A DNA stretch of 64,000 bases from Clostridia bacterium. GTDB lineage: Bacteria; Bacillota; Clostridia; Oscillospirales; CAG-272. The stretch covers positions 42,930-106,929 of the forward strand of contig JAFVTH010000018.1 in NCBI GenBank assembly GCA_017503285.1. The letters are read 5' to 3'. Shown piece after piece: positions 1-64,000 of this stretch. The notes beneath the pieces were generated by a model that ran no database searches, was not told where the DNA came from, and saw only the letters and a program-made list of their open reading frames with translations. Positions within the stretch are counted from its first letter, which is position 1. Every line of letters begins with the position of its first letter. Made by a program: the position numbers and the translations under genes.

Positions 1-234
1 GTATCTTTTTGCAGATACGCCTGCCTTTTCAAAGTGACCCTTCATAGGCTTTGAAACATTCTTTGTTACGTCTTCGTAACCAACCTGGATAGCATTGTAT
101 CCATCGTTTTCTGTGGTTTTAACCTGTGTAACCACGCAAGGACCGGCCTCGATAACTGTTACAGGGATAACTGCGCCGTTTTCAGCGAAGATCTGTGTCA
201 TACCGAGCTTCTTACCGATAATTCCTTTTTTCAT
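1..234 (-). CDS. rplC: 50S ribosomal protein L3 (5' part, runs off window)
   Basis: Manual translation [40 protein letters not shown]; GGAGG RBS; follows rpsJ. Missing from ORF track. Confidence 0.97.
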
Positions 235-387
235 TTTCTTTTCCTCCATATTAGGTTATTGGTTGACGTCTACTATTTGTCGTGCCACCGACACGTCAAC
301 TTGACCTTGCCGTCATCATAGTCTTACCAGTCGTGAGTAACTTTGACCTGCTACTGTACGGTGAGGTATTGGCTTGCTCGCTTGAAA

Positions 388-699
388 TTAAAGCTTAACT
401 TCGATTTCTACGCCAGCTGGAAGTTCAAGACTCATAATAGCCTCTGCAACCTTCTTAGAAGGCTTTACGATCTCGATGAGTCTCTTGTGTGTGCGCTGTT
501 CGAACTGCTCACGGCTGTCCTTATACTTGTGTACCGCACGGAGAATTGTGATGATTTCCTTCTCTGTTGGTAGTGGAATAGGACCGGATACTGTGGCGCC
601 GTTTCTCTTAGCTGCATCAACGATCTTTTCAGCAGCAGCATCAACCAACTTGTGGTCGTAGCCCTTAATTCTTACTTTGATCTTCTCGTTTACTGCCAT
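388..699 (-). CDS. rpsJ: 30S ribosomal protein S10
   Basis: GPIPLPT and [15 protein letters not shown] motifs; AGGAGG RBS. Confidence 0.99.
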
Positions 700-889
700 T
701 TTGCTTTCCTCCTTATATAATAGAACTTGCGGGGACTCTTTGCTCTTACACTGTCCCGTGTGTTTCCTTCACTCGCTTAACAAAACCGAACCATGCAACT
801 CTTAGGTTCGGTACAAATGCCAGCGGTGAATCTATCGGACGATGCCGAGGGAAGATGCACTCAGCCGCATTTTAGCTGCCTCTGTGAAT

Positions 890-965
890 CGGACGCGCTC
901 CGCGAAAATTCCCCACAAATGCCATAGCAGTCGGACCTTTGTGGCAACCTCTCACTTCATTGCGC
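890..965 (-). promoter_or_regulatory. S10 operon leader, conserved structured element
   Basis: Minus strand reads ATGAAGTGAGAGGTTGCC...CTATGGC...AATTTTCGCGGAG, resembling from memory the Firmicutes rpsJ 5' leader; CCACAAA/TTTGTGG stem. Confidence 0.6.
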
Positions 966-979
966 AGTCAAGCGTAGAT

Positions 980-1008
980 ATTTTATCACAATATATATAG
1001 ATTGTCAA
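980..1008 (-). promoter_or_regulatory. SigA promoter of S10 operon
   Basis: TTGACA-17bp-TAAAAT with extended TG on minus strand. Confidence 0.8.
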
Positions 1009-1224
1009 CAATTTTTTTCAATTTCTCTAAATATTGTTTTTTACAAATGCAAAATTTCCACCCATTTTTGTGCATTTTGCATATAAAATAGCGCACTTTT
1101 TGTTGATATCCCCTGTTTATAGCTCGATTCACGGCAAAATTCTTTCAAAATTTTGTATACTTGCACAAATTTGCCAATTTTGAAATTTTACAACTTTCTT
1201 CATTTAATTATATATAGATATAAT

Positions 1225-1268
1225 AAAAACGAAGGTGGGCAATTTCAACCTTGCCCACCTTGATTTTT
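1225..1268. terminator. Intrinsic terminator downstream of araD
   Basis: AAGGTGGGCAA/TTGCCCACCTT stem flanked by A and T runs. Confidence 0.7.
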
Positions 1269-1315
1269 GAAAAATTAATAATTTGTTTACAATTTAAGGG
1301 GATTTTAGCGCCCTT

Positions 1316-2023
1316 TTACTGTTTTTTCTGTCCGTAATATGCGTTTGGACCGTGCTTTCTATCGTAGTGCTTACGAAGCAGAGTTTCCTGCATTCTTTCG
1401 GTTTTGCCGTTTGCCTGTAGCATTAGCATCTCTGTGTTATACGACATCATAGCAACCTGCTCAAGAACAACTGCAGCCTCAACAGATGCCTTTGCGTTGT
1501 CGCCCCAGGTAAATGGACCATGAGAATGAACCAAGGCAGCGTGCATTTGTGTAACGCCGATATCCTTTAGCGCCTCCAAAATTACTGTACCTGTTTCCTT
1601 TTCGTACTGACCCTTAATTTCGTTATCGGTCATCTTTCTTGTGCATGGAATGGTTGTACCGAAATAATCTGCATGGGTTGTGCCGTATGGGGTGATGCCT
1701 CTGCCAGCCTGTGCATAAATAGTAGCCCAAGGAGAGTGGGTATGTGTAACTCCGCCGATTTCCGGGTATGCTTTATATAGCTCAAGGTGGGTTGGTGTAT
1801 CAGAGGATGGCTTTAGTGTACCCTCAACAACATTGCCCTCAAGGTCGATAACAGGGAGCATATCCGGTGTTAGCTCATCATACTCTACTCCGGATGGCTT
1901 AATAACTATAAGACCCTTTTCTCTGTCTATACCACTAACATTTCCCCAGGTAAATGTAATAAGATTATAGTTTACGAGCATCATATTTGCCTCGTAAACC
2001 TCTTTTTTAAGCTGTTCTAACAT
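1316..2023 (-). CDS. araD: L-ribulose-5-phosphate 4-epimerase (class II aldolase family)
   Basis: [39 protein letters not shown] motifs. Confidence 0.93.
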
Positions 2024-2194
2024 AATTAGCCTCCAAAAACAAATTTATCTGGTTATATAGTAACAAATTTTTCTATTATAGTCAAGTAACAATATTTATT
2101 TTGCTTTTATTTTTCAAATACCTTGATTTTTAATCCGTATTGTGTTAAAATCTTTGTATTAAGAAATAAATACAGCTTTTAGAAAGGTTTTATA

Positions 2195-3133
2195 ATGAAA
2201 AAGACTTATCGTCGCTTTAAGTTATTCTTGCCAATTATAGCCGGGCTTACTGTTTTTACCACCCTTCTTGGTGTTTTCATGTTTGCCTTTAACTACTTGG
2301 AGACAAACCCAAATGGCATACATTTTGGCACAGTTGCCCCAATACTGTTTATTGCATTTTTGGTTATAACCGTTGGCTTTTCCGTTTATTTTGTATTTTC
2401 AAACAAGCATATTTTTATAACAAGGACCAAAAACGATTCCGGATTTTTCAAATTCGCCTCTGTTTTTGCAATCTTGGCAGTAATTGCTCTTTCAATTTAT
2501 GATTTTTGGGCGCTGCTACAATACGGCACAGTGCTTGACACTGCTCGTCTATTCAAGGTTTTTAGACTGATTACCGTTATTCCTTTCCTTGGATTTTTGG
2601 TAATACAGGCTCTTCCAAAAAGAATCAACAGACAAAACATCATTGTCCCGGATATTTTAGTTAAGATTTGCGCAGTTTGCGCAATCCTTTGGAGCGCATT
2701 TGGCTTGCTTGCTATCTTTACATTTAATAACCCCTTGCAGTTCCCTTACTTCAAGGTAATGGTTATTATCTATTACGTTTTGCTAACAGTTTACTTCTTA
2801 CTGGATGCAAAAAATAATCATATTTCACCTAATGCTAAATTAAATGTGGTTAGTGGTATTTTACTGTTTGTTGTTTCCTTTGCCTTTGCAATCTCAACCC
2901 TTTTTGGCGAGATAATCGGCAAAATAGTAGATATGAGACTTGTTGGCATTTCCGAGTTTGAGCTTGTTTGCGCCCTCGCCCTTGGCATTTACGGATTTTC
3001 AAAGGCGAGTGAGTATGCTACTACACTTAAGTATGTTATCGAAACAGAAACAGTTTCACAGTACAAGCACAAGAAAAAGTCACAAGAAAGCAAGGACACT
3101 AAGGCAGAAGGGCCAAAGGACGAAAATAACTAA
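2195..3133 (+). CDS. Hypothetical polytopic membrane protein
   Basis: 312 aa ORF with about 8 hydrophobic segments, charged C-tail, GAAAGG RBS. Confidence 0.8.
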   Translation: MKKTYRRFKLFLPIIAGLTVFTTLLGVFMFAFNYLETNPNGIHFGTVAPILFIAFLVITVGFSVYFVFSNKHIFITRTKNDSGFFKFASVFAILAVIALSIYDFWALLQYGTVLDTARLFKVFRLITVIPFLGFLVIQALPKRINRQNIIVPDILVKICAVCAILWSAFGLLAIFTFNNPLQFPYFKVMVIIYYVLLTVYFLLDAKNNHISPNAKLNVVSGILLFVVSFAFAISTLFGEIIGKIVDMRLVGISEFELVCALALGIYGFSKASEYATTLKYVIETETVSQYKHKKKSQESKDTKAEGPKDENN

Positions 3134-3134
3134 T

Positions 3135-3212
3135 AAAAATCGCCACAGATTGTGGCGATTTTTTGTTTTAATAGTAAAGCCCTCGACAAGCGCTTGTCGA
3201 GGGCTGTTTTTT
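3135..3212. terminator. Two tandem hairpin terminators between convergent genes
   Basis: AAAAATCGCCACA/TGTGGCGATTTTT and AGCCCTCGACAAGC/GCTTGTCGAGGGCT plus T run. Confidence 0.8.
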
Positions 3213-3238
3213 TGTAAAAATGGCAGGGAGTGTCTGTT

Positions 3239-4249
3239 TTACGCCATTTTTGCAAGCATTTCCTTAGTAATTTCATACTGGGTTGGCTTGCCTGCAAGTA
3301 GGTTTTCAAACTGGTCAACAACAAGCTCTGACATGCGTTGTACCTCGTTTGCTTGGCTACCCGCTATATGTGGTGTCAAAACAACATTTTCCATTGTGTA
3401 AAGTGGGCTATCCTGTACAGGCGGCTCCTCAATAGTAACGTCAAGTAGGGCTGTTATATCCTTTCTTTCCTTAAGCACGCTTATCATTTCGTCCTCGCAG
3501 ATTTGTGCGCCTCTGCCTGTATTAATAAATGTAGCGTATTCCTTCATTTTAGCAAAGTGCTCGCCCTTTATAATACCAACCGTTTGGGGTACATTTGCAA
3601 GGTGATTTGATACAACATCACAGTTTTCAAAAATCTCCTCCAAGGTGGCTTTTGTGGCACCCAGTGTCGCAATTTGCTCCTCTGAAAGAAATTTATCAAA
3701 CACAAAAATGTTAAGCTTATATGGCTTTAGAAGCTCTATAACCTTCTTGCCGATCATACCTGCACCGATAATACCTATTTTTGCATCATAGTTACCACAA
3801 TGCTTTTTAGAAACGTCTAATGCCTCGCTGTGCATCTCCGGCTTTACAAGCATTCTTGATGCGTGGAAGAAGCCCTTGTTTGCCAAAAGGATTTGCGCAA
3901 CCGAATATTCGGCAACAGGAATAGCGTTTGCGGCAAATGCGCTGAAAATTCTAATACCTCTATTTAGCCAATGGTCTGCAAAATATTTTACAGAGCCTGC
4001 AGCATAGAAAAACGCCTTGCAGCTTGGGAAGAACCTTGCAAAGTCGTCCTTATCCTCGCTACCGCCCGGCATAGACCAGGTGGAAAATACATATTCTACG
4101 TCCTTAAAGCCATCCGGATTTGCTTCTAAATCCTCTTGACAATATACCTCTGTATCGATGTCAGCCAGCTTTTTTATCCTCTCTTGGCTTTCCTTTGAAT
4201 AAACATAGTCAATGTTAGATTTTCTATTTGCCAAATAAATTGCTCTCAT
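3239..4249 (-). CDS. D-isomer-specific 2-hydroxyacid dehydrogenase family protein
   Basis: GIIGAGMIG Rossmann motif, FINTGRG, LDVT, LTPHIAGS; start trimmed to MRAIYL. Confidence 0.88.
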   Translation of the reverse strand: MRAIYLANRKSNIDYVYSKESQERIKKLADIDTEVYCQEDLEANPDGFKDVEYVFSTWSMPGGSEDKDDFARFFPSCKAFFYAAGSVKYFADHWLNRGIRIFSAFAANAIPVAEYSVAQILLANKGFFHASRMLVKPEMHSEALDVSKKHCGNYDAKIGIIGAGMIGKKVIELLKPYKLNIFVFDKFLSEEQIATLGATKATLEEIFENCDVVSNHLANVPQTVGIIKGEHFAKMKEYATFINTGRGAQICEDEMISVLKERKDITALLDVTIEEPPVQDSPLYTMENVVLTPHIAGSQANEVQRMSELVVDQFENLLAGKPTQYEITKEMLAKMA

Positions 4250-4439
4250 TTCTTGCCCACCTATGCTTAGCTTGCGCCTTTTTTCTATGTTTATTTTTGC
4301 ACAAATCACTCTATTTGTCAAGGCTTTTACACCTTTTTTTACTTTTAGAAAAAGTAAATGCTTTTTGGCCGTTTTTCTTGACAAAGCTTACATATTATGG
4401 TAACATCATATTAGATATTATATATTATAGAGGTGAATT

Positions 4440-5765
4440 ATGGCATACAATGTTCCACAAAGTAAGGAAGCCTTTCTTCAATTGTGTCAGGAATCCGGCA
4501 CTACTTTTCCATATAGCGAGGATATTTCTCCATTAAAGGAAAAAATGGTTATTGCCGGCAAGACTGTACATAACAGAATTGTATATCAAGCTATGGAGGG
4601 CTGCGACGGTACCTTTGACGGTGCACCTGATGAGCTTACAAAAAGAAGATATTTGCGCTTTGCAAGAGGTGGCGCCGGCATTATTTGGTTTGAGGCTACT
4701 GCCGTTATGGGCGAGGGCCGTGCAAATCCACGCCAAATGTACTTAACCAAGAAAACCCAGGACGATTTTAAGAGAATCGTTTGCGATATTAAAGAAGAGG
4801 GTATAAAGGCAAACGGCTTTGAGCCCGTTGTTATCATTCAGCTGACACACTCGGGCAGATATTCTAAGCCAAAGGGCACTCCTGCTCCGCTTATTGCTTA
4901 CAACAACCCTATTTTTGAAAAAGACAACCCTATTGATAAGTCAAGAATTGTGACTGATGACTATCTTGACACTCTTCAAGAGGCACTTATTAACGGTGCC
5001 GTTTGGGCAAAGGAGCTTGGCTTTGATGGCGCTGATATTAAGAGCTGTCACAGATATCTGCTTAGTGAGCTTCTTTCCGCATATGAGCGCGAGGGCAAAT
5101 ACGGCGGTAGCTTTGAAAACCGTACAAGAATGCTGACCGGTGCTGTAAAGCAAGCAAAAATCTTAACCGGTAAGGACTTTATTATTACATCAAGGCTTAA
5201 CGTATATGACGGTTTCCCATATCCTTACGGCTTTGCTGTAAGGGAGGGCTGCGGAATTGAGCCTGACTTTACAGAGTCCAAAAGGCTTGTTAAGCAGCTT
5301 GCTTGTGATGGCATTGACCTTGTTGATATGACAATGGGTAACCCATACTTTAACCCACATGTAAACCGTCCATACTCTAAGGGTGGATATGAGCCACCGG
5401 AGCATCCTATGTTTGGTGTTCAGAGAATGCTTGACGGCATTGGAGAAATCAAGCAGGAGATTAAGGACATACCTGTAATTTCCTCCGGCATTTCCTTCCT
5501 TGGTGCTGTTAGCGCTAATGTTTGTGCAGGCTACATAAACGAGGGCAAGTTCGATTTTGCCGGCTACGGAAGACAGACCCTTGCATACCCCGACTGTGCC
5601 AACGCAATTACAAGCGGGGACAATCTTGACCCTAAGAAGCTTTGTATTTGCTGCAGCAAATGTACTGAAATTATGAGAAAGCCGGGTGGTACACCGGGCT
5701 GTGTTATCCGTGACAATGAAGTTTATGCACCTCTTTATAAGAAATTTGTTTTAGGTAAGGAGTAA
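4440..5765 (+). CDS. NADH:flavin oxidoreductase / old yellow enzyme family
   Basis: NRIVYQAM, QLTHSGR, YGGSFENRTR, C-terminal Cys cluster. Confidence 0.88.
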   Translation: MAYNVPQSKEAFLQLCQESGTTFPYSEDISPLKEKMVIAGKTVHNRIVYQAMEGCDGTFDGAPDELTKRRYLRFARGGAGIIWFEATAVMGEGRANPRQMYLTKKTQDDFKRIVCDIKEEGIKANGFEPVVIIQLTHSGRYSKPKGTPAPLIAYNNPIFEKDNPIDKSRIVTDDYLDTLQEALINGAVWAKELGFDGADIKSCHRYLLSELLSAYEREGKYGGSFENRTRMLTGAVKQAKILTGKDFIITSRLNVYDGFPYPYGFAVREGCGIEPDFTESKRLVKQLACDGIDLVDMTMGNPYFNPHVNRPYSKGGYEPPEHPMFGVQRMLDGIGEIKQEIKDIPVISSGISFLGAVSANVCAGYINEGKFDFAGYGRQTLAYPDCANAITSGDNLDPKKLCICCSKCTEIMRKPGGTPGCVIRDNEVYAPLYKKFVLGKE

Positions 5766-5768
5766 TTT

Positions 5769-6524
5769 ATGAAAAAGGTTGCTATTATTACAGGCGCTGC
5801 CGGCGGTATCGGCTACGCAACTGTTGAAAAATTTAACAAAGAGGGCTACAGCGTTGTAGCTATGGATATTTTGAACAGCGATAAGGTTGCAGAAAAGTTT
5901 GCAGGCATGGAGGACCTTGTATATGTAAAGGGTAACCTTGCCTCCGGCGAGGACAGAGCTAACCTTGTTAACTCTGCTCTTAAGGAATTTGGCAGGATTG
6001 ACGTGCTTGTTAACGTTGCCGGCGTTGCTCCAAAGGTAAGAAACGACATTCTTGAAATGACCGAGGAAAGCTACGACTTTGTTATGGATATTAACACAAA
6101 GGGTACTCTTTTCCTAACACAGCTTTGCGCCAACCAAATGATTAAGCAAGAGAGTGAAAACGGCATTAAGGGCTATATTGTAAACGTTTCCTCCTGCTCT
6201 GCTTATACATCATCCACAAGCCGTGGCGAATATTGTATTTCCAAGGCAGGCGCTACTATGATAACAAAGCTTTTTGCTGACAGACTTGCGTCCGAGGGCA
6301 TTACAGTTAACGAAATTTGCCCCGGTATTATTGCAACAGGTATGACAGAAAAGGTTAAGGAAAAATACGACAATCTTATTGCCGGTGGTCTTGTTCCACT
6401 TGGCAGATGGGGGCTTCCCGAGGACTGTGCAAACGCAATTTACACCCTTTCCTCCGGTATGCTTGGCTACACAACCGGTCAATCAATTATTGTTGACGGT
6501 GGTATGCACATCCAAAGATTATAA
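5769..6524 (+). CDS. Short-chain dehydrogenase/reductase (3-ketoacyl-ACP reductase-like)
   Basis: TGAAGGIG, NVAG, YCISK catalytic motif, VDGG. Confidence 0.9.
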   Translation: MKKVAIITGAAGGIGYATVEKFNKEGYSVVAMDILNSDKVAEKFAGMEDLVYVKGNLASGEDRANLVNSALKEFGRIDVLVNVAGVAPKVRNDILEMTEESYDFVMDINTKGTLFLTQLCANQMIKQESENGIKGYIVNVSSCSAYTSSTSRGEYCISKAGATMITKLFADRLASEGITVNEICPGIIATGMTEKVKEKYDNLIAGGLVPLGRWGLPEDCANAIYTLSSGMLGYTTGQSIIVDGGMHIQRL

Positions 6525-6536
6525 TTAGGAGCTTTT

Positions 6537-8498
6537 ATGACTGAAACAACTGTTAAATATAATGGCGTAAGCGTTAAAACGGTTAAGCTAAATACCGTTA
6601 TTGTTGGTACAGGTGCTGCCGGCTACAATGCGGCGCTCCGTCTTAGCGACTACGGCATTAAGGATATTGCTATTGTTACAGAGGGTGTTAATATGGGTAC
6701 ATCTCGTAACACCGGCTCTGACAAGCAGACCTACTATAAAATGAACCTTTGCGCTGACTATCCGGACTCTCCAAGGGCTATGGCACAGGATTTCTTTAAC
6801 GGAAAATGCGTTGACGGCGATATTGCATATGCCGAGGCTGCCCTTTCCGTGCCTTGCTTTTTGCACCTTTGCGAGCTTGGTGTTGAGTTCCCTGTCAACC
6901 GTTATGGCGAGTATGTTGGCTACAAAACCGACCACGACCCGAGGGCAAGGGCAACCAGCGTTGGTCCTCTTACATCAAAGATGATGACCGAGTGCCTTGA
7001 AAAAGAGGTTAATCGTCGTGAAATTAAAATTTACGACAAGCTACAGGTTATAGAATTTATCAAAAATGATAATACCTGTGTAGGAATTTTGTGTCTTAAC
7101 AAAGCATCTACAGGGGAAAATGACCGTTTTGTTTTATTCAATGCAGAAAACACAATAACAGCAACAGGCGGCCCTGCCGGTATTTACTCTAACACAGTTT
7201 ATCCGCTAGGTCATCACGGTGCGTCCGGTGTTGCATTTGAGGCCGGAGTTAAGGGTAAAAACCTTACAGAATGGCAATATGGTCTTGCCTCCGTTGCACC
7301 GCGCTGGAATGTTTCCGGTACATATATGCAGGTTCTGCCTCGCTTTGTTTCCGTTGATGAAAACGGCAACGAGTATGAGTTTTTGAACGAATACTTTGAT
7401 GATATCGGCACTTGCCTTTCCAAGGTATTCAGAAAGGGCTATGAGTGGCCCTTTGACTGCAAGAAGGTGCTTGGCGGCTCATCTATTATTGACCTTTTGG
7501 TTTTCCGTGAAAATGTAATTAAGAAAAGAAGGGTTTATTTGGATTTCAGAAAAAATCCATATGGACTTGAAAATCTCCCTTACGACAAGCTTGATAATGA
7601 GGCAAGGGAGTATCTTGAAAACGCGCACGCATGCTTTGGCACACCGCTTGCAAGGCTACAATTTATGAACATGCCTGCATACGACCTATATCTTTCTAAG
7701 GGCGTTGACCTTGAGAAGGAAATGCTTGAAATTGCGCTTTGCGCGCAGCATAACAACGGCGGACTTGATATTGATATGTGGTGGCAAACCAACATCCCTC
7801 ACCTTTTTGCTTGTGGCGAGGTAGCCGGTAGCCATGGCGTTTACAGACCGGGCGGCAGCGCACTTAATGCAGGTCAGGTTGGCTCTATGAGATGCGCACA
7901 ATACATTTCCAAGCACAAGGAAAACCCTCTTGCTGACGAAAAAAGCTTTGGGGACGTGGCTGAAAATGCAGTTTTGAAGCATCTTAATATCACAAACAGC
8001 ATTCTTGGAAGCGAGTATAATGCAAGTGCTTTATTAGAGAAATATCAAATGCTTATGGACCAGGTTGCCGGACCTATAAGAAACGCATCACGCTTTGATG
8101 ATGCAGAAAAGGAATTTTCAGCTATGCTTGACAGCTTTAACAGCATTGTTAAGGTTGACAAGGAGCATAAGCTATGGCAGGCATATCGCCTAAGAGATGC
8201 CCTTATTGGTCAAATGGTATACATTTGCGCTATGAAGACCTATGTGCTTGCCGGCGGAAAATCCCGTGGCTCTGCTATTTATACCTCTAAAAACGGCACA
8301 GCACCAGAGAAAATGGATGACAGCTTCCGTTTTGAGCTTGATGACGGTGGGCTTAACGATGTTGTTTTTGAAATTACATATTGTGCTGACCTTGACGGTA
8401 TGGGCGGTGGATCACGTCCGGTTAGACCTTTACCTGAGGGTGGCGGATTTTTTGAAAACGTTTGGCGTGAATATAGAGAAAACAAGAATATATATTAA
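6537..8498 (+). CDS. FAD-binding protein, SdhA/FrdA/NadB flavoprotein superfamily
   Basis: VGTGAAG, ATGG, HNNGG, LFACGEVAGSHGVYRPGGSAL, SRG motifs. Confidence 0.85.
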   Translation: MTETTVKYNGVSVKTVKLNTVIVGTGAAGYNAALRLSDYGIKDIAIVTEGVNMGTSRNTGSDKQTYYKMNLCADYPDSPRAMAQDFFNGKCVDGDIAYAEAALSVPCFLHLCELGVEFPVNRYGEYVGYKTDHDPRARATSVGPLTSKMMTECLEKEVNRREIKIYDKLQVIEFIKNDNTCVGILCLNKASTGENDRFVLFNAENTITATGGPAGIYSNTVYPLGHHGASGVAFEAGVKGKNLTEWQYGLASVAPRWNVSGTYMQVLPRFVSVDENGNEYEFLNEYFDDIGTCLSKVFRKGYEWPFDCKKVLGGSSIIDLLVFRENVIKKRRVYLDFRKNPYGLENLPYDKLDNEAREYLENAHACFGTPLARLQFMNMPAYDLYLSKGVDLEKEMLEIALCAQHNNGGLDIDMWWQTNIPHLFACGEVAGSHGVYRPGGSALNAGQVGSMRCAQYISKHKENPLADEKSFGDVAENAVLKHLNITNSILGSEYNASALLEKYQMLMDQVAGPIRNASRFDDAEKEFSAMLDSFNSIVKVDKEHKLWQAYRLRDALIGQMVYICAMKTYVLAGGKSRGSAIYTSKNGTAPEKMDDSFRFELDDGGLNDVVFEITYCADLDGMGGGSRPVRPLPEGGGFFENVWREYRENKNIY

Positions 8499-8603
8499 AG
8501 CAGGCATTGAGCTTGGTGGCCCTTGCTGCCAAGCTCATATTTTTAGCATTTTGTGTCAAATTCAGACACAGGGGGCGCGTTTTTTGCCCTTTAGGAGAAA
8601 AAT

Positions 8604-9398
8604 ATGAAAACAGGCTTAGTTTCTATTTCATTTAGAAAAAAGACCATTACAGAGCTAATAAAAGCCACAAAGGAAGCAGGGCTTGAGTATATCGAGTGGG
8701 GTGGCGATGTCCATGTACCCATGGGAAAAACACGCTATGCAAAGGCTGTGCGCAGACAAATGCACGGCTATGGGCTTAAGAGTGGATCATACGGCTCTTA
8801 TTTCGGCTTTATGTACCATTGTGACGAGAACTACCCTTTGCCATTTAAGAAGGTTCTTAAAACTGCAAAAAGGCTTAGCGCAAAAACCGTTAGAGTTTGG
8901 CTGGGCTGGCCTAACTGCGGCTGCAAAAAGGGCTGTGACCAATATATTTGCAAAAAGGGCTACGACCGTGCTGTAAGAATAGCAAGAGAGCTTTGCGACC
9001 GGGCAAATGATGAGGGGCTTACCCTTTCTATTGAGTGCCATTTTAAGACTCTTACAGATGATTACCACGACACGCTTAAGTTTATTGAGGATGTTGGCAG
9101 AGATAATCTAAGGCTTTATTGGCAACCAAACCACGCAAAATCCTTTGAATATAACAAGGAAGCGCTTACTGCCCTTTTGCCTTACATTACAAATGTGCAT
9201 GTATTTAACTGGGACGCCGCAGGCAAAAAGTATCCTCTTAGTGAGGGGGCTGACCAATGGCGTGAATACCTAAAAATTCTCAATGATGAAAACTCAAGTG
9301 AGCGCATATGCTTTCTTGAATTTATGCCGGACGGAGAGCTTGACTCACTAAAGGCAGAGGCAAAGACATTAAAAGATTTAATAGGAGAGCTGAAATGA
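8604..9398 (+). CDS. Sugar phosphate isomerase/epimerase (xylose isomerase-like TIM barrel)
   Basis: IEWGGDVH, IECH, YWQP, HVF, LEF motifs. Confidence 0.8.
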   Translation: MKTGLVSISFRKKTITELIKATKEAGLEYIEWGGDVHVPMGKTRYAKAVRRQMHGYGLKSGSYGSYFGFMYHCDENYPLPFKKVLKTAKRLSAKTVRVWLGWPNCGCKKGCDQYICKKGYDRAVRIARELCDRANDEGLTLSIECHFKTLTDDYHDTLKFIEDVGRDNLRLYWQPNHAKSFEYNKEALTALLPYITNVHVFNWDAAGKKYPLSEGADQWREYLKILNDENSSERICFLEFMPDGELDSLKAEAKTLKDLIGELK

Positions 9399-11086
9399 AT
9401 CTACTTGGAAAAGCAGCCGACCCAAAATTTTGGGCAGAGCTAAAGAATAAGCCAGAATATCAGTTTATTATTGATGCAGTTTTGAAGGATTATGACGAAT
9501 GCTGCATTGGAGAGATTGAAACAACAAAGTTTTCAAAGTTCCGTCTTTTCCGTGACAAGGGAGATAGAACCACATACCAAAAGACGTTTTTCGCACGTCA
9601 GCACAGGCTTTACGTAATGGCACTTATGTGCCTACTCTATCCTGAAAACGAGGAGCATTTAGAGCTTTTACAGGACACAATTTGGGAAATTTGCGACCAG
9701 TATGTTTGGGCGCTCCCTGCTCATATCGAAAACATCGAGGAGCATAATAATTGTGAGCTTGACCTTGATGCAACCTCGATGTCCTACGGCCTTGCTATGA
9801 TTAAGGTTATGCTAAATGACAGGCTACACCCTCTTATCAAGGCAAGAATTGACTACGAAATTAACAGGCGACTGATTGAGCCATTCTTTGCAAAGCGTTG
9901 GCATTGGGAATACAGGCAAAACAACTGGACAGCGGTTTGCGCCGGCTCTGTTGGCTGTACCATTATGCTTAACCGTCCGGAGCTTTTTGAAAAGGCAAAG
10001 GACCGTCTTAACGAGGATATGGCAAGCTATATAGCCTCTTACAAGGACGATGGCGTTTGCGTTGAGGGCGCCGGCTATTGGAGCTACGGCTTTGGTTACT
10101 ATATGGAATATGCAAATATGCTAAAGATTTTTACAAATGGCGAGTGTGATTTGACCGCCGACCCTAAAATTCTTAACATTTCCACCTTCCTACAAAAGCT
10201 TTTCCTTGACAAGGATGTTATTGTAAACTATGGCGACTGCGGTGCAGGCACAGATGTTAAGGTGCCATCCGGCTTTATGTTTGGGCTTAAGGCTATTTAT
10301 GGCGACAAGCTGGAGCTACCTCCCTTTGAGCGACTTGCTACACAGTGCCACTACTTCCCGTTTCTTTTGAAAGCATTTACCTGCTACGACAAATCATTTG
10401 TAGCTAAGGATATTTCGAATAATGCCACATACTACATGGGCGACTGCGGTTGGTTTACAAAAAGGACACCAAAATACGGCTTTTCTGCCCGTGGCGGATG
10501 TAACGGTGAAAGCCACAACCACAACGACGTTGGCTCCTTTATTTTGTCTGTTGACAACGACCAACTCATTGTTGATATGGGTGGCAGACCCTACACAAGA
10601 CAATATTTCGAGCATGAAACAAGATATACTTTTCTTGAAACCTCATCAAGAGGTCACAACGTGCCGATTATCAACGGTAAATATCAAGCAAATATTCCGG
10701 AGGCGTACCCAACAACAAGCTATGAAAACGGCGTGTTCTCTGTTGACTTTAGAGTTGCTTATGACGCGCCTGAGGTAACTAAGCTTGTGCGCAATTATAA
10801 GCCTGAGGAGTCAAGAATTACCGTTACTGATATTTTCGAGGGTGTAAGCACTCTTACCGAAAGGCTTATTTCCTATGTTAAGCCAGAGATTGGTCAAGGC
10901 TTTGTAAAAATCGGAAAAGCTACCATTCTTTTCGATTCCACCCTTGCAAATGCGTCCTTTAGCGAGGATATACACGCAACTGATCTTTATGAAAACGGTG
11001 AGCTTAAAAACGGCACGACCGTTTACCTAACCGACATCACTGTAAAAGAGCCTAAGGACCTCTTTGAATTTGTAATTGAAATATAA
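9395..11086 (+). CDS. Heparinase II/III family protein, no signal peptide
   Basis: NNWTAVC, EGAGYWSYG, HNHNDVGSF, SRGHNVP; start overlaps upstream stop (ATGA). Confidence 0.8.
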   Translation: MNLLGKAADPKFWAELKNKPEYQFIIDAVLKDYDECCIGEIETTKFSKFRLFRDKGDRTTYQKTFFARQHRLYVMALMCLLYPENEEHLELLQDTIWEICDQYVWALPAHIENIEEHNNCELDLDATSMSYGLAMIKVMLNDRLHPLIKARIDYEINRRLIEPFFAKRWHWEYRQNNWTAVCAGSVGCTIMLNRPELFEKAKDRLNEDMASYIASYKDDGVCVEGAGYWSYGFGYYMEYANMLKIFTNGECDLTADPKILNISTFLQKLFLDKDVIVNYGDCGAGTDVKVPSGFMFGLKAIYGDKLELPPFERLATQCHYFPFLLKAFTCYDKSFVAKDISNNATYYMGDCGWFTKRTPKYGFSARGGCNGESHNHNDVGSFILSVDNDQLIVDMGGRPYTRQYFEHETRYTFLETSSRGHNVPIINGKYQANIPEAYPTTSYENGVFSVDFRVAYDAPEVTKLVRNYKPEESRITVTDIFEGVSTLTERLISYVKPEIGQGFVKIGKATILFDSTLANASFSEDIHATDLYENGELKNGTTVYLTDITVKEPKDLFEFVIEI

Positions 11087-11113
11087 AAAAAGGAGCCAAT
11101 CGGCTCCTTTTTA
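11085..11113. terminator. Bidirectional intrinsic terminator
   Basis: AAAAAGGAGCC-AATC-GGCTCCTTTTT between convergent genes. Confidence 0.8.
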
Positions 11114-11114
11114 T

Positions 11115-12104
11115 TTACTTTACAGCTAAGCTTTTAGACACAGGGCTGGGTTTTTTAACTTGATTTTGATTTTTAGGGGGCGGAAGTGTCTTTGACTTTT
11201 CCATATGATTAACAAGGTTAATTGCTCTTGGTATAACACCAATTTCAACTGTGCTTTCCTTGAAAATTTCGCCATCACAGCAGACGGTGACAATACCCTC
11301 TACCTTAACACTCTTACACTTTTTATAAAGCAAGAACTCCTCTGTACCTGCCTTTAGCTCGCAGGCGTCTGCATCCTTTATGTGGGTGCCCTTTCTAAAG
11401 TCGCCTACAAGGCTTAAAAACGTAGCAGAGCTTATATCCTTAATGATTGTAACATCTAAAATGCCATCATCAAGCCTTGCACCGGGGGTAACCTTAAAGC
11501 CGCCGCCATACCACTTTCCGTTTCCAACAGCAATAAGAAGAAACTTGTCGTCAATTGTTTCCTCTGTGCCATCAAGGTATGTAAGTGTGACCCTTGCCTT
11601 AAGTGGCTTTTTATTTATAAGCTCTCCTAAAACCCCAAGAATGTATGCCATACCACCTGTTATAAGCGGAGATTTTTTAAGCTCCGCTGCTCTTTCAACC
11701 ACAGAGCAGTCAAAGCCCATATTTACCACATTTATGGCATAGCGATGGTTAACACGCATAACATCTGCGCAAAACTCCCTTGGCATGCTGTCAAAGGACC
11801 TGACAAAGTCATTTCCGCTACCGATAGGTACAATTTTAAGGGATGCTGTGTCGTTGCAGCCGCTTTCCATAATCGCATTTATTGCCTTGTAAACCGTGCC
11901 ATCGCCACCATAAACCGTAAAGCAGGTGTGTGGATTTTCCTTACAGGTGTCTATAATCAGCCTTGGAGTGTCCTCGGGGGACTTTGACACATAAACATGC
12001 TTTTCGTTTTTCAAATCGTTAAGCAGCCGTGTAACCATGCCCTTGCCGGCATTGGGATTTATAATATGAACTATTTGCTTTTCCGCAGTGCCGTTATTGC
12101 TCAT
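11115..12104 (-). CDS. YegS/BmrU diacylglycerol kinase family lipid kinase
   Basis: NPNAGKG, GGDGT, PIGSGNDF, YGGG, DGE. Confidence 0.9.
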   Translation of the reverse strand: MSNNGTAEKQIVHIINPNAGKGMVTRLLNDLKNEKHVYVSKSPEDTPRLIIDTCKENPHTCFTVYGGDGTVYKAINAIMESGCNDTASLKIVPIGSGNDFVRSFDSMPREFCADVMRVNHRYAINVVNMGFDCSVVERAAELKKSPLITGGMAYILGVLGELINKKPLKARVTLTYLDGTEETIDDKFLLIAVGNGKWYGGGFKVTPGARLDDGILDVTIIKDISSATFLSLVGDFRKGTHIKDADACELKAGTEEFLLYKKCKSVKVEGIVTVCCDGEIFKESTVEIGVIPRAINLVNHMEKSKTLPPPKNQNQVKKPSPVSKSLAVK

Positions 12105-12117
12105 TTTTTTATCTCCT

Positions 12118-12762
12118 TTATTTTGTTACCAGCCATTCAATAAGGTCGGTTTCCTCAAATGCCCTGTCCCAGCAGTTGTGAGAAAGGTCATCATAAATTG
12201 TAAATTCAACATTCTTGCCCTGCGCCTTGGCAGAATTTACCATAGCCTCAGACTGTGAAAGCGGAACAACATCATCAAGTCTGCCATGGAAAACACGGAT
12301 TGGCATACCAAGTGCCCATGCGCGCCAGTTCATACCGCCACCGCAAAGTGGAGCAATTTTTGAAAACATCTCCGGATAAGTAAGCGCCATTTCCCAAGTG
12401 CCAAAGCCACCCATAGAAATGCCACAAAGGCTTATATTTGCTTTGTCTACCTGATTACTATTCGCAATGTCCTCAATAAGAGCCTTTAGCTCCCTTTTAT
12501 AGTCAATCCAAGTGGTGTTATGTGGGCACTGAGGGGAAAGAGTATATGCTCTTATACCCTTATGCTCTTGATTTTTTGTAAAAAGCTTTGGTACGCAATA
12601 AATCTTTAGCTTTTCTATATCATCTCCGCGCTCTCCTGCGCCATGCAGAAAAACGATAAGAGGCAGCCTTTCATTTGGCTGAATATTGTCGGGACCGGTT
12701 AAAATATAGCCAAGCTGTGTGGCTTCAATACTTATTTTCTTGCTTTTTTCTTGCTTTATCAT
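12118..12762 (-). CDS. Alpha/beta hydrolase (predicted esterase/peptidase)
   Basis: FLHGAGERG, GISMGG nucleophile elbow, FHGRLDDVVP, HNCW. Confidence 0.85.
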   Translation of the reverse strand: MIKQEKSKKISIEATQLGYILTGPDNIQPNERLPLIVFLHGAGERGDDIEKLKIYCVPKLFTKNQEHKGIRAYTLSPQCPHNTTWIDYKRELKALIEDIANSNQVDKANISLCGISMGGFGTWEMALTYPEMFSKIAPLCGGGMNWRAWALGMPIRVFHGRLDDVVPLSQSEAMVNSAKAQGKNVEFTIYDDLSHNCWDRAFEETDLIEWLVTK

Positions 12763-12882
12763 GGCTTTTACTCCTAACTTGCTGATATCTTATTCTAAGT
12801 TTAACATAATATTACTTAGTTGTCAAACATTAGATAAAATAAAAGCCCGTGTTCTTATGCACGGGCATATTATTTTAAGAAA

Positions 12883-13458
12883 TTATTTAATGATTTTGCC
12901 GTAAACTGCGCCAAATGCTTGAGCAGCATTAGACTCATCTGTGTCAATATGCATAGCAGCGCTGAAGTTCGGATGAACTCTAACCACAACATCGCCAAAG
13001 ATTGTTGTTCTGTCTGCGCTTTCAATCTTAACCATAACAATTTGCTTATCGCTAACGCCGGCTGCCTCAGCCTCTGCCGGTGTGAAGTGGATATGTCTCT
13101 TTGCGGCAATAACACCCTCAGAAAGCTCAACCTCGCCACATGGGCCAACAAGCTTGCATGGACCGGATGCGCTAACATCTCCACTCTCTCTAACCGGTGC
13201 ATTAACACCAAGTGTTCTTGCATCTGTAAGAGAAACCTCAACCTGTGAAGCCTTTCTTTCAGGGCCGAGAACGATAACGTTCTTAATCTCGTTCTTTGGA
13301 CCAACAACAGTTACTCTTTCCTCACAAGCAAACTGACCGGGCTGGCTAAGATCCTTCTTGTGTGTTAGCTGATGACCAGCACCGAAAAGGATGTCAACAT
13401 GCTCTCTTGTTAGGTGTACATGACGTGCACTTGTTTCAACTAAAACCTTGTTACTCAT
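12883..13458 (-). CDS. pduL: Phosphate propanoyl/acetyltransferase PduL
   Basis: SARHVHL, LSQPGQFA, RHIH, MHIDTDE. Confidence 0.93.
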   Translation of the reverse strand: MSNKVLVETSARHVHLTREHVDILFGAGHQLTHKKDLSQPGQFACEERVTVVGPKNEIKNVIVLGPERKASQVEVSLTDARTLGVNAPVRESGDVSASGPCKLVGPCGEVELSEGVIAAKRHIHFTPAEAEAAGVSDKQIVMVKIESADRTTIFGDVVVRVHPNFSAAMHIDTDESNAAQAFGAVYGKIIK

Positions 13459-13564
13459 TTTTATGTATCTCCTTAAATTTTATTCCGTTAATATATTAGC
13501 ACATTTTTACTCGTTTGTAAACAATTGTATGATTTTTTTCTACAAAAAAGAACAAAATATTTGT

Positions 13565-14386
13565 ATGAGCAAAATTATTAAATATCTAACTAAAGTATAT
13601 AAGGAAGACGGGCTTAGTATTCTTGGCAGCTCAATTAGCTTTTTTGTAACTATTTCCGCAATACCATTTATAGCCCTGCTTCTTTTCCTTCTCGGCATGC
13701 TGTCCCCGGAGCTTGTTTCAGCCTTTGAGGAGCTTATAAAAAATCTCGTGCCGGAAGCACTTTTGGATGGCTTTTTTGTCATAATTGAAAAAATCAAGGA
13801 AACGGATATAAAAATATTCCTCCCTATTAGCATTATTACCGCTATATGGGCAAGCAGTAAAGGGGTTGGAGGTCTTTGCCGTGGAATAGAATCCGTTTAC
13901 GATAAAAGCGACAGATGTGGTTGGCTTGCCTGTGCTATAAAAACAGTATTTAGAGCTGTGATTTTCTTTATTGTCACCGTGCTTTCCCTTGTGGTCTTTT
14001 CCCTTGGCAAGCTTCTTTACGAAAGCATAAGCACACAAAGCACAGCCATTCGAGTTTTGCTAACTGTTCTTGTTAAGCTACGCTTTGTGGCACTATTTTT
14101 CGTGCTTGCGCTTTTCTTTACCCTGCTTTATCGCTGTCTTTACAAGGAAAAGGGCTTATTAAAGCACCTGCCCGGAGCGCTATTTTCAGCCACAGGGTGG
14201 CTTGCTTTTACCTTTTTCTATTCAAAATTTCTTGACTATGTGCTATCTCGCCCCTCAATTTATCTTGGTATGGGTACCCTTGTATTTTTTATGCTTTGGG
14301 TCTACTTTTGCACAATTATTATGCTTCTCGGTGCAGAGCTTAACAAATACTATATTTACAAAAAGCACGGTATGGAAAATATGTAA
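13565..14386 (+). CDS. YihY/virulence factor BrkB family membrane protein
   Basis: AIWASSKG, PGALF, LWVY...LLGAELN; start trimmed to MSKIIK. Confidence 0.85.
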   Translation: MSKIIKYLTKVYKEDGLSILGSSISFFVTISAIPFIALLLFLLGMLSPELVSAFEELIKNLVPEALLDGFFVIIEKIKETDIKIFLPISIITAIWASSKGVGGLCRGIESVYDKSDRCGWLACAIKTVFRAVIFFIVTVLSLVVFSLGKLLYESISTQSTAIRVLLTVLVKLRFVALFFVLALFFTLLYRCLYKEKGLLKHLPGALFSATGWLAFTFFYSKFLDYVLSRPSIYLGMGTLVFFMLWVYFCTIIMLLGAELNKYYIYKKHGMENM

Positions 14387-14420
14387 AACAAAAGGAACGG
14401 CTTGTACCGTTCCTTTTTTA

Positions 14421-15740
14421 TTAGCTTAGCTTTTTGTCAAGACGGAAAACGTCTCTGTAGCTTTCACGCTCTATTGCCACTCTTTCCTTTTCTCCCAAAA
14501 GAAGAATCTTTGGGCGATTTATTCTGTTATAGTTTGATGCCATTGAGTAGTTATATGCGCCTGTTACCAAAACGCCAACATAATCTCCACGGCAAACCTT
14601 AGGTAGATATATGCCCTCTCCTATAAGGTCGCCACTTTCACAGAGTCTGCCTGCAACCGTGCATTCATAGTCTGCCACCTGATCCATACGATTTGGGCAA
14701 ACCACGGTGTATTTTGATTGATAAAGCGCATATCTTGGGTTATCGGACATACCGCCGTCAACCGCAACATAATTCTTGTAGCCGTCAATTTCCTTAACAG
14801 AGCCAACCTGATAAATGGTCATACCGCTATCAGCAACAATGCTCCTGCCCGGCTCCATAAGAATAATAGGTCTTTCAAGATTATATTTTTCAAGCTGTGT
14901 GTTTATATGCTCAGCAATTTGCTTTATGTTTTCCTCATAATCTATATACGGGTCGCTTTCCACATATCTTACGCCAAAGCCACCGCCAAGATTTAGGTAT
15001 TTTGGGGTATATCCACAAGCAACCCTTATCTCATTTATAAACTCAAGCATAATGTCAGCAGCCTGACAAAACGGCTCAATCTCAAAAATCTGTGAGCCGA
15101 TGTGGCAATGCAAGCCGGATAGCTCAATATTCTCAAGAGAAAGAGCTGTTTTTACAATTTCCATAGCTTGTCCTGTTTCAATAGCTGTGCCAAACTTACT
15201 ATCTACGCTGCCTGTGGAAATTGCCTTGTGTGTATGGGGGTCAATGCCCGGGGTGATTCTTAGAAGAACCCTTTGCACCTTGTTATTTGCCCTTGCGATT
15301 TTGTCAATAGCATAAAGCTCATCATAGGTGTCAACCACAAAATGGCCAATGCCCTCATTTATTGCTGTTTCAATATCAAAATCTGTCTTGGAGTTGCCGT
15401 GGAAAAAGGCGTTTTCAAGGGGGAAGCCGGCTTCCTTAGCTGTATATAGCTCTCCTAAGGAAACTATATCAGTTTTAATACCCTCCTCCTTAGCAATTTG
15501 ATAAATGCCAACGAAGGAAAGTGCTTTACTTGCATACAGAGGGCAAGAGCCCTTGCCAAAATGCTTCTCCATAGCGCCAAGGTAGGTGCGCATTCTGTTT
15601 CTTATTCTGTTTTCGTCAAGAAGCATAAGTGGCGTGCCGTGCTTTTTTGCAAGCTCTACCGTGTCGTAGCCTGCAAAGAAAAGCCTTGAGCCATTTACGC
15701 TTAAATTACTATGGAGTAATTCCATTTCCTCGCAATACAT
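14421..15740 (-). CDS. lysA: Diaminopimelate decarboxylase
   Basis: YASKA PLP lysine, HCHIGSQ, NLGGGFG, EPGRS, CESGD, GAY. Confidence 0.96.
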   Translation of the reverse strand: MYCEEMELLHSNLSVNGSRLFFAGYDTVELAKKHGTPLMLLDENRIRNRMRTYLGAMEKHFGKGSCPLYASKALSFVGIYQIAKEEGIKTDIVSLGELYTAKEAGFPLENAFFHGNSKTDFDIETAINEGIGHFVVDTYDELYAIDKIARANNKVQRVLLRITPGIDPHTHKAISTGSVDSKFGTAIETGQAMEIVKTALSLENIELSGLHCHIGSQIFEIEPFCQAADIMLEFINEIRVACGYTPKYLNLGGGFGVRYVESDPYIDYEENIKQIAEHINTQLEKYNLERPIILMEPGRSIVADSGMTIYQVGSVKEIDGYKNYVAVDGGMSDNPRYALYQSKYTVVCPNRMDQVADYECTVAGRLCESGDLIGEGIYLPKVCRGDYVGVLVTGAYNYSMASNYNRINRPKILLLGEKERVAIERESYRDVFRLDKKLS

Positions 15741-15783
15741 ATTTTCTCCTTAAAGCAAGTCCCCGAAAACTCGGGGGCTTGTC

Positions 15784-16530
15784 CTATTTCTTAAACATAT
15801 CCTGCATTGTGTATAGTCCCTTTTCCTTGCCTACAAGAAAGGCTGCTGCCTTTATTGCGCCGTCTGCAAAAAGCGAACGGTCATAAGCCGTGTGGGAAAG
15901 GACAAGCTGCTGAGAATCTGTTGTAATATAAACAGAATGCTCGCCAACTATGTTAGCCATACGAAGTGCATGGATGCCGATTTCATTTTTTGTGCGCTTG
16001 CTCTCTCCGCCTCTGCCGTATACATACTCTGCCTCGGGTCTTACCTCTTTTATAGAGTCAGCCACTGTAATTGCAGTACCGGACGGTGCGTCAACCTTAC
16101 GATTGTGATGCGCCTCAACGATTTCTATATCAGCATCGGGAAATGCCCTTGCAGCCTCCTTTGCAAAATCGCAAAGCAGGGCAATACCAATGGACATATT
16201 TGATGCCAAAAATACAGGAACCCTTTGTGCCGCCTTGGCAACCATAGCCTTATCACTATCGTCAAGCGCGGTTGTTGCAATAATAACAGGTCTTTGAACC
16301 TTAATTGCATATTCCAAAACACCCTTTACAAGTGTATGGAAGGAAAAGTCGATTATAACGTCGGGTGTGCCCTCAACCTTATCAAAGCTATCGTAATGAG
16401 TATAGCTCTCATTGCCTGTGGTAACGTGGTCTACACCACAAAATAGCTCCATATCCTCTCTCTTAGAAAGCTGGTTTATAACGTGTCCACCCATTTTTCC
16501 GTTAGAGCCGTGAACCAATACTCTTATCAT
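15784..16530 (-). CDS. dapB: 4-hydroxy-tetrahydrodipicolinate reductase
   Basis: GSNGKMG, EAHHNRKVDAPSGTA. Confidence 0.96.
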   Translation of the reverse strand: MIRVLVHGSNGKMGGHVINQLSKREDMELFCGVDHVTTGNESYTHYDSFDKVEGTPDVIIDFSFHTLVKGVLEYAIKVQRPVIIATTALDDSDKAMVAKAAQRVPVFLASNMSIGIALLCDFAKEAARAFPDADIEIVEAHHNRKVDAPSGTAITVADSIKEVRPEAEYVYGRGGESKRTKNEIGIHALRMANIVGEHSVYITTDSQQLVLSHTAYDRSLFADGAIKAAAFLVGKEKGLYTMQDMFKK

Positions 16531-17417
16531 ACATCAAGCCCCTGCTCTCTCATAAGCTTAAGCATAACCTCATACTTAGCCTCGCTCATAGGTGTAAGCG
16601 GAAGCCTTAGAGTGTTTGTGCCATAGCCCATCTTTGCCATTGCAGCCTTTACAGGAATTGGGTTAACCTCAGAGAAAAGACTATCAATAACTGCGTGAAG
16701 GTCAAACTGGATTTGTCTTGCGCCCTCGATGTCGCCCTTTAGGAATTTTTCGCACATCAAAGAGGTCTTTCTTGGCAAGATGTTAGACACAACAGAGATT
16801 ACACCCTTGCCGCCAAGGGACATAATTGGCACGATTTGGTCATCATTACCGCTATACATATCAAGGCTTTCGCTAACATAAGACATAGTTTCAACAATCT
16901 TGCTGATATTACCGTTAGCTTCCTTAATTGCGATAATGTTTTCGTGCTCCATAAGCGCCTTATAGGTAGCAGGCTCAATATTAACACCTGTTCTGGACGG
17001 AACGTTGTAAAGAATTACAGGCACTGTGCTATGGTCAGCAAGCGCTGTAAACATTTTTATAAGGCCTACCTGTGTAGCCTTGTTATAGTATGGTGCAACG
17101 GTAAGAACAGCGTCAGCCCCTGCCTCGCACGCATATTTTGTGAGGGAAAGCGCATAATCTAAATCGTTACTACCTGTGCCAGCAATTACAGGAACACGCT
17201 TGTTTGCTTTTTTTACAACACGGGCAATAACCTCCCTGTGCTCCTCGTCTGTAAGAGTAGAAGCCTCACCGGTTGTGCCGCATGCAACAAGGGCGCTAAC
17301 ACCCTCAGCAATCTGCCAGTCAACAAGCCTGTCAAGAGCCTCGTAATCAACGCTACCATCCTCACGCATAGGGGTAACAAGGGCAGTTGCAACGCCTTCA
17401 AACAATGTTTTCTTCAT
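16527..17417 (-). CDS. dapA: 4-hydroxy-tetrahydrodipicolinate synthase
   Basis: GTTGE, YNVPSRTG, IKEA, NPIPVK. Confidence 0.96.
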   Translation of the reverse strand: MKKTLFEGVATALVTPMREDGSVDYEALDRLVDWQIAEGVSALVACGTTGEASTLTDEEHREVIARVVKKANKRVPVIAGTGSNDLDYALSLTKYACEAGADAVLTVAPYYNKATQVGLIKMFTALADHSTVPVILYNVPSRTGVNIEPATYKALMEHENIIAIKEANGNISKIVETMSYVSESLDMYSGNDDQIVPIMSLGGKGVISVVSNILPRKTSLMCEKFLKGDIEGARQIQFDLHAVIDSLFSEVNPIPVKAAMAKMGYGTNTLRLPLTPMSEAKYEVMLKLMREQGLDV

Positions 17418-17596
17418 AATTGTACCTCGCTGTATATAAAAGATTTTAGTTTACTAAAGTAATGTACATATTATAACAATATTTTTTGCCTGTGTCAAGA
17501 TATATACAAAACTTACGCAAAATTTTTGCGTACGTATTGACATTGACCTTTTTTGGGTGTATAATCAAAGCATATTTTTTTAAGGGGGCAATTTTT

Positions 17597-18430
17597 ATGA
17601 AAAGAATTGTTACAATTCAAGACATTTCATGCTTTGGCAAGTGTTCCATTACCGTTGCACTTCCACTTATTTCCGCAATGGGCATTGAGTGCGCAATTTT
17701 ACCGACCTCAATTCTCTCTACTCATACAGGTGGCTTTACCGGCTTTACCTTCCGCGATTTAAGTGATGACATTCCCGATATTTCAAACCATTGGCAAAGC
17801 TGCAAAATAGACTTTGATACCATATACACAGGCTATCTCGGAAACGAAAAGCAAATCAATTATACTATTGACTTTATAAAGGCGTTCAAGAAGGAAAACA
17901 CACTTGTTTTTGTTGACCCTGCCATGGCAGATAACGGTAAAATGTACGTTGGCTTTGACAAGGACTTCCCTGCCCATATGGCTAGGCTTTGCTCCGTTGC
18001 TGACATTATCGTTCCTAACATAACAGAGGCTTGCTTCCTGTTAGATGTTCCGTACACACAGGACTACGACGAGGATTACATAAAAAATATGCTTGTTGAC
18101 CTATGCAAGCTAGGTACAAAAAAGGCTGTTTTGACCGGTGTTTCCTTTGATAAACAGACACAGGGTGCTTATTTTTACGATAGCGAGAGTGGAAAATACC
18201 ACTTCTACAAGAGAGATACAATCCCTGCCTCATTCCACGGCACGGGAGATACATTTTCCTCTGTTTTTGCAGGCGCATTAACCCGTGGTTTTGATATAGA
18301 AAGAGCTATTAAAACAGCTGTTGACTTTACAGTTTTGACAATAGAAAAGACTCTTCCGGACAAGGAAAGCCACCCATATGGCACTAAGTTTGAGGAGTGT
18401 ATCCCTCAGCTTGTTGATATGATAAAATAA
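17597..18430 (+). CDS. pdxK: Pyridoxamine/pyridoxal kinase
   Basis: QDISCFGKCS, TGYLG, VDPAMAD, PNITEA, HGTGD. Confidence 0.88.
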   Translation: MKRIVTIQDISCFGKCSITVALPLISAMGIECAILPTSILSTHTGGFTGFTFRDLSDDIPDISNHWQSCKIDFDTIYTGYLGNEKQINYTIDFIKAFKKENTLVFVDPAMADNGKMYVGFDKDFPAHMARLCSVADIIVPNITEACFLLDVPYTQDYDEDYIKNMLVDLCKLGTKKAVLTGVSFDKQTQGAYFYDSESGKYHFYKRDTIPASFHGTGDTFSSVFAGALTRGFDIERAIKTAVDFTVLTIEKTLPDKESHPYGTKFEECIPQLVDMIK

Positions 18431-18511
18431 AAAATCGGCTTTTTGCCGATTTTTTCTTTTTCCTTATTGTTTTTTTACTCTCTATGTGCTAATATACCCT
18501 TGGGTGATGAA

Positions 18512-19810
18512 ATGGACGAAAAATTACTTAAAAGGAGCAGGCTCTACTACATAATTGAGGCTGCCCTTGAATATTTTATTTCTATACTTGTAGCCGGCAC
18601 CTTTTTGGCTACACTTACAAACGACTTAGGCTTTGATACAGCCACAACGGGAGTTATTTCCTCTATTATTTCCCTGGGCTGTGTTTTTCAGCTTATTGCT
18701 ATGTTTGTGTTCAGAGGCAGGGTTAAGACCCCTGTTATTATACTAAGCATATTTAACCAGCTGCTTTTTACCGTGCTTTATGTTATTCCTCTTTTGGGTG
18801 GCGATGAGGCGCTGAAGCGGACGCTGTTTGTGATTGCAATTTTTGTGGCATATCTTGTTTACAATATTGCTCACCCTGCAAAGATTGACTGGCTTATGTC
18901 CTTGGTGGACGATACAAAGCGTGGGCGCTTTACTGCAACAAAGGAAATTGTTTCCTTAATAAGTGGTACGGCATTTACATTTGCTATGGGCTTTGTTATT
19001 GACTATTTTGAAGCAAAAAATGACTTAAAGAGCGCATTTATTGTAATTGCAATTGGCATGGGTGTGCTTACACTTATGCACACGCTAACAATGGTGCTTA
19101 CCGTTGAAAAGCCGAAGGATACAGAGCAAAAGCAAGGCTTTAAGGACACTATGAGGGTGCTTTCAGACAAAAATGTTATAAAGGTAACCCTTGCCTTTAC
19201 CCTTTGGTATATTGCCAATAGCTTTACAACCCCCTTCTATGGTGCTTATCAAAGAGATGTGGACGGACTTAACTTCCCTATGTGGTTTATCTCTATTCTG
19301 GCAGCAGTTTATGCCGTGGCAAGAAGTGCATTTTCCTATGTTTGGGGCGCTTATGCAGATAAATACTCCTTTACAAATATGATTAGAATCTGCTTTGGTG
19401 TTGCAGGGGTTGGCTTTTTATTTAATGTCTTCTGCGTACCATCAAACGGTTGGGTTATTTATACCATTTATTACATATTTAACGCAATTGCAATGGCCGG
19501 TATAAACAGCGCACTTATCAACCTTTGCTTTGACTATGTTAGCGAAGAAAAAAGGCGTAGCGCATTGGCAGTTTCCCAAGCGATTGCCGGTCTTGTGGGA
19601 TTTATTACCACTATGGCGGTTAGCCCTCTTGTTAGCTATATTGAATCAAGCGGAAATGTGCTTTTTGGCATACATATGTATCCAACACAGTTAACCTCGT
19701 TGGTTAGCGCCTTGCTTACTGTTGTTTGCATTATTTATGTTAGCATTTTTATGGTAAGGAAACGTGTAAATAATACAGAAATGCAGACACAGGGTGAAGA
19801 AAATCAATAA
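18512..19810 (+). CDS. MFS transporter
   Basis: About 12 hydrophobic helices, WGAYADKY motif A-like; start trimmed to MDEKLL. Confidence 0.85.
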   Translation: MDEKLLKRSRLYYIIEAALEYFISILVAGTFLATLTNDLGFDTATTGVISSIISLGCVFQLIAMFVFRGRVKTPVIILSIFNQLLFTVLYVIPLLGGDEALKRTLFVIAIFVAYLVYNIAHPAKIDWLMSLVDDTKRGRFTATKEIVSLISGTAFTFAMGFVIDYFEAKNDLKSAFIVIAIGMGVLTLMHTLTMVLTVEKPKDTEQKQGFKDTMRVLSDKNVIKVTLAFTLWYIANSFTTPFYGAYQRDVDGLNFPMWFISILAAVYAVARSAFSYVWGAYADKYSFTNMIRICFGVAGVGFLFNVFCVPSNGWVIYTIYYIFNAIAMAGINSALINLCFDYVSEEKRRSALAVSQAIAGLVGFITTMAVSPLVSYIESSGNVLFGIHMYPTQLTSLVSALLTVVCIIYVSIFMVRKRVNNTEMQTQGEENQ

Positions 19811-19836
19811 AAAAAGACGGGCATGCCCGTCTTTTT
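19808..19836. terminator. Bidirectional terminator
   Basis: AAAAAGACGGGCATGCCCGTCTTTTT palindrome between convergent genes. Confidence 0.8.
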
Positions 19837-19848
19837 ATTTGTGTTAGC

Positions 19849-20559
19849 TTACTTTCCTGTCTCTTCCTTCTTCTCTCCCTTTGGTCTTGGTGCAAAGCCG
19901 AAGATTGAGTAGAAGAATGAGAACACACAGCTAATGCCGAGATAAATCGGATAGTAGTTAAAGCTATATGTGTAGTAGCGTGAGTTTTGTCCATATCTTT
20001 GAATTGTGTCAACCCATTGACCATAGTCAATACCCATATGAATAAGTGGAATTAATATGAGAATAAGCGCTGAAATGCTTACAAATACTATTGGAAGAAC
20101 GTTGTATTTTCCGTTTACCTCCTTAGTCATCTCATAGGACTTTTCCGGGAACACGTGGAATTTGTAGCCACCGAGTGTCCAAATATATGTAAACACCGAT
20201 GTAATTGTGTAAAGAACTGTAAGCGTTGGGATTGCCATTGCCTCCAAGAAATAGAGGAAGAAGATTGCCGGCCAGGAAATGATGTAAATTACTGTTTGCG
20301 GTGCGTGTCTTACATCCTTACCCTCAGCATTTACAAGACCATGAAGCGCTCTTATAGGAGCTGTTATTACTCTATGGAAAAATGCAACGCACATGTAAAT
20401 GCCGGCAAAAACCAAGGTACAAGCAATAAATGGAACCATAATTATTGCAGTAATAACAGCCAAAAACAGGTTCATTACCTTGTACTTTTTGAAGCTAAAT
20501 GCTTCACGCATGAGATTTTTCATGCATTCGATGTAATCGATTTTAAGTAGATTATTCAT
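19849..20559 (-). CDS. Hypothetical membrane protein
   Basis: GAAAGGAG RBS before MNNLLK; several hydrophobic segments. Confidence 0.78.
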   Translation of the reverse strand: MNNLLKIDYIECMKNLMREAFSFKKYKVMNLFLAVITAIIMVPFIACTLVFAGIYMCVAFFHRVITAPIRALHGLVNAEGKDVRHAPQTVIYIISWPAIFFLYFLEAMAIPTLTVLYTITSVFTYIWTLGGYKFHVFPEKSYEMTKEVNGKYNVLPIVFVSISALILILIPLIHMGIDYGQWVDTIQRYGQNSRYYTYSFNYYPIYLGISCVFSFFYSIFGFAPRPKGEKKEETGK

Positions 20560-20604
20560 TTTTCTCTCCTTTCGTGTCGACTTTTGTAGCCGAACTAGGT
20601 AAAT

Positions 20605-20648
20605 AATATCACAATTTGAGATATTTGTCAATATCACAATTTGAGATA
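20605..20648. promoter_or_regulatory. Two identical operator-like sites AATATCACAATTTGAGATA
   Basis: Exact 19 bp direct repeat (20605-20623, 20630-20648) with near-palindromic core, between divergent genes, one of which is an XRE regulator. Confidence 0.75.
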
Positions 20649-20679
20649 GTTTATAATTATCTTGAAGGGAGTGGTTGTA

Positions 20680-20886
20680 ATGCGCATTAAAGACCTGCGC
20701 GAGGATGCAGATTTAACACAAAAGCAAATTGCTGATTTTTTGCATATTAAGCAAAACACCTATTCCCAATACGAAAACGGGCACCGGCAAATCCCTATTG
20801 AGGTGCTTATAAAGCTTGCTCGCTTTTATAACACAAGCATAGACTATTTAGTGGGAGAAACACACAACAAAAAAAGATACTACTAA
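20680..20886 (+). CDS. XRE/Cro-CI helix-turn-helix regulator
   Basis: IKDLRED..LTQKQIA...YSQYENG...SIDYLVG; GGGAG RBS. Confidence 0.92.
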   Translation: MRIKDLREDADLTQKQIADFLHIKQNTYSQYENGHRQIPIEVLIKLARFYNTSIDYLVGETHNKKRYY

Positions 20887-21013
20887 GCACAGATATCTGT
20901 GCTTTTTCTTTTACTAATCGCAAAATCTCTTCTCTGCGATTATGGCATTTTCCCTACCCTGTGTCAATAATTCGGCACATTTTGAGCCTGTAAAAAGTTT
21001 TTTAATTTTAGTA

Positions 21014-21042
21014 TTGACAACAAAGACAAAATATGCTAAAAT
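21014..21042 (+). promoter_or_regulatory. SigA promoter of tRNA-Gln
   Basis: TTGACA-17bp-TAAAAT with extended TG. Confidence 0.8.
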
Positions 21043-21055
21043 ACTAAAGCAATAT

Positions 21056-21131
21056 TGGGATGTAGCCAAGCGGTAAGGCACCAGACTTTGACTCTGGCAT
21101 TTCGATGGTTCGAACCCATCCATCCCAGCCA
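21056..21131 (+). tRNA. tRNA-Gln(TTG)
   Basis: TGGGATG/CATCCCA acceptor stem, CCAGA-CTTTGAC-TCTGG anticodon arm, GGTTCGAACCC T arm, encoded CCA. Confidence 0.97.
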
Positions 21132-21495
21132 AGGAACGAGCACCTCTTTTGAGGTGCTTTTTTCGTTCCTTGGCTGGGATGGATGTTTCCTCGCACCAGC
21201 CTCCTTGCTTGCAAGGATATGGTTCGTAAGCAAGCCGAAAGGTGTCTGGGAGCTTGCTCACAAGCACCTCGGCGCAGATCATTTTCCTTTGAGAAAATGT
21301 AGCCATCCTTTGCAGCCAAGAAAGACCTAATCCGAACCATCGGGTTAGGTCTTTCTCTTTTTGGCTGGGATGGTAAAGGTTCGACCACTTTGTGTTGCAC
21401 TGCAACACAAATATGGTTCGTTCTTTTGCCCTAAGGCGTTGTCTGCTTGCAAGGATAAGCCGTGGGCAAAAGCCTCGCGTAGCGAGAAGCCATCC
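21117..21495. repeat. tRNA-associated inverted repeats and hairpin cluster
   Basis: 23 bp perfect inverted repeat including the tRNA 3' end; second TGGCTGGGATGG at 21362; repeated TGCTTGCAAGGATA and ATATGGTTCGT. Confidence 0.75.
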
Positions 21496-21662
21496 ACTTG
21501 TTACTTTTTCAAAGTTTTCATCTTCAAGCTATCCTTCTCTATTTTCAGCGAGCCGATTATTTGAATTGAATAAGAAAAACTTTTCCAATTTATATTGACA
21601 TTACTGTTTTGGTAATGGTAGAATAACCTTAGCTATATTAATGTAATTTTGGAGGGTTTATT

Positions 21663-22826
21663 ATGGCTAAAAAAGATAGTATGAGCATTATGAATGAATA
21701 CAAAAATGCTCCACAAAAGGAAAAGATTGAATCTAAGAGAATTTTGAAGGTTGCAATCATCGGCACAGGCTGGATTGCTGATGCCCATGCAAACAAATAC
21801 AAGGATATGAGCGATGTTGAAATTGTTGCTCTTGCTGACCTTGTGCCCGGCAAGGCTGAAAGGTTTGCCAAGAAATGGGATATTCCAAACGCAAGATGCT
21901 ACCTTTCTCACAAGGAGCTTTTAGATGCTGAGACAGACCTTGATGCAGTTTCTATTTGTACATATAACAGAACTCACGCAGAATGCACAATTTATGCTCT
22001 TAAGAAGGGTGTAAACGTTCTTTGTGAAAAGCCAATGTCCGTTACACTTGAGGAAGCTGTTGAGATGCGCCGTGCTGAAAAGGAAAGCGGAAAAATCCTT
22101 TCTATCGGATTCCAGCCAAGAATGGACCCTAACATGAAGAAAATCAAGGAAATTGTAGAATCCGGTGTTCTTGGAGATATTTACTACATCCAAACAGGCG
22201 GTGGCCGTAGAAGAGGCATACCAACACCGTTTGGCACAACATTTATTGAGGACAAAACAGCCGGAATCGGCGCAATGGGCGACATAGGCTGCTACTCTCT
22301 TGATATGGTGCTTAACGCAATCGGTTATCCAAAGCCACTTACAGTCAGCGGATATAAGTCCGATTTCTTTGGAAAGGACCCAAAAACATATCCTTGGCAC
22401 CCTGAATATGCAGAATTATTTGGAGTTGAGGACTTTGCTGCCGGCTTTATACGTCTTGAGGGTGGAATCATCCTTGACTTCCGTATTGCTTGGGCTATGA
22501 ACCTTGATACCCCAGGTGATACAATTATTATGGGTAAGAAGGGCTCTCTCCGTATCCCTTCAACCGAATGCTGGAACGGCTCCGTTGGTGGACCAATGAA
22601 GGTATACAGTGAAATGGCAGGCTCTCAGGTTTGCACAGAAATTCCTATTATACAGTCCCCTGATATTTTCCACGAAAAGCTACGCTCCTTCCTTGATGCT
22701 ATAATCACAGGTGGAAAGGCTCCTGTTCCAAGTGAACAAATTATTATAAACCAAGCTATTATTGATGGTATTATTAAATCCGCCGAGCTTGGTAAAGAGA
22801 TTGAAATCAATATCCCTGAGGTTTAA
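21663..22826 (+). CDS. Gfo/Idh/MocA family oxidoreductase
   Basis: IIGTGWIA, VLCEKP, GAMGDIGCY. Confidence 0.9.
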   Translation: MAKKDSMSIMNEYKNAPQKEKIESKRILKVAIIGTGWIADAHANKYKDMSDVEIVALADLVPGKAERFAKKWDIPNARCYLSHKELLDAETDLDAVSICTYNRTHAECTIYALKKGVNVLCEKPMSVTLEEAVEMRRAEKESGKILSIGFQPRMDPNMKKIKEIVESGVLGDIYYIQTGGGRRRGIPTPFGTTFIEDKTAGIGAMGDIGCYSLDMVLNAIGYPKPLTVSGYKSDFFGKDPKTYPWHPEYAELFGVEDFAAGFIRLEGGIILDFRIAWAMNLDTPGDTIIMGKKGSLRIPSTECWNGSVGGPMKVYSEMAGSQVCTEIPIIQSPDIFHEKLRSFLDAIITGGKAPVPSEQIIINQAIIDGIIKSAELGKEIEINIPEV

Positions 22827-22866
22827 TGGGCTAAAAAAAGGACACTATATAGTGTCCTTTTTGTTT

Positions 22867-23607
22867 TTATTTTCCAAAAGTAATATCGTTTACAATTTGG
22901 CAAATTTGCAAAATTATATGATTATCAAGCTCCATAAAGGGAAGTGGCTCTGCTCTTTTGCCTGTCAAGGTGGTTAGCCATGTTAACGCTACGGCGTATC
23001 TGCCGTAGGTGTGGCTCATATGAAATCCGTCACAGCATAGGGACTGCCCACCGTTTTTATAATCAAAGGCAGAAATGCACTCGCGCATTTTTTGAATAAC
23101 CTTACCTGACGGAATAATTTCTGCATTTATTTGCTCTCTTGCAATTTCTGATGCGTCGCAAATGGAATTAAACATTTTTTCTTGGTTATTTTCGTAGTTT
23201 GCAAAGCCAAAATGATCAGAGTCAATTTCGTATGCCCAGGTGCTATGAAAATATAGCCTTGCATCGGGCTGACATTTTCTGACATAGTCTGCAAGCTGAC
23301 TAAGATAGGGCTCATATGTTTCATACATTCCAGAAAAATGGCTCACCTGCTGAAGAGTCACTACATCAAAGCTATCACTTTCTATAATTTCCTTGATGGT
23401 AACAAGCTCCTTTTCCCAATCCCCACCGTTTATGCTAAGGAGATAATTTTTATTATTATCTGCCATATTATTATAGTGGGCTTCAAGGCTACAGCCACCG
23501 ATAGCCAAATTAACGGTTGATATTTCTATTCCCCTTTGCTCTGCTAATTTGTGCAAATACGCATGTGCATCAGCAGAAAAGCTGTTTCCGATAGATAATA
23601 TTTTCAT
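22867..23607 (-). CDS. SGNH hydrolase-like protein (DUF4886-type)
   Basis: SIGNSFS, IGGCSL, LQQVS, TWAY, DGFH. Confidence 0.78.
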   Translation of the reverse strand: MKILSIGNSFSADAHAYLHKLAEQRGIEISTVNLAIGGCSLEAHYNNMADNNKNYLLSINGGDWEKELVTIKEIIESDSFDVVTLQQVSHFSGMYETYEPYLSQLADYVRKCQPDARLYFHSTWAYEIDSDHFGFANYENNQEKMFNSICDASEIAREQINAEIIPSGKVIQKMRECISAFDYKNGGQSLCCDGFHMSHTYGRYAVALTWLTTLTGKRAEPLPFMELDNHIILQICQIVNDITFGK

Positions 23608-23907
23608 TTTCCGTCCTCCGTTGCTTTTTCTTAAGTTTATCACGTTTTATCTTGTTTTACAAGAAGGTTTTCCACTTAAATCAAGGTGCTTGATTTCATC
23701 TTAATGCAAATTTTTCAAAATACACATTTTATCCGGGTGGCTTTTTTGCCACAGAAGCTTATTATTTTGCACAAAAATTTCATTTTTTACGGGCGCTCTA
23801 TTCAAATATTGCTTATTTTATGTTATAATTAAAAAAACGAGAAAATAGAAAATGATGCATATTTTCTATGTTTTGTGATGATGCGCAGATTAGATTGAGG
23901 TAATTAT

Positions 23908-24225
23908 ATGGAAAAATATGCTTGGAAAGCAAAAATTGTTGATGGGGCGCTTGAAGAATATATACGCCGCCATGATGCTATATGGGACGAAATGAAGGAG
24001 GTTTTGGACCGTGCCGGCATTGTCAACTACACTATTTGGAATGTAGGTAATGAGCTTTTTGGCTACTACGAATGCACAAAGGGCATTGAATATGCCGCTA
24101 AGGTTCAAAGAGAAAGCCCTGTTGTTGACAAGTGGAACGAATATATGAAGGATATTCTTATAATGGAGCTTGACCCGATAACAGGGGCACAGCCGCAGCT
24201 TAAAAGGGTGTTTACATTTAAGTAA
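23908..24225 (+). CDS. rhaM: L-rhamnose mutarotase
   Basis: EEYIRRHDAIW, AGIVNYTIW, LFGYYE, W..YM. Confidence 0.85.
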   Translation: MEKYAWKAKIVDGALEEYIRRHDAIWDEMKEVLDRAGIVNYTIWNVGNELFGYYECTKGIEYAAKVQRESPVVDKWNEYMKDILIMELDPITGAQPQLKRVFTFK

Positions 24226-24236
24226 AGAGGAAATTT

Positions 24237-24779
24237 ATGAAGTTAAATTGGAAAAGCAGTATTGCATATTTTTTGATTATACAAGCTACTGTTTTGGTAA
24301 TAGGCTTGTTCTTTAACGGACCATTTTTTGTGCTGATAAGGTTTTCAAATCTTGACAAGCAAGTCGAGGATATTATCTCGGTGGTTGCCGAGACTGCCTT
24401 GGAGCTGCTAACAAGATTTATTGTATTTTTTATATTCTTCAAAAACAACCGAGGCTTAACCTTTCCACAGTTTTGCCTTGACTACTCCCCGGCTTTTGGA
24501 GCAAGACTGATCTTCTCTCTTTGCACCCATTTTGCCTTTTGGTCAGCAGGCGGAAGCATCAATCTTTGGGGCGCGATTTTAGGAAATCGCTTAATAAGCC
24601 AACATATTTTAACAATGTTAGATGTGCCTATTTGGCTTTATTTAATTGTATTTTTCGTTTTTGAGGGTCTTTTTGTGCTTAGTGCCTTTGGCGCATACAA
24701 AATCGCCTTGCACCAAAGAAAAAAATTACAAAAGGAGCTTTTTGCCGAGGCATCTGATAAAAATAAGAACGAGGAATAA
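24237..24779 (+). CDS. Hypothetical membrane protein
   Basis: 180 aa, about 4 hydrophobic segments, GAGG RBS. Confidence 0.7.
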   Translation: MKLNWKSSIAYFLIIQATVLVIGLFFNGPFFVLIRFSNLDKQVEDIISVVAETALELLTRFIVFFIFFKNNRGLTFPQFCLDYSPAFGARLIFSLCTHFAFWSAGGSINLWGAILGNRLISQHILTMLDVPIWLYLIVFFVFEGLFVLSAFGAYKIALHQRKKLQKELFAEASDKNKNEE

Positions 24780-24780
24780 T

Positions 24781-25500
24781 ATGAACACTATCAAATTTAG
24801 GAAGAAGCAAGCAAGGGTGGTTGCACACAGGGGGCTTTCGGGCATTGAAAAGGAAAACACCACCTCTGCTTTTGTGGCAGCAGGAAACCACTCCTACTTC
24901 GCCATCGAAACTGATATACATAGGACAATAGATGGGCATTTTGTAATAAACCACGACCCCGATTTTATGCGTGTTGCAGGGGTTAACTTGGTGATTGAGG
25001 AGTCTACGCTTGAACAAATACAGAATATCGTGCTGTATGATATGGATGGAACAAAAAATCGAAATGATTTAAGGCCCTGTGTCTTAGAAAACTATCTTGC
25101 TATATGCAAAAGATATGACAAAAATTGCGTTTTAGAATTAAAATCCGACTTTACACAAGAGGAAATTCTGAAGATTATTGATATTGCTCGCTCCTTTGAA
25201 TATCTTGACAGGATTATGTTCATTTCCTTTAATTATGATAACTTATTAAAAATAAGAAGCGTTCTACCAAGCCACCCTGCGGCATACCTGTTTTGGGGAA
25301 TAACCGACGAGATTTTAGACCAGCTTGAAAGGGATAAAATCGACGTGGATGTTTATCACGATGGTCTTACCCAGAAGCAAATTGATAATGCCCACTCCCG
25401 TGGGCTTAGTGTAAACTGCTGGACAGTAAACGAAAGGGCCGAGGGTAGTCGCCTTGCTAAGTGGGGCATTGATTATATCACAACAAACATACTTGAATAA
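24781..25500 (+). CDS. Glycerophosphodiester phosphodiesterase family
   Basis: VAHRG, ENT, IETDI, INHD, ELK, WTVN, ITTN. Confidence 0.88.
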   Translation: MNTIKFRKKQARVVAHRGLSGIEKENTTSAFVAAGNHSYFAIETDIHRTIDGHFVINHDPDFMRVAGVNLVIEESTLEQIQNIVLYDMDGTKNRNDLRPCVLENYLAICKRYDKNCVLELKSDFTQEEILKIIDIARSFEYLDRIMFISFNYDNLLKIRSVLPSHPAAYLFWGITDEILDQLERDKIDVDVYHDGLTQKQIDNAHSRGLSVNCWTVNERAEGSRLAKWGIDYITTNILE

Positions 25501-25535
25501 CAAAAAACAGCGACACGTGTCGCTGTTTTTCTTTT

Positions 25536-26153
25536 TTATACTACTAATAAAATGCTGAGGAGCAGCAAAATCTCTATTAAGAGTGGCAAGAAGGTCAAGA
25601 TGCCAGACCATATCTTCTCCCCTATTTTTTCCTTGCCCTTATACCTTTTTAGCGTGCCAACAAATGCTATTGCGCCAAGGGTTGTTGATGGAATGTAGAA
25701 AACAAGGGCAATTATTGCGCCAATTAATGCAAAAACAGCATAAATGGCGTTGCCAAGTCCGCTTAGGTCCACCTGTGCTTCCGGGTCCGGAACGGTTGTT
25801 AAAACATCAACCAAAAGAGGTATGAAAAACACCAAAAGCGCTATTGTTACAACGGCACAGATAATGGTGCTTATAATTTTATGTGCCTTGTAGCTCCTTG
25901 TCCTCTTTGAATAATCTATTTTCTGAATATTTTTTGCGGGTGCCGGGGCTTTTTCTTCGGTCTTTGGCTCTGCCTTAGCCTGTGACTTTGGTTCTACCTT
26001 GGGCTCTATCTTTTGTTTTGGCTTTGGTTCTGTCTTAGGTTCTACCTTAGCCTCTAGCTTTGGTTCTGCCTTAGGCTCTGTTTTGGGTTCAGCCTGTAGT
26101 CGTTGAGAGGCTTCCGGCTTTACCTCGGTAATTTTAATGTCGTTATTTTCCAT
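25536..26153 (-). CDS. Hypothetical membrane protein with EPK-repeat N-terminus
   Basis: GGAGG RBS before MENND; xEPK repeats then 3 hydrophobic segments. Confidence 0.75.
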   Translation of the reverse strand: MENNDIKITEVKPEASQRLQAEPKTEPKAEPKLEAKVEPKTEPKPKQKIEPKVEPKSQAKAEPKTEEKAPAPAKNIQKIDYSKRTRSYKAHKIISTIICAVVTIALLVFFIPLLVDVLTTVPDPEAQVDLSGLGNAIYAVFALIGAIIALVFYIPSTTLGAIAFVGTLKRYKGKEKIGEKIWSGILTFLPLLIEILLLLSILLVV

Positions 26154-26256
26154 AATAACACCTCCATCCATCTTTATTTTACCACATAGTAGCCTTATGT
26201 GCAATATTTTTGACAAAAAAAGACCTTGGAAATGCCTTTCCAAGGTCAATTTTATG

Positions 26257-27993
26257 TTATTTAACCAAGAATCTCTTGATTTTTCTTGCCGCTGTCTTTT
26301 CAAATGGCTCCTTACGAAGCTCGATGTGGCTAATATGCTTGTAGTTTACAAGCTTTTTGTTTATCTTTAGAACCTCGGTTTGAATTGCCTCGTAGATAAC
26401 CTCATCATCGTGGTAGCCGGCTGCATCACATTCTTCAACATTAGGAACAACGATAGCAACAATATCAACCTCGCCACTTTCCTGCTCTCTACCCACAACA
26501 ACAACCTCGGAAACAAGCGGAATGTTCTCAATATATTCCTCAATTTCCTCAGGGAAAACGTTTTTACCGTTAGATGCGATAATAATGTTCTTCTTTCTGC
26601 CTGTTAGGTATAGATAGCCCTTCTTATCAACGTAACCGTAGTCGCCTGTTCTGAACCAGCCCTCGTCATCAATAACCTCGGCTGTAAGATGTGGTGCGTT
26701 ATAGTAGCCAAGCATAACGTTGTCGCCCTTAACAACCACCTCGCCAAAGCTATCGCCTTCCTTTTCCTTGTCTATGCGAATTTGCATACCGGGCATAAGC
26801 GTACCGCAGGATGCCGGGTTATAGTCTGTAAGCGGAATAACTGAAATAAGCGGTGCGCACTCTGTAATTCCATAGCCCTGTGAAACGTGAATGCCTAAGC
26901 TCTTAAGACCGTCAACAAGCTCCGGATTAAGGGCAGCGCCGCCAACGATAAAGTATCTTATTCTTCCACCAAGACCGTCAAGCACCTGCTGGAAAAGCTT
27001 ACGACGGCGATCCACGGAGAAATGGAAGAAGTTTGCAAGACCTATACCAAACTTAACTGTCTTTTCCTTGCCCTGCTTTTGAATACCCTTCCAAATTGAC
27101 TTATAAAGTGTTTGTGCAAAAAGCGGAACCAAAGTCATAACGCTTGGCGCAAATTGCTTAACATTTTTAGCAACATACTTAATACCGTCGCTGATATTTA
27201 TGGTCATACCATAAAGCATTGGTGCAAGTATGCCTGCGCTCATTTCATAGGTGTGATGGATTGGCAAAACGGAAAGAACCGCATCATCCTTTGTCAGAAC
27301 ATTAAGTGTTGGCTCAATGCCCTTCATAACTGCGCAAATATTCTTTTGTGAAAGCATAACACCCTTTGAGGTGCCTGTTGTACCTGAGGTGAAAAGAAGA
27401 ACGGAAAGCCCCTCCTTATTCTGCTCCGGAAGAACAAAATCTCCACCGATTTCTGCATACTCCCTCTCGCCAAGGGCAAGAAGGTTATTAAAGGTGGTGT
27501 ACTTCTCCTCCTTATACTCCTCGGTTGTCGAGGTTGTAAAGGTTGATTTATCGTTTTTAACAAAAAGCTTTACGCTTGGAAGCTCATTTCCTCTTTCGCT
27601 AAATAGCTTTTCAAAGGTGTGTGAATATACAACGGCCTTTGCCTCTGCAATATTGATAAAGTTTATAATCTCGTCCTCTAATACGCCCGGGTCAAGCGGA
27701 ACGATTGTGCCGCCTGCTGAAACTACCGATACATAGGTTGTAATCCATTGAACAGAGGTCTCGCCCATAACAATAACCTTGTCATCCTTGCTGATAAGCT
27801 TAGAATATGCAAGTATCATTTTTTGCAAAAATGGCATATATTGGTCGTATGTTACTGTAACAAGTGAATCCTCATGATTGTTTTCTCTGTTAAATCTGTA
27901 AAGAGGATGACCCTCGCCTGCAATTTGCGCACCTCTTTCAAATATTTGATAAATGCATTCTATATCTTTTATATCTAAAATTTGATTACTCAT
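26257..27993 (-). CDS. AMP-binding long-chain fatty acid--CoA ligase
   Basis: FTSGTTGTSKG, QGYGITE, FRTGD, GRKK. Confidence 0.9.
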   Translation of the reverse strand: MSNQILDIKDIECIYQIFERGAQIAGEGHPLYRFNRENNHEDSLVTVTYDQYMPFLQKMILAYSKLISKDDKVIVMGETSVQWITTYVSVVSAGGTIVPLDPGVLEDEIINFINIAEAKAVVYSHTFEKLFSERGNELPSVKLFVKNDKSTFTTSTTEEYKEEKYTTFNNLLALGEREYAEIGGDFVLPEQNKEGLSVLLFTSGTTGTSKGVMLSQKNICAVMKGIEPTLNVLTKDDAVLSVLPIHHTYEMSAGILAPMLYGMTINISDGIKYVAKNVKQFAPSVMTLVPLFAQTLYKSIWKGIQKQGKEKTVKFGIGLANFFHFSVDRRRKLFQQVLDGLGGRIRYFIVGGAALNPELVDGLKSLGIHVSQGYGITECAPLISVIPLTDYNPASCGTLMPGMQIRIDKEKEGDSFGEVVVKGDNVMLGYYNAPHLTAEVIDDEGWFRTGDYGYVDKKGYLYLTGRKKNIIIASNGKNVFPEEIEEYIENIPLVSEVVVVGREQESGEVDIVAIVVPNVEECDAAGYHDDEVIYEAIQTEVLKINKKLVNYKHISHIELRKEPFEKTAARKIKRFLVK

Positions 27994-28440
27994 TTATTCT
28001 CCCTTAACAAGGCTGGCAATACCACTATCAATACCTGCCAAAACCTCGTAAAACATCTCAAGCTTCTTCATTGACAAGCGTGCGTCAACATGCTCAAGAC
28101 AATCCTGTACAATTCCTTTTATAATTTCGTTTATCTTCTGTCCCTCTTCAGTTAGCACAAGCTTAGCCTTGTATTTGCCAACTGCGTCGTCACTCCTCTT
28201 TATGTACTGCTTCTCCATAAGCTCGCTTGTCATACGAGAAATAAACGCCTTGTCTACCCCGCATGCCTCGGAAAGCGCAACAGGTGAAAGTCCACCCTCG
28301 CTCTTGCCAAGCTGCATAATACATATAATGTGTGAGCTACGAAGTCCATATGGCTCCATTTTTTCATCTGCGATTCTCTTAATATTTTTTGAAATTCTTT
28401 CGATGTAGAGCACAAACGGTGTAAATCTCTCTGTGTCCAT
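27994..28440 (-). CDS. MarR family transcriptional regulator
   Basis: LSEACGVDKAFISR helix-turn-helix, LTEEG wing; directly upstream of the ligase. Confidence 0.85.
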   Translation of the reverse strand: MDTERFTPFVLYIERISKNIKRIADEKMEPYGLRSSHIICIMQLGKSEGGLSPVALSEACGVDKAFISRMTSELMEKQYIKRSDDAVGKYKAKLVLTEEGQKINEIIKGIVQDCLEHVDARLSMKKLEMFYEVLAGIDSGIASLVKGE

Positions 28441-28511
28441 CAATCCCTCCTCGTTGTCGCCGTGGCAAAAAGGGCCTTAAGCCCTTATAACCATTGAATT
28501 TGCGCGGTTTT

Positions 28512-28529
28512 ATGTTGACTTATCAACAT
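28512..28529. promoter_or_regulatory. Palindromic operator ATGTTGA-CTTA-TCAACAT
   Basis: Perfect 7-4-7 inverted repeat just downstream of the minus-strand promoter of the MarR gene. Confidence 0.65.
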
Positions 28530-28708
28530 TTTAATTATACACCCATTTGTCCGTTTTGTCAAGTGTTTTAGAAAAAACTGCTAATTCAGGTTATTTTTGC
28601 TGTGTTTTTGAAAAGTTTGTGAAAAATAATACAAAATTATTGAGTTGTTTCCTTAGTTATGATATACTATAATTAATAAAATATTTATTAAAAAGGAGAT
28701 TTATTTCT

Positions 28709-29857
28709 ATGGCAAACAGATTTATTCTCAACGAAACATCTTATTTTGGTGCCGGCTCCCGTGAGGTGCTTGGTGGCGAGGTTCAAAAAAGAGGCTACTC
28801 TAAGGCATTTATCGTAGCTGATAAGGACCTTATCCAGTTCGGTATCGTTGCAAAGGTTACAGACGCGCTTGAGGGCTTTCCTTACGAAATCTTTTCCGAT
28901 TTCAAGGCTAACCCAACTGTAAACAATGTTAAAGCCGGCGTTGATGCTTACAAAGCATCCGGTGCAGACTTTATTATCGCTGTTGGCGGTGGCTCTGCCA
29001 TTGACACAGCTAAGGGCATTGCTATCATTATTAATAACCCGGAGTTTTCCGACGTTGTTTCCCTTGAGGGTGTTGCTGACACAAAGAATAAGTGTGTTGA
29101 CATTATTGCTCTTCCTACAACTGCCGGTACTGCTGCTGAGGTTACAATCAACTATGTTATAACAGACGAGGAAAGCGGAAGAAAGATGGTTTGTGTAGAC
29201 CCTAACGACATTCCTGTTCTTGCTATTGTTGATGCCGAGCTTATGGCTACAATGCCTGCCTGTCTTACTGCTGCAACCGGTATGGACGCGCTTACACACG
29301 CTATTGAGGGCTACATCACAAAGGGTGCTTGGGAGCTTTCAAATATACTTGAAATCAATGCAATTAAGATTATTTCCGATAACCTAAGGGCTGCTACATA
29401 CGAGGGCGATAATATGAAGGCAAGAGAGCAAATGGCTCTTGGTCAATATGTTGCCGGCATGGCATTTTCTAACGTAGGTCTTGGCTGTGTACACTCAATG
29501 GCGCACCCACTTGGCGCGCGCTTTGACATTGCCCACGGTGTTGCTAACGCTCTTCTCCTTCCATATGTTATGGAGTTCAATATGCCATCCTGCGTGGTTA
29601 AATACGGCAGAATTGCTAAGGCTATGGGCGTTGATACAGCAAATATGACTAAGGAAGAGGCTGCACAGGCTGCAGTTGATGCTGTTAAGCAGCTTTCCTT
29701 GGACCTTAAGATTCCTCAAACTCTTCGCGAAATCAACATTCCAGAGGATGCTCTTGAGCAGCTTGCTAACGATGCATTTAATGATGTTTGCACAGGTGGT
29801 AACCCAAGAGATATTACCGAGGCTGACATTCTTGAGCTTTATAAGAAAGCATTTTAA
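28709..29857 (+). CDS. fucO: Lactaldehyde reductase (iron-containing alcohol dehydrogenase)
   Basis: MANRFILNETSYFG, GGGSAID, PTTAGT, DALTHAIE, HSMAH, DVCTGGNPR. Confidence 0.92.
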   Translation: MANRFILNETSYFGAGSREVLGGEVQKRGYSKAFIVADKDLIQFGIVAKVTDALEGFPYEIFSDFKANPTVNNVKAGVDAYKASGADFIIAVGGGSAIDTAKGIAIIINNPEFSDVVSLEGVADTKNKCVDIIALPTTAGTAAEVTINYVITDEESGRKMVCVDPNDIPVLAIVDAELMATMPACLTAATGMDALTHAIEGYITKGAWELSNILEINAIKIISDNLRAATYEGDNMKAREQMALGQYVAGMAFSNVGLGCVHSMAHPLGARFDIAHGVANALLLPYVMEFNMPSCVVKYGRIAKAMGVDTANMTKEEAAQAAVDAVKQLSLDLKIPQTLREINIPEDALEQLANDAFNDVCTGGNPRDITEADILELYKKAF

Positions 29858-29907
29858 TAATAAAATTAGGGCGTAACCTGCTTACGCCCTTTTTTATATT
29901 AATGATA

Positions 29908-29936
29908 TTGCAATAATATTATTTTTTTGATATAAT
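29908..29936 (+). promoter_or_regulatory. SigA promoter giving a probably leaderless transcript
   Basis: TTGCAA-17bp-TATAAT ending 7 bp before the ATG at 29944; no SD. Confidence 0.65.
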
Positions 29937-29943
29937 ATATTAT

Positions 29944-30621
29944 ATGAGTATTTTAGATGAAATTGTTAGCTGTAGTGAGCGCTCCTATGGGGACTTTACC
30001 TACAAGCTTATTCCTACAATCAAGCGTGAGGACATTTTAGGGCTACGCGCGCCTTTGGCAAGGAAAATTGCCAAAAAATATGCGGGGACAAAGGAGGGTG
30101 CGACATTTCTTTCCTCTCTGCCACACAGATATCATGACGAAAATATGGTACACGCCTTTATGCTTGGATATATGGGGGAAGGCTCTCTTTTATTTGCCAC
30201 GAGGTTTTTGGGTTATGTGGACAACTGGGCAGTATGCGACAGCCTTGCCTCAGGTGTTAAGGCTCTTTTTAAGGACAGAGAAAAAATGCTGCCTTATATT
30301 AAGTGCTGGCTAAAATCGGAACAGAGCTACAGGGTACGCTTTGGGCTTGTTTGTCTGCTTAACTACTATGTAGACAGAGAGCATATAGATGATGTTCTTG
30401 CCCTCTCTTGCAAAATCAAGAGTGATGAATACTACATAAACATGGCAAATGCTTGGCTTATCAGCGTTTGTCTTGTAAAGGAATATGAAAGCACAATTTC
30501 ACTTATAGAAAACGGTGCTTTTGATATTTGGACACATAACAAGGCAATACAAAAGGCTTTAGAAAGCTATAGAATTTCAAAGGAGAAAAAGGACTATTTA
30601 AGGTCCTTAAGAAAAAAATGA
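29944..30621 (+). CDS. DNA alkylation repair protein (AlkD-like)
   Basis: LGLRAP, VDNWAVCD, YYINMANAW, NKAIQKALESYR. Confidence 0.85.
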   Translation: MSILDEIVSCSERSYGDFTYKLIPTIKREDILGLRAPLARKIAKKYAGTKEGATFLSSLPHRYHDENMVHAFMLGYMGEGSLLFATRFLGYVDNWAVCDSLASGVKALFKDREKMLPYIKCWLKSEQSYRVRFGLVCLLNYYVDREHIDDVLALSCKIKSDEYYINMANAWLISVCLVKEYESTISLIENGAFDIWTHNKAIQKALESYRISKEKKDYLRSLRKK

Positions 30622-31052
30622 AGGTAAAGATTAAAAGGCTAAACGAAAGGGCTATTATACCAACCTACGGCTCTGACTATGCGGCAGGGGCTGACCTTTA
30701 TGCCTGCACAGAGGGCGAGGTTACTATTGATGCCGGTCAAACTGTGCTTATAAAGACAGGCCTTGCCCTTGAGGTGCCTGTTGGATATGGCGCTTTCATA
30801 TACGCAAGAAGCGGTCTTGCATCAAAGCGCGGTCTTGCCCCCGCAAACAAGGTGGGCGTTGTTGACTGCGACTATCGTGGAGAGGTTATGGTGGCGCTAC
30901 ACAACCATTCAAGCATTTCACAGACGATAAACCACGGCGAAAGGATTGCCCAAATGGTTATTGCACCATATATTACAGCAGAATTTGAAGAGGTAGATGA
31001 GCTATCCGAAACTATCCGCGGTGCAGGTGGCTTTGGCTCAACCGGTAAGTAA
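30618..31052 (+). CDS. dut: dUTP diphosphatase
   Basis: AGADL, RSGLA, GVVDCDYRGE, RIAQ, RGAGGFGSTG. Confidence 0.97.
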   Translation: MKVKIKRLNERAIIPTYGSDYAAGADLYACTEGEVTIDAGQTVLIKTGLALEVPVGYGAFIYARSGLASKRGLAPANKVGVVDCDYRGEVMVALHNHSSISQTINHGERIAQMVIAPYITAEFEEVDELSETIRGAGGFGSTGK

Positions 31053-31678
31053 TGATAGATAAAAATAAGGGCTACATTTTCTTTATAAGGCACGGGCAAA
31101 CCCAGTGGAATGTGCTAAGGAAAATGCAAGGCAGAGATGATATTCCCTTAAACGAGCTGGGGCTTAGCCAAGCCCACGAGGCAGCCGAGGGGATAAAAGG
31201 AGCTTGCGAAAACGCAGGCTTTAGGTTTAACAGGGTTATAACAAGTCCCCTTTTACGCGCTAAGAAAACAGGAGAGCTGATTGCCGCGGCTGTGGGCTGT
31301 CCTTGCTTTAGTGATGACAGGCTAATTGAGAGGGACTTTGGCATACTTTCCGGTACGCAATACAGCCCTAATAGCAAGGCTATTTCCGAGGACGTTTCGG
31401 TACAGGGGCTTGAGCCGCTTGATGATGTGCTGAGCCGTGTTACGGAGTTTGTAAAGGAAAATGCAAAAATCGGTGAGAATGTTTTGGCAGTCAGCCACGG
31501 CTCTGCCACTAAGATTTTTGCCCTTTCTGTAAAAAAAGCTCCTTGGGTTACAAATTATAACGAGCTTCTAAAAAATTGCCATATGATTGCCTATTCCTAT
31601 GACGGAAACCAGGTTGTTATGGAGGGATATAACCTATCCCCTGCTGATTTAGAGGCGTTTGTGAGGGAAAGCAAATGA
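31052..31678 (+). CDS. Histidine phosphatase family protein
   Basis: RHGQT, SPLLRA, ERDFG, VSHG. Confidence 0.9.
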   Translation: MIDKNKGYIFFIRHGQTQWNVLRKMQGRDDIPLNELGLSQAHEAAEGIKGACENAGFRFNRVITSPLLRAKKTGELIAAAVGCPCFSDDRLIERDFGILSGTQYSPNSKAISEDVSVQGLEPLDDVLSRVTEFVKENAKIGENVLAVSHGSATKIFALSVKKAPWVTNYNELLKNCHMIAYSYDGNQVVMEGYNLSPADLEAFVRESK

Positions 31679-32463
31679 GTGAAGAAAAAAGCGTGGCAAG
31701 GGTGCCACTTTCAAAAAACAAAGCCTTTAAGAGGGTTCTTTTCGGTGTGCTGGGTGTGCTTGCTGTTGCGGCTATTGTAGTTTTCATAATAATTACTGTG
31801 ATTAAGTTTACAGAGGACAGCAGTCCTAAATATGATGAAAGCTATCAATATGACGGTATTTCCTTAGTTGGCACCTGGCGTGAATACAATCACGACGATA
31901 GCGGTTACCTTTTATACGAATACAAATCAGATGGCACTATTACAAAGACATCCTATACCTATGGTATAAAAGATCAGCAAATTACCGGCACGTACAAGGT
32001 TTCCCTGCCTAACTCTATTACCATTGAATATGGGGACACAAGGGAAACTAGCAACTTCTCTATTGACGAAATAGGCACGCTTGTGCTTTACACCCTTGGA
32101 GATATGGGCTATGAGCATCGTGCATTTGTACCAAGTGACCTTACCTTTGCAAAGGGCGAGAACAAGCTTTTGGGTAGCTGGCGACTAAAGGAAAACAACG
32201 ATATAAGCATTACCTTTGGAAATGACGGATATGGTAATTTTGCGTATATTTCCAACCCTAACAAGAGAGATGATTTTGCTTACTCCTACAGAGGAGATAG
32301 CGAGCTTTATATGCTTTATGTAATCAGATTTGAGGGCACGCCGGATATACCCTCCGGCAGCATAATGGCGCCATCCTACAAGATTGAGGGCGATACCCTT
32401 ACCATTTACGGCAACGACGCAAATGGCGGTTATATTGAGCAGATTTACGAAAGGATAAAATAA
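31675..32463 (+). CDS. Hypothetical membrane-anchored protein with two LxGxW beta domains
   Basis: N-terminal TM helix; LVGTW and LLGSW repeats. Confidence 0.75.
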   Translation: MSEEKSVARVPLSKNKAFKRVLFGVLGVLAVAAIVVFIIITVIKFTEDSSPKYDESYQYDGISLVGTWREYNHDDSGYLLYEYKSDGTITKTSYTYGIKDQQITGTYKVSLPNSITIEYGDTRETSNFSIDEIGTLVLYTLGDMGYEHRAFVPSDLTFAKGENKLLGSWRLKENNDISITFGNDGYGNFAYISNPNKRDDFAYSYRGDSELYMLYVIRFEGTPDIPSGSIMAPSYKIEGDTLTIYGNDANGGYIEQIYERIK

Positions 32464-32464
32464 T

Positions 32465-33013
32465 ATGGAGCTATATGAAAAAAAGCTTTGCTCAAGACAA
32501 ATCTTTGACGGCAAGGTTGTAAAGCTTTATGTTGACACGGTAGAGCTACCAAACGGAAAAGAGGCTATACGTGAGATTGTGCGCCACCCCGGCGCTGTTT
32601 GCGTTGTTCCTGTTACAGACGACAATCAGGTGGTTATGGTGCGCCAATTTAGATATCCATTTAATGAGGTTTTGCTTGAAATCCCTGCCGGCAAGCTTGA
32701 AAAGGGCGAGGACCCGCTTGAGGCTGTAAAGCGTGAGCTTGAGGAGGAAAGCGGTGCTGTAGCCGGCAATATCCAACATATTGGCGAGCTTTATACTACT
32801 GTTGCTATTTTTGATGAAAAAATACAGATTTATCTTGCAACCGACCTAACCTTTAAGGACTCACATCCTGATGAGGATGAGTTTGTTGAGGTAACAAAAA
32901 TACCTCTTGACACTCTTGTTAATATGGTTATGAATGGGGAAATAAAGGACGCAAAAACCCAAATTGCCATACTTAAGGCTGATAGAATCTTAGCAACAAA
33001 ACATTCGAACTGA
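32465..33013 (+). CDS. nudF: NUDIX hydrolase, ADP-ribose pyrophosphatase-like
   Basis: REIVRHPGAV, QFRYP, EIPAGKLE...RELEEESG, DAKT. Confidence 0.85.
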   Translation: MELYEKKLCSRQIFDGKVVKLYVDTVELPNGKEAIREIVRHPGAVCVVPVTDDNQVVMVRQFRYPFNEVLLEIPAGKLEKGEDPLEAVKRELEEESGAVAGNIQHIGELYTTVAIFDEKIQIYLATDLTFKDSHPDEDEFVEVTKIPLDTLVNMVMNGEIKDAKTQIAILKADRILATKHSN

Positions 33014-33160
33014 ACTGTTTTCATCTCCGAGTGAATAAATCGGTAGAAAATCTTTTCGAGTTTTGTTGCAGTAAATTTAAAAATTTTCAATACAAAAGTC
33101 GGACAAAGGCTCGGCGATTTATCGCTCCGAGACAACTTAGTCCGAATCTTTTGTTGCTAG
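32991..33160. repeat. Inverted pair of ~80 bp hairpin units (MITE/REP-like)
   Basis: Ends TAGCAACAAAA / TTTTGTTGCTA; right half matches 51443-51523 in reverse complement. Confidence 0.75.
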
Positions 33161-33170
33161 GGGGCAGAAA

Positions 33171-34199
33171 ATGAATATTTTTGAAATAAAGAAAACAAAA
33201 ATGCTTGATGAGGCTACCTTTGGACACAAGCCGCAAAGCTTATTTATTGTTGTTCTTATCTTTATGCTGGTTTTCGCTATTGGCAGCGCTCTCCAAAGCC
33301 TGGTGGTTGCTATACCCTCTGCGGTTTATGCCGTAAACGCCTTGCTTTCTAACGAAGCCTTTCAGACGCTGATAGAGGGTGTTAGAAACGACACGGTAAC
33401 CAGCGAGGAATATGCGACCGCGCTGGAGCAGATTATGTCAGAGGTTGTAGCGGGCATTCCTGCTTGGATTTTCATCATTAGTCTTTTTGCAACCGTTGGC
33501 ACAATTGTGGCTGCCATCTTTTACTGCAAGAAATTTGAAAAAAGACCTATTTCCTCCTTGGGAATAAGAAAAAAGGGTGCTGTGGTTGAATATCTTTTGG
33601 GCGCAGGCATCGGCACTCTTATGATAGGTCTTGCTTATCTTATTGCTTATCTTACCGGCACTATTGATATTACTGTAAGCGAATATATAAGCCCTCTCAT
33701 TATTCTCTTTTTCCTTGGATATATAATCCAAGGTGCTTCAGAGGAGATTTTGGTGCGTGGCTACCTTATGGTATCCCTTGCAAGAGATACAAGGATTTTT
33801 GTGGCAATTATTTTGTCCTCTCTGTTCTTTGGTCTTATGCACCTTGGCAACCCTAATTTCGGACTTATTGCATTTATAAATATCATTCTCTTTGGTGTGT
33901 TCCTTGGCATTTACGTGTTCAAGCGCGGCAGCCTTTGGGGCGCTTGCGCTATACACACCATGTGGAATTTTGTACAGGGAAATGTTTTTGGCGTTAGCGT
34001 AAGCGGGCTTGGCATTATGCCATCATTCTTTACTACCACCGTTAGTGACAGCAAGGAATTTATAAGCGGCGGCGCATTTGGTCTTGAGGGCGGAATTGCC
34101 TCAACCTGTGTTTTACTGCTTGGTATACTTGTTGTTTTGCTTATTAAGACAAAGGAAAGCGAGGTTTCAGATTTTGAGCCTCAAATGAATATTTCTTGA
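33171..34199 (+). CDS. CPBP (CAAX/Abi) family intramembrane metalloprotease
   Basis: EEILVRG, FGLMH, HTMWN. Confidence 0.9.
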   Translation: MNIFEIKKTKMLDEATFGHKPQSLFIVVLIFMLVFAIGSALQSLVVAIPSAVYAVNALLSNEAFQTLIEGVRNDTVTSEEYATALEQIMSEVVAGIPAWIFIISLFATVGTIVAAIFYCKKFEKRPISSLGIRKKGAVVEYLLGAGIGTLMIGLAYLIAYLTGTIDITVSEYISPLIILFFLGYIIQGASEEILVRGYLMVSLARDTRIFVAIILSSLFFGLMHLGNPNFGLIAFINIILFGVFLGIYVFKRGSLWGACAIHTMWNFVQGNVFGVSVSGLGIMPSFFTTTVSDSKEFISGGAFGLEGGIASTCVLLLGILVVLLIKTKESEVSDFEPQMNIS

Positions 34200-34311
34200 A
34201 TAATATTCACTCCCCTTGCAAAAATATTCAATTGTACTTGACAAACAAATTTTTTATGCTATACTATAAAGGCAAATGCAATTTATATATAATATTTAAG
34301 GAGAAAACAAA

Positions 34312-35178
34312 ATGAAAAAGATTATTGCACTCGTACTTGCAACTCTTATGCTTGTTTGCACAGTTGTTGGCTTTACCGGCTGTAACCAAGACACAATCAT
34401 TGTTCAAACAAATGCATTCTTCGCACCATTCGAATATTATGAAGGCACAGAAATCGTAGGCGTTGACGTTGAAATTATGGCTATGGTTGGAGAAAGACTC
34501 AACAAGAAGGTTCAGTTTGACAACGTTTCCTTCTCTGCTATTATTGACAACGTTAAGGACGGCACTGTTTGCGATGCCGGTGCTGCCGGTATTACTATCA
34601 CAGATTCAAGAAAGGAAAAGGTTGACTTTTCTATTCCTTACTACACATCTGTACAGTATGTAATTATGCCTGTAAACTCCGAGCTTGCTACAAAGACCGT
34701 TGACGGTGTTGAGTATATGGTTTGGGAGGCTCTTGCAGGAAAGACCATTGGTGTTCAGATGGACACAACCGGTTATATCTACACAGATGGCGAAATTAAC
34801 GCAACAGAGGATAACGATTACGGCTATGAGGGTGTGCTCTACGGCACAGGCACAACCTGCACACCATTCAGCACAGCACAGCTCGCTGCTGACGGTATTA
34901 CTGCTAACCAAATCGATGCAGTTATTGTTGACGAGCTTCCTGCTCAATATATCGTTTCTAACAACTCCAGCTTCAAGTGTGTTCCTCTCTACTACTCCGG
35001 CGAAACAGATGCTGACGACGCTCCTGTTATGGAGGACTACGCTATTTGCGTAACAAAGGGCAACACAGAGCTTCTTAATGCTATCAATGCAGTTCTTACA
35101 GAGCTTTTGGTTGAAGACGAAAACGGTGTTTCACAAATCGAAAAGATGGTTATGAGACACATGGGTATGGAACAGTAA
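34312..35178 (+). CDS. Polar amino acid ABC transporter substrate-binding lipoprotein
   Basis: Signal peptide with FTGC lipobox, FAPFEY, GVDVEI, VDFSIPYY. Confidence 0.92.
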   Translation: MKKIIALVLATLMLVCTVVGFTGCNQDTIIVQTNAFFAPFEYYEGTEIVGVDVEIMAMVGERLNKKVQFDNVSFSAIIDNVKDGTVCDAGAAGITITDSRKEKVDFSIPYYTSVQYVIMPVNSELATKTVDGVEYMVWEALAGKTIGVQMDTTGYIYTDGEINATEDNDYGYEGVLYGTGTTCTPFSTAQLAADGITANQIDAVIVDELPAQYIVSNNSSFKCVPLYYSGETDADDAPVMEDYAICVTKGNTELLNAINAVLTELLVEDENGVSQIEKMVMRHMGMEQ

Positions 35179-35242
35179 TAATTTAACCGAGAAAGAGCTG
35201 TGCCACTATGCATAGTTCTTTTTCATTGTAAAGGATAAGAAA

Positions 35243-35935
35243 ATGAATTTTTTTCAACAATTAGGTACGCTTTTCTCAACTCCTAGATATTGGGAAATGC
35301 TTATGAAGGGCTTAGGCACTACACTTATGATATCTGTCTTTGCTGCAATTATAGGACTTGTGCTAGGTACTCTTGTAGCTATGGTTTCTATTGCAAAAAA
35401 GTCAAGGGCTATGGCTGTGCCAAAGTTCATTTGTAATTTTTATGTAACAATCATCCGCGGCACTCCAATGGCGCTACAGCTATTTATTATGGTGTTTGTT
35501 ATCTTTGCAATAAGGGGCTTCCCACGTGAGCTTACCGCAATTATCGCCTTTGGCATTAACTCCGGTGCATATGTGGCTGAAAATATCCGTGCAGGCATTT
35601 TGTCTGTTGATATCGGTCAAACAGAGGCTTGCCGTGCCCTTGGTCTTTCCTCCACTAAAACAATGACTAAGGTTGTTATTCCACAGGCTATTAAGAATGT
35701 TATTCCTGCTATCGGTAATGAGCTTATTGCTCTTATCAAGGAAACATCTATTGTTTATATGTTCGGTATTTACGACCTTACAATGGTGGCAACCATTATT
35801 GGTGGCGGTAACGAAATGTCAAGCTATCTTGTGCCAATGTGTGTGGCTGCCCTATTCTACCTTGGCATTGTTTATCTATTGACATTTTTCATCAGTCTTA
35901 TAGAAAAGAGGTTGAGAGCAAGTGATAAGCGTTAG
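35243..35935 (+). CDS. Polar amino acid ABC transporter permease
   Basis: [31 protein letters not shown]. Confidence 0.94.
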
Positions 35936-36839
35936 AAATATTTATAAAAGCTTTGGCGACCTAAAGGTGCTTAAGGGTGTTTCCACCGAAATTCAGCAAG
36001 GGGAAAGGGTTGTTATTATCGGCCCCTCCGGCAGTGGTAAGTCAACTATGCTCCGTTGTATGAACCTTTTAGAGGAGCCAACCTATGGTGAGGTTTGGGT
36101 TGAAAACAGCCTGCTCACCCCTATTGACCCATATTTGCATTTTGATGTTATTAAGCTTTCAAATACATATAAATCACTTTTTAGTCAGCTTGTGGCTGAG
36201 GGTAAGAGTGAGGACGTGGCTGAAAATGAGGCTATTGCAAAAATCAAGGCTGATGACCTTTTGAAAAAAAACGAGGGCAAGGAATATAAGCTTGCTATCA
36301 AGTCCCTTGAAAAGGAAAACAGAATTGATATAAACCTTGCAAGGCAAAATATGGGTATGGTGTTCCAGCATTTTAACCTATTTAACAATCTAACAGTTAT
36401 TCAAAACCTTATGCTTGCCCCTGTTGAGCTGAAGCTCAAGACTAAGGAGGAGGCTGAGGCTGAAGCAATGAAGCTTCTTAAGAGAATCGGTCTTGAGGAC
36501 AAGCGAGATGAGTACCCATCTAAGCTTTCCGGCGGACAGAAGCAAAGAATTGCTATTGTGCGTGCGCTTGCTATGAATCCAAAGGTTATGCTCTTTGACG
36601 AGCCTACCTCTGCCCTTGACCCGGAAATGGTTGGAGAGGTTTTGGACCTTATTAAGGAGCTTGCTAACGAGGGTATGACAATGGTTATTGTTACACACGA
36701 GATGGGCTTTGCCCGTGAGGTTGGCACACGTGTGCTGTTTATGGACGAGGGCATTATTGCTGAGGAGGGTACACCAAGCCAGCTATTTGACAACCCACAA
36801 AACGAGCGTACACAAAGATTTTTGAAGGCTGTACTATAA
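35922..36839 (+). CDS. Polar amino acid ABC transporter ATPase (GlnQ-like) with internal insertion
   Basis: [35 protein letters not shown]; GTG start. Confidence 0.94.
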
Positions 36840-36928
36840 TTTTTTTAGTTTTTTTGTCTAAATATAATGACATTTTATACAATATGTGGTAAAATACTAA
36901 GGTAAATTTACTTGAAGGGGGGATATAT

Positions 36929-37390
36929 ATGAAGTACGAAAAATCTTGCGGCACCGTTGTCTTTCGTAAAGCAAGAGGCAAATATGCTGTGCTTCTTATA
37001 AAAAATCGTTATACTGATTTTTGGTCCTTCCCTAAGGGACATGTTGAGGCCGGGGAAAATGAATATCAAACCGCCATCCGTGAAACAAAGGAAGAAACAG
37101 GCATTGATGTGAGAATTGAAAACGGCTTTCGCATGGAGTCCGTTTATCTGATTGGTAAGCGCAAGAACACAGAGAAAAAGGTTGTATACTTCACTGCTCT
37201 TACAACAAGAGCCTATGTTGTTCCGCAGGCTGAGGAAATTTCCGCCTTCCATTGGTTCTTTGAGGACGAGTTTCCCTATGACCATACCTTTGACAACGAC
37301 AAGCTGATTTTTGAGGAGGCTCTTAAGTTTATTAAGGGTCGCTTTGGAGAGGCTACTGAAAATACTACATTTTTCAAAAAACCACACTAA
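36929..37390 (+). CDS. NUDIX hydrolase, Ap4A hydrolase-like
   Basis: EKSCG, WSFPKGHVE...RETKEETG, KKVVYF. Confidence 0.85.
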   Translation: MKYEKSCGTVVFRKARGKYAVLLIKNRYTDFWSFPKGHVEAGENEYQTAIRETKEETGIDVRIENGFRMESVYLIGKRKNTEKKVVYFTALTTRAYVVPQAEEISAFHWFFEDEFPYDHTFDNDKLIFEEALKFIKGRFGEATENTTFFKKPH

Positions 37391-37406
37391 ATAAAAAAGC
37401 TCCTGC

Positions 37407-37949
37407 TTACTCTGCAGGAGCTTCTTTATATTCTGCTTTCAAGGTATCAAGCTCTATTTTCTGTAGCTCTATAACCTTATTTATAAATGATAGATATTCA
37501 TCATTTAGGTCAACGGTAATTGCGTCGTAGTAGCCCGTGTTCTTAAATACCATAATGTAGGCATTAGGGTTAAAAAGGTTGTGGGCGTATCTGTAAAAGA
37601 AGATTTTTTTATATTTTTCGCTAAGGCGTGCTTTTGTGCCATTATCCACCCTTGATAGGCAAACCAAATCTGCCATTGGATAATAGCAAACGTAAGAATT
37701 GCGCTTGCCTACCGCCTTGTCCACATAAAAATCGTAGCTTTTTTCCTTGGCGTTTAGCACATAGGTATATGTGGTAAGCTCAAAGCTGAGCAAAAGATAA
37801 ACTGCCGCCACAAGGCTAACCATTGCAAGCGAAAGATAGAGCCATCTGTACTGTGGGTTGTTTATCATAAGAAACAATACCGTTAGAAAAAACAGTATTG
37901 CATAAAGGATTCTAAGACCCTTGTCGTTGTGCTTTGGAGAATAATTCAT
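37407..37949 (-). CDS. Hypothetical protein with two N-terminal TM helices
   Basis: GAGG RBS, 180 aa ORF downstream of rpmF. Confidence 0.75.
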   Translation of the reverse strand: MNYSPKHNDKGLRILYAILFFLTVLFLMINNPQYRWLYLSLAMVSLVAAVYLLLSFELTTYTYVLNAKEKSYDFYVDKAVGKRNSYVCYYPMADLVCLSRVDNGTKARLSEKYKKIFFYRYAHNLFNPNAYIMVFKNTGYYDAITVDLNDEYLSFINKVIELQKIELDTLKAEYKEAPAE

Positions 37950-37997
37950 ATAACCTCTCTACGAAAAAAGGCTGGTAAAAGCACCAGCCTACTTTAC

Positions 37998-38183
37998 TTA
38001 TGCGTTTTCCTTCTTTACGATCTCTTTGTCGCCGTAATATCCACAAGCGGAGCAAACACGGTGTGTGAGATTGTATTCACCACATTTTGGGCACTTAACA
38101 GTTGAAGGTGCTGTCAATTTGCTGTTTTGGGATCTTCTCAAATTTGTACGAGAATGAGACTGCTTTCTCTTTGGTACTGCCAT
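37998..38183 (-). CDS. rpmF: 50S ribosomal protein L32
   Basis: MAVPKRK, CPKC..HRVCSAC. Confidence 0.97.
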   Translation of the reverse strand: MAVPKRKQSHSRTNLRRSQNSKLTAPSTVKCPKCGEYNLTHRVCSACGYYGDKEIVKKENA

Positions 38184-38243
38184 TGTGAGTAACCTCCTTT
38201 AGTGATACTGAAATTTTAATCGATAAATATTATACTACAAAAC

Positions 38244-38762
38244 TCAGTCATTTTCAAGTAGTTTTTGTAAAATTGCAAGTCTTGGATCGATTTCTTTTTT
38301 CTTCGGGCAATCGCACTGACCAAAATTTAGGTTTTTACCGCATTTTGAGCAAAGCCCTGCGCATTCCTCTTTACACAAAAGCTTTGATGGAAATTCAAGC
38401 ATTAAATCCTCTACCATTTCATGGTCGATGTCCAAGAGCCCATTTTTAACAACCACATATTCATCACTTTGGTCGTTTTGTAGAGTGCCTGAAATTGCAA
38501 CGGTACGATTGAATTCAAGAACGAATGTGCCAAAAACGTCCTCGAGACATCTTGCACAGCGGGACTGATAATCAATTTCGCAGCGCGCGCAAAGCGCCAT
38601 ATAGCCTGCGTTATCGGTTATATACCCCTTAACCCTTACAGGTGCTGTAAAAGAAACATCATCTGGTGGTATAATACAGTTTTCTTCACTTGCCTCAATT
38701 TGATAGTCAAAGTCGATCCTCTTGACCTTGCCACTGATAAGCGAGGTTATATCAAGTACCAT
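38244..38762 (-). CDS. DUF177/YceD family protein
   Basis: CARCL, LCKEECAGLCSKCG, DPRLAIL; canonical position upstream of rpmF. Confidence 0.92.
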   Translation of the reverse strand: MVLDITSLISGKVKRIDFDYQIEASEENCIIPPDDVSFTAPVRVKGYITDNAGYMALCARCEIDYQSRCARCLEDVFGTFVLEFNRTVAISGTLQNDQSDEYVVVKNGLLDIDHEMVEDLMLEFPSKLLCKEECAGLCSKCGKNLNFGQCDCPKKKEIDPRLAILQKLLEND

Positions 38763-38902
38763 ATCTCTACCTCCACCTAGCATTTCACAAATTTATATTA
38801 TAAATAAAATATGTTGTTTGTCAAGTATTTTTATTAAAAAACTTGCAGTATTTACAATTATGTGATACAATATTTTTAGTTTTTTAGAAGGGAGCTTTTG
38901 TT

Positions 38903-39700
38903 TTGGAGGATATTAAGGATTTTGATAACGAAAAAATCAGCCGGGAAATTGACGACTTTGACGAAAAGGAGCAAAAGCAGGCAAAGGCGCGCAAAATCAT
39001 TTCTAATACCTTTTCTGCAATTTTCGGCGTTGCACTTTTGGCTTTTGTTATCTTTCTTATTGTGAGAATCTCCTTTTCTGACCACAAGCCACTCAACGGT
39101 CTTTGGGTTACTGATAGCTTTGTCGAGGCGGTTGTGAACGAGGACGGCACATATGGCGATATTTTCACACACGATACAGAAAGCGCTTTTATGGATAGTG
39201 ATGAGGGCTCTGTTTTCCCATATTCATTTATTTATATTCCATCATCCGGCTATATACAGCTTACTGTAAGGTATAACAAGCATCAGCTTGATAAGGTAAG
39301 GGTTCAATGCCCTAATTTTAAGAACGAGAGCGTTTTCTATACTCTTACCGATAAAAATGGGGCTACATACACCCCAAATATTATTGAATTTGAGGAAAAT
39401 GCCAGCTACGGCTACTACAAGGTTGAATTTACCGGCGTTAACTTTGATGCTGACGAGCTAACTATAAATATGTATCTTGACGGCATTGAATGGTATAAGG
39501 CTGACGACACTACTGCCGCTATTCTAAGGGAAAACAAGGACGCAACCTATAAGTCGGGCGAGGTTTTGATACACGACCATTTTGAGCTTGTTTACGACGA
39601 GGAGAAAAAAGAGGACGTAGAGGTCGTAAAGCAATACGCCCCATACTACCTATCTGAAAACGAGATTAACCAAATAAACGAAAAGAAAAGTGCTAAATAG
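38903..39700 (+). CDS. Hypothetical membrane-anchored protein
   Basis: GGGAG RBS, TTG start, single TM then acidic domain. Confidence 0.75.
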   Translation: MEDIKDFDNEKISREIDDFDEKEQKQAKARKIISNTFSAIFGVALLAFVIFLIVRISFSDHKPLNGLWVTDSFVEAVVNEDGTYGDIFTHDTESAFMDSDEGSVFPYSFIYIPSSGYIQLTVRYNKHQLDKVRVQCPNFKNESVFYTLTDKNGATYTPNIIEFEENASYGYYKVEFTGVNFDADELTINMYLDGIEWYKADDTTAAILRENKDATYKSGEVLIHDHFELVYDEEKKEDVEVVKQYAPYYLSENEINQINEKKSAK

Positions 39701-39818
39701 CACTTTTCTTTTTTGTTTGCCTCTGTTTAATTTTTGGCATATTATGATTAGCGAGGGAGCTTTTTGACAATAATAGCATTAGCATAATTTTGCTAATTCA
39801 TTTTAGGAGTGATAATTT

Positions 39819-40217
39819 TTGAATAGTATAAGGCGCGGAGATATTTTTTATGCTGATTTAAGCCCTGTGGTTGGCTCTGAGCAGGGTGGGCTACGCCCTG
39901 TTTTGATAGTACAAAACGATGTGGGCAATAAATATAGCCCCACTGTGATTGCTGCCGCCATTACCAGCAAGATGTCTAAGGCGAAGCTACCTACACATAT
40001 TGATGTTACGGCTAAGGATGTTGGTTTACTTAAGGACTCTGTGATTTTGCTTGAGCAAATCAGAACTATTGACAAGGTGCGTCTTAAGGAGCGCATGGGT
40101 CATCTTGACGACTCTACTATGACGCAGGTTAACAGCGCAATCTCTGTTTCATTCGGTCTTGGCGCACAGGGTGAGTATCCACCAAATGCCCCGGTCATTG
40201 GTAATGTGCTTGGATAA
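39819..40217 (+). CDS. mazF: MazF/PemK family endoribonuclease toxin (NdoA/EndoA-like)
   Basis: [42 protein letters not shown]; AGGAG RBS, TTG start. Confidence 0.93.
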
Positions 40218-40328
40218 TATTAAGCCACTTCAGCAAGGAAGTGGCTTTATTTATTTGCAGTTTAGGCTTGAAATATATAATAAAAAATGTTAAAATACCC
40301 TTTGGAAATTTATCAAGGAGCATTACTT

Positions 40329-41051
40329 ATGAAGTGGGAAGAAATCTTTGACGTCAGATATCACGACACCAATGCTAACGAAATAGTTGGTATTTCAAAT
40401 ATTTTCAAATTTATACAGGAAACGGCAATGCGCCAAATGAGGGCATGCAAGCCCTCTTATCAGGACCTTGTTAATGAGGGTAAGGCGCTTATTCTTAGCA
40501 ACATCCGTGTGGAGTGCCTGCGCCCTATTTACCCTTATGAAAAAATAACAGTAAATAGCTGGGCGGGAAACAATAACCGTGGCTTTACTACACACCGTTC
40601 CTATCAGATTTTTAACGGTGATGAGCTAATTTGCGAGGGGCTTTCTGCCTGGGCGCTTGTTTCCACCACTGACAAAAAGCTGCTTAGAATTAATGAGGTT
40701 GATTTTTCAAATTACGAGGGGGAGGAGCCTCTTACCCTTGAGGGTCCACTACGTGTGCGCATACCAAACGAGGTTAAATTGACCCTTGTGGGAGAGTATA
40801 CCGTCAGATACACCGACACAGACCTAAACGGTCATATGAATAATACATACTACCCGGATATGCTTTTCAACTGCCTGCCTAAGTGTCAGAGCAAGATTGT
40901 TAAGTCCTTGGCTATTTCCTATGCTAACGAGGCACTTGTTGGGGACAACCTTAAAATTTATATGGCATTTACCGACGGCAAATATTACATGCGCTCTGTT
41001 CACGAGGATGGCAGAGTCAACGTTGAGGCTGAGCTTACTGTAGAGGGCTGA
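40329..41051 (+). CDS. Acyl-ACP thioesterase family
   Basis: VRYHDTN, FIQE, DTDLNGHMNNTYY. Confidence 0.88.
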   Translation: MKWEEIFDVRYHDTNANEIVGISNIFKFIQETAMRQMRACKPSYQDLVNEGKALILSNIRVECLRPIYPYEKITVNSWAGNNNRGFTTHRSYQIFNGDELICEGLSAWALVSTTDKKLLRINEVDFSNYEGEEPLTLEGPLRVRIPNEVKLTLVGEYTVRYTDTDLNGHMNNTYYPDMLFNCLPKCQSKIVKSLAISYANEALVGDNLKIYMAFTDGKYYMRSVHEDGRVNVEAELTVEG

Positions 41052-41132
41052 AAAAATTCCAATTATTTATAATTGACAAAGCGTTTTTTATATGTTATTA
41101 TCTATGTGTAAATAATTTAAAAGGAGTATTTT

Positions 41133-41366
41133 ATGAAAAAGATTATCTGCAAAAAGACTTATGATACAGAGCTTTCAAGCGTTGTACATAAGGTTACAAG
41201 TGGATTCTTTGGCGATCCTTGTGGTTATGAGGAAACTCTTTATGTTACCGCTGATGGCTTCTATTTCCTTTACACAAACGGCGGATGCGACTCTATTTAT
41301 CCAGAGGAAAGCATTAAGAGAATGTCAAAGGCTGCTGCAACTGAGTGGATTGAAAGCCACAAATAA
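41133..41366 (+). CDS. Small hypothetical protein
   Basis: Own TTGACA promoter, AAGGAG RBS, downstream hairpin; MKKIICKKTYDTE...EETLY. Confidence 0.8.
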   Translation: MKKIICKKTYDTELSSVVHKVTSGFFGDPCGYEETLYVTADGFYFLYTNGGCDSIYPEESIKRMSKAAATEWIESHK

Positions 41367-41417
41367 TAAAGGCTAAGCGCATTTACCAATGCGCTTTTCT
41401 TTACGAAAGGATTTTTT

Positions 41418-42809
41418 ATGGACAATTCAAATAATCAGCCAAGAGAAAAATTAGGCAGCCGCATTGGCTTTATTCTTTTGAGCGCAGGCTGTGCCATTGG
41501 CGTTGGTAATGTGTGGAAGTTCCCTTATGTTACCGGTCAATACGGTGGCGGTATTTTCGTTTTAATCTATCTTGTGTTCCTTGTTATTTTAGGTATTCCT
41601 GTTATGACAATGGAGTTTTCAATGGGTCGTGGCGCAGGTGCCAGCCCTGTAAAAATGCATCAGGTGCTTACCCCAAATAAGCCTGCTTGGCGCGCCCACG
41701 GCTTTGCCTCGCTTGTGGCGAACATTATGCTTATGATGTTTTATACCTCGGTAACGGGCTGGATGCTACAATACTTTGTTTACTCTGTAAACGGCACCCT
41801 TGAGAGTGCAACAACTCCGGATGCCTCCGGTGCTATCTTTAGTGGTATGCTTGCAAACCCGGGCATGCTTATTTTGTTTATGGCAATTGTTGTTTTGCTT
41901 GGCAGCCTTGTTTGTGCCTTTAACATCAGCAAGGGTCTTGAAAAGGTTACAAATGTTATGATGACGGCGCTGCTTGTTCTTATTATAGTTTTGGCAATCC
42001 ACAGCTTTACTCTACCGGGTGCCGGCGAGGGTCTTAAGTTCTATCTACTGCCCAGCCTGGAAAACATTGAGAAGGCAGGACTGCTCAATGTTATTGTTGC
42101 GGCAATGAACCAAGCATTCTTTACACTTAGCCTTGGTATTGGCTCGATGGCTATTTTCGGCAGCTTTATTGACAAAAAGCGCTCCTTGCTTGGAGAGAGC
42201 GTTAACATCACAATTCTTGACACCTTTGTGGCAATTACAGCAGGACTTATTATCTTCCCTGCTTGCTTTACCTACAATATTAACCCCGGGGAGGGTCCAA
42301 ACCTGATTTTTGTAACCCTGCCAACTGTATTTGCAAATATGCCCGGCGGTAGGATTTGGGGCTCACTCTTCTTCCTATTTATGGCATTTGCTGCTCTTTC
42401 CACAATCTTTGCAGTTTTCCAAAATATTATTTCCTGCGTGCAGGAGCTTTTCCGCCTAAAGAAATGGGTTGCTTCACTTATTTGCGGTGTTGGTCTTTTC
42501 GTCCTTTCCATTCCTTGCGTGCTTGGCTTTAACCTTTGGGCCGGCTTTGAGCCACTTGGTGCCGGCTCCGGAGTTTTGGACCTTGAGGACTATATTGTTA
42601 GTAACATTCTTCTGCCTCTTGGCTCTCTTTGCGTGGTGCTTTACTGTAACCACAAGTTTGGCTGGGGCTTTGAGAATTTCAAAAAAGAGGCTAACCAAGG
42701 CAAGGGTCTTAAGGTAAAAAATTGGATGAGAATTTATTTTGCATACATTCTCCCAATTATTATCAGCATTATTCTCGTTTATGGCATTGTTTCCCCATTT
42801 GTGGGCTAA
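41418..42809 (+). CDS. Sodium-dependent transporter (NSS/SNF family)
   Basis: GCAIGVGNVWKFPY, GGGIF, QAFFTLSLG, GPNLIF. Confidence 0.93.
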   Translation: MDNSNNQPREKLGSRIGFILLSAGCAIGVGNVWKFPYVTGQYGGGIFVLIYLVFLVILGIPVMTMEFSMGRGAGASPVKMHQVLTPNKPAWRAHGFASLVANIMLMMFYTSVTGWMLQYFVYSVNGTLESATTPDASGAIFSGMLANPGMLILFMAIVVLLGSLVCAFNISKGLEKVTNVMMTALLVLIIVLAIHSFTLPGAGEGLKFYLLPSLENIEKAGLLNVIVAAMNQAFFTLSLGIGSMAIFGSFIDKKRSLLGESVNITILDTFVAITAGLIIFPACFTYNINPGEGPNLIFVTLPTVFANMPGGRIWGSLFFLFMAFAALSTIFAVFQNIISCVQELFRLKKWVASLICGVGLFVLSIPCVLGFNLWAGFEPLGAGSGVLDLEDYIVSNILLPLGSLCVVLYCNHKFGWGFENFKKEANQGKGLKVKNWMRIYFAYILPIIISIILVYGIVSPFVG

Positions 42810-42893
42810 ATTCAAAAAGAGGTCAATTATGACCTCTTTTTTTATTTACAAGACTTGGGCGATGTGGTAAAATAAGGTAAGGGTGGTGATACT

Positions 42894-44795
42894 ATGACTT
42901 TTGAAAATGCAAAATTTATTTGGCTACAAAATGAGTCTGTGGACCAGTATATGGAGTCCTATGATGAGCTTATATATAATGGCAAGGGAGCTATATGTCA
43001 AATAAGCTGTGATGGAGATTATACTCTTTTCATAAATGGCACCTGTGTTTCCTTTGGGCAATATGGGGACTATGAGCATTACAAGATTTATGATGAAATA
43101 GATATAACAAGATATCTTACAGTAGGTAAAAATCACTTCTCTGTGGTGTGCCATCACACGGGCAAGGATTTTCAAAGATATAAAAAATATAAGGCCGGGC
43201 TTATTTATCAGGTTACAGAGGGGGAGGAAATTACCCTTGTTAGTGACGAAAGCACCCTTGTGCGCCAAAGTAATACCTTTGAAAGCAGGCGAGCTAAGCA
43301 AATTTCCTCACAGCTGGGCTTTTCATATAAATATGACAGCACAAAAGAGGATTTATGGACACAGGGTCAGCTTTTTGGCTTTGAAAACGCAACTGCTATA
43401 GAAAAGAATTGCACCTTTTACAAAAGACCCATACCTAAGCATAATCTTTTAGAAATGGCGCTTGGCAAGGTAGCATTTGAGGGTCAGGATTACATAGTTT
43501 ACGATTTGGGCAAGGAGTATGTAGGGTTATTTTCCGTGGAGCTTGAATGTGACGAGCCAACGGATATTACCTTTGCCTACGGCGAGCATTTAGAAAACGA
43601 CCGTGTTGTAAGGATAATGGGCGACAGGGACTTTAGCATTGAATATAGAGCTAAGGCGGGGGTAAATAATCATACCAGCTACATGCTACGCTTTGCCTGT
43701 CGATATATAGAAATACAGACACAGGGTAAGGTAAAGGTTAACAAAATTGGAATTATCCCTCAAGTCTATCCCGTAAAAAGGGTTATCAAAAATCTGCCAA
43801 GCAAGGCGCTTAATAGTATATATGATATTTGCCTAAACACCCTGGAGCTTTGCATGATGGAGCATTATGTGGATTGCCCTTGGCGTGAGCAATGCCTATA
43901 CGCCTTTGACTCTCGCAACCAAATGCTATGTGGCTACTATGGCTTTGAGGGTGGCAACTATGAATATGCAAGAGCAAATTTACTGCTTATGAGCAAGGAC
44001 AAGCGAGATGATGAGCTGCTTTCCATATGCTTTCCATCCGGCACAGACCTTACTATACCATCCTTTTCTCTTTATTATATTTTGTCCGTGGTTGAATACA
44101 CCACCCATTCAGGGGATTTGACCCTTGCAAGACAGGTAAACCACAAGCTAAGGCTTATATTAAATGCAATTATTGGCAATATGAAGAAGGACCTTGCCTG
44201 TCGCTTTGAGGGTGAGCTACATTGGAACTTTTACGACTGGAGTAAGGGAAACGAGGGCACGATTTTCAAAAGCGAAAATAGACAGCCCGACCCTATGCTT
44301 TCTATGCTTCTTATTATGGCGCTCAACTCCTATGAAAGGCTTTGTCAAATATGTGGCTTTGACTTTGGATATAGCTATATTGCAGATAAAATCGCTAAGG
44401 CTGTGAAAAAAAGCTACTTCGACAAGGACAAGGGGCTTTGGTTTATTGACAAGGTGGGCGGGCTTTATACCGAGCTGCTAAACGCCTTTGCCGTTTCCTT
44501 TGGTGTCAGCACAGGTGACGAGGCTGAAAAAATTTGCAACGCCCTTAGCTTGGGCACCCTTTTACCATCTTCCCTTTCTACTAAATGCTTTAAATATGAT
44601 GCACTTATAAAAAAAAATAAGGACTTATATAAGGACTATATCCTTTCTGACATTGAAAAAACCTATGGTCCTATGATAGAAACAGGCACTGTTTGGGAAA
44701 CTTCTGAGGGCAAAAGCTCCTTTGGTGGCGCAGGCAGCCTATGCCACGGCTGGAGCTCAATCCCTATTTACTACTTCAACCTCTTACTTGATTAA
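42894..44795 (+). CDS. GH78-like alpha-L-rhamnosidase
   Basis: YDLGKE, YGEHL, DCPWRE, TVWE, SLCHGWSS. Confidence 0.82.
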   Translation: MTFENAKFIWLQNESVDQYMESYDELIYNGKGAICQISCDGDYTLFINGTCVSFGQYGDYEHYKIYDEIDITRYLTVGKNHFSVVCHHTGKDFQRYKKYKAGLIYQVTEGEEITLVSDESTLVRQSNTFESRRAKQISSQLGFSYKYDSTKEDLWTQGQLFGFENATAIEKNCTFYKRPIPKHNLLEMALGKVAFEGQDYIVYDLGKEYVGLFSVELECDEPTDITFAYGEHLENDRVVRIMGDRDFSIEYRAKAGVNNHTSYMLRFACRYIEIQTQGKVKVNKIGIIPQVYPVKRVIKNLPSKALNSIYDICLNTLELCMMEHYVDCPWREQCLYAFDSRNQMLCGYYGFEGGNYEYARANLLLMSKDKRDDELLSICFPSGTDLTIPSFSLYYILSVVEYTTHSGDLTLARQVNHKLRLILNAIIGNMKKDLACRFEGELHWNFYDWSKGNEGTIFKSENRQPDPMLSMLLIMALNSYERLCQICGFDFGYSYIADKIAKAVKKSYFDKDKGLWFIDKVGGLYTELLNAFAVSFGVSTGDEAEKICNALSLGTLLPSSLSTKCFKYDALIKKNKDLYKDYILSDIEKTYGPMIETGTVWETSEGKSSFGGAGSLCHGWSSIPIYYFNLLLD

Positions 44796-44796
44796 T

Positions 44797-44831
44797 TAAA
44801 AAAGACAATCCAAATTGGATTGTCTTTTTTC
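44797..44831. terminator. Bidirectional terminator
   Basis: AAAAAGACAATCCA/TGGATTGTCTTTTT. Confidence 0.8.
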
Positions 44832-44869
44832 TATTCATCAGTCAAAACATAGGAGGTTTTTAACTGTGT

Positions 44870-46666
44870 TTAGCTTTCTTTTTTTGCACGATATTTCTCT
44901 GCCTGCAGCTCAAACATCTCAGCATACTTGCCTCCTTTTTGAATGAGCTGGTCGTGGGAGCCGCTTTCTATTATTGTGCCATTTTCGAACATATAAATTC
45001 TATTAACATGTCGTGTAGTAGACAAGCGATGGGTAATAAAAATTACCGTTTTATCTCTTGCATTTTTATCTATACCGACATTTAAATTGTACTCTGCTAT
45101 TGGGTCTAAGGCACTTGATGGCTCATCCATTATTAGCATTTGATTGTCGTGCGCAAAGACACGAGCTATGGCTATTTTTTGGTTTTCTCCGCCCGAAAGG
45201 TTTGTCCCGTTATCATAAAACTCTCTTGTCAGCTCTGTGTGTATTCCTTCCTTAAGCTGACTCAATCTCTGCCCGAAGGTGCTGTCCTCCAAGGCGCTTA
45301 AAACCACATTTTCCTTGTCCTCTGTATAAACATCTCCCAGCACGTTTTCAGCAACTGATGCTGCAAAAACCTTATAATCCTGAAAAACTGCTCCGATTTT
45401 TTCTCTTAAGCTTTCAAGCTTGTATTCCTTTATATCAATGCCGTTTATAAGGATTTGCCCCTTAGAAACATCGTATAACCTCATTATGAGCTTTGTAGTA
45501 GTGGTTTTACCGGCGCCGTTGTAGCCAACAAAGGCAATTCTTTCCCCTTTTTTTATGTAAAAGCTTACGTTTTCTAACACATATTTATCATCATATGCAA
45601 AGTATACGTTTTTGAATTCCAGGCTTTCAACCTCTAAAAGCTCTCTTTCTCCGGATTTTATTTGCGTTTCGGTTTCCATAAATCTTCTAACCTTATCGGC
45701 AAATAAAGAGTCCTTGCCCATTTCAACAAACTTGCTTTGTATGTCGTAAACAAGACCCTTAAGCTTCCATGATGCGGTAATTGCAACAGTAAAGCCACCA
45801 ATGAGCACAGACCCCTCAAAAAGTCCCTTTGCCATAAAAATCAATATAAACAGCGTAAGTGCTGTGTTTAAAAGAGTCGCCGCTATTGTAAGGATTCTTG
45901 CTTTAATATTCATTGAAATAGCTGCTCTTTTTTGCTGTTCAATGGCTTTGTCGTATTCGTTGATTACATTTTTTGAAACATCGGTAAGCCTTATCTCCTT
46001 TGCATAATCAGCAAGAGAGAAGAATTTTTCCACATACCAGGTTTTTCTCCAAATCTCATTTGTTTCTATGTTGTATTTGTAGTACACACCGTTTTGTATC
46101 AGTCGAATTATCATATCAAGCACGGAAACGCCTAAAATTACTACAGCAATTACCGGATCAACTGTTAATACTACTGCAAAAACCGAGCCTGATGCAATAA
46201 GTGAACGAACAAGGTCGCCAAGCTGATCAATAGTGTTGACTATGCTTTTATCACAGTTTTGCATCGAATATATAAAATCATTGTAAAACTCCGGAGTGTC
46301 GTAGCAAGCCAGGTCAATATCGCTTGCTTTTACGAAGAAGCTTTTATGTATAAGTCTGATAAAGTTCAGCTTATGCGTGGGGTTAAGAAGCTTATAATAC
46401 CAAGCAAAAAACAACTCGTATACAAGAGTATAAAGCCCCATAAGAAGGATTAGCACCATAATATGCTCAACGCTTCTTCCCATATCAAGCGAATTTAAAA
46501 TTTCCTTTGTAAAAAACAAGGATGCGCCATGATTTAAGCCTGTAAAAAATCCCATAACAAGACGCATTATTACCATTAATCTGTCGCTTTTGAAGGCAAG
46601 ATTCAAAATGAAAATATTGTTTTTTACCGCCTGTCTAAAGGGAACCTTTTCCTTTTTATTCTTCAT
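44870..46666 (-). CDS. ABC exporter, fused permease-ATPase
   Basis: TM N-terminal half, YAKEIRL, GYNGAGKT, LSGGENQK, DEPSSALDP. Confidence 0.92.
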   Translation of the reverse strand: MKNKKEKVPFRQAVKNNIFILNLAFKSDRLMVIMRLVMGFFTGLNHGASLFFTKEILNSLDMGRSVEHIMVLILLMGLYTLVYELFFAWYYKLLNPTHKLNFIRLIHKSFFVKASDIDLACYDTPEFYNDFIYSMQNCDKSIVNTIDQLGDLVRSLIASGSVFAVVLTVDPVIAVVILGVSVLDMIIRLIQNGVYYKYNIETNEIWRKTWYVEKFFSLADYAKEIRLTDVSKNVINEYDKAIEQQKRAAISMNIKARILTIAATLLNTALTLFILIFMAKGLFEGSVLIGGFTVAITASWKLKGLVYDIQSKFVEMGKDSLFADKVRRFMETETQIKSGERELLEVESLEFKNVYFAYDDKYVLENVSFYIKKGERIAFVGYNGAGKTTTTKLIMRLYDVSKGQILINGIDIKEYKLESLREKIGAVFQDYKVFAASVAENVLGDVYTEDKENVVLSALEDSTFGQRLSQLKEGIHTELTREFYDNGTNLSGGENQKIAIARVFAHDNQMLIMDEPSSALDPIAEYNLNVGIDKNARDKTVIFITHRLSTTRHVNRIYMFENGTIIESGSHDQLIQKGGKYAEMFELQAEKYRAKKES

Positions 46667-48506
46667 CTACGTCCCCTCCCTCTATGTCAACATAATTTTG
46701 TGCTTGCTTGTTAAACATATCGGCATATTTTCCGCACCTTGCCATTAGCTCTAAATGGCTTCCACTTTCAATTACCTCTCCGCCATCCAGCATATATATT
46801 TTATCTGCAGATACGGCACTTGATAATCTATGCGATATAAACACCATCCCCTTACCTTGACCGATGCTCATCATATTATTATACATTTGGCTTTCGGCAA
46901 CCGGGTCTAAGGCGCTGGTTGGCTCGTCTAAAACTATATAAGGAGAGTTTTTCAAAAAGGCGTGCGCAATTGCCAGCTTTTGCCCCTCGCCAACGGACAA
47001 TACAGCACCGTCCTCACTGAATTCCTTAGTAAGAACTGTATTGTAGCCATCCTTTAGCTCCATAATCCTGTTATATACTCCGCTTAGCTTGAGTGCCTCT
47101 ATGATTTTTTCCTCATCCCCCTCCTCAAAGGGTCTCATTAGCACATTTTCAGACACAGGTAGGGCAATTTGCTTAAAATCCTGAAACACGACGCTAAATA
47201 AATTTCTATATTCCTTTGTCCTTAGCTCTCTTATGTCAACGCCATTAAGTGTTATTCTTCCTTCTGTAACATCATACAATCGCAGAAGAAGCTTTACAAG
47301 CGTGCTTTTTCCTGCTCCATTGTGTCCTACAAGAGCAATTTTTTCGTTGCTTTTCAGTTCAAGATTTATGTTTTTAAGTACATATTCCTCGCTACCAAAA
47401 TACTTAAATGATACATTTTCAAATTTAATTGTTCCTACCTGTGGCACAATGCCATCCGGGTTTTCCTTGATTTGTGGCTCATAGCCTATAAACTCTCTAA
47501 AATCCTCTACAAATAAGGATTTTTCATGTAACCTATAGTACTGGTTTGTGATCTGTATAAATGAGTTTGAAAGCTCCGAAACTGAATTTATAACAATAGC
47601 ACAGCCTCCAAGTCCCAACGGCGCACCCCAAGGCACTCCAACCAAGGCAGAAAATACAGCATATGCTATTGCTAACGGGTTTGCAAGTATACTCGAAATC
47701 TTGTTTCCTAAAATGTCAAGAAGCATCTCCTTTTTGCCATACTTCTTCACAACATTCATTCTGCCATCCGAGGCTTCATCGTAACGCTTTAGCATAAATG
47801 ACTTAGCATTTGTAAGGCGCATTTCCTTTGCATACTCATTTGAGTAAAACACCCTTTGAGTATACTGGCATCGCCTGTGCAAAACCTTATCCTCTGTTAA
47901 ATGCTTGTGCCAAAGCTCATTGCTTTTTTTCTTAAAGAAAGAGCCAAAAAGCGGTATTATGGCAAAAATAATAAACACAGGGTCAAGTGTAAATAAAACG
48001 CTGCCATAAAGACAGGTGTTTAAAATCGTATAAAAAAAGAAAAACACAGTATAGGTTATGCTGAATACATTTGTAGTTATATCAGCAGAAGCCTTTACAT
48101 ATTTGTCATAAAAATCCGGATTTTCAAAGCAAGAAAGCTCCACCTGTGTATTTTTTTCAAATACCATTTTATTTATGGCAACCTCTATTTTTATACTTCC
48201 TACATTCCACGCAAAATCCACTATCGTGTCCACAACAAGCTGTATTATGGTAGGTATTAAAACCATGAGCAAAACTGTTTTAGCCACGTTTTCAAGACTT
48301 ATTCCACCCTGCTCGAAGGAGTCAATTATATATTTCAAGGCATATGTACCTGTAATAAAATACATAACGCTATCAAGCAAGTAGGAAAGAAGCATAACTA
48401 TACACGCAAATGGTGCATATTTAAATGAAAGCTTAAGGGCAAAAAGCGTATCCTTAATTACCGTTATAAAGGGTGCTTTTCTGTTTTTTTCTTTTTCCTT
48501 TTTCAC
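46656..48506 (-). CDS. ABC exporter, fused permease-ATPase (likely heterodimer partner)
   Basis: GHNGAGKS, LSVGEGQK variant signature, DEPTSALDP; GTG start with AGGAG RBS. Confidence 0.92.
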   Translation of the reverse strand: MKKEKEKNRKAPFITVIKDTLFALKLSFKYAPFACIVMLLSYLLDSVMYFITGTYALKYIIDSFEQGGISLENVAKTVLLMVLIPTIIQLVVDTIVDFAWNVGSIKIEVAINKMVFEKNTQVELSCFENPDFYDKYVKASADITTNVFSITYTVFFFFYTILNTCLYGSVLFTLDPVFIIFAIIPLFGSFFKKKSNELWHKHLTEDKVLHRRCQYTQRVFYSNEYAKEMRLTNAKSFMLKRYDEASDGRMNVVKKYGKKEMLLDILGNKISSILANPLAIAYAVFSALVGVPWGAPLGLGGCAIVINSVSELSNSFIQITNQYYRLHEKSLFVEDFREFIGYEPQIKENPDGIVPQVGTIKFENVSFKYFGSEEYVLKNINLELKSNEKIALVGHNGAGKSTLVKLLLRLYDVTEGRITLNGVDIRELRTKEYRNLFSVVFQDFKQIALPVSENVLMRPFEEGDEEKIIEALKLSGVYNRIMELKDGYNTVLTKEFSEDGAVLSVGEGQKLAIAHAFLKNSPYIVLDEPTSALDPVAESQMYNNMMSIGQGKGMVFISHRLSSAVSADKIYMLDGGEVIESGSHLELMARCGKYADMFNKQAQNYVDIEGGDVDEE

Positions 48507-48612
48507 AAAGTCATCATCTCCTATTACATACTGAATACAGATACCAAGACGGGGTCATAGTTGCTTTTTATTTATAGCTTCTCTTTCTTGAATAATATTT
48601 GTATTATAACCA

Positions 48613-48673
48613 TTATAATTCTAAAATGGAATTTTGTCAATAGCTTTTAATGTTATAATTCCATAAAGGAATT
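48613..48673. promoter_or_regulatory. Two operator-like palindromes AATTCY-N5-GGAATT over divergent promoters
   Basis: Sites at 48617-48633 and 48657-48673; minus-strand TTGACA-17-TATAAT spans site 1. Confidence 0.7.
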
Positions 48674-48692
48674 AATTTTTGAGGTTCACGCT

Positions 48693-48944
48693 ATGAAAAC
48701 ACGTAAGCAGATCTATGGCGACGCAAATCTTATCGGTCACAACGTTGAACGACTACGCAAGGAGCAGGGCATCAAGCAAAAGGATTTTATCGCTCGTCTC
48801 CAGGTTGCAGGGCTGAACATAAACCCCACCAGCTACTCAAAGCTAGAGGGACAGGTTCGTTTCGCTACGGATCGTGAGGTTTATTATATTGCAAGAGTAC
48901 TTGGCGTTAGTATTGACGACCTTTTTTCACAATCCTTAGAATAA
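48693..48944 (+). CDS. XRE family helix-turn-helix regulator
   Basis: IGHNVERLRKEQGIKQKDF...YSKLEGQVR...VSIDDLF. Confidence 0.88.
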   Translation: MKTRKQIYGDANLIGHNVERLRKEQGIKQKDFIARLQVAGLNINPTSYSKLEGQVRFATDREVYYIARVLGVSIDDLFSQSLE

Positions 48945-49074
48945 TACAAAAATCCCAACAGATACGTTGGGATTTTTTATTTTAGCCAAATGCCTCTTGG
49001 CAGTGCTAATACGTCCTGTGCCTTGGCTTTATAATATCGTCAGTTTATTTTGTAAGCCGAGGGTACGCCGCAAG

Positions 49075-49536
49075 CTATATTTTCTCGTAGGTGATTATAG
49101 TGTCGTTTGCGTGGCATTTGCCAAGCTTTTTTTCTTTGATTTTTATTTCCTCGCCGTTGGAGATAATAAGGGAGATAGTGGTATCGTAGCCCTTTTTTTC
49201 TATTTCCTCAAGCTCTACACGCAAAATAAGCTGACCTCTTTTTACCTTATCCCCCACGTCCGCCTTGGGAAAGAAATGCTTACCCTTTAATTCAACCGTG
49301 TCTATACCCACATGGACAAGCAGCTCTGCCCCGTCGCTTGACATTATGCTAAATGCGTGCTTAGACTCATGTAGGGTTATAATTTGACCATCAACAGGGG
49401 AAAATATGCTACCCTGTGTCGGTTTTATCCCAACTCCATCGCCTAAAAGTCCGCTTGAAAAAACCTCATCCTCAACGTCCCTTAGCTCAATTACCTCTCC
49501 GCTTGCTACTGTGCCTATTTCCTTATTCATATACAT
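49075..49536 (-). CDS. crr: PTS glucose-family EIIA component
   Basis: DEVFS..LLGDG, SPVDG, KHA, LVHVGIDTV. Confidence 0.9.
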   Translation of the reverse strand: MYMNKEIGTVASGEVIELRDVEDEVFSSGLLGDGVGIKPTQGSIFSPVDGQIITLHESKHAFSIMSSDGAELLVHVGIDTVELKGKHFFPKADVGDKVKRGQLILRVELEEIEKKGYDTTISLIISNGEEIKIKEKKLGKCHANDTIITYEKI

Positions 49537-51170
49537 TCACTTACCTTTCCTCTTATTCCTAAAAGATATGGTACAGATACAGAAAGCTCGTCAACGCCTA
49601 TTTTTGCAAGTGATTGTGTCAAGCTTAAATCTGCTGCCATTTCTCCGCAAACGCCGATCCAGCCACCCCTTTTGTGTATGGCATCCGTTGCCATTTTAAT
49701 AAGCCTTAAAACAGGCTCGGCATTTTCCTCGCAAATATGAGAAACGCTTGGATTTTGCCTATCGGTTGCCAAGGTATACTGACTTAGGTCATTTGTTCCC
49801 ACGGAGAAAAAGTCCACCTCCTTGGCAAGCTCCTCACTCATTATGGCGCTTGCCGGAGTTTCTATCATTATACCTATCTCTATTTTTTCATCAAAGCTTT
49901 CTTTTCTTTCCCTAAGCTCCCTCATTGCATCATTAATCAGCGCCTTGCACTCTCTTATCTCGCTAACTGACACAATCATAGGTATCATAACCGACACTCT
50001 GCCATAATAAGAGGCTCGCAAAATCGCCCTGAGCTGGGATTTGAACATTTCCTTGTCCCTAAGGCAAACTCTGACACCTCTTAAGCCAAGGGCAGGATTT
50101 TCCTCCTTGGGAATATTAAAATATGGCGCTTGCTTGTCAGCACCTATATCAAGGGTGCGAATTATAACCCTGCGCCCCTCCATTTTCTCGGCTATTTCCT
50201 TGTAGGAAAGAAAAAGCTCCTCTTCGGTCGGCAAAGATTTTTTTGACATATAAAGCATTTCACTTCTTAAAAGTCCTATCCCCTCCGCACCGTTGGAGAT
50301 TGCGCCGGATATTTCCCTTGAGCTTTCAATATTTGCATATATCATTATTTTGTAGCCGCTACGGGTCACGGCAGGCTTGTTCATTATAGAGCGCAGATAT
50401 CTTTCATGCTCCCTTGCTATCCTCTCCTCCTTGTCCCTTTGCTCTAAAAACCTGTCTTTTTCCTCGTTTGTTGGGTTTATTATAAGGGTCCCGTCAGAGG
50501 CATCTAAAAGCGCGTATGCACCGTCGTATACTTTATCTATTGCTCCTGTGCCGACAAGAGCAGGAATCCCCATTGCACGAGCAAGGATTGCGCTATGGGA
50601 GGATGATGAGCCACCAAAGGTTACAAAGCCTAAAATCTTGTCCTTCTCCAGCCTTGCAGTTTCTGTGGGGGTTAGGTCCACTGCCACTAAAATGTAAGGA
50701 GACGTGTCTATTTTTACATCCTTTTTCTCCTTTTCATCAAGAGATGAAAGCAGCTGCTCCTTTATATCTAAAATGTCGCTTGCTCTTTCGGAAAGGTATG
50801 GGTCGTCAAGTGATTTTAGCATATTTGAATATTCAAGACAGGCATATTCTATTGCGCCCTCACAGGAGCTACCTTTATCTATTTTTTCTAAAATAGCTTG
50901 ATTTAGATCCTCGTCATCAAGGAGCATACGATGGATTTCAAAAATCTCTGCCTCGTCCTTGCCTATTACTCTCCTTGTTCTTTCCTCTAAATCAATGAGC
51001 TGGTCTGTTGCCCTGCTTTTTGCTTTTCCAAAGCGTTCAAGCTCTCTTTCCGGGCTTGATGGCTTATCCTTATCTCCGATTGAACTTTTTTCCTTTTTAA
51101 TAAAATGCAGTCTTGCGCCAACCTTTAGACTTGTTACACCAACACCTCTTATTTTTTTAACCTCTTTCAT
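49527..51170 (-). CDS. ptsI: PTS enzyme I
   Basis: SHSAILAR, GIGLLRSE, RTLDIGADK, ENPALGLRG, SVGTNDL, CGE; start trimmed to MKEVKK. Confidence 0.93.
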   Translation of the reverse strand: MKEVKKIRGVGVTSLKVGARLHFIKKEKSSIGDKDKPSSPERELERFGKAKSRATDQLIDLEERTRRVIGKDEAEIFEIHRMLLDDEDLNQAILEKIDKGSSCEGAIEYACLEYSNMLKSLDDPYLSERASDILDIKEQLLSSLDEKEKKDVKIDTSPYILVAVDLTPTETARLEKDKILGFVTFGGSSSSHSAILARAMGIPALVGTGAIDKVYDGAYALLDASDGTLIINPTNEEKDRFLEQRDKEERIAREHERYLRSIMNKPAVTRSGYKIMIYANIESSREISGAISNGAEGIGLLRSEMLYMSKKSLPTEEELFLSYKEIAEKMEGRRVIIRTLDIGADKQAPYFNIPKEENPALGLRGVRVCLRDKEMFKSQLRAILRASYYGRVSVMIPMIVSVSEIRECKALINDAMRELRERKESFDEKIEIGIMIETPASAIMSEELAKEVDFFSVGTNDLSQYTLATDRQNPSVSHICEENAEPVLRLIKMATDAIHKRGGWIGVCGEMAADLSLTQSLAKIGVDELSVSVPYLLGIRGKVSECI

Positions 51171-51432
51171 TTTCCCCCAGCTTTTCCTTGCATACATTGT
51201 ATAGGGCGATTTTTGCCCTTTCCTCGTCATGACCCTCTATCTTAAAGGAAAGCTCTGTGTCGCACCTTGCCCCAAGCGCCATTATGGAAAGAAGCCTTTT
51301 TCCGTCTGCCACCTTTCCGTTTGCGCTTATTTCCACTCTTGACTCAAAGGTTTTTGAGGCAGCCGATATTGCCCCTGCCGGTCTTGCGTGTAAGCCGTTT
51401 TTGTCCTTTATAATAAATGTAAATTCCTTCAT
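51157..51432 (-). CDS. ptsH: HPr family phosphocarrier protein
   Basis: GLHARPA with His15; upstream of enzyme I. Confidence 0.9.
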   Translation of the reverse strand: MKEFTFIIKDKNGLHARPAGAISAASKTFESRVEISANGKVADGKRLLSIMALGARCDTELSFKIEGHDEERAKIALYNVCKEKLGENERG

Positions 51433-51442
51433 TTTCCCCTCG

Positions 51443-51523
51443 CTAGCAACAAAAGGCTCGGACTAAGTTGTCTTGGAGCGACAAATTGCTGAGTATTTGT
51501 CCGACTTTTGTTTTGAAAATTTT
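51443..51523 (-). repeat. Single copy of the ~80 bp hairpin element also at 33080-33160
   Basis: Shares ACAAAAGTCGGACAAA, TCGCTCC, AGACAACTTAGTCCGA and CTTTTGTTGCTAG. Confidence 0.85.
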
Positions 51524-51610
51524 ATATTACACTTATTATTTTGGCAGTATTTTCTCTTTTTATGCAAATAAAAAAGGGAAACAGCACACGCCGTTTCCCT
51601 TATATTTATT

Positions 51611-54496
51611 TTAGTCTTCCTTGCTTGTAGGAACGATATAGTCCATATGTGTTATATCATACAATTCATTATAAGATATGCCACTTGGATTTTTAATGGT
51701 TTCATTATCCTGTACATAGCTAATATCGCTACCATTTATAATATAGAAGCTCATAATATAGCTATTTTCAAGCATGGACTTTTGAATACCTGTAAGTTTA
51801 AGCTCATAATAAACAGAATCAGATGAGGTTAGATTAATCTTTCTAACGCCGGTCTCTGCACTGCCATCAGCCTTAAGCGGTGTGTTTGTGCCAAGTCTGT
51901 CCTTAAGAGCAACAACCATACCAATTTCAAAGGTTGTTCCCTTTGTGCTGATAAAGTTGCTTATAGCATCACGGTCTATTTCGTATCTTGTTGCCACACC
52001 GTAGCTATCAGCACCCTGCTGTGTTGAGAAGCCAAGGCAGGAAAGAAGCGGTCTTTGTGTAGGAACGCTCTCGTCAATATCCTCGTGGCAGAAGTCACAA
52101 TCATAAACGCCGATGCCAAAATTTGTGTAGCCGTTATCGTATCTGATATCGACAAGCACATTCAAGCCGTGGGCGCTCTTTGGTGTAACAACCTTAACAA
52201 CCTCAACAACGTCATAGGTTGTGCTATTTGTAACCTTTCCCTTAAACAGCTTATAAATTGCGTCCTTAACCTCTCCACATGGGCAGTCGGTTTCGTAGTA
52301 TGTTCCACCCTCGGTTGTACAGCTTGCATCCACTGTTTTTACAGTATAAGCGTGCTTAATGCCGTAGTGGATTTGGTAGTTTGTGCATTCATTAAACGCA
52401 CTGCCGTTTTCTGTTTTTGCAACTGTATACAAGGAAAGGTTTGTATTTTTCTTAAAGCCGTTATTTCCAACGGAAAGCGTGTCTGCGTGGTGGTATACCT
52501 TAGCATTTTGCGCTATGCTTTCAAAGGCAGAGTCGCCAATGCTGTTGATTTCCATAAGCACGATGGTGTGAAGCTTGGAGTTTCCATAGAAGGTTGAGTT
52601 TGCAATTTTTGTAATGCCTTTACCTATATATAACTCCTCAACACCGGCCTCATAAAAGGCAGCAACCTCAGCAAATGTTACATTTGCGCCGTCTGGGAAA
52701 ATAAGCTTTTTAATATTTGTTTTCTTAAAGCTATCCTGTCCGAAGGTATATTTACTACCCGATGACAGATTAAGGGCAGAAACATTTGCAATGCCGGTAA
52801 AGGCTTCCTTTTTAAAGTTGATATCTGCGCCCTCAACATTTGAATTGATTGTCTTTAAGGTTGATGGGGCACATTTTGCATTGAAGGTAACTGTTGCTTT
52901 TTTAACTGTTATTGTTTCAAGAGAGGTTAGCTTTGTTAGGCTTTCAATTGTAACAATTGCGCCGTCGTCAATTATAATCTCCTTAACATTAGCGCGATTT
53001 GTGCCAAAGTTAACACTAACAACACCCATCGGGATTATGATTGTGTCAATAGAGTCAACACTATACCCGCCAAACGCCTTAATATCTGTAACGCTGTAGC
53101 CTTTTGAAGTTTCGGTCAAGGCAAACAGCTCCTTAATAGCTGCCTCCACAGTTTCCTTTTGTCCGGAGCCATTAATGATTACAACGCTTATTGTATCGGT
53201 TGATGGGTCATATAGTAAAACCCTGTACTCTGCGCTTTTGCAGGTCTTGCAAATGTATTTTTCCCAGCCAAGCTCAGTTTTTGTAGCCAATTTCTTTTCA
53301 GAAAATTCATAATCATGTGTGCCAAACTCGCCGTATCTGAAGGACACCTCATGTGAACAATGCTCACAGGTGTAAATCTCCTCAGAAATGTTACCGCAGC
53401 TTGCATTGGTCTTAGCTGTTAGCTTATAAGAATGTGCCTCTTGATTACAATCCTTAGGCACAACTGTTTTATAAGCTACGCCACCAATAGTAAAGTCCAT
53501 TAGCTTATAAGTCGCAAAATCTATTGTTGTGCTAAGGGCTATTTGGTCCTCGCCCTCAATTGAAAAGTTACCGCCTGTGATTGTAAACACGGTCTTTTCA
53601 TCACGGAAAAAGCTATATGTAGAGTTGGTCATTATAATAGAACCACCTCTAATATTTGCTTTAATAGTAATGCCGCTTGTGGTTTGATTTGTAAAGCGGC
53701 TGTTGACAACAAGCAAGCCACCGTCGTTGACCTCTAGGCGAGGCGAGCATGGTGAATTATGCCCAAGCTGCATTGCAATATTACATGTGGCCTTGCCATA
53801 AATTTGTAGCCAAGGATAACCCTGTGAAACATAACCGTTGTTATCGTGAATCAAAATTGAATTCGGTGCGTCAACAATAACATCTCTACCAATAAACAAA
53901 ACACAGCAGTCACCACCCCAGCCATGGTTTCTTGCAAGAAGAAACTCATTTGTGCCGTTGTATGTAACCTTGCCTGTACCATAAAACTTAATACCTGTTC
54001 TGTCGCCACCGAAGGCAGTGTTATTGCCTGTAATATTTATATTATGTCCGTTAAGCAAAACTGTAGCAACGTCCCAGTTTTTCGTGGTAACCCTGCCGGC
54101 GCCCTCAATATCCTTTATAAGTCTGATTGGAGTTGCGTCACCAGCGCAGGTTTTAAATGTATTAAAGTCCGAAACGTCAAGCGCAACAATTTGGCGAAGG
54201 TTTGTATCTTCATTAAGGATAACCTCGGTGCCACCCTCCCAGGCACGACCGTCATCGGTGTACCAGTTAAAGGAATAGCCCTGCTCTACCTCTTTTGTAG
54301 GTAGCTTATATGGCACGCCTGCTTGAATTTCAACCTTACCCTTTTCTCCAAAGCTTTCATCGATCGAGCTATCTTTATAGAAGGTAAGATTTATTTCAAG
54401 GGCAAAGCATGATATTGCAAAAAGCATAATCAGCATTGCTACCATAGAAAGCGTAATTAAAATTTTAGTCTTAGTTTTTATCATAACGCACCCCAT
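51611..54496 (-). CDS. Secreted BspA-type leucine-rich-repeat protein
   Basis: Signal peptide (AISCFA), IGDSAF/IANSTF LRR units, His/CxxC modules; start could be 54484. Confidence 0.82.
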   Translation of the reverse strand: MGCVMIKTKTKILITLSMVAMLIMLFAISCFALEINLTFYKDSSIDESFGEKGKVEIQAGVPYKLPTKEVEQGYSFNWYTDDGRAWEGGTEVILNEDTNLRQIVALDVSDFNTFKTCAGDATPIRLIKDIEGAGRVTTKNWDVATVLLNGHNINITGNNTAFGGDRTGIKFYGTGKVTYNGTNEFLLARNHGWGGDCCVLFIGRDVIVDAPNSILIHDNNGYVSQGYPWLQIYGKATCNIAMQLGHNSPCSPRLEVNDGGLLVVNSRFTNQTTSGITIKANIRGGSIIMTNSTYSFFRDEKTVFTITGGNFSIEGEDQIALSTTIDFATYKLMDFTIGGVAYKTVVPKDCNQEAHSYKLTAKTNASCGNISEEIYTCEHCSHEVSFRYGEFGTHDYEFSEKKLATKTELGWEKYICKTCKSAEYRVLLYDPSTDTISVVIINGSGQKETVEAAIKELFALTETSKGYSVTDIKAFGGYSVDSIDTIIIPMGVVSVNFGTNRANVKEIIIDDGAIVTIESLTKLTSLETITVKKATVTFNAKCAPSTLKTINSNVEGADINFKKEAFTGIANVSALNLSSGSKYTFGQDSFKKTNIKKLIFPDGANVTFAEVAAFYEAGVEELYIGKGITKIANSTFYGNSKLHTIVLMEINSIGDSAFESIAQNAKVYHHADTLSVGNNGFKKNTNLSLYTVAKTENGSAFNECTNYQIHYGIKHAYTVKTVDASCTTEGGTYYETDCPCGEVKDAIYKLFKGKVTNSTTYDVVEVVKVVTPKSAHGLNVLVDIRYDNGYTNFGIGVYDCDFCHEDIDESVPTQRPLLSCLGFSTQQGADSYGVATRYEIDRDAISNFISTKGTTFEIGMVVALKDRLGTNTPLKADGSAETGVRKINLTSSDSVYYELKLTGIQKSMLENSYIMSFYIINGSDISYVQDNETIKNPSGISYNELYDITHMDYIVPTSKED

Positions 54497-54654
54497 TTAG
54501 GTAATAAAAGGATAGATTTATATTATTATAAATATAATCTTACAGACTAATTATAACATTATATAAAATATTTGTCAACATAGCAATATGCACAAATTTA
54601 GCTATTTTGCACAACTTTTCAAGCCTTTTTGCCATCGATAAAACGAAATTACAC

Positions 54655-54684
54655 AAAAAAAGGATGCCGAAGCATCCCTTTTTG
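54655..54684 (-). terminator. Intrinsic terminator, probably for pgk-tpiA
   Basis: AAAAAAGGATGC-CGAA-GCATCCCTTTTT; UUCG loop on minus strand. Confidence 0.75.
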
Positions 54685-54710
54685 ATTACATTAAGCTTTG
54701 CCTTGCCACC

Positions 54711-55355
54711 GCGTACCGAACGCTTTGACGCTCAATGCTCAATTGGAAGTCAGAACCGAAAAAGACAAGGCGTACCGAGCATTTTGAGGCTTTAGAAGCA
54801 AGTGATTCAAGGCGCACCGAACGGTTTGACGCTCAAGGCTCAATTGGAAGTCAGAACCGAAAAGGACAAAGTGTGCCGAACGGTTCGACGCTCAAGAAGC
54901 AAGAAAGACAAGGCGCACCACAGGTTGAGGGCGCAGGCATACCTTTTGTATGTCAAGGTTTCTCGCGAACCCCCTAAAAAGCCACACTTTTTTGGGGAAC
55001 CCCTCAGCACCGAGGAGCAACGACAAAGCACGAAGCTTATCAAAGCCTCAATTGGAAGTTAGAACCGAAAAAGACAAGGTGTACCGCAGATGTCGGACGA
55101 AGGCTATCTTACGATAGTCGAGGTCTCTCGCGAACCCCCTAAAAAGCCACGCTTTTTTGGGGAACCCCTCAGCACCGAGGAACAACGATGTATTTTGAAG
55201 ATTATCACTTTCAATGTTTGAGACTTTAGAAGCAAGAAAGACAAGGCGCACCGAACGGTTTGACGCTCAAGAAGCAAGAAAGACAAGGCGCACCACAGGT
55301 TGAGGGCGCAGGCATACCTTTTGTATGTCAAGGTCTCAACCGAGGAGCAACGCAG
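54711..55355. repeat. Modular intergenic repeat mosaic (REP/MITE-like)
   Basis: Eight copies of a CAAGGYGYACC-like core plus five recurring modules of 15-45 bp. Confidence 0.9.
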
Positions 55356-55381
55356 TATCTCGCAGCTTATTGTGTGTCAAA

Positions 55382-56137
55382 TTATTGGGCAGCGGAAACT
55401 ATGATAGAAAAATCCTTAGCCTTTAAGGATGCACCGCCGATAAGACCGCCGTCAACATTTTCCTTTGCAAGAAGCTCTTGTGCGTTTGCTGCATTCATTG
55501 AGCCACCGTATTGAATGGTGATTTCCTCTGCTGCCTTTGCGCCGTAAAGAGCTTTGATTGTGTTTCTGATTGTGCCACAGGTTTCGTCAGCCTGCTCCGG
55601 TGTAGCTGTCAAGCCTGTACCGATAGCCCAAACAGGCTCGTATGCTATTATAACATTCTTAAGCTGCTCCTCTGTTACGTCCTTAAGAGCAAGCTTTGTT
55701 TGCATAGATACAACCTCGTCTGTGATGCCGTTAAGTCTTTCGTCCTTAACCTCGCCAAGACAAAGGATAACTGTAAGGCCTGCGTTAAGAGCAGCCTTTG
55801 TTCTAAGGTTTACTGTTTCGTCTGTTTCGCCAAAGTACTGTCTTCTCTCGCTGTGGCCGATGATAACATACTGAATGCCACACTCCTTAAGCATATCTGC
55901 AGAGATTTCGCCTGTGTAAGCACCCTTTTCAGCAAAGTGAACGTTTTCAGCACCGATTTTAATGTTAGAGCCCTTTGCAGCCTCTTGTGCAGCATAGATA
56001 TCAACAAATGGTACACAGAAGATAATGTCGCAGTTGTCCTTGCCTGCAACAAGTGGCTTTGTCTCCTCAATAAGAGCCTTAGCCTGGCTTGGGGTCATAT
56101 TCATTTTCCAGTTTCCAGCAATAACTTTTCTTCTCAT
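55382..56137 (-). CDS. tpiA: Triose-phosphate isomerase
   Basis: AGNWKMN, GHSERR, AYEPVWAIGTG, YGGS. Confidence 0.98.
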   Translation of the reverse strand: MRRKVIAGNWKMNMTPSQAKALIEETKPLVAGKDNCDIIFCVPFVDIYAAQEAAKGSNIKIGAENVHFAEKGAYTGEISADMLKECGIQYVIIGHSERRQYFGETDETVNLRTKAALNAGLTVILCLGEVKDERLNGITDEVVSMQTKLALKDVTEEQLKNVIIAYEPVWAIGTGLTATPEQADETCGTIRNTIKALYGAKAAEEITIQYGGSMNAANAQELLAKENVDGGLIGGASLKAKDFSIIVSAAQ

Positions 56138-56220
56138 TTTCTTTATTTCTCCGTATTCATATTAATAGTTGTTCATATGTTAATTTGTAAATAAGATAGC
56201 CAAAAAGCCAATAAAATCAA

Positions 56221-56248
56221 TGTATGCAGGGTTTTACGCCTGCATACA
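56221..56248. other. Hairpin between pgk and tpiA (stabiliser or weak terminator)
   Basis: TGTATGCAGG/CCTGCATACA stem without a clear U tract. Confidence 0.5.
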
Positions 56249-56258
56249 CAAATGATTA

Positions 56259-57560
56259 TTATTTATCTTGTAGGCAAGCAATACCTGGGAGCTCAAGACC
56301 CTCAAGGAATTCAAGAGATGCACCACCGCCTGTGGAGATGTGTGTCATCTTGTCAGCAAAGCCAAGCTTTTCAACTGCAGCAGCAGAGTCACCACCACCG
56401 ATAATGGAGATAGCACCGCTTTCAGCAACTGCGTTAGCAACTGCCTCTGTACCTGCAGCAAAGTTCTTCCACTCGGAAACGCCCATAGGACCGTTCCAAA
56501 CAACTGTGCCGGCACCCTTGATTGCGTTTGCAAATAGCTCCTGTGTCTTAGGACCGATGTCAAGACCCATCCAGCCGTCAGGAATTTCATTAGAGTTGCA
56601 GAACTTAGATTCTGTATTCTCGTCGTACTCCTTACCAAGCTTGTTATCAACAGGGATAAGGAACTTAACGCCCTTAGCCTCTGCCTTGTTCATCATTTCC
56701 TTAGCAAGCTCAACCTTGTCGTCCTCGCAAAGAGATGTACCAACGTTGTAGCCAAGAGCCTTGAAGAATGTGTAAGCCATACCACCGCCGATAATGAGGG
56801 TGTCAACCTTTTCGATAAGGTTGTTGATAACGCCAATCTTGTCAGAAACCTTAGCACCGCCAAGGATAGCAACGAATGGACGAGCAGGATCTGCAAGAGC
56901 CTTGCCCATAACGCCGATTTCCTTTTGAATGAGGTAACCGCAAACTGCAGGTAGGTACTCAGCAACGCCGGCTGTTGTAGCGTGTGCGCGGTGAGCAGTA
57001 CCGAAGGCATCGTTTACATAAATGTCTGCGTAGGAAGCAAGCTCCTTTGCAAAGTCAAGATTGTTCTTTGTTTCTCTTGCGTCGAAACGAACGTTTTCCA
57101 AAAGAACAGCCTTACCAGCTGTAAGAGCAGCAACCTTAGCCTTTGCGTCCTCGCCAACGATATCCTCAGCGAATGTTACTGTACCCTCGCCAAGAAGCTC
57201 GTTAAGTCTATCTGCAACCGGCTTAAGTGTAAGCTTTTTCTTGTCGTCTACAAGAGCCTTAGCAAGAAGGTCTTTTGTAGCTGCAGCTCTTTCTGCCTCA
57301 GGAAGCTCCTCTACCTTTTTCTTTTCCTTTTTTGTAAGGCCAAAGCCCTCTGTAAGAATGCTGTGTGGCTTGCCCATGTGGGAGCAAAGAACAACCTTTG
57401 CACCGTTGTCAAGTAGGTACTTGATTGTTGGAAGAGCGCCGATAATTCTCTTATCGCTTGTGATCTTACCGTCCTTCATAGGAACGTTGAAGTCACATCT
57501 AACAAGCACTCTTGCGCCTTGAACGTTAACGTCTTCAATTGTTTTCTTGTTGTAGGTCAT
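56259..57560 (-). CDS. pgk: Phosphoglycerate kinase with internal insertion
   Basis: [44 protein letters not shown]. Confidence 0.98.
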
Positions 57561-57643
57561 TTTAATTTATCTCCTATTTTTTATTTTTTCGCATATAATA
57601 TAGCATATTTTTATCTATTTATCAATAGATATTTGAAATTTTT

Positions 57644-58486
57644 TTACATGACAACATATCTTACGATATAGTAGCCTATCAAAATAACGCCAAGGGCGAT
57701 TCTATACCAGCCAAAGCTTTCAAAGCTATGGTTCTTAACAAACGCCATAAGAAGCTTGATTACAAAGAGGGACAAGGCAAAGGCAACTACTGTGCCGGCT
57801 ATCAAAACACCGATTTCCGTTGCATTCAGGCTAAAGCCACCTGCTACAAACTTTATGATCTTAAGCAGGCTTGCGCCAAGCATAACGGGAATTGCAAGGA
57901 AAAAGGAAAACTCCGCAGCGGCGGTTCTTGACACCTTGACAACCGATGCGCCGAGGATTGTAGAGCCGGAGCGAGATGTGCCGGGAATCAAGGAAAGCAC
58001 CTGGAAGCAACCGATTTTCAAAGCAGTCGGATAATCAATATCGTAAACGTCCTCATACTTCATTTGTCTGTTTTTGTTAAGACGTTCGATAACAATAAAC
58101 AAAACGCCATAAACCACAAGAGCTATTGCAACTGTGATAAAGTTATAAAGATAAGTGTCAAGCAGGTCCTCAAGGATAATGCCGATTACAGCAGCGGGTA
58201 AAACCGCAACTATAACCTTAAGCCACAGGGACCAGGTTTTCTTTTTCAGCTCCGGAGCTTTGTTTTTTGACCAAGGGTTTAGCTTATCAAAAAACAAAAT
58301 AATTACTGCCAAAATCGAACCAAGCTGTGTTATAACCTCAAAAAGATTCCAGCACTCATCACTGATATTCAGCTTTATAAACTCGTTGGCAATTATCATA
58401 TGTCCCGTGCTTGAAACGGGTAGCCATTCGGTTATGCCCTGCACAATGCCTATAAGGGCAGCCTTTAGGATTTCTATAAATTCCAT
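57644..58486 (-). CDS. uppP: Undecaprenyl-diphosphate phosphatase
   Basis: QGITEWLPVSSTGH, PGTSRSGSTI, AAEFSF. Confidence 0.96.
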   Translation of the reverse strand: MEFIEILKAALIGIVQGITEWLPVSSTGHMIIANEFIKLNISDECWNLFEVITQLGSILAVIILFFDKLNPWSKNKAPELKKKTWSLWLKVIVAVLPAAVIGIILEDLLDTYLYNFITVAIALVVYGVLFIVIERLNKNRQMKYEDVYDIDYPTALKIGCFQVLSLIPGTSRSGSTILGASVVKVSRTAAAEFSFFLAIPVMLGASLLKIIKFVAGGFSLNATEIGVLIAGTVVAFALSLFVIKLLMAFVKNHSFESFGWYRIALGVILIGYYIVRYVVM

Positions 58487-58488
58487 TT

Positions 58489-59724
58489 TTACCTTTCTGA
58501 CGAGCGAATAATATCTCCTGCCTTAACCTCAAAGGGCACCTTCATCTTAAAGGTCATTGATGGGTGGGGCGCAGAGGGTATTTCCTCGCCTTTTTCGTTA
58601 TATAGCTTGTCAACCTCAAAGCGTCTGCCTGTTTTGCCGGGAGTGATAATTTCGCACACGTCCCCCGCCGAAAGCTTGTTTCTTTGGGTAAAATAATAGT
58701 ATTCTCCGTCGCGCTCTCCTGTGGCAACACACAAATAAGCCTTTTCCCTAAGATAACCGTTTTGTGTAACGGTTTGGGGGTTATCCATAGGGTTGTCAAA
58801 GTAAAAGCCTGTTGCATATTCTCTATGGCTAACGCTTTCCAGCTCTCTTAGCCAAAGGGGATTATAGCGATATCGGGTAGGGTCTTTTCTATACTCGTCC
58901 ATTGCCATCTTGTAAGTATTTGTGCAAATGGCTGTGTAATATGCACTTTTCATTCTACCCTCGATTTTGAAGCTATCAATGCCACTTTCCATAAGCTCCG
59001 GAATATGCTCAATCATACACATATCCTTAGAGGACATAACAAATGTGCCCTCCTTATATTCCTCAATGTTAAGCGGGGTCTTTGGTCGCTTTTCCTCGGA
59101 AAAAGAAAGAGGAAGTGCGTTTGTGTAGTTCCAACGGCAGGGCTGGGCGCAGGCGCCACGGTTTGCATCTCTGCCTGTGTAGAAGTTGGAAAGCAAGCAT
59201 CTGCCACTGTATGAAATGCACATTGAGCCGTGTATAAAGCACTCAAGCTCTAATTCCTTTGGGGTATTTTTTCTGATTTCGTTAATTTCCTCAAGAGAAA
59301 GCTCTCTTGCAAGCACAACACGCTTTGCTCCCATTTTATGCCAAGCTGTGGCTGTATATGCAGAAACAACGCTGGCTTGGGTGGAAATATGTATTTCCAT
59401 ATTCGGTATAAGCTCTCTTGTAAGCTGGAAAACCCCCAAATCGGAAATAATAAGGGCGTCAACACCTATTTCGTCATAGCGCTTCAGGTATTTTTTCAGC
59501 CTTTCGTACTCCACTGTGTGAGGCATTGTATTTACAGTAACATAAAGCTTTACCCCGTGGGCGTGTGCGTATTTCACAGCCTCCTCCAGCTCCTCAAGGG
59601 TAAAGTTATCAGCAGCGGCACGCATACCAAACATATCAGAGGCAAGGTAAACTGCATCTGCGCCATATAGTATGGCAGCCTTCATTTTTTCAAAATTGCC
59701 TGCCGGGCAAAGTAATTCCTTCAT
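58489..59724 (-). CDS. U32 family peptidase-like protein (TrhP-type tRNA hydroxylation)
   Basis: ELLCPAG, HISTQ, HGSMCISYSGRC, CAQPCR, KIEGR. Confidence 0.9.
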   Translation of the reverse strand: MKELLCPAGNFEKMKAAILYGADAVYLASDMFGMRAAADNFTLEELEEAVKYAHAHGVKLYVTVNTMPHTVEYERLKKYLKRYDEIGVDALIISDLGVFQLTRELIPNMEIHISTQASVVSAYTATAWHKMGAKRVVLARELSLEEINEIRKNTPKELELECFIHGSMCISYSGRCLLSNFYTGRDANRGACAQPCRWNYTNALPLSFSEEKRPKTPLNIEEYKEGTFVMSSKDMCMIEHIPELMESGIDSFKIEGRMKSAYYTAICTNTYKMAMDEYRKDPTRYRYNPLWLRELESVSHREYATGFYFDNPMDNPQTVTQNGYLREKAYLCVATGERDGEYYYFTQRNKLSAGDVCEIITPGKTGRRFEVDKLYNEKGEEIPSAPHPSMTFKMKVPFEVKAGDIIRSSER

Positions 59725-59825
59725 CTTTATCTCCTATGGTTGTTATCTTATTTATTTTAACATATTATAGCACAGGTGTCAATAAATGAAAAAAAGAAAG
59801 GGCTTTTATACCCTTTCTTTCTTTT

Positions 59826-62800
59826 TTAAGATGCTATTTCTGTAAGAAGGTCTATTTCGCAAACCGCATCAGCCGCCTCTGCGGATTCTATGACGAAGCG
59901 CACACTATCAAAATCTCTTCCCAGCTTACCTGTGTTTATCAGTATGCTTTCGCTGGTTTCGGTTCTGCACTCAAATGCTTCATCCTCGCCTGTTACCAGG
60001 TAAACCGTACATTTTATGCCTTGAACCAGCTTGATATAGATATAATCAATATTATCTCTTGTGTTGTGAGCAGTAATTGTAACCTCTCCCTGTCCCTTTG
60101 TGGCAATAGCTACGCTATCATAATCGCCATCAGTAAGCAGGGACGCATCGCCTATGTAATTGCCCTCTATTTGAATATTCTCCTCAAGCAGCCAATCCCT
60201 AGTCTCACAGTCAATGGAGCTGTAGCATCTTGAGCATTTTTTGGTTATCACGCCATCGCTTGCGTTTATAATGGTATAGCTGTGTCCTAAAGGACCTGAA
60301 AGCTCACGGCGCTCAACCTTGCCACAGCTATCACAGGTGCGTTCAGTATATTCCCCTGTGGTGCAGGTAGCATAGGTATCTCTCCACATGCCCCACTTGT
60401 GAGATGTGCCAAGACTCATTTTCGACGGCTTTGATTGATTGCTCATGCATTTTGTGCAGGTGCGCTTTGAATATCCCGGCTCCTCACAGTTTGGCTCGGT
60501 ATAAGCAGTCCATTCTCCCCACTCGTGTCCCTCGCCATCAACGCAAGGAAGCTCACCATAGTATATTGCATTAAGGCTTTCATCTATCCAGTCCTCTTGC
60601 CAAAGTGGTTGTTTTTCCTCTGCGTCACACTCTACTATGGCAAACTTAACACCATAAAATGCATTCTTTTCTATGACAATTACAGACACAGGTATGGCAA
60701 TTTCTGTTAAAAGAGGGCAGTTTTCAAATGCCAAGGCTCTTACCGTCTTAACATTATCTCCAAGCCTTACCTTTGCAAGCCTTGTGCAATCCTTAAAGGC
60801 CCCGGTGGCAATCTCAACCACAGGCAAGCCCTTATATTCGCTTGGAATTTCTACCTCTTCAAAAAGCTTTCCTACATAATTAAGAATATATCCGTCCTCT
60901 GTCTGGTTTAGCACAAAGCTCATTTCCTCAGCTACTCTGTGCCATTCTACATTTTGATTTTCATTTATTGCTGCTTTGGCATTTTCCGAGGTGATGGTTA
61001 TATATTTTTCCCCTGCAAGCCATACATAGCCTGCTCTCATATAGACGTCTTCTATATTATCGCAGCCTAAAAAGGCATTTTTGCCAATAAACTCAACATT
61101 ATCTGAAATGTTTATGTGCGCAAGGGCGCTGCAATTAATAAACGCGCTTGCATAAATGTATTTTACGTTTGCGCCTATGCTAAGGGTGGTCAAATTAATG
61201 TGATTTGCAGCTACACCCTCTCCAATTGCAACAATTGGCTTGCCGTTATAGCTATCATTAATTATAAGCAAATCCTCGTCTGCACCTATGTAGGTAAGCA
61301 CGTAGCCACCAAGCTTGTCGCTATAGGTATATTTTATTTCCTTGTCGACTGAAGCAGGCTCGTTAATTTGCCACTTGAATGCAGAGCAGTCCTCTGTAAG
61401 AAGCTTAGCAAGCGTCTGACCGTTGCTCTTTTCCTCGCTTGTTAGATTCCTTTGTCCCGCATACCAATTATTATCTGATTCAAAATCAACCTGACTTAAG
61501 CTATTACAGAATAAGAATGCATTAGGCATAATCTTTACAGCTGTTTGTGGAATGGTTATTTGCTTAAGGGCTGTACAGCCATAGAATAATTCGCTGCCGA
61601 TTTCCTCTATTCCGCTTGGAAATACTACGCTTGTTAGGCTTGTGCAGTTTTTGAAGGTGCTTGTGCCAAGAGCTTTACATCCGCCATTAACCGAGAAGCT
61701 TTCAAGGCTTGTGCAATCTGCAAGCACCTCATAGCCAACCTCGCCGGAAATATCTCCAACGATTGAAACGCGGGTAAGAGATTTACAGCCCTTGAAGGCA
61801 TAGTTGCCAATGGACCATATTTTGCTTGCGTTTAGCTCTACACTCTTAAGGCTCTGACAATTTTCAAAGGCAGATGCGCCAATATAGTCAACACCTACAC
61901 CAAAATCAATTTCAGAAAGCGCTGTGCAGTTATAAAATGCGTATTTTTCAATAGCGCCTATTCCGTCATCAAGTATAACGGAGGTAAGCCTTGCATCCTT
62001 AAAGGCATATGGGAAAATTTTTGTAAGAGATGCCTCTGTTGGTGCCTTATAGGTGGTGCTTGTCTTGCCAACCGCGTATCTAACAAGGCGACAGCCCTTT
62101 ACGCCTGTGTACATATCTGTGTAATAGGTATAAAGGCTTCCGTCGTATGCTGTGTACTGTGGATTTGATGAGCTTACAACAAATTCCGTAATAGCGTTTG
62201 AGCCATCAAAGGCAAGCTCGTTTATGCTTGTGGTGGTTGAAGGAATTTCAACCCTTTTAAGAGCTGTGCAATTATTAAAGGCATTTTTCTCAATTGTTGT
62301 GACATTTGAAAGGATTACTGTTTCAACAGTAGTGTTATTAGAAAACGCGCCCTCAGCTATGCCCACAACCGGTAGTCTATCATATGTGCCGGGTACTGTA
62401 ACAGTAGTGTCCTCGCCCACATATTTTACAAGAACATAGTTATCGTTTTGCTTTTCGTAAACAAACTGGGACTTTTCAGCCCATTTTGGATATAGAGTTT
62501 TATTTCCTCTTGTGCCTATTTCAATAGATGTGATTTTCTTGGTCAGCGCAGAATCCTCATACCAGCCAAGGAATATATGGTCCTCCCATGTTGGCACAGG
62601 AAGCTCCACATAATCGTTTACTGTGTAGGTGCTATCCTCGGGATATTCCGCACCGATGCTATCAATAGAGCTTGCATACTTGATTGTATAGGTTTTCGCA
62701 GACCACTTTGCATAAAGGCTCATAGCGCCTGTTGTACCCTTGCCAATAAACCAAACAGATGAGCCTGTCAGGCTCGGGCTTCTGTACCAGCCCACAAAAT

Positions 62801-64000
62801 CATAATCCTCACGCGTTGGCTCTTCAAGATAAAAGTGATCCTCAGCTGTGTAGTACTCCTTTGTGGGATAAGAGGTAAACTCGTCGCAAAGAAGATGGTA
62901 GGTTATCGGATATCTTAGCTGTACCCAAGCAGCATAAACATCGATATCGCCTGTGGTGCCCTCTTTAATTCCTGTAATTTCGTTGTAGTAATATTTGTCA
63001 CTGCACCAAGCCTTAAATTCATAGCCTACCTTTGTTGGGGCATTAAATTCAAAGCTATCATTTATTGTATAGGTGTCAGTATTTAGGTTTTCAACGCCAT
63101 TATAAATTAAATGGTAGGTAATTTTGTAATTAATAACCGTCCATCTTGCCTCTATGCTTATGTCCGCAGCAGCACTACCATCAAGCTGAGTAACGCTTGT
63201 GTCTGTGCCCTTTTTGAACCAACCGTCAAAACGGTATCCCTTTTTTGTCGGGGCACTTAATTCAAGGCTTTCATTATATTTTATGCGGTCCTTATTTTTG
63301 TCGGAATTTTCGCCACCGTTTAATATATATGTAATGCCATATTCTCTAACCTGCCAAATTGCATAAAGAGTTGTGTCCTCAGCCCCCATTTTGTAGTCGC
63401 TTGCTTTTGTATATTCAACGTCTCCATTTGGTGTGGTTGAGTAGCCCTTTAATATATAGCCAACTCTTTGTATGCTGTTTTCGCTAAGTGAAAATTTTTC
63501 ATCTGTGGCAAGCTGGAAGGTGTTTGAGCCGTTTGTTCCGTCATTTTTATTGATTTTAAGCGTATTAATGTTTGCTCTGAACTTAGGGACCAGACTTGTG
63601 TCTTCTTTTACTGTATCCTTTTCAAAGTCCCATTCCTTCTCGCCATTATACCAGCCAATAAATGTGTATCCGTGCTTTTGGGGGTCCTGTGGCTTGCTTA
63701 GCTTATCGCCCGGCTCAACATACATAGTAACTCCGTTAATTGATACTATACAGTCATCGGTATAATCGCCCAAGGTGCTAAAAAGAATTGCAAAAAATAT
63801 TGTGCTGCATATTGTAACTACACCTGCAACAATTGATAAGATAATTATAAGTGCCCTTAGATTAAATGGCTTTTTAGGCTCCACTTTTTCTTCCTGTGGT
63901 GGCTCACACGCAGGTGGCACCGGCGCCTGCTCACCCTCTGTTATCTCCACTGTGGGAGCTAATGATAAATCAACGCTGTCATCCAAAAGGTCATCACAGC
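59826..64000 (-). CDS. Large membrane-anchored protein with InlB B-type repeats and BspA LRRs (5' end outside window)
   Basis: Frame open to window edge; TM helix, about six P-x-x-x-GY-x-F-x-GW repeats, IxxxAFxxC LRRs, His/CxxC modules. Confidence 0.88.
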   Translation of the reverse strand, partial: CDDLLDDSVDLSLAPTVEITEGEQAPVPPACEPPQEEKVEPKKPFNLRALIIILSIVAGVVTICSTIFFAILFSTLGDYTDDCIVSINGVTMYVEPGDKLSKPQDPQKHGYTFIGWYNGEKEWDFEKDTVKEDTSLVPKFRANINTLKINKNDGTNGSNTFQLATDEKFSLSENSIQRVGYILKGYSTTPNGDVEYTKASDYKMGAEDTTLYAIWQVREYGITYILNGGENSDKNKDRIKYNESLELSAPTKKGYRFDGWFKKGTDTSVTQLDGSAAADISIEARWTVINYKITYHLIYNGVENLNTDTYTINDSFEFNAPTKVGYEFKAWCSDKYYYNEITGIKEGTTGDIDVYAAWVQLRYPITYHLLCDEFTSYPTKEYYTAEDHFYLEEPTREDYDFVGWYRSPSLTGSSVWFIGKGTTGAMSLYAKWSAKTYTIKYASSIDSIGAEYPEDSTYTVNDYVELPVPTWEDHIFLGWYEDSALTKKITSIEIGTRGNKTLYPKWAEKSQFVYEKQNDNYVLVKYVGEDTTVTVPGTYDRLPVVGIAEGAFSNNTTVETVILSNVTTIEKNAFNNCTALKRVEIPSTTTSINELAFDGSNAITEFVVSSSNPQYTAYDGSLYTYYTDMYTGVKGCRLVRYAVGKTSTTYKAPTEASLTKIFPYAFKDARLTSVILDDGIGAIEKYAFYNCTALSEIDFGVGVDYIGASAFENCQSLKSVELNASKIWSIGNYAFKGCKSLTRVSIVGDISGEVGYEVLADCTSLESFSVNGGCKALGTSTFKNCTSLTSVVFPSGIEEIGSELFYGCTALKQITIPQTAVKIMPNAFLFCNSLSQVDFESDNNWYAGQRNLTSEEKSNGQTLAKLLTEDCSAFKWQINEPASVDKEIKYTYSDKLGGYVLTYIGADEDLLIINDSYNGKPIVAIGEGVAANHINLTTLSIGANVKYIYASAFINCSALAHINISDNVEFIGKNAFLGCDNIEDVYMRAGYVWLAGEKYITITSENAKAAINENQNVEWHRVAEEMSFVLNQTEDGYILNYVGKLFEEVEIPSEYKGLPVVEIATGAFKDCTRLAKVRLGDNVKTVRALAFENCPLLTEIAIPVSVIVIEKNAFYGVKFAIVECDAEEKQPLWQEDWIDESLNAIYYGELPCVDGEGHEWGEWTAYTEPNCEEPGYSKRTCTKCMSNQSKPSKMSLGTSHKWGMWRDTYATCTTGEYTERTCDSCGKVERRELSGPLGHSYTIINASDGVITKKCSRCYSSIDCETRDWLLEENIQIEGNYIGDASLLTDGDYDSVAIATKGQGEVTITAHNTRDNIDYIYIKLVQGIKCTVYLVTGEDEAFECRTETSESILINTGKLGRDFDSVRFVIESAEAADAVCEIDLLTEIAS

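Follow-up and report, generated by a model that had tools for sequence, protein, structure and literature searches.

The repeated hairpin element that lies between nudF and a protease gene in an uncultured gut Clostridia genome, and again upstream of ptsH, is most probably (we put the probability at about 0.87) a non-autonomous DNA transposon (MITE) whose family has not been described before and, within the searches made, is limited to a single genus of uncultured gut Clostridia. The element is small (77-80, 165 and 278 bp in its different forms) and non-coding, has inverted ends and a TA duplication, and occurs as dispersed copies with a patchy distribution; no related autonomous element with a matching transposase and ends was found in the genomes and contigs searched. 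It is a new family of an ordinary and well-known kind of element. According to passages in PMC2229807, most bacterial MITEs are shorter than 200 bp and have terminal inverted repeats, 5'-TA-3' termini and a target-site duplication; their transcripts form long stem-loops, and in-frame ORF fusions occur. The first-pass annotation of this DNA had offered two readings, a new MITE/REP family that remodels gene ends or a cis-regulatory RNA acting at the RBS. The MITE part of the first reading is supported by empty sites, TA duplication, inverted ends, copies in both orientations and the altered tail of nudF; the REP part and the second reading are not supported.

The repeat pair and its gene setting

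The window, that is, the whole stretch of 64,000 nt that was analysed, comes from a 1.5-Mb assembly of 32 contigs with an estimated completeness of 74.7%, labelled G000 here. In the window, 33080-33175 matches the reverse complement of 51428-51523 over 96 nt (86% complementary), and BLAST of 33075-33175 against the assembly returned this second copy with E=3.7e-27; the repeat pair is therefore not due to chance, and the match that had been annotated between 33080-33160 and the reverse complement of 51443-51523 is borne out. As had also been annotated, both window copies have TTGTTGCTAG as their terminus, exactly 10 nt 5' of an ATG. For the first copy this is the ATG at 33171 of a CPBP/Rce1-like protease gene (33171-34199, plus strand); for the second, it is the ATG at 51432 of ptsH, which encodes HPr (51157-51432, minus strand) and is followed by ptsI (49527-51230, minus strand; Pfam PF02896, PF05524 and PF00391). 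The names given earlier to the two downstream genes were confirmed by Pfam matches to PF02517 and PF00381, respectively. On the other side of the first copy lies nudF (32465-33013, plus strand), a NUDIX hydrolase gene (PF00293) whose 3' end has been remodelled by the insertion.

Long and short forms of the element

At the nudF/CPBP junction the element is present in a long form of 165 nt (32993-33157, plus strand), which starts with GCAACAAAAC and ends with CTTTTGTTGC. Its layout in the window is TA-GCAACAAAAG...CTTTTGTTGC-TA, with two inverted hairpin units between the left and right copies of the duplicated TA target (32991-32992 and 33158-33159), the left one being defined by comparison with a single-TA junction in the related genome G005. 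The left hairpin unit (32993-33071, plus strand), which supplies codons to nudF, is a diverged inverted copy of the right unit. An internal TA (33078-33079) precedes the right hairpin unit (33080-33157, plus strand), in which 21 of 21 stem pairs are Watson-Crick and which matches the short form of the element. The stretch 33160-33173 on the plus strand, with the native Shine-Dalgarno sequence (GGGGG) and the ATG (33171) of the CPBP/Rce1-like gene, is flank and lies outside the element. Only short ORFs, overlapping one another on the two strands, run over the window copy, in keeping with a non-coding element.

The inverted ends of the long form, 32991-33018 and 33132-33159, are 82% complementary over 28 nt. 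Folded as RNA, 32985-33180 forms one long hairpin (-59.9 kcal/mol, z -6.0); folded as DNA, the long form gives two tandem hairpins. The fold ACAAAAG-TCGGAC...GTCCGA-CTTTTGT, which the first-pass annotation had drawn for both copies, holds for the right hairpin of the first copy, with a minimum free energy of -28.7 kcal/mol and z -3.6 as RNA, but less well for the more decayed ptsH copy (z -1.5). The stretch 32991-33078 had been described as a degenerate inverted copy; the inverted arms are real, but this part is also collinear with the interior of a 278-bp element of related genomes. Positions 23-145 of a 170-base query (window 32991-33160) are collinear with the right ~150 nt of that element, and the left hairpin unit aligns with ...CATCTCCGAGCGAATAAATC...TTTTCGAGCTTTGG... 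inside it, which makes the left part a homologue of the interior of the larger form.

The right part of the 165-nt long form corresponds to the 77-nt short form in the ptsH leader (51446-51522, minus strand), which has TA flanks at 51444-51445 and 51523-51524. The short form (~77-80 nt) is the right-hand unit alone, TA-AAAATTTTCAAT-ACAAAAGTCGGAC...GTCCGAATCTTTTGT-TGC-TA, and its termini are asymmetric in that ACAAAAGTCGGAC, the motif matching the right end, begins 13 nt inside the left border.

Insertion shown by element-free orthologous junctions

Gene order around the element is conserved in the nearest species, so that three orthologous junctions that lack it could be compared, namely nudF/CPBP, the ptsH leader and the metY-metA spacer; G005 serves for all three, G047 for ptsH and metA, and G045 has the TA only at ptsH. 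The nudF/CPBP junction of G005 (L077) reads ...AAGATTT-TA-GGTGGTAGAAAATGAAC with a single TA, and that of the window reads ...AGAATCT-TA-(GCAACAAAAC...CTTTTGTTGC)-TA-GGGGGCAGAAAATGAAT, the element being in brackets here and below. The junction of G045 is also element-free and has TG at the insertion point. The flank GGTGGTAGAAAATGAAC is thus present at a junction that has no element, which makes the Shine-Dalgarno stretch native; this sequence and the ATG of the CPBP gene were not altered by the insertion. The predicted NudF proteins end in ...KILGGRK* in G005, ...RILEGRR* in G045 and ...RILATKHSN* in the window, and the nudF stop codon overlaps the CPBP ATG as ATGA in G005 and G045, with a gap of 157 nt in the window. 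By this comparison of sequences, 165 nt entered at one TA, which now stands on either side of the element; the insertion cost nudF four codons, added six residues and a stop (ATKHSN*), and separated two once-overlapping genes by 157 nt. The nudF codons A-T-K-H-S-N and the TGA stop (32993-33013) are element sequence, in agreement with the earlier statement that the element supplies the last codons and the stop, here six codons and TGA.

The ptsH leaders of G047, G005 and G045 are without the element and read ...TGTAAAAATTTTGA-TA-GAGGAATAAAAAATG; in these relatives the order is a terminator, a -10-like box and then ...GA-TA-GAGGAATAAAAAATG, and in G045 the TA stands before AAGG. The leader in the window reads TGTAATA-TA-(AAATTTTCAAAAC...TTTTGTTGC)-TA-GCGAGGGGAAAATG. 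At the third junction, the metY-metA spacer is ...AAAAATA-TA-AAGGAG in G005 and ...AAAACA-TA-(GAAATTTTCAAC...CTTTGCTGA)-TA-AAGGAG in the window's assembly. G047, like G005, has a single TA there, and G045 is element-free with no obvious matching TA. A contig of G051, ~97% identical at metA, has this insertion too, with a canonical terminus there (...TTTGTTGC-TA), and G042 has at this spot only an 11-nt string, TAGCCTTACGG. A target-site duplication of TA is thus seen at three junctions, although it is formally indistinguishable from an element ending in TA that was inserted after a TA.

Two further copies gave no such evidence. The copy at an M42 peptidase gene was left out of the duplication evidence, because taking out the element together with one TA would join two M42 genes into a single reading frame. 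The copy there is older (77% identical), and further changes probably accompanied or followed its arrival. The neighbourhood of glxK is not conserved in G005 or G045, and there is consequently no orthologous site for comparison.

These comparisons show a simple course of events. The element inserts at a TA dinucleotide, leaving TA on both sides; one insertion into the last codons of nudF produced the six-residue tail and the stop, and a second placed an imperfect hairpin in the ptsH leader, downstream of its -10-like box and upstream of its Shine-Dalgarno sequence.

Copies in the assembly and their orientation

The first-pass annotation had suggested a genome-wide search for further copies, and such copies exist. 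BLAST and an nhmmer profile found 8 dispersed copies on 7 contigs of the 1.5-Mb assembly (E 1e-47 to 2e-8), a count that excludes the degenerate inverted left part in the window. Two are long forms (the window copy and G000:C23:35578-35737, with 79% identity), five are the right-hand unit alone, sharing the left border TA-AAAATTTTC, and one on contig C12 is short and is also without the 3' arm of the hairpin. The right hairpin unit of the window's long form, equivalent to the short form, stands alone at six other places in the assembly. The copies are 76-92% identical to the window copy, on account of which we consider them old and probably immobile.

With one additional copy each in G024 and G063, 10 copies of the subfamily were examined. 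Six of them are in sense orientation to the adjacent gene (CPBP, HPr, MFS-like, metA, glycerate kinase and, in G024, PemK/MazF) and four are antisense (YgjV-like, DUF6472, M42 peptidase and, in G063, a Flg_new protein); in the antisense copies of the window's assembly it is the opposite border that lies against the start of the YgjV-like, DUF6472 and M42 peptidase genes. The M42 copy gives the upstream M42 gene its final 15 codons and stop. The adjacent genes are functionally unrelated. A consistent sense position before start codons had been proposed as the mark of a regulatory RNA, and varied orientation together with empty-site orthologues as that of a MITE; the copies occur in both orientations, and the empty sites were found.

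The hairpin is well kept over 8 aligned short copies, with 87.4% of cells paired. Covariation in this set was 0.255 versus 0.182 in shuffles, a value reached by none of 500 shuffles, and 6 of the 21 stem pairs show changes on both sides; the stem pairs covary, which means that the complementarity of the arms has been maintained by something, a point that weighs against the preferred reading. The outer stem occurs in compensated variants, AAAAG/CTTTT, AAAGG/CCTTT and AAGGG/CCCTT, and these suggest that complementarity mattered during the spread of the element. The non-Watson-Crick cells comprise 12 G.U versus 14 A.C, mostly A.C on the transcribed strand of each copy. The mismatch pattern is the one that neutral decay of a DNA palindrome produces, and not that of selection on RNA.

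A cis-regulatory leader RNA, riboswitch-like or protein-binding, that controls translation at the downstream RBS would account for the position 10 nt before the ATG of two genes and for the stable hairpin (z -3.6), and in both window copies a 5' AUUUUC can pair with the start-codon GAAAAU. We nevertheless regard this as highly improbable. The candidate regulated genes have nothing in common in function, four of the ten copies are antisense to the adjacent gene and one lies inside a coding 3' end, the same leaders are without the element in the nearest species, and the transcribed strand has no G.U bias. Rfam gave no match either: a search of the whole window at the gathering threshold returned only a tRNA, and one of 32900-33250 at E up to 10 returned only miRNA-model noise with E of at least 0.55. 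A match to a described Rfam or ISfinder family had been named as the finding that would remove the novelty. A search for end and core strings of the element in the full-text literature gave 13 matches, all of them unrelated primers or oligonucleotides. A 2024 preprint (10.1101/2024.01.18.576219) reportedly surveys MITEs across prokaryotes, and its catalogue might already list the family.

The 278-bp form and the distribution among relatives

Congeners carry a homologous form of 278 bp with 27-bp terminal inverted repeats (TAGCCTTACGGGAATCGAACCC..., 96-100%; the ends are also written TAGCCTTACGGGAATCGAACC...), which is always bordered by TA. The window subfamily and the 278-bp subfamily differ mainly in their ends, GCAACAAAAGATTCGGAC versus GCCTTACGGGAATCGAAC, and the 278-type end pattern was not found in the window's assembly. 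In some congeners the 278-bp copies are 92-100% alike, from which these copies would seem to have been active recently. Of 12 copies of the 278-bp form that were read, 9 have a stop codon within its single internal ORF.

A first survey of 40 related genomes detected the family in 7 of 24 genomes of the same genus and in 0 of 16 from other families of the order. Among 50 genomes of the genus, 14 carry the family and 10 have the 278-type end. When the full set of species-representative genomes was scanned with a core pattern, for which our own arithmetic gives ~17 expected chance matches, 45 loci were returned, 38 of them true copies and 7 pattern-only. The 38 true copies come from bins labelled uncultured Clostridia, Oscillospiraceae or Eubacteriales, with record titles that name goat and deer gut. 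The homologues in G007, G003, G014 and G017 hardly differ from one another and are found ~60 nt from the ends of contigs, as would be expected of a multicopy repeat that breaks short-read assembly.

Two other identities for this form were considered. The matches at contig ends, with an apparent gene start MRKQVGLQ..., could have been the end of a large insertion sequence; this was ruled out, since the internal copies are the 278-bp MITE and the ORF is stopped in most copies. The ends of the 278-bp form resemble a T-arm and acceptor stem, as in a tRNA-derived element, and ARAGORN found no tRNA.

Search for a transposase

A transposase with matching ends, for which the first-pass annotation had proposed to look, was not found in the genus genomes, metagenome contigs and viral contigs searched. 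The Pfam domain DDE_3 (PF13358, the IS630 type, which makes TA duplications) was detected in 0 of 50 genus genomes; a control search with PF13358 was positive in 5 of 14 known genomes. DDE_Tnp_1 (PF01609) and DDE_Tnp_4 (PF13359) were each detected in 0 of 5 copy-rich genomes, and rve-domain loci from 4 of these 5 genomes showed no similarity to the element ends. Metagenome contigs scanned for the ends gave only one more copy, of 279 bp, and viral contigs gave 2 pattern-only matches in one scan and 0 in another. Because metagenome bins often lose insertion sequences, this absence is weak negative evidence. For dependence on an IS630/Tc1-mariner element of the RUP type, the TA duplication was found and a DDE_3 transposase in the host was not. 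We suggest that the element may be moved by cut-and-paste by a DDE-type transposase acting in trans, whose gene would lie outside the bins searched.

The genus does contain Y1_Tnp genes, in 18 of 50 genomes including 8 of the 14 carriers of the element, and the window's own assembly has a weak, RAYT-like Y1 match (G000:C31:3954-4340). Together with the covarying arms of each hairpin unit and the asymmetric termini of the short form, this could point to a REPIN/REP-like or IS200/IS605-type palindromic element (PATE), moved as a single-stranded DNA hairpin by a Y1 (HUH) transposase for which the hairpin is the recognition structure. Several observations make this very unlikely. Every well-preserved copy stands between two TAs, and in the 278-bp form perfect terminal inverted repeats of 27 bp begin at the TA; both traits belong to DDE elements and are foreign to IS200/IS605 elements and REPs. 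Next to the RAYT-like gene stands another, GC-rich hairpin repeat, GTAGGGGCGGATTCC..., with ~10 copies in the genome, and it is on this ground that the REP alternative of the first-pass annotation was dropped. Six IS200-type (Y1) loci of the genus have no similarity to the element, and 6 of the 14 carriers showed no Y1 gene.

Comparison with known elements

Among known elements, the preferred reading as a MITE can be compared with RUP, a 107-bp MITE of Streptococcus pneumoniae that, in passages of PMC2229807, is thought to be mobilised by IS630-Spn1, to which it is linked by the similarity of the ends and by TA targets. As described there, RUP is a Firmicute MITE that shares with the present element a size of ~100 bp, the lack of coding capacity, terminal inverted repeats, TA as the insertion site and an intergenic, multicopy occurrence. 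This is a likeness by description, and no sequence similarity is claimed. The ends of RUP match a resident IS630, whereas no IS630-type transposase was seen in the 50 genomes here, and the present family, unlike RUP, has long, short and 278-bp forms built from nested hairpin units.

The Correia/NEMIS elements of Neisseria (107 and 155 bp) are similar in having TA termini with duplication and long and short forms; the same source, in the passages concerned, also describes 24-bp inverted repeats, a gene-adjacent position, co-transcription, stem-loops in mRNA and in-frame ORF fusions (PMC2229807). Correia elements contain an IHF site and have RNA that is cut by RNase III; they differ from this element in host phylum and sequence. 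REP/BIME and REPIN sequences, which are mobilised by RAYT/Y1, are likewise short intergenic palindromes, sometimes in inverted pairs, and can stabilise upstream mRNA; however, they have neither a target duplication nor long terminal inverted repeats and cluster around a RAYT gene, whereas the present element has TA on both sides, 27-bp inverted repeats in its 278-bp form, and a RAYT-like gene in its host that goes with another repeat. Rickettsia palindromic elements (RPE), ERIC and YPAL resemble it in giving codons to a host gene, here the last 6 of nudF and the last 15 of the M42 gene; RPEs, however, lie in frame within genes and are translated throughout, whereas here only C-terminal tails and stops are replaced.

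Adjacency to start codons

In 8 of the 10 copies of the window subfamily one border of the element is 11-13 nt away from a start codon and immediately precedes the Shine-Dalgarno sequence, and in the other 2 the distance is within ~28 nt. For the 278-bp subfamily, a script that counted ORFs of 60 codons or more and used a simple pattern for the Shine-Dalgarno sequence found such a sequence and a start codon within 27 nt in only 2 of 50 distinct end-flanks. The target sides in the window subfamily are TA-GGGGG, TA-GCGAGGGG, TA-GGACGG, TA-AAGGAG, TA-GGAGTG and TA-GAGGTG. The adjacency could reflect a target preference for TA followed by a purine-rich run, survivorship, or selection for an effect on the mRNA.

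The first and last of these explanations lead to a reading in which the element is a MITE by origin that either has been retained because of what it may do to expression, whether by stabilising mRNA, by serving as a processing site or by modulating the start of translation, or owes its position to a transposase that targets TA next to purine-rich Shine-Dalgarno sequences. The spacing in 8 of 10 copies, its rarity in the 278-bp subfamily, the purine-rich sides and the maintained complementarity of the stem all speak for it, and passages in PMC2229807 report that MITE stem-loops regulate neighbouring mRNAs in the case of Correia/NEMIS, ERIC and YPAL, the effect proposed for Correia/NEMIS RNA being exerted through RNase III. 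We still consider this reading unlikely. The insertions are species-specific and not conserved; two orientations mean that no single RNA stands before the ribosome; the mismatches in mRNA sense are mostly disruptive A.C and not G.U, and the ptsH copy folds poorly (z -1.5). Moreover, survivorship could suffice, since in a compact genome only those copies that are confined between a stop codon and the following Shine-Dalgarno sequence would escape deletion. We put forward only tentatively, and as the less probable case, a MITE that lands on, or is selectively kept at, the TA immediately 5' of a Shine-Dalgarno sequence in either orientation and sets a stable hairpin against the translation start of unrelated genes. 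It would be a movable module that separates genes which overlap and adjusts the stability of mRNAs or the initiation of their translation. If the adjacency to the RBS is true targeting or selection, the family would offer a natural test case for the rewiring of expression by MITEs.

Under the plain MITE reading, the copies would be passengers transcribed along with the adjacent genes. As insertion takes place immediately upstream of the native Shine-Dalgarno sequence and start codon, these would be left undamaged. Small mobile repeats explain differences at operon junctions between close species of uncultured gut Clostridia, as well as odd C-terminal tails and breaks in short-read assemblies of these bacteria. 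The family provides clean and dated cases of two kinds, an insertion by which a translationally coupled pair of genes was parted and one by which the leader of the central sugar-uptake operon (ptsH-ptsI) acquired a hairpin.

In that leader, a consensus scan alone gave a promoter-like site, CTGCCA-17-TAAAAT (51519-51547, minus strand), whose -10-like hexamer (TAAAAT) extends over the TA and into the start of the element; relatives have TGTAAAAAT / TATAAA boxes in the same position. With the element placed downstream of the -10-like box and upstream of the Shine-Dalgarno sequence, the 5' UTR of ptsH-ptsI would include it. In a bovine metatranscriptome run (X1; 0.16 of sampled words), contigs covered parts of ptsI and of the upstream surface-protein gene, outside 51015-51822.

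Structure and length variants of the 278-bp form

The 278-bp form found in congeners, of which one copy lies at positions 1490-1767 of the extracted locus L043, carries the same end feature in L043, L046, L045 and L083: its 27-bp terminal inverted repeats resemble the 3' part of a tRNA. In each repeat the T-arm-like sequence GGGTTCGATTCCC precedes seven acceptor-like bases and a TA, and the two ends of the element can pair in the manner of an acceptor stem. No tRNA was called by ARAGORN on the ends of the 278-bp form, and no tRNA end matching the repeats was found in the window's assembly (G000). Some copies (L033, L018, L128 and two loci of the relative G056) are about 322 bp in length, the G056 copies being located at G056:C120:22301-22622 and G056:C114:3565-3886. 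Inside these longer copies, ...GAATAAATC is followed by a segment of about 44-51 nt that can form a hairpin (taggggttccccgaacc...ggtttggggg...); this segment may represent a second, still smaller element nested in the 278-bp form.

Insertion sites at metA and at an MFS-like gene

Upstream of metA in the relative G042 (L085, contig G042:C9), only the first 11 nt of a 278-type end (TAGCCTTACGG) are present, directly 5' of the Shine-Dalgarno sequence, at the same spot where the short-form copy lies in the window's genome. The fragment may be a remnant, or else a footprint left by excision. Of the 12 end-pattern matches in G042, 11 are on the forward strand, and the majority are one-ended fragments. 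In another relative, G051, the locus L154 (G051:C31:23300-24900) carries the same insertion and, around metY-metA, matches the window's genome at about 97% identity, although the HPr proteins of G051 and of the window share only 55% identity. G051 may be a mixed bin, or the metY-metA region may have been exchanged. The MFS-like gene that follows the second long-form copy (L004:1592-2880, G000:C23) changes from frame 0 to frame 2 past about 76 codons, which reflects a frameshift, a pseudogene or an assembly error.

Other repeats in the assembly

A 176-codon RAYT-like ORF with a weak match to Y1_Tnp is located outside the window at G000:C31:3954-4340 and is followed by GC-rich hairpins (GTAGGGGCGGATTCCATATCC...), which occur about 10 times in the G000 assembly. 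The ORF and the hairpins are a candidate REP/RAYT pair, separate from the MITE studied. A block of direct repeats (families D2-D6, units of 91-110 nt, spacings of 101, 165 and 375 nt) occupies window positions 54711-55370, and a related 14-mer, CAAGAAAGACAAGG, occurs eight times in the assembly and also adjoins the RAYT-like gene. Ten overlapping copies of a CTTTGGnTCTGn-like repeat with a 12-nt period, at window positions 25949-26104, probably form part of a repetitive minus-strand coding sequence.

Follow-up and report, generated by a model that had tools for sequence, protein, structure and literature searches.

The stretch between the tpiA stop codon and the terminator of the pgk-tpiA transcript is filled with short repeated sequences in the window analysed here (the whole stretch of 64,000 nucleotides). 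The question is what this array is, and to which kind of known repeat, if any, it belongs. A sequence-only reading had described it as a mosaic of shuffled modules from a combinatorially assembled family of non-autonomous elements, related it to REP and IS200/IS605-type hairpins handled by HUH transposases, and placed it in the 3' UTR of pgk-tpiA. The best-supported reading of the present results is that the element is REP/BIME-like in its lifestyle and has a new architecture of its own. For the fuller reading of the mosaic, as copies of a non-autonomous, structured palindromic element arranged in tandem and partly recombined, we consider the case to be evenly balanced.

The region 54711-55381 of the window is a tandem array of one repeat and contains three full units and four to five half copies. 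The genome of the window, a 1.5-Mb assembly of 32 contigs, is called G000 below. The features of the locus are listed here from the two genes through the array to the terminator; S1 to S5 denote the stems of the predicted fold.

56259-57560, minus strand: pgk coding sequence, upstream of tpiA (Pfam PGK, E 1.1e-159)
55382-56137, minus strand: tpiA coding sequence, 251 amino acid residues (Pfam TIM, E 2.7e-95), stop TAA at 55384-55382
55257-55381, plus strand: full unit U3, short and gene-proximal (covariance model R1, 126 bits; motif coordinates; fold)
55217-55254, plus strand: 5' half-unit with S1 5' arm TTTGAGACTTTAG, S2/S3 5' arms and loop motif to CACCG (nhmmer partial match, hmm positions 1-40; motif scan)
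55047-55216, plus strand: full unit U2, long form (covariance model R1, 55 bits; motif scan)
55126-55171, plus strand: optional 46-nt extra hairpin in U2 (occurs solely within units genome-wide)
54882-55052, plus strand: full unit U1, long form (nhmmer; covariance model, 45 bits; motif scan)
54961-55006, plus strand: optional 46-nt extra hairpin in U1, CGCGAACCCCC..GGGGAACCCC, after the GTCAAGGT loop (sequence)
54839-54879, plus strand: 5' half-unit of CTCAATTGGAAGT type (CAAAGTGTGCCG) (motif scan; direct-repeat family D4)
54783-54820, plus strand: 5' half-unit of TTTGAGGCTTTAG type (nhmmer partial match; motif scan)
54738-54778, plus strand: 5' half-unit of CTCAATTGGAAGT type (motif scan; direct-repeat family D4)
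54711-54737, plus strand: distal fragment, loop-motif end GCGTACCG and S1 5' arm AACGCTTTGACGCTC (sequence)
54683->54656, minus strand: intrinsic-terminator-like hairpin and T-tail, end of the pgk-tpiA transcript past the array (12 pairs and T-run; promoter/terminator scan)

All four 5' half-units terminate at CACCG. The core CAARGYGYRCC was found by motif scan seven times, at 54766, 54808, 54867, 54909, 55075, 55242 and 55284; eight copies had been claimed, and the one at 54711 is truncated, with GCGTACC alone. The scan reproduced the module counts: GGTTYGACGCTC occurs three times with a variant near 54720, CTCAATTGGAAGT three times, AAGCAAG four times and TTTGAGRCTTTAG twice, and the hairpin is present three times, as GCATAC/GTATGT twice and as GCTATC/GATAGT once. 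The copies are co-oriented and follow one another without unique spacers, as had been noted. A repeat search of the array gave five direct families and zero inverted pairs, and TRF gave a 101-nt period with a score of 292. No match of the gapped core pattern is expected by chance (100 shuffles of the window).

Units have a length of about 130 nt, or 176 nt with the optional 46-nt hairpin, and their predicted fold is a five-stem rod in which the internal loops are asymmetric and conserved. On the plus strand of the window the order is S1, a G.A mismatch, S2, S3, a loop, S4, a loop and S5. S1 is locus-specific and comprises about 12 bp, S2 is AAGC/GCTT, S3 and S4 are variable and S5 is GCRTAC/GTAYGT. 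The loop between S3 and S4 is CAAGGCGCACCG / CGAGGAGCAACGC and that between S4 and S5 is GGGCGCAG / GTCAAGGTC. Compensatory changes were found in 23 of the 28 predicted pairs (RNAalifold, 18 short units). Paired cells amount to 93.3%, compared with 72.9% on shuffling (0 of 500 shuffles reach the observed value) and 34-37% when the partners are slid. The Y of the core and the R of GAGGARCAAC vary together: pair 39-99 is C-G 11 times and U-A 6 times. The compensatory change that had been seen in the hairpin is thus real, and it is part of a much larger covarying structure. The extra hairpin follows GTCAAGGT in about one third of the units, and a genome-wide search found it absent outside them.

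This structure explains the modules, which had been regarded as independent building blocks and are instead the arms and loops of one unit, together with truncated 5' half-units. Modules GAACGGTTTGACGCTCAA and TTTGAGRCTTTAG are each an S1 5' arm, CTCAATTGGAAGTYAGAACCGAAAA is an S1 5' arm fused to variant S2/S3 5' arms, AGAAGCAAG corresponds to the S2-S3 5' arms and the hairpin module is S5. No Rfam covariance model matched the unit at E up to 1 in window positions 54000-56000 and five loci with units. An integron attC site was rejected, the R''/R' boxes RYYYAAC ... GTTRRRY being absent at the hairpin base in the unit alignment, judged by eye. A CsrA-type sponge with AGG loops and a 6S-like decoy of RNA polymerase were considered from the loop sequences alone and dropped.

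The three full units of the array differ in their outer stems. In U3, S1 is TTTGACGC / GTGTCAAA, and its 3' arm is the 12 nt that separate the tpiA stop from TAAGC. In U2, S1 is AATTGGAAGT / ACTTTCAATG and S5 is GCTATC/GATAGT. The 5' arm of U1 is of the TTCGACGC type, while its 3' arm CAAAGCCTCAA has its pairing partner in the half-unit at 54783, the TTTGAGGCTTTAG arm. Since the arms of U1 are of different types and the 3' arm matches a half-unit arm 100 nt upstream, U1 is a recombinant and recombination has reshuffled the array. The RNA data comprised three bovine metatranscriptome runs, as contigs of low depth and without strand. One of these contigs skips exactly 55125->55172, which is the 46-nt hairpin of U2, and so an insert-free copy exists in that sample.

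The terminator lies beyond the array and no plus-strand promoter-like site was found in the scan between terminator and array. The array therefore lies in the tpiA 3' UTR, as had been proposed, and is placed where co-transcription with pgk-tpiA must occur. The units themselves were rejected as intrinsic terminators: no T-run follows them, and the sole minus-strand T-run terminator-like site past the array is 54683->54656. A coding function was also rejected, the six ORFs of the array (67-86 amino acid residues) having no Pfam match. Directly downstream of the tpiA terminator is a gene for a 961-residue BspA-type leucine-rich-repeat protein (51611-54496, minus strand), whose promoter is a perfect consensus, TTGACA-17-TATAAT, at 54578->54550.

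The genome-wide BLASTN comparison that had been suggested finds the same family at 12 places of the window's own assembly. BLASTN and iterated nhmmer together gave 33 nhmmer hits, 28 of them full or nearly full, and covariance model R1 gave 30 matches. In the genus, 23 of the 24 sampled genomes carry the unit, with 1-41 matches each. Within the family, 12 of the 97 genera sampled carry a diverged unit (1-6 matches, 35-78 bits), and for other families of the order the count was 1 of 16, with a weak match. The proposal of a combinatorial non-autonomous family holds in that the sequences are dispersed, non-coding, shuffled and genus-wide, with 30 matches in the genome, but its modules are not independent blocks. 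Two pattern scans of viral contigs as carriers returned zero and two stretches. Neither of the two is a member of the family: one lacks most of the core and reaches 17 bits, and the other has no covariance-model match.

The median pairwise identity of units is 63%. Identities of at least 90% are confined to one array or locus, or to orthologous loci of different species. When two loci of one genome are clearly different, the highest value is 89%; no identical copies were found at different loci. By these values the family is old and diverged and shows no trace of a recent burst. The 130-base hairpin repeat family is apparently undescribed: no description was found in the literature searched, which is weak evidence of absence. 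The arrays break assemblies and create spurious ORFs. In G000 the end of contig C13 (21390-21730) and the start of contig C19 (1-590) both stop inside near-identical long units, and so the two ends are probably one locus, running from a recG-side gene to a DUF1846 gene.

The position behind a stop codon is not particular to tpiA. Nine of the 11 loci of G000 share one layout, namely a gene on the opposite strand, the array from its stop codon onwards, and then a terminator; these genes are tpiA, argF, cyclophilin, ilvD, ilvE-like, DUF1846, queA, infB and miaB-like. Docking was scored when an ORF of 50 or more amino acid residues had its stop within the last 22 nt of the model. Across the genus the stop codon lies inside the outer stem in 45 of 55 last or solo units (mirror control, 9 of 55), and in other genera in 11 of 14 (mirror control, 2 of 14). 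The S2 word, TAAGC in the sense of the gene, is the stop itself or follows it by at most 13 nt. Among the 45 units the stop abuts S1 in 17 (offsets -5 to -3), lies within S1, or is the TAR of TAAGC in five; in the other genera it is this TAR in 6 of 11. The neighbours are mostly housekeeping and translation genes, including tpiA, infB, fusA, aminoacyl-tRNA synthetase genes, queA and ilvD. The queA stop carries a unit in G000 and in three other genera.

Three further neighbourhoods were noted. A 6S RNA gene of G000 (Rfam RF00013, 63 bits; C17:25936-26160, L006:2837-3061, minus strand) has three plus-orientation units directly upstream on its own strand, and the 6S RNA gene of G005 (L018:1623-1848, plus strand, 60 bits) is directly preceded by two plus-orientation units on its strand. 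The last unit and the 6S 5' end have 10 nt in common, and with the shared strand this means that the 6S precursor may carry rods as a leader. A T-box leader (100 bits) lies upstream of pheS, and a unit fragment with the optional extra hairpin follows it, squeezed in before the start codon of pheS and behind the terminator of the T-box (L007:2683-2926, plus strand, and G000 C18:4200-4350). A gene for a DUF559 (Vsr-like) nuclease (L011:1438-1794, minus strand, on C32 of G000) is located just past the unit of the miaB-like gene and is framed by GGGAGG/CCTCCC hairpins.

It is important to compare sites that carry the unit with those that do not. The comparison of relatives that had been suggested shows units behind tpiA in 5 of 30 genomes of the genus, with four unrelated S1 stems. 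The other 25 sites have the stop, about 15-90 nt and then a terminator hairpin; for 4 of them less than 430 nt of downstream sequence is available. The tpiA 3' ends of G004 (L045) and G015 (L047) contain, by eye, diverged unit-like motifs in opposite orientation, GACAAGGCG.. and TAGGCGCGACC..GTACGCAAGTACGC, which the covariance model misses. Of 25 argF loci in the genus, 6 are filled, as confirmed by the covariance model, 18 are empty and one (L183) is cut before the stop. Both tpiA and argF sites are thus filled in some genomes and empty in others, a pattern in which gain and loss are indistinguishable.

The outer stem S1, of about 12 bp, joins the last bases of the gene itself to their inverted copy on the other side of the unit. 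In 52 of 64 distinct arm pairs, 8 or more of the 12 positions are Watson-Crick pairs; when arms are matched at random, 15% reach this level. The C-terminus of argF, TIKAVMLSTL(K) followed by the stop, is identical in the 6 filled and the 18 empty sites. In four filled sites (G000, G005, G014 and G043) the TAR of S2 is provided by the native stop, and the last four native codons form the near arm of S1, with an inverted copy of CTTTCGACTTTA as its far arm (TAAAGTCGAAAG, TAAAGCCGAAAG and similar). As the native C-terminus is the same in filled and empty sites and the far arm is its inverse, the far arm was either templated from the native coding sequence or selected to match it. The alternative that S1 is a native hairpin split by insertion was rejected for argF, because the empty sites have no inverted copy. 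In the empty argF sites of G009 (L178) and G011 (L180) the terminator 5' half AAGTCGAAAG is complementary to the last codons at 8-9 of 10 positions; it has the look of the far S1 arm at filled sites and is a possible footprint of a lost unit. The inner S1 words ACACAA and GGAATTAAA recur at unrelated genes, which suggests that part of S1 may travel with the element.

Orthologous units are well preserved. In four comparisons they are 95-99% identical, compared with 86-95% for the adjoining coding DNA, and the queA unit is retained in at least four genera. In the orthologous pair of G019 and G004 the core is 94% identical and both S1 arms are wholly different. Other same-gene pairs show replacement, at 53-81%. 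To judge from these sequences, the conservation of orthologous units and the persistence at queA look like purifying selection for a host function, not like selfish DNA.

The unit also distinguishes between the two strands. Two pairs are G.T in nearly all units, one in 65 of 68 and the other as 46 G.T, 12 G-C and 8 A-T. When these two are set aside, the inner stems have 35 wobble pairs versus 11 of A.C type, and S1 has 37 versus 7 (the scoring ignores wobble; binomial 5e-6, for copies that are not independent). The conserved non-canonical positions are the G.A beside S2 and fixed G.T pairs in S1, S4 and S5. The wobble excess favours the strand antisense to the neighbouring gene, which is the plus strand of the window. 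RNA fold z-scores are -2.98 and -3.85 for the plus strand and -1.07 and -2.29 for the gene-sense minus strand, and DNA fold z-scores are -2.46 for the antisense strand versus -0.44 for the gene-sense strand. The better-folding strand is the C- and T-rich one at 12 of 13 places by GC skew and at 13 of 13 by AT skew, and this strand is the leading-strand template. The 6S locus is reversed, the plus orientation of its units being on the strand of the 6S gene in both G000 and G005. The wobble and fold signature is antisense and the gene map is sense, so that the molecule that folds, by its sequence, differs from the one that is transcribed.

What might mobilise such a unit was considered next to its host genes and by phyletic pattern. 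No transposase had been noticed nearby, and this holds for the ORFs annotated at 49527-59724. The sole Y1_Tnp gene of G000 (C31:3912-4424, with the HUH motif as HFH and a YKYICENP motif) lies 30 nt from the infB array. The same 24 genomes of the genus were searched with a RAYT protein query (P0001) and with PF01797 (Y1_Tnp), PF07282 (TnpB), DUF559 and RVT_1 (RT). Numbers of matches in the eight genomes with at least 13 unit matches are as follows.

G022: units 41; P0001 0; PF01797 0; DUF559 0; RVT_1 0
G023: units 40; P0001 0; PF01797 1; DUF559 0; RVT_1 0
G021: units 30; P0001 0; PF01797 0; DUF559 1; RVT_1 0
G000: units 30; P0001 1; PF01797 1; DUF559 1; RVT_1 0
G010: units 28; P0001 0; PF01797 0; DUF559 0; RVT_1 0
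G024: units 27; P0001 0; PF01797 0; DUF559 1; RVT_1 2
G008: units 19; P0001 0; PF01797 0; DUF559 0; RVT_1 0
G005: units 13; P0001 0; PF01797 0; DUF559 0; RVT_1 1

Homologues of P0001 were not found in seven of these eight genomes and PF01797 has no match in six; TnpB gave 0 of 25 genomes of the genus, G000 included. Conversely, G004 has two units yet nine RAYT-like and eight DUF559 matches, and G018 has three RAYT-like matches and zero units. G021, which is 97% complete in 10 contigs and has 30 units, has none of Y1, TnpB and RT; several of the other genomes are incomplete. All five candidates were rejected as the mobiliser, since none tracks the unit matches. No unit halves bracketing a gene, as in an autonomous insertion sequence with the same ends, were seen in the loci read, and the enzymes searched for were Y1, TnpB, DUF559 and RT.

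Mobilisation as a REP or REPIN by a RAYT would agree with the closeness of the Y1 gene (HFH and YxxxxxNP) to the infB array and with the extragenic, hairpin-forming and clustered nature of the repeats. However, the hairpin by which a RAYT or TnpA gene was expected to be flanked is not that of the unit. The Y1 gene contains, and has beside it, another repeat, a REP of the classical type, GTAGGGGC[AG]GATTCC...GCCC. This repeat has 11 pattern hits, often at contig ends, and 10 of the 11 have a GTAG head. The unit has no GTAG or CGTC head and never occurs in inverted doublets. With the phyletic pattern above, in which G018 has RAYT-like matches and no unit and most carriers have no Y1_Tnp, the link to REP, IS200/IS605 and HUH enzymes is not upheld, and we regard mobilisation by a RAYT as very improbable. 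The Y1-linked REP itself, GTAGGGGC[AG]GATTCCATATC[TC]GCCC, was located at C31:3880-4424 (L010:2480-3025), C1:158, C4:20315, C6:14594, C12:303 and C32:15351-16969; one copy is within the Y1 gene, where it encodes ..VGADSISAR.., and two are just downstream.

The remaining alternatives concern RNA. The unit could be a cis-acting 3' UTR RNA selected by the host, the gene-sense rod starting within the footprint of the terminating ribosome and either protecting the mRNA from 3' exonucleases or coupling termination to the fate of the mRNA. Its position between stop and terminator means that it is transcribed with the gene, in 45 of 55 units no more than 13 nt separate S2 from the stop, the neighbours are housekeeping and translation genes, and orthologous units are conserved above the flanking DNA, with the queA unit kept across genera; REP termini that supply stop codons are described in PMC3733652. 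But both the conserved and the variable wobble pairs turn into A.C mismatches in gene-sense RNA, and the gene-sense fold of U3 is weak (z -1.07, 29 of 200 shuffles at least as good). The unit is also dispensable at each gene, being absent from tpiA in 25 of 30 genomes and from argF in 18 of 24 scorable loci. This possibility is held to be doubtful. Less likely again is a structured plus-strand RNA, antisense to the gene end or within a longer precursor, in which the loops and G.U pairs would bind a conserved protein. The covariation, the G.U excess and the better folding are all on the plus strand, as are the conserved non-canonical G.A and G.T positions, and the arrangement of three plus-orientation units upstream of the 6S gene, with its 10-nt overlap, is repeated in G005. 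Against this, there is no plus-strand promoter-like site between terminator and array, the terminator hairpin comes before the array on that strand, the units are antisense to the only nearby transcription unit at 9 of 11 loci of G000, and no Rfam family matches.

The reading as a non-autonomous structured element is faced with the failure to find a mobilising enzyme among Y1, TnpB, DUF559 and RT, or identical copies at different loci. It is also opposed by the conservation of orthologous units and the retention of the queA unit, by the place of the better-folding strand on the leading-strand template and, as regards the origin of S1, by the inner S1 words that recur at unrelated genes. Under it, the element would be inserted or renewed at gene ends by a strand-specific process at the level of DNA. 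The far arm of S1 would be made by fold-back copying of the flank, a quasi-palindrome template switch, while the arrays and half-units would result from local duplication and unequal recombination, and the sense transcript would carry the element as a 3' UTR passenger. A bolder and quite tentative proposal is that the unit might act throughout the family as a strand-specific nucleic-acid device. A single strand, of DNA or, at the 6S locus, of RNA, would fold and display fixed G.T and G.A signatures to a conserved host protein; it would home to the site of ribosome termination and take up the last 12 bases of the gene as an inverted copy. If this were true, site-directed insertion would proceed by fold-back copying in a new, enzyme-orphan mode, and the ancestral, functional copy would be the one at queA, which at least four genera retain. 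The results add a well-defined structured repeat, supported by covariation, to the uncultured rumen and gut Oscillospiraceae. The docking on stops, the codon-templated outer stem and the strand-specific wobble provide a concrete way into the question of how gene ends are chosen and reshaped by palindromic elements.

The unit may now be compared with known systems. Like the IS200/IS605 elements, as treated in PMC6006769, it has a meaningful hairpin on one DNA strand and an orientation tied to the replication or gene strand. PMC6006769 has Y1 transposases targeting the lagging strand, whereas the better-folding strand of the unit is opposite to the lagging-template expectation for IS608-type elements. 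IS1272 targets inverted repeats without target duplication, according to the abstract of PMC5678879. Most carriers of the unit, unlike IS200/IS605, have no TnpA or TnpB.

BOX elements are modular, with the parts BOX A-B-C. Together with ERIC, Correia and RPE they are bacterial MITE-like palindromic repeats (PMC2229807), and the unit resembles them in being non-coding and about 100-150 nt long, in its long imperfect hairpins, in its modular or mosaic build and in its presence or absence between relatives. Insertion polymorphism is seen at tpiA (5 of 30) and at argF (6 of 25 loci, one of the 25 being cut before the stop). The unit differs from MITEs in that it has no direct target-site duplication and its flank is instead copied inverted. 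No parent insertion sequence was seen in the loci read. Its stems vary freely and its loops are fixed, the reverse of the conservation of terminal inverted repeats.

For E. coli REPs located near stop codons, Liang, Rudd and Deutscher reportedly described in 2015 effects of this kind, the protection of mRNA from 3' exonucleases or a coupling of termination to the fate of the mRNA. REP, BIME and REPIN are taken here as defined in PMC6006769, and in PMC3733652 REPs have termini that supply stop codons, contain G.T pairs in their stems and are set inside small palindromes. The unit differs from a REP, a palindrome of 20-40 nt, in being a 130-nt rod of five stems with asymmetric conserved loops, in having a consensus without a GTAG or CGTC head and no cognate RAYT, and in building its outer stem from the gene's own last bases; in contrast to REPINs, its copies within an array are all co-oriented and never form inverted doublets. 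It is similar to REPs and BIMEs in being extragenic, hairpin-forming and high in copy number, in forming mosaic arrays in operon 3' UTRs, between stop codon and terminator at 9 of 11 loci of G000, and in having G.T pairs in its stems and ends that may supply or overlap stop codons (PMC3733652). The unit thereby separates three aspects of what is called 'REP-like': it differs from REPs in sequence class and in enzyme, and it shares with them the lifestyle.
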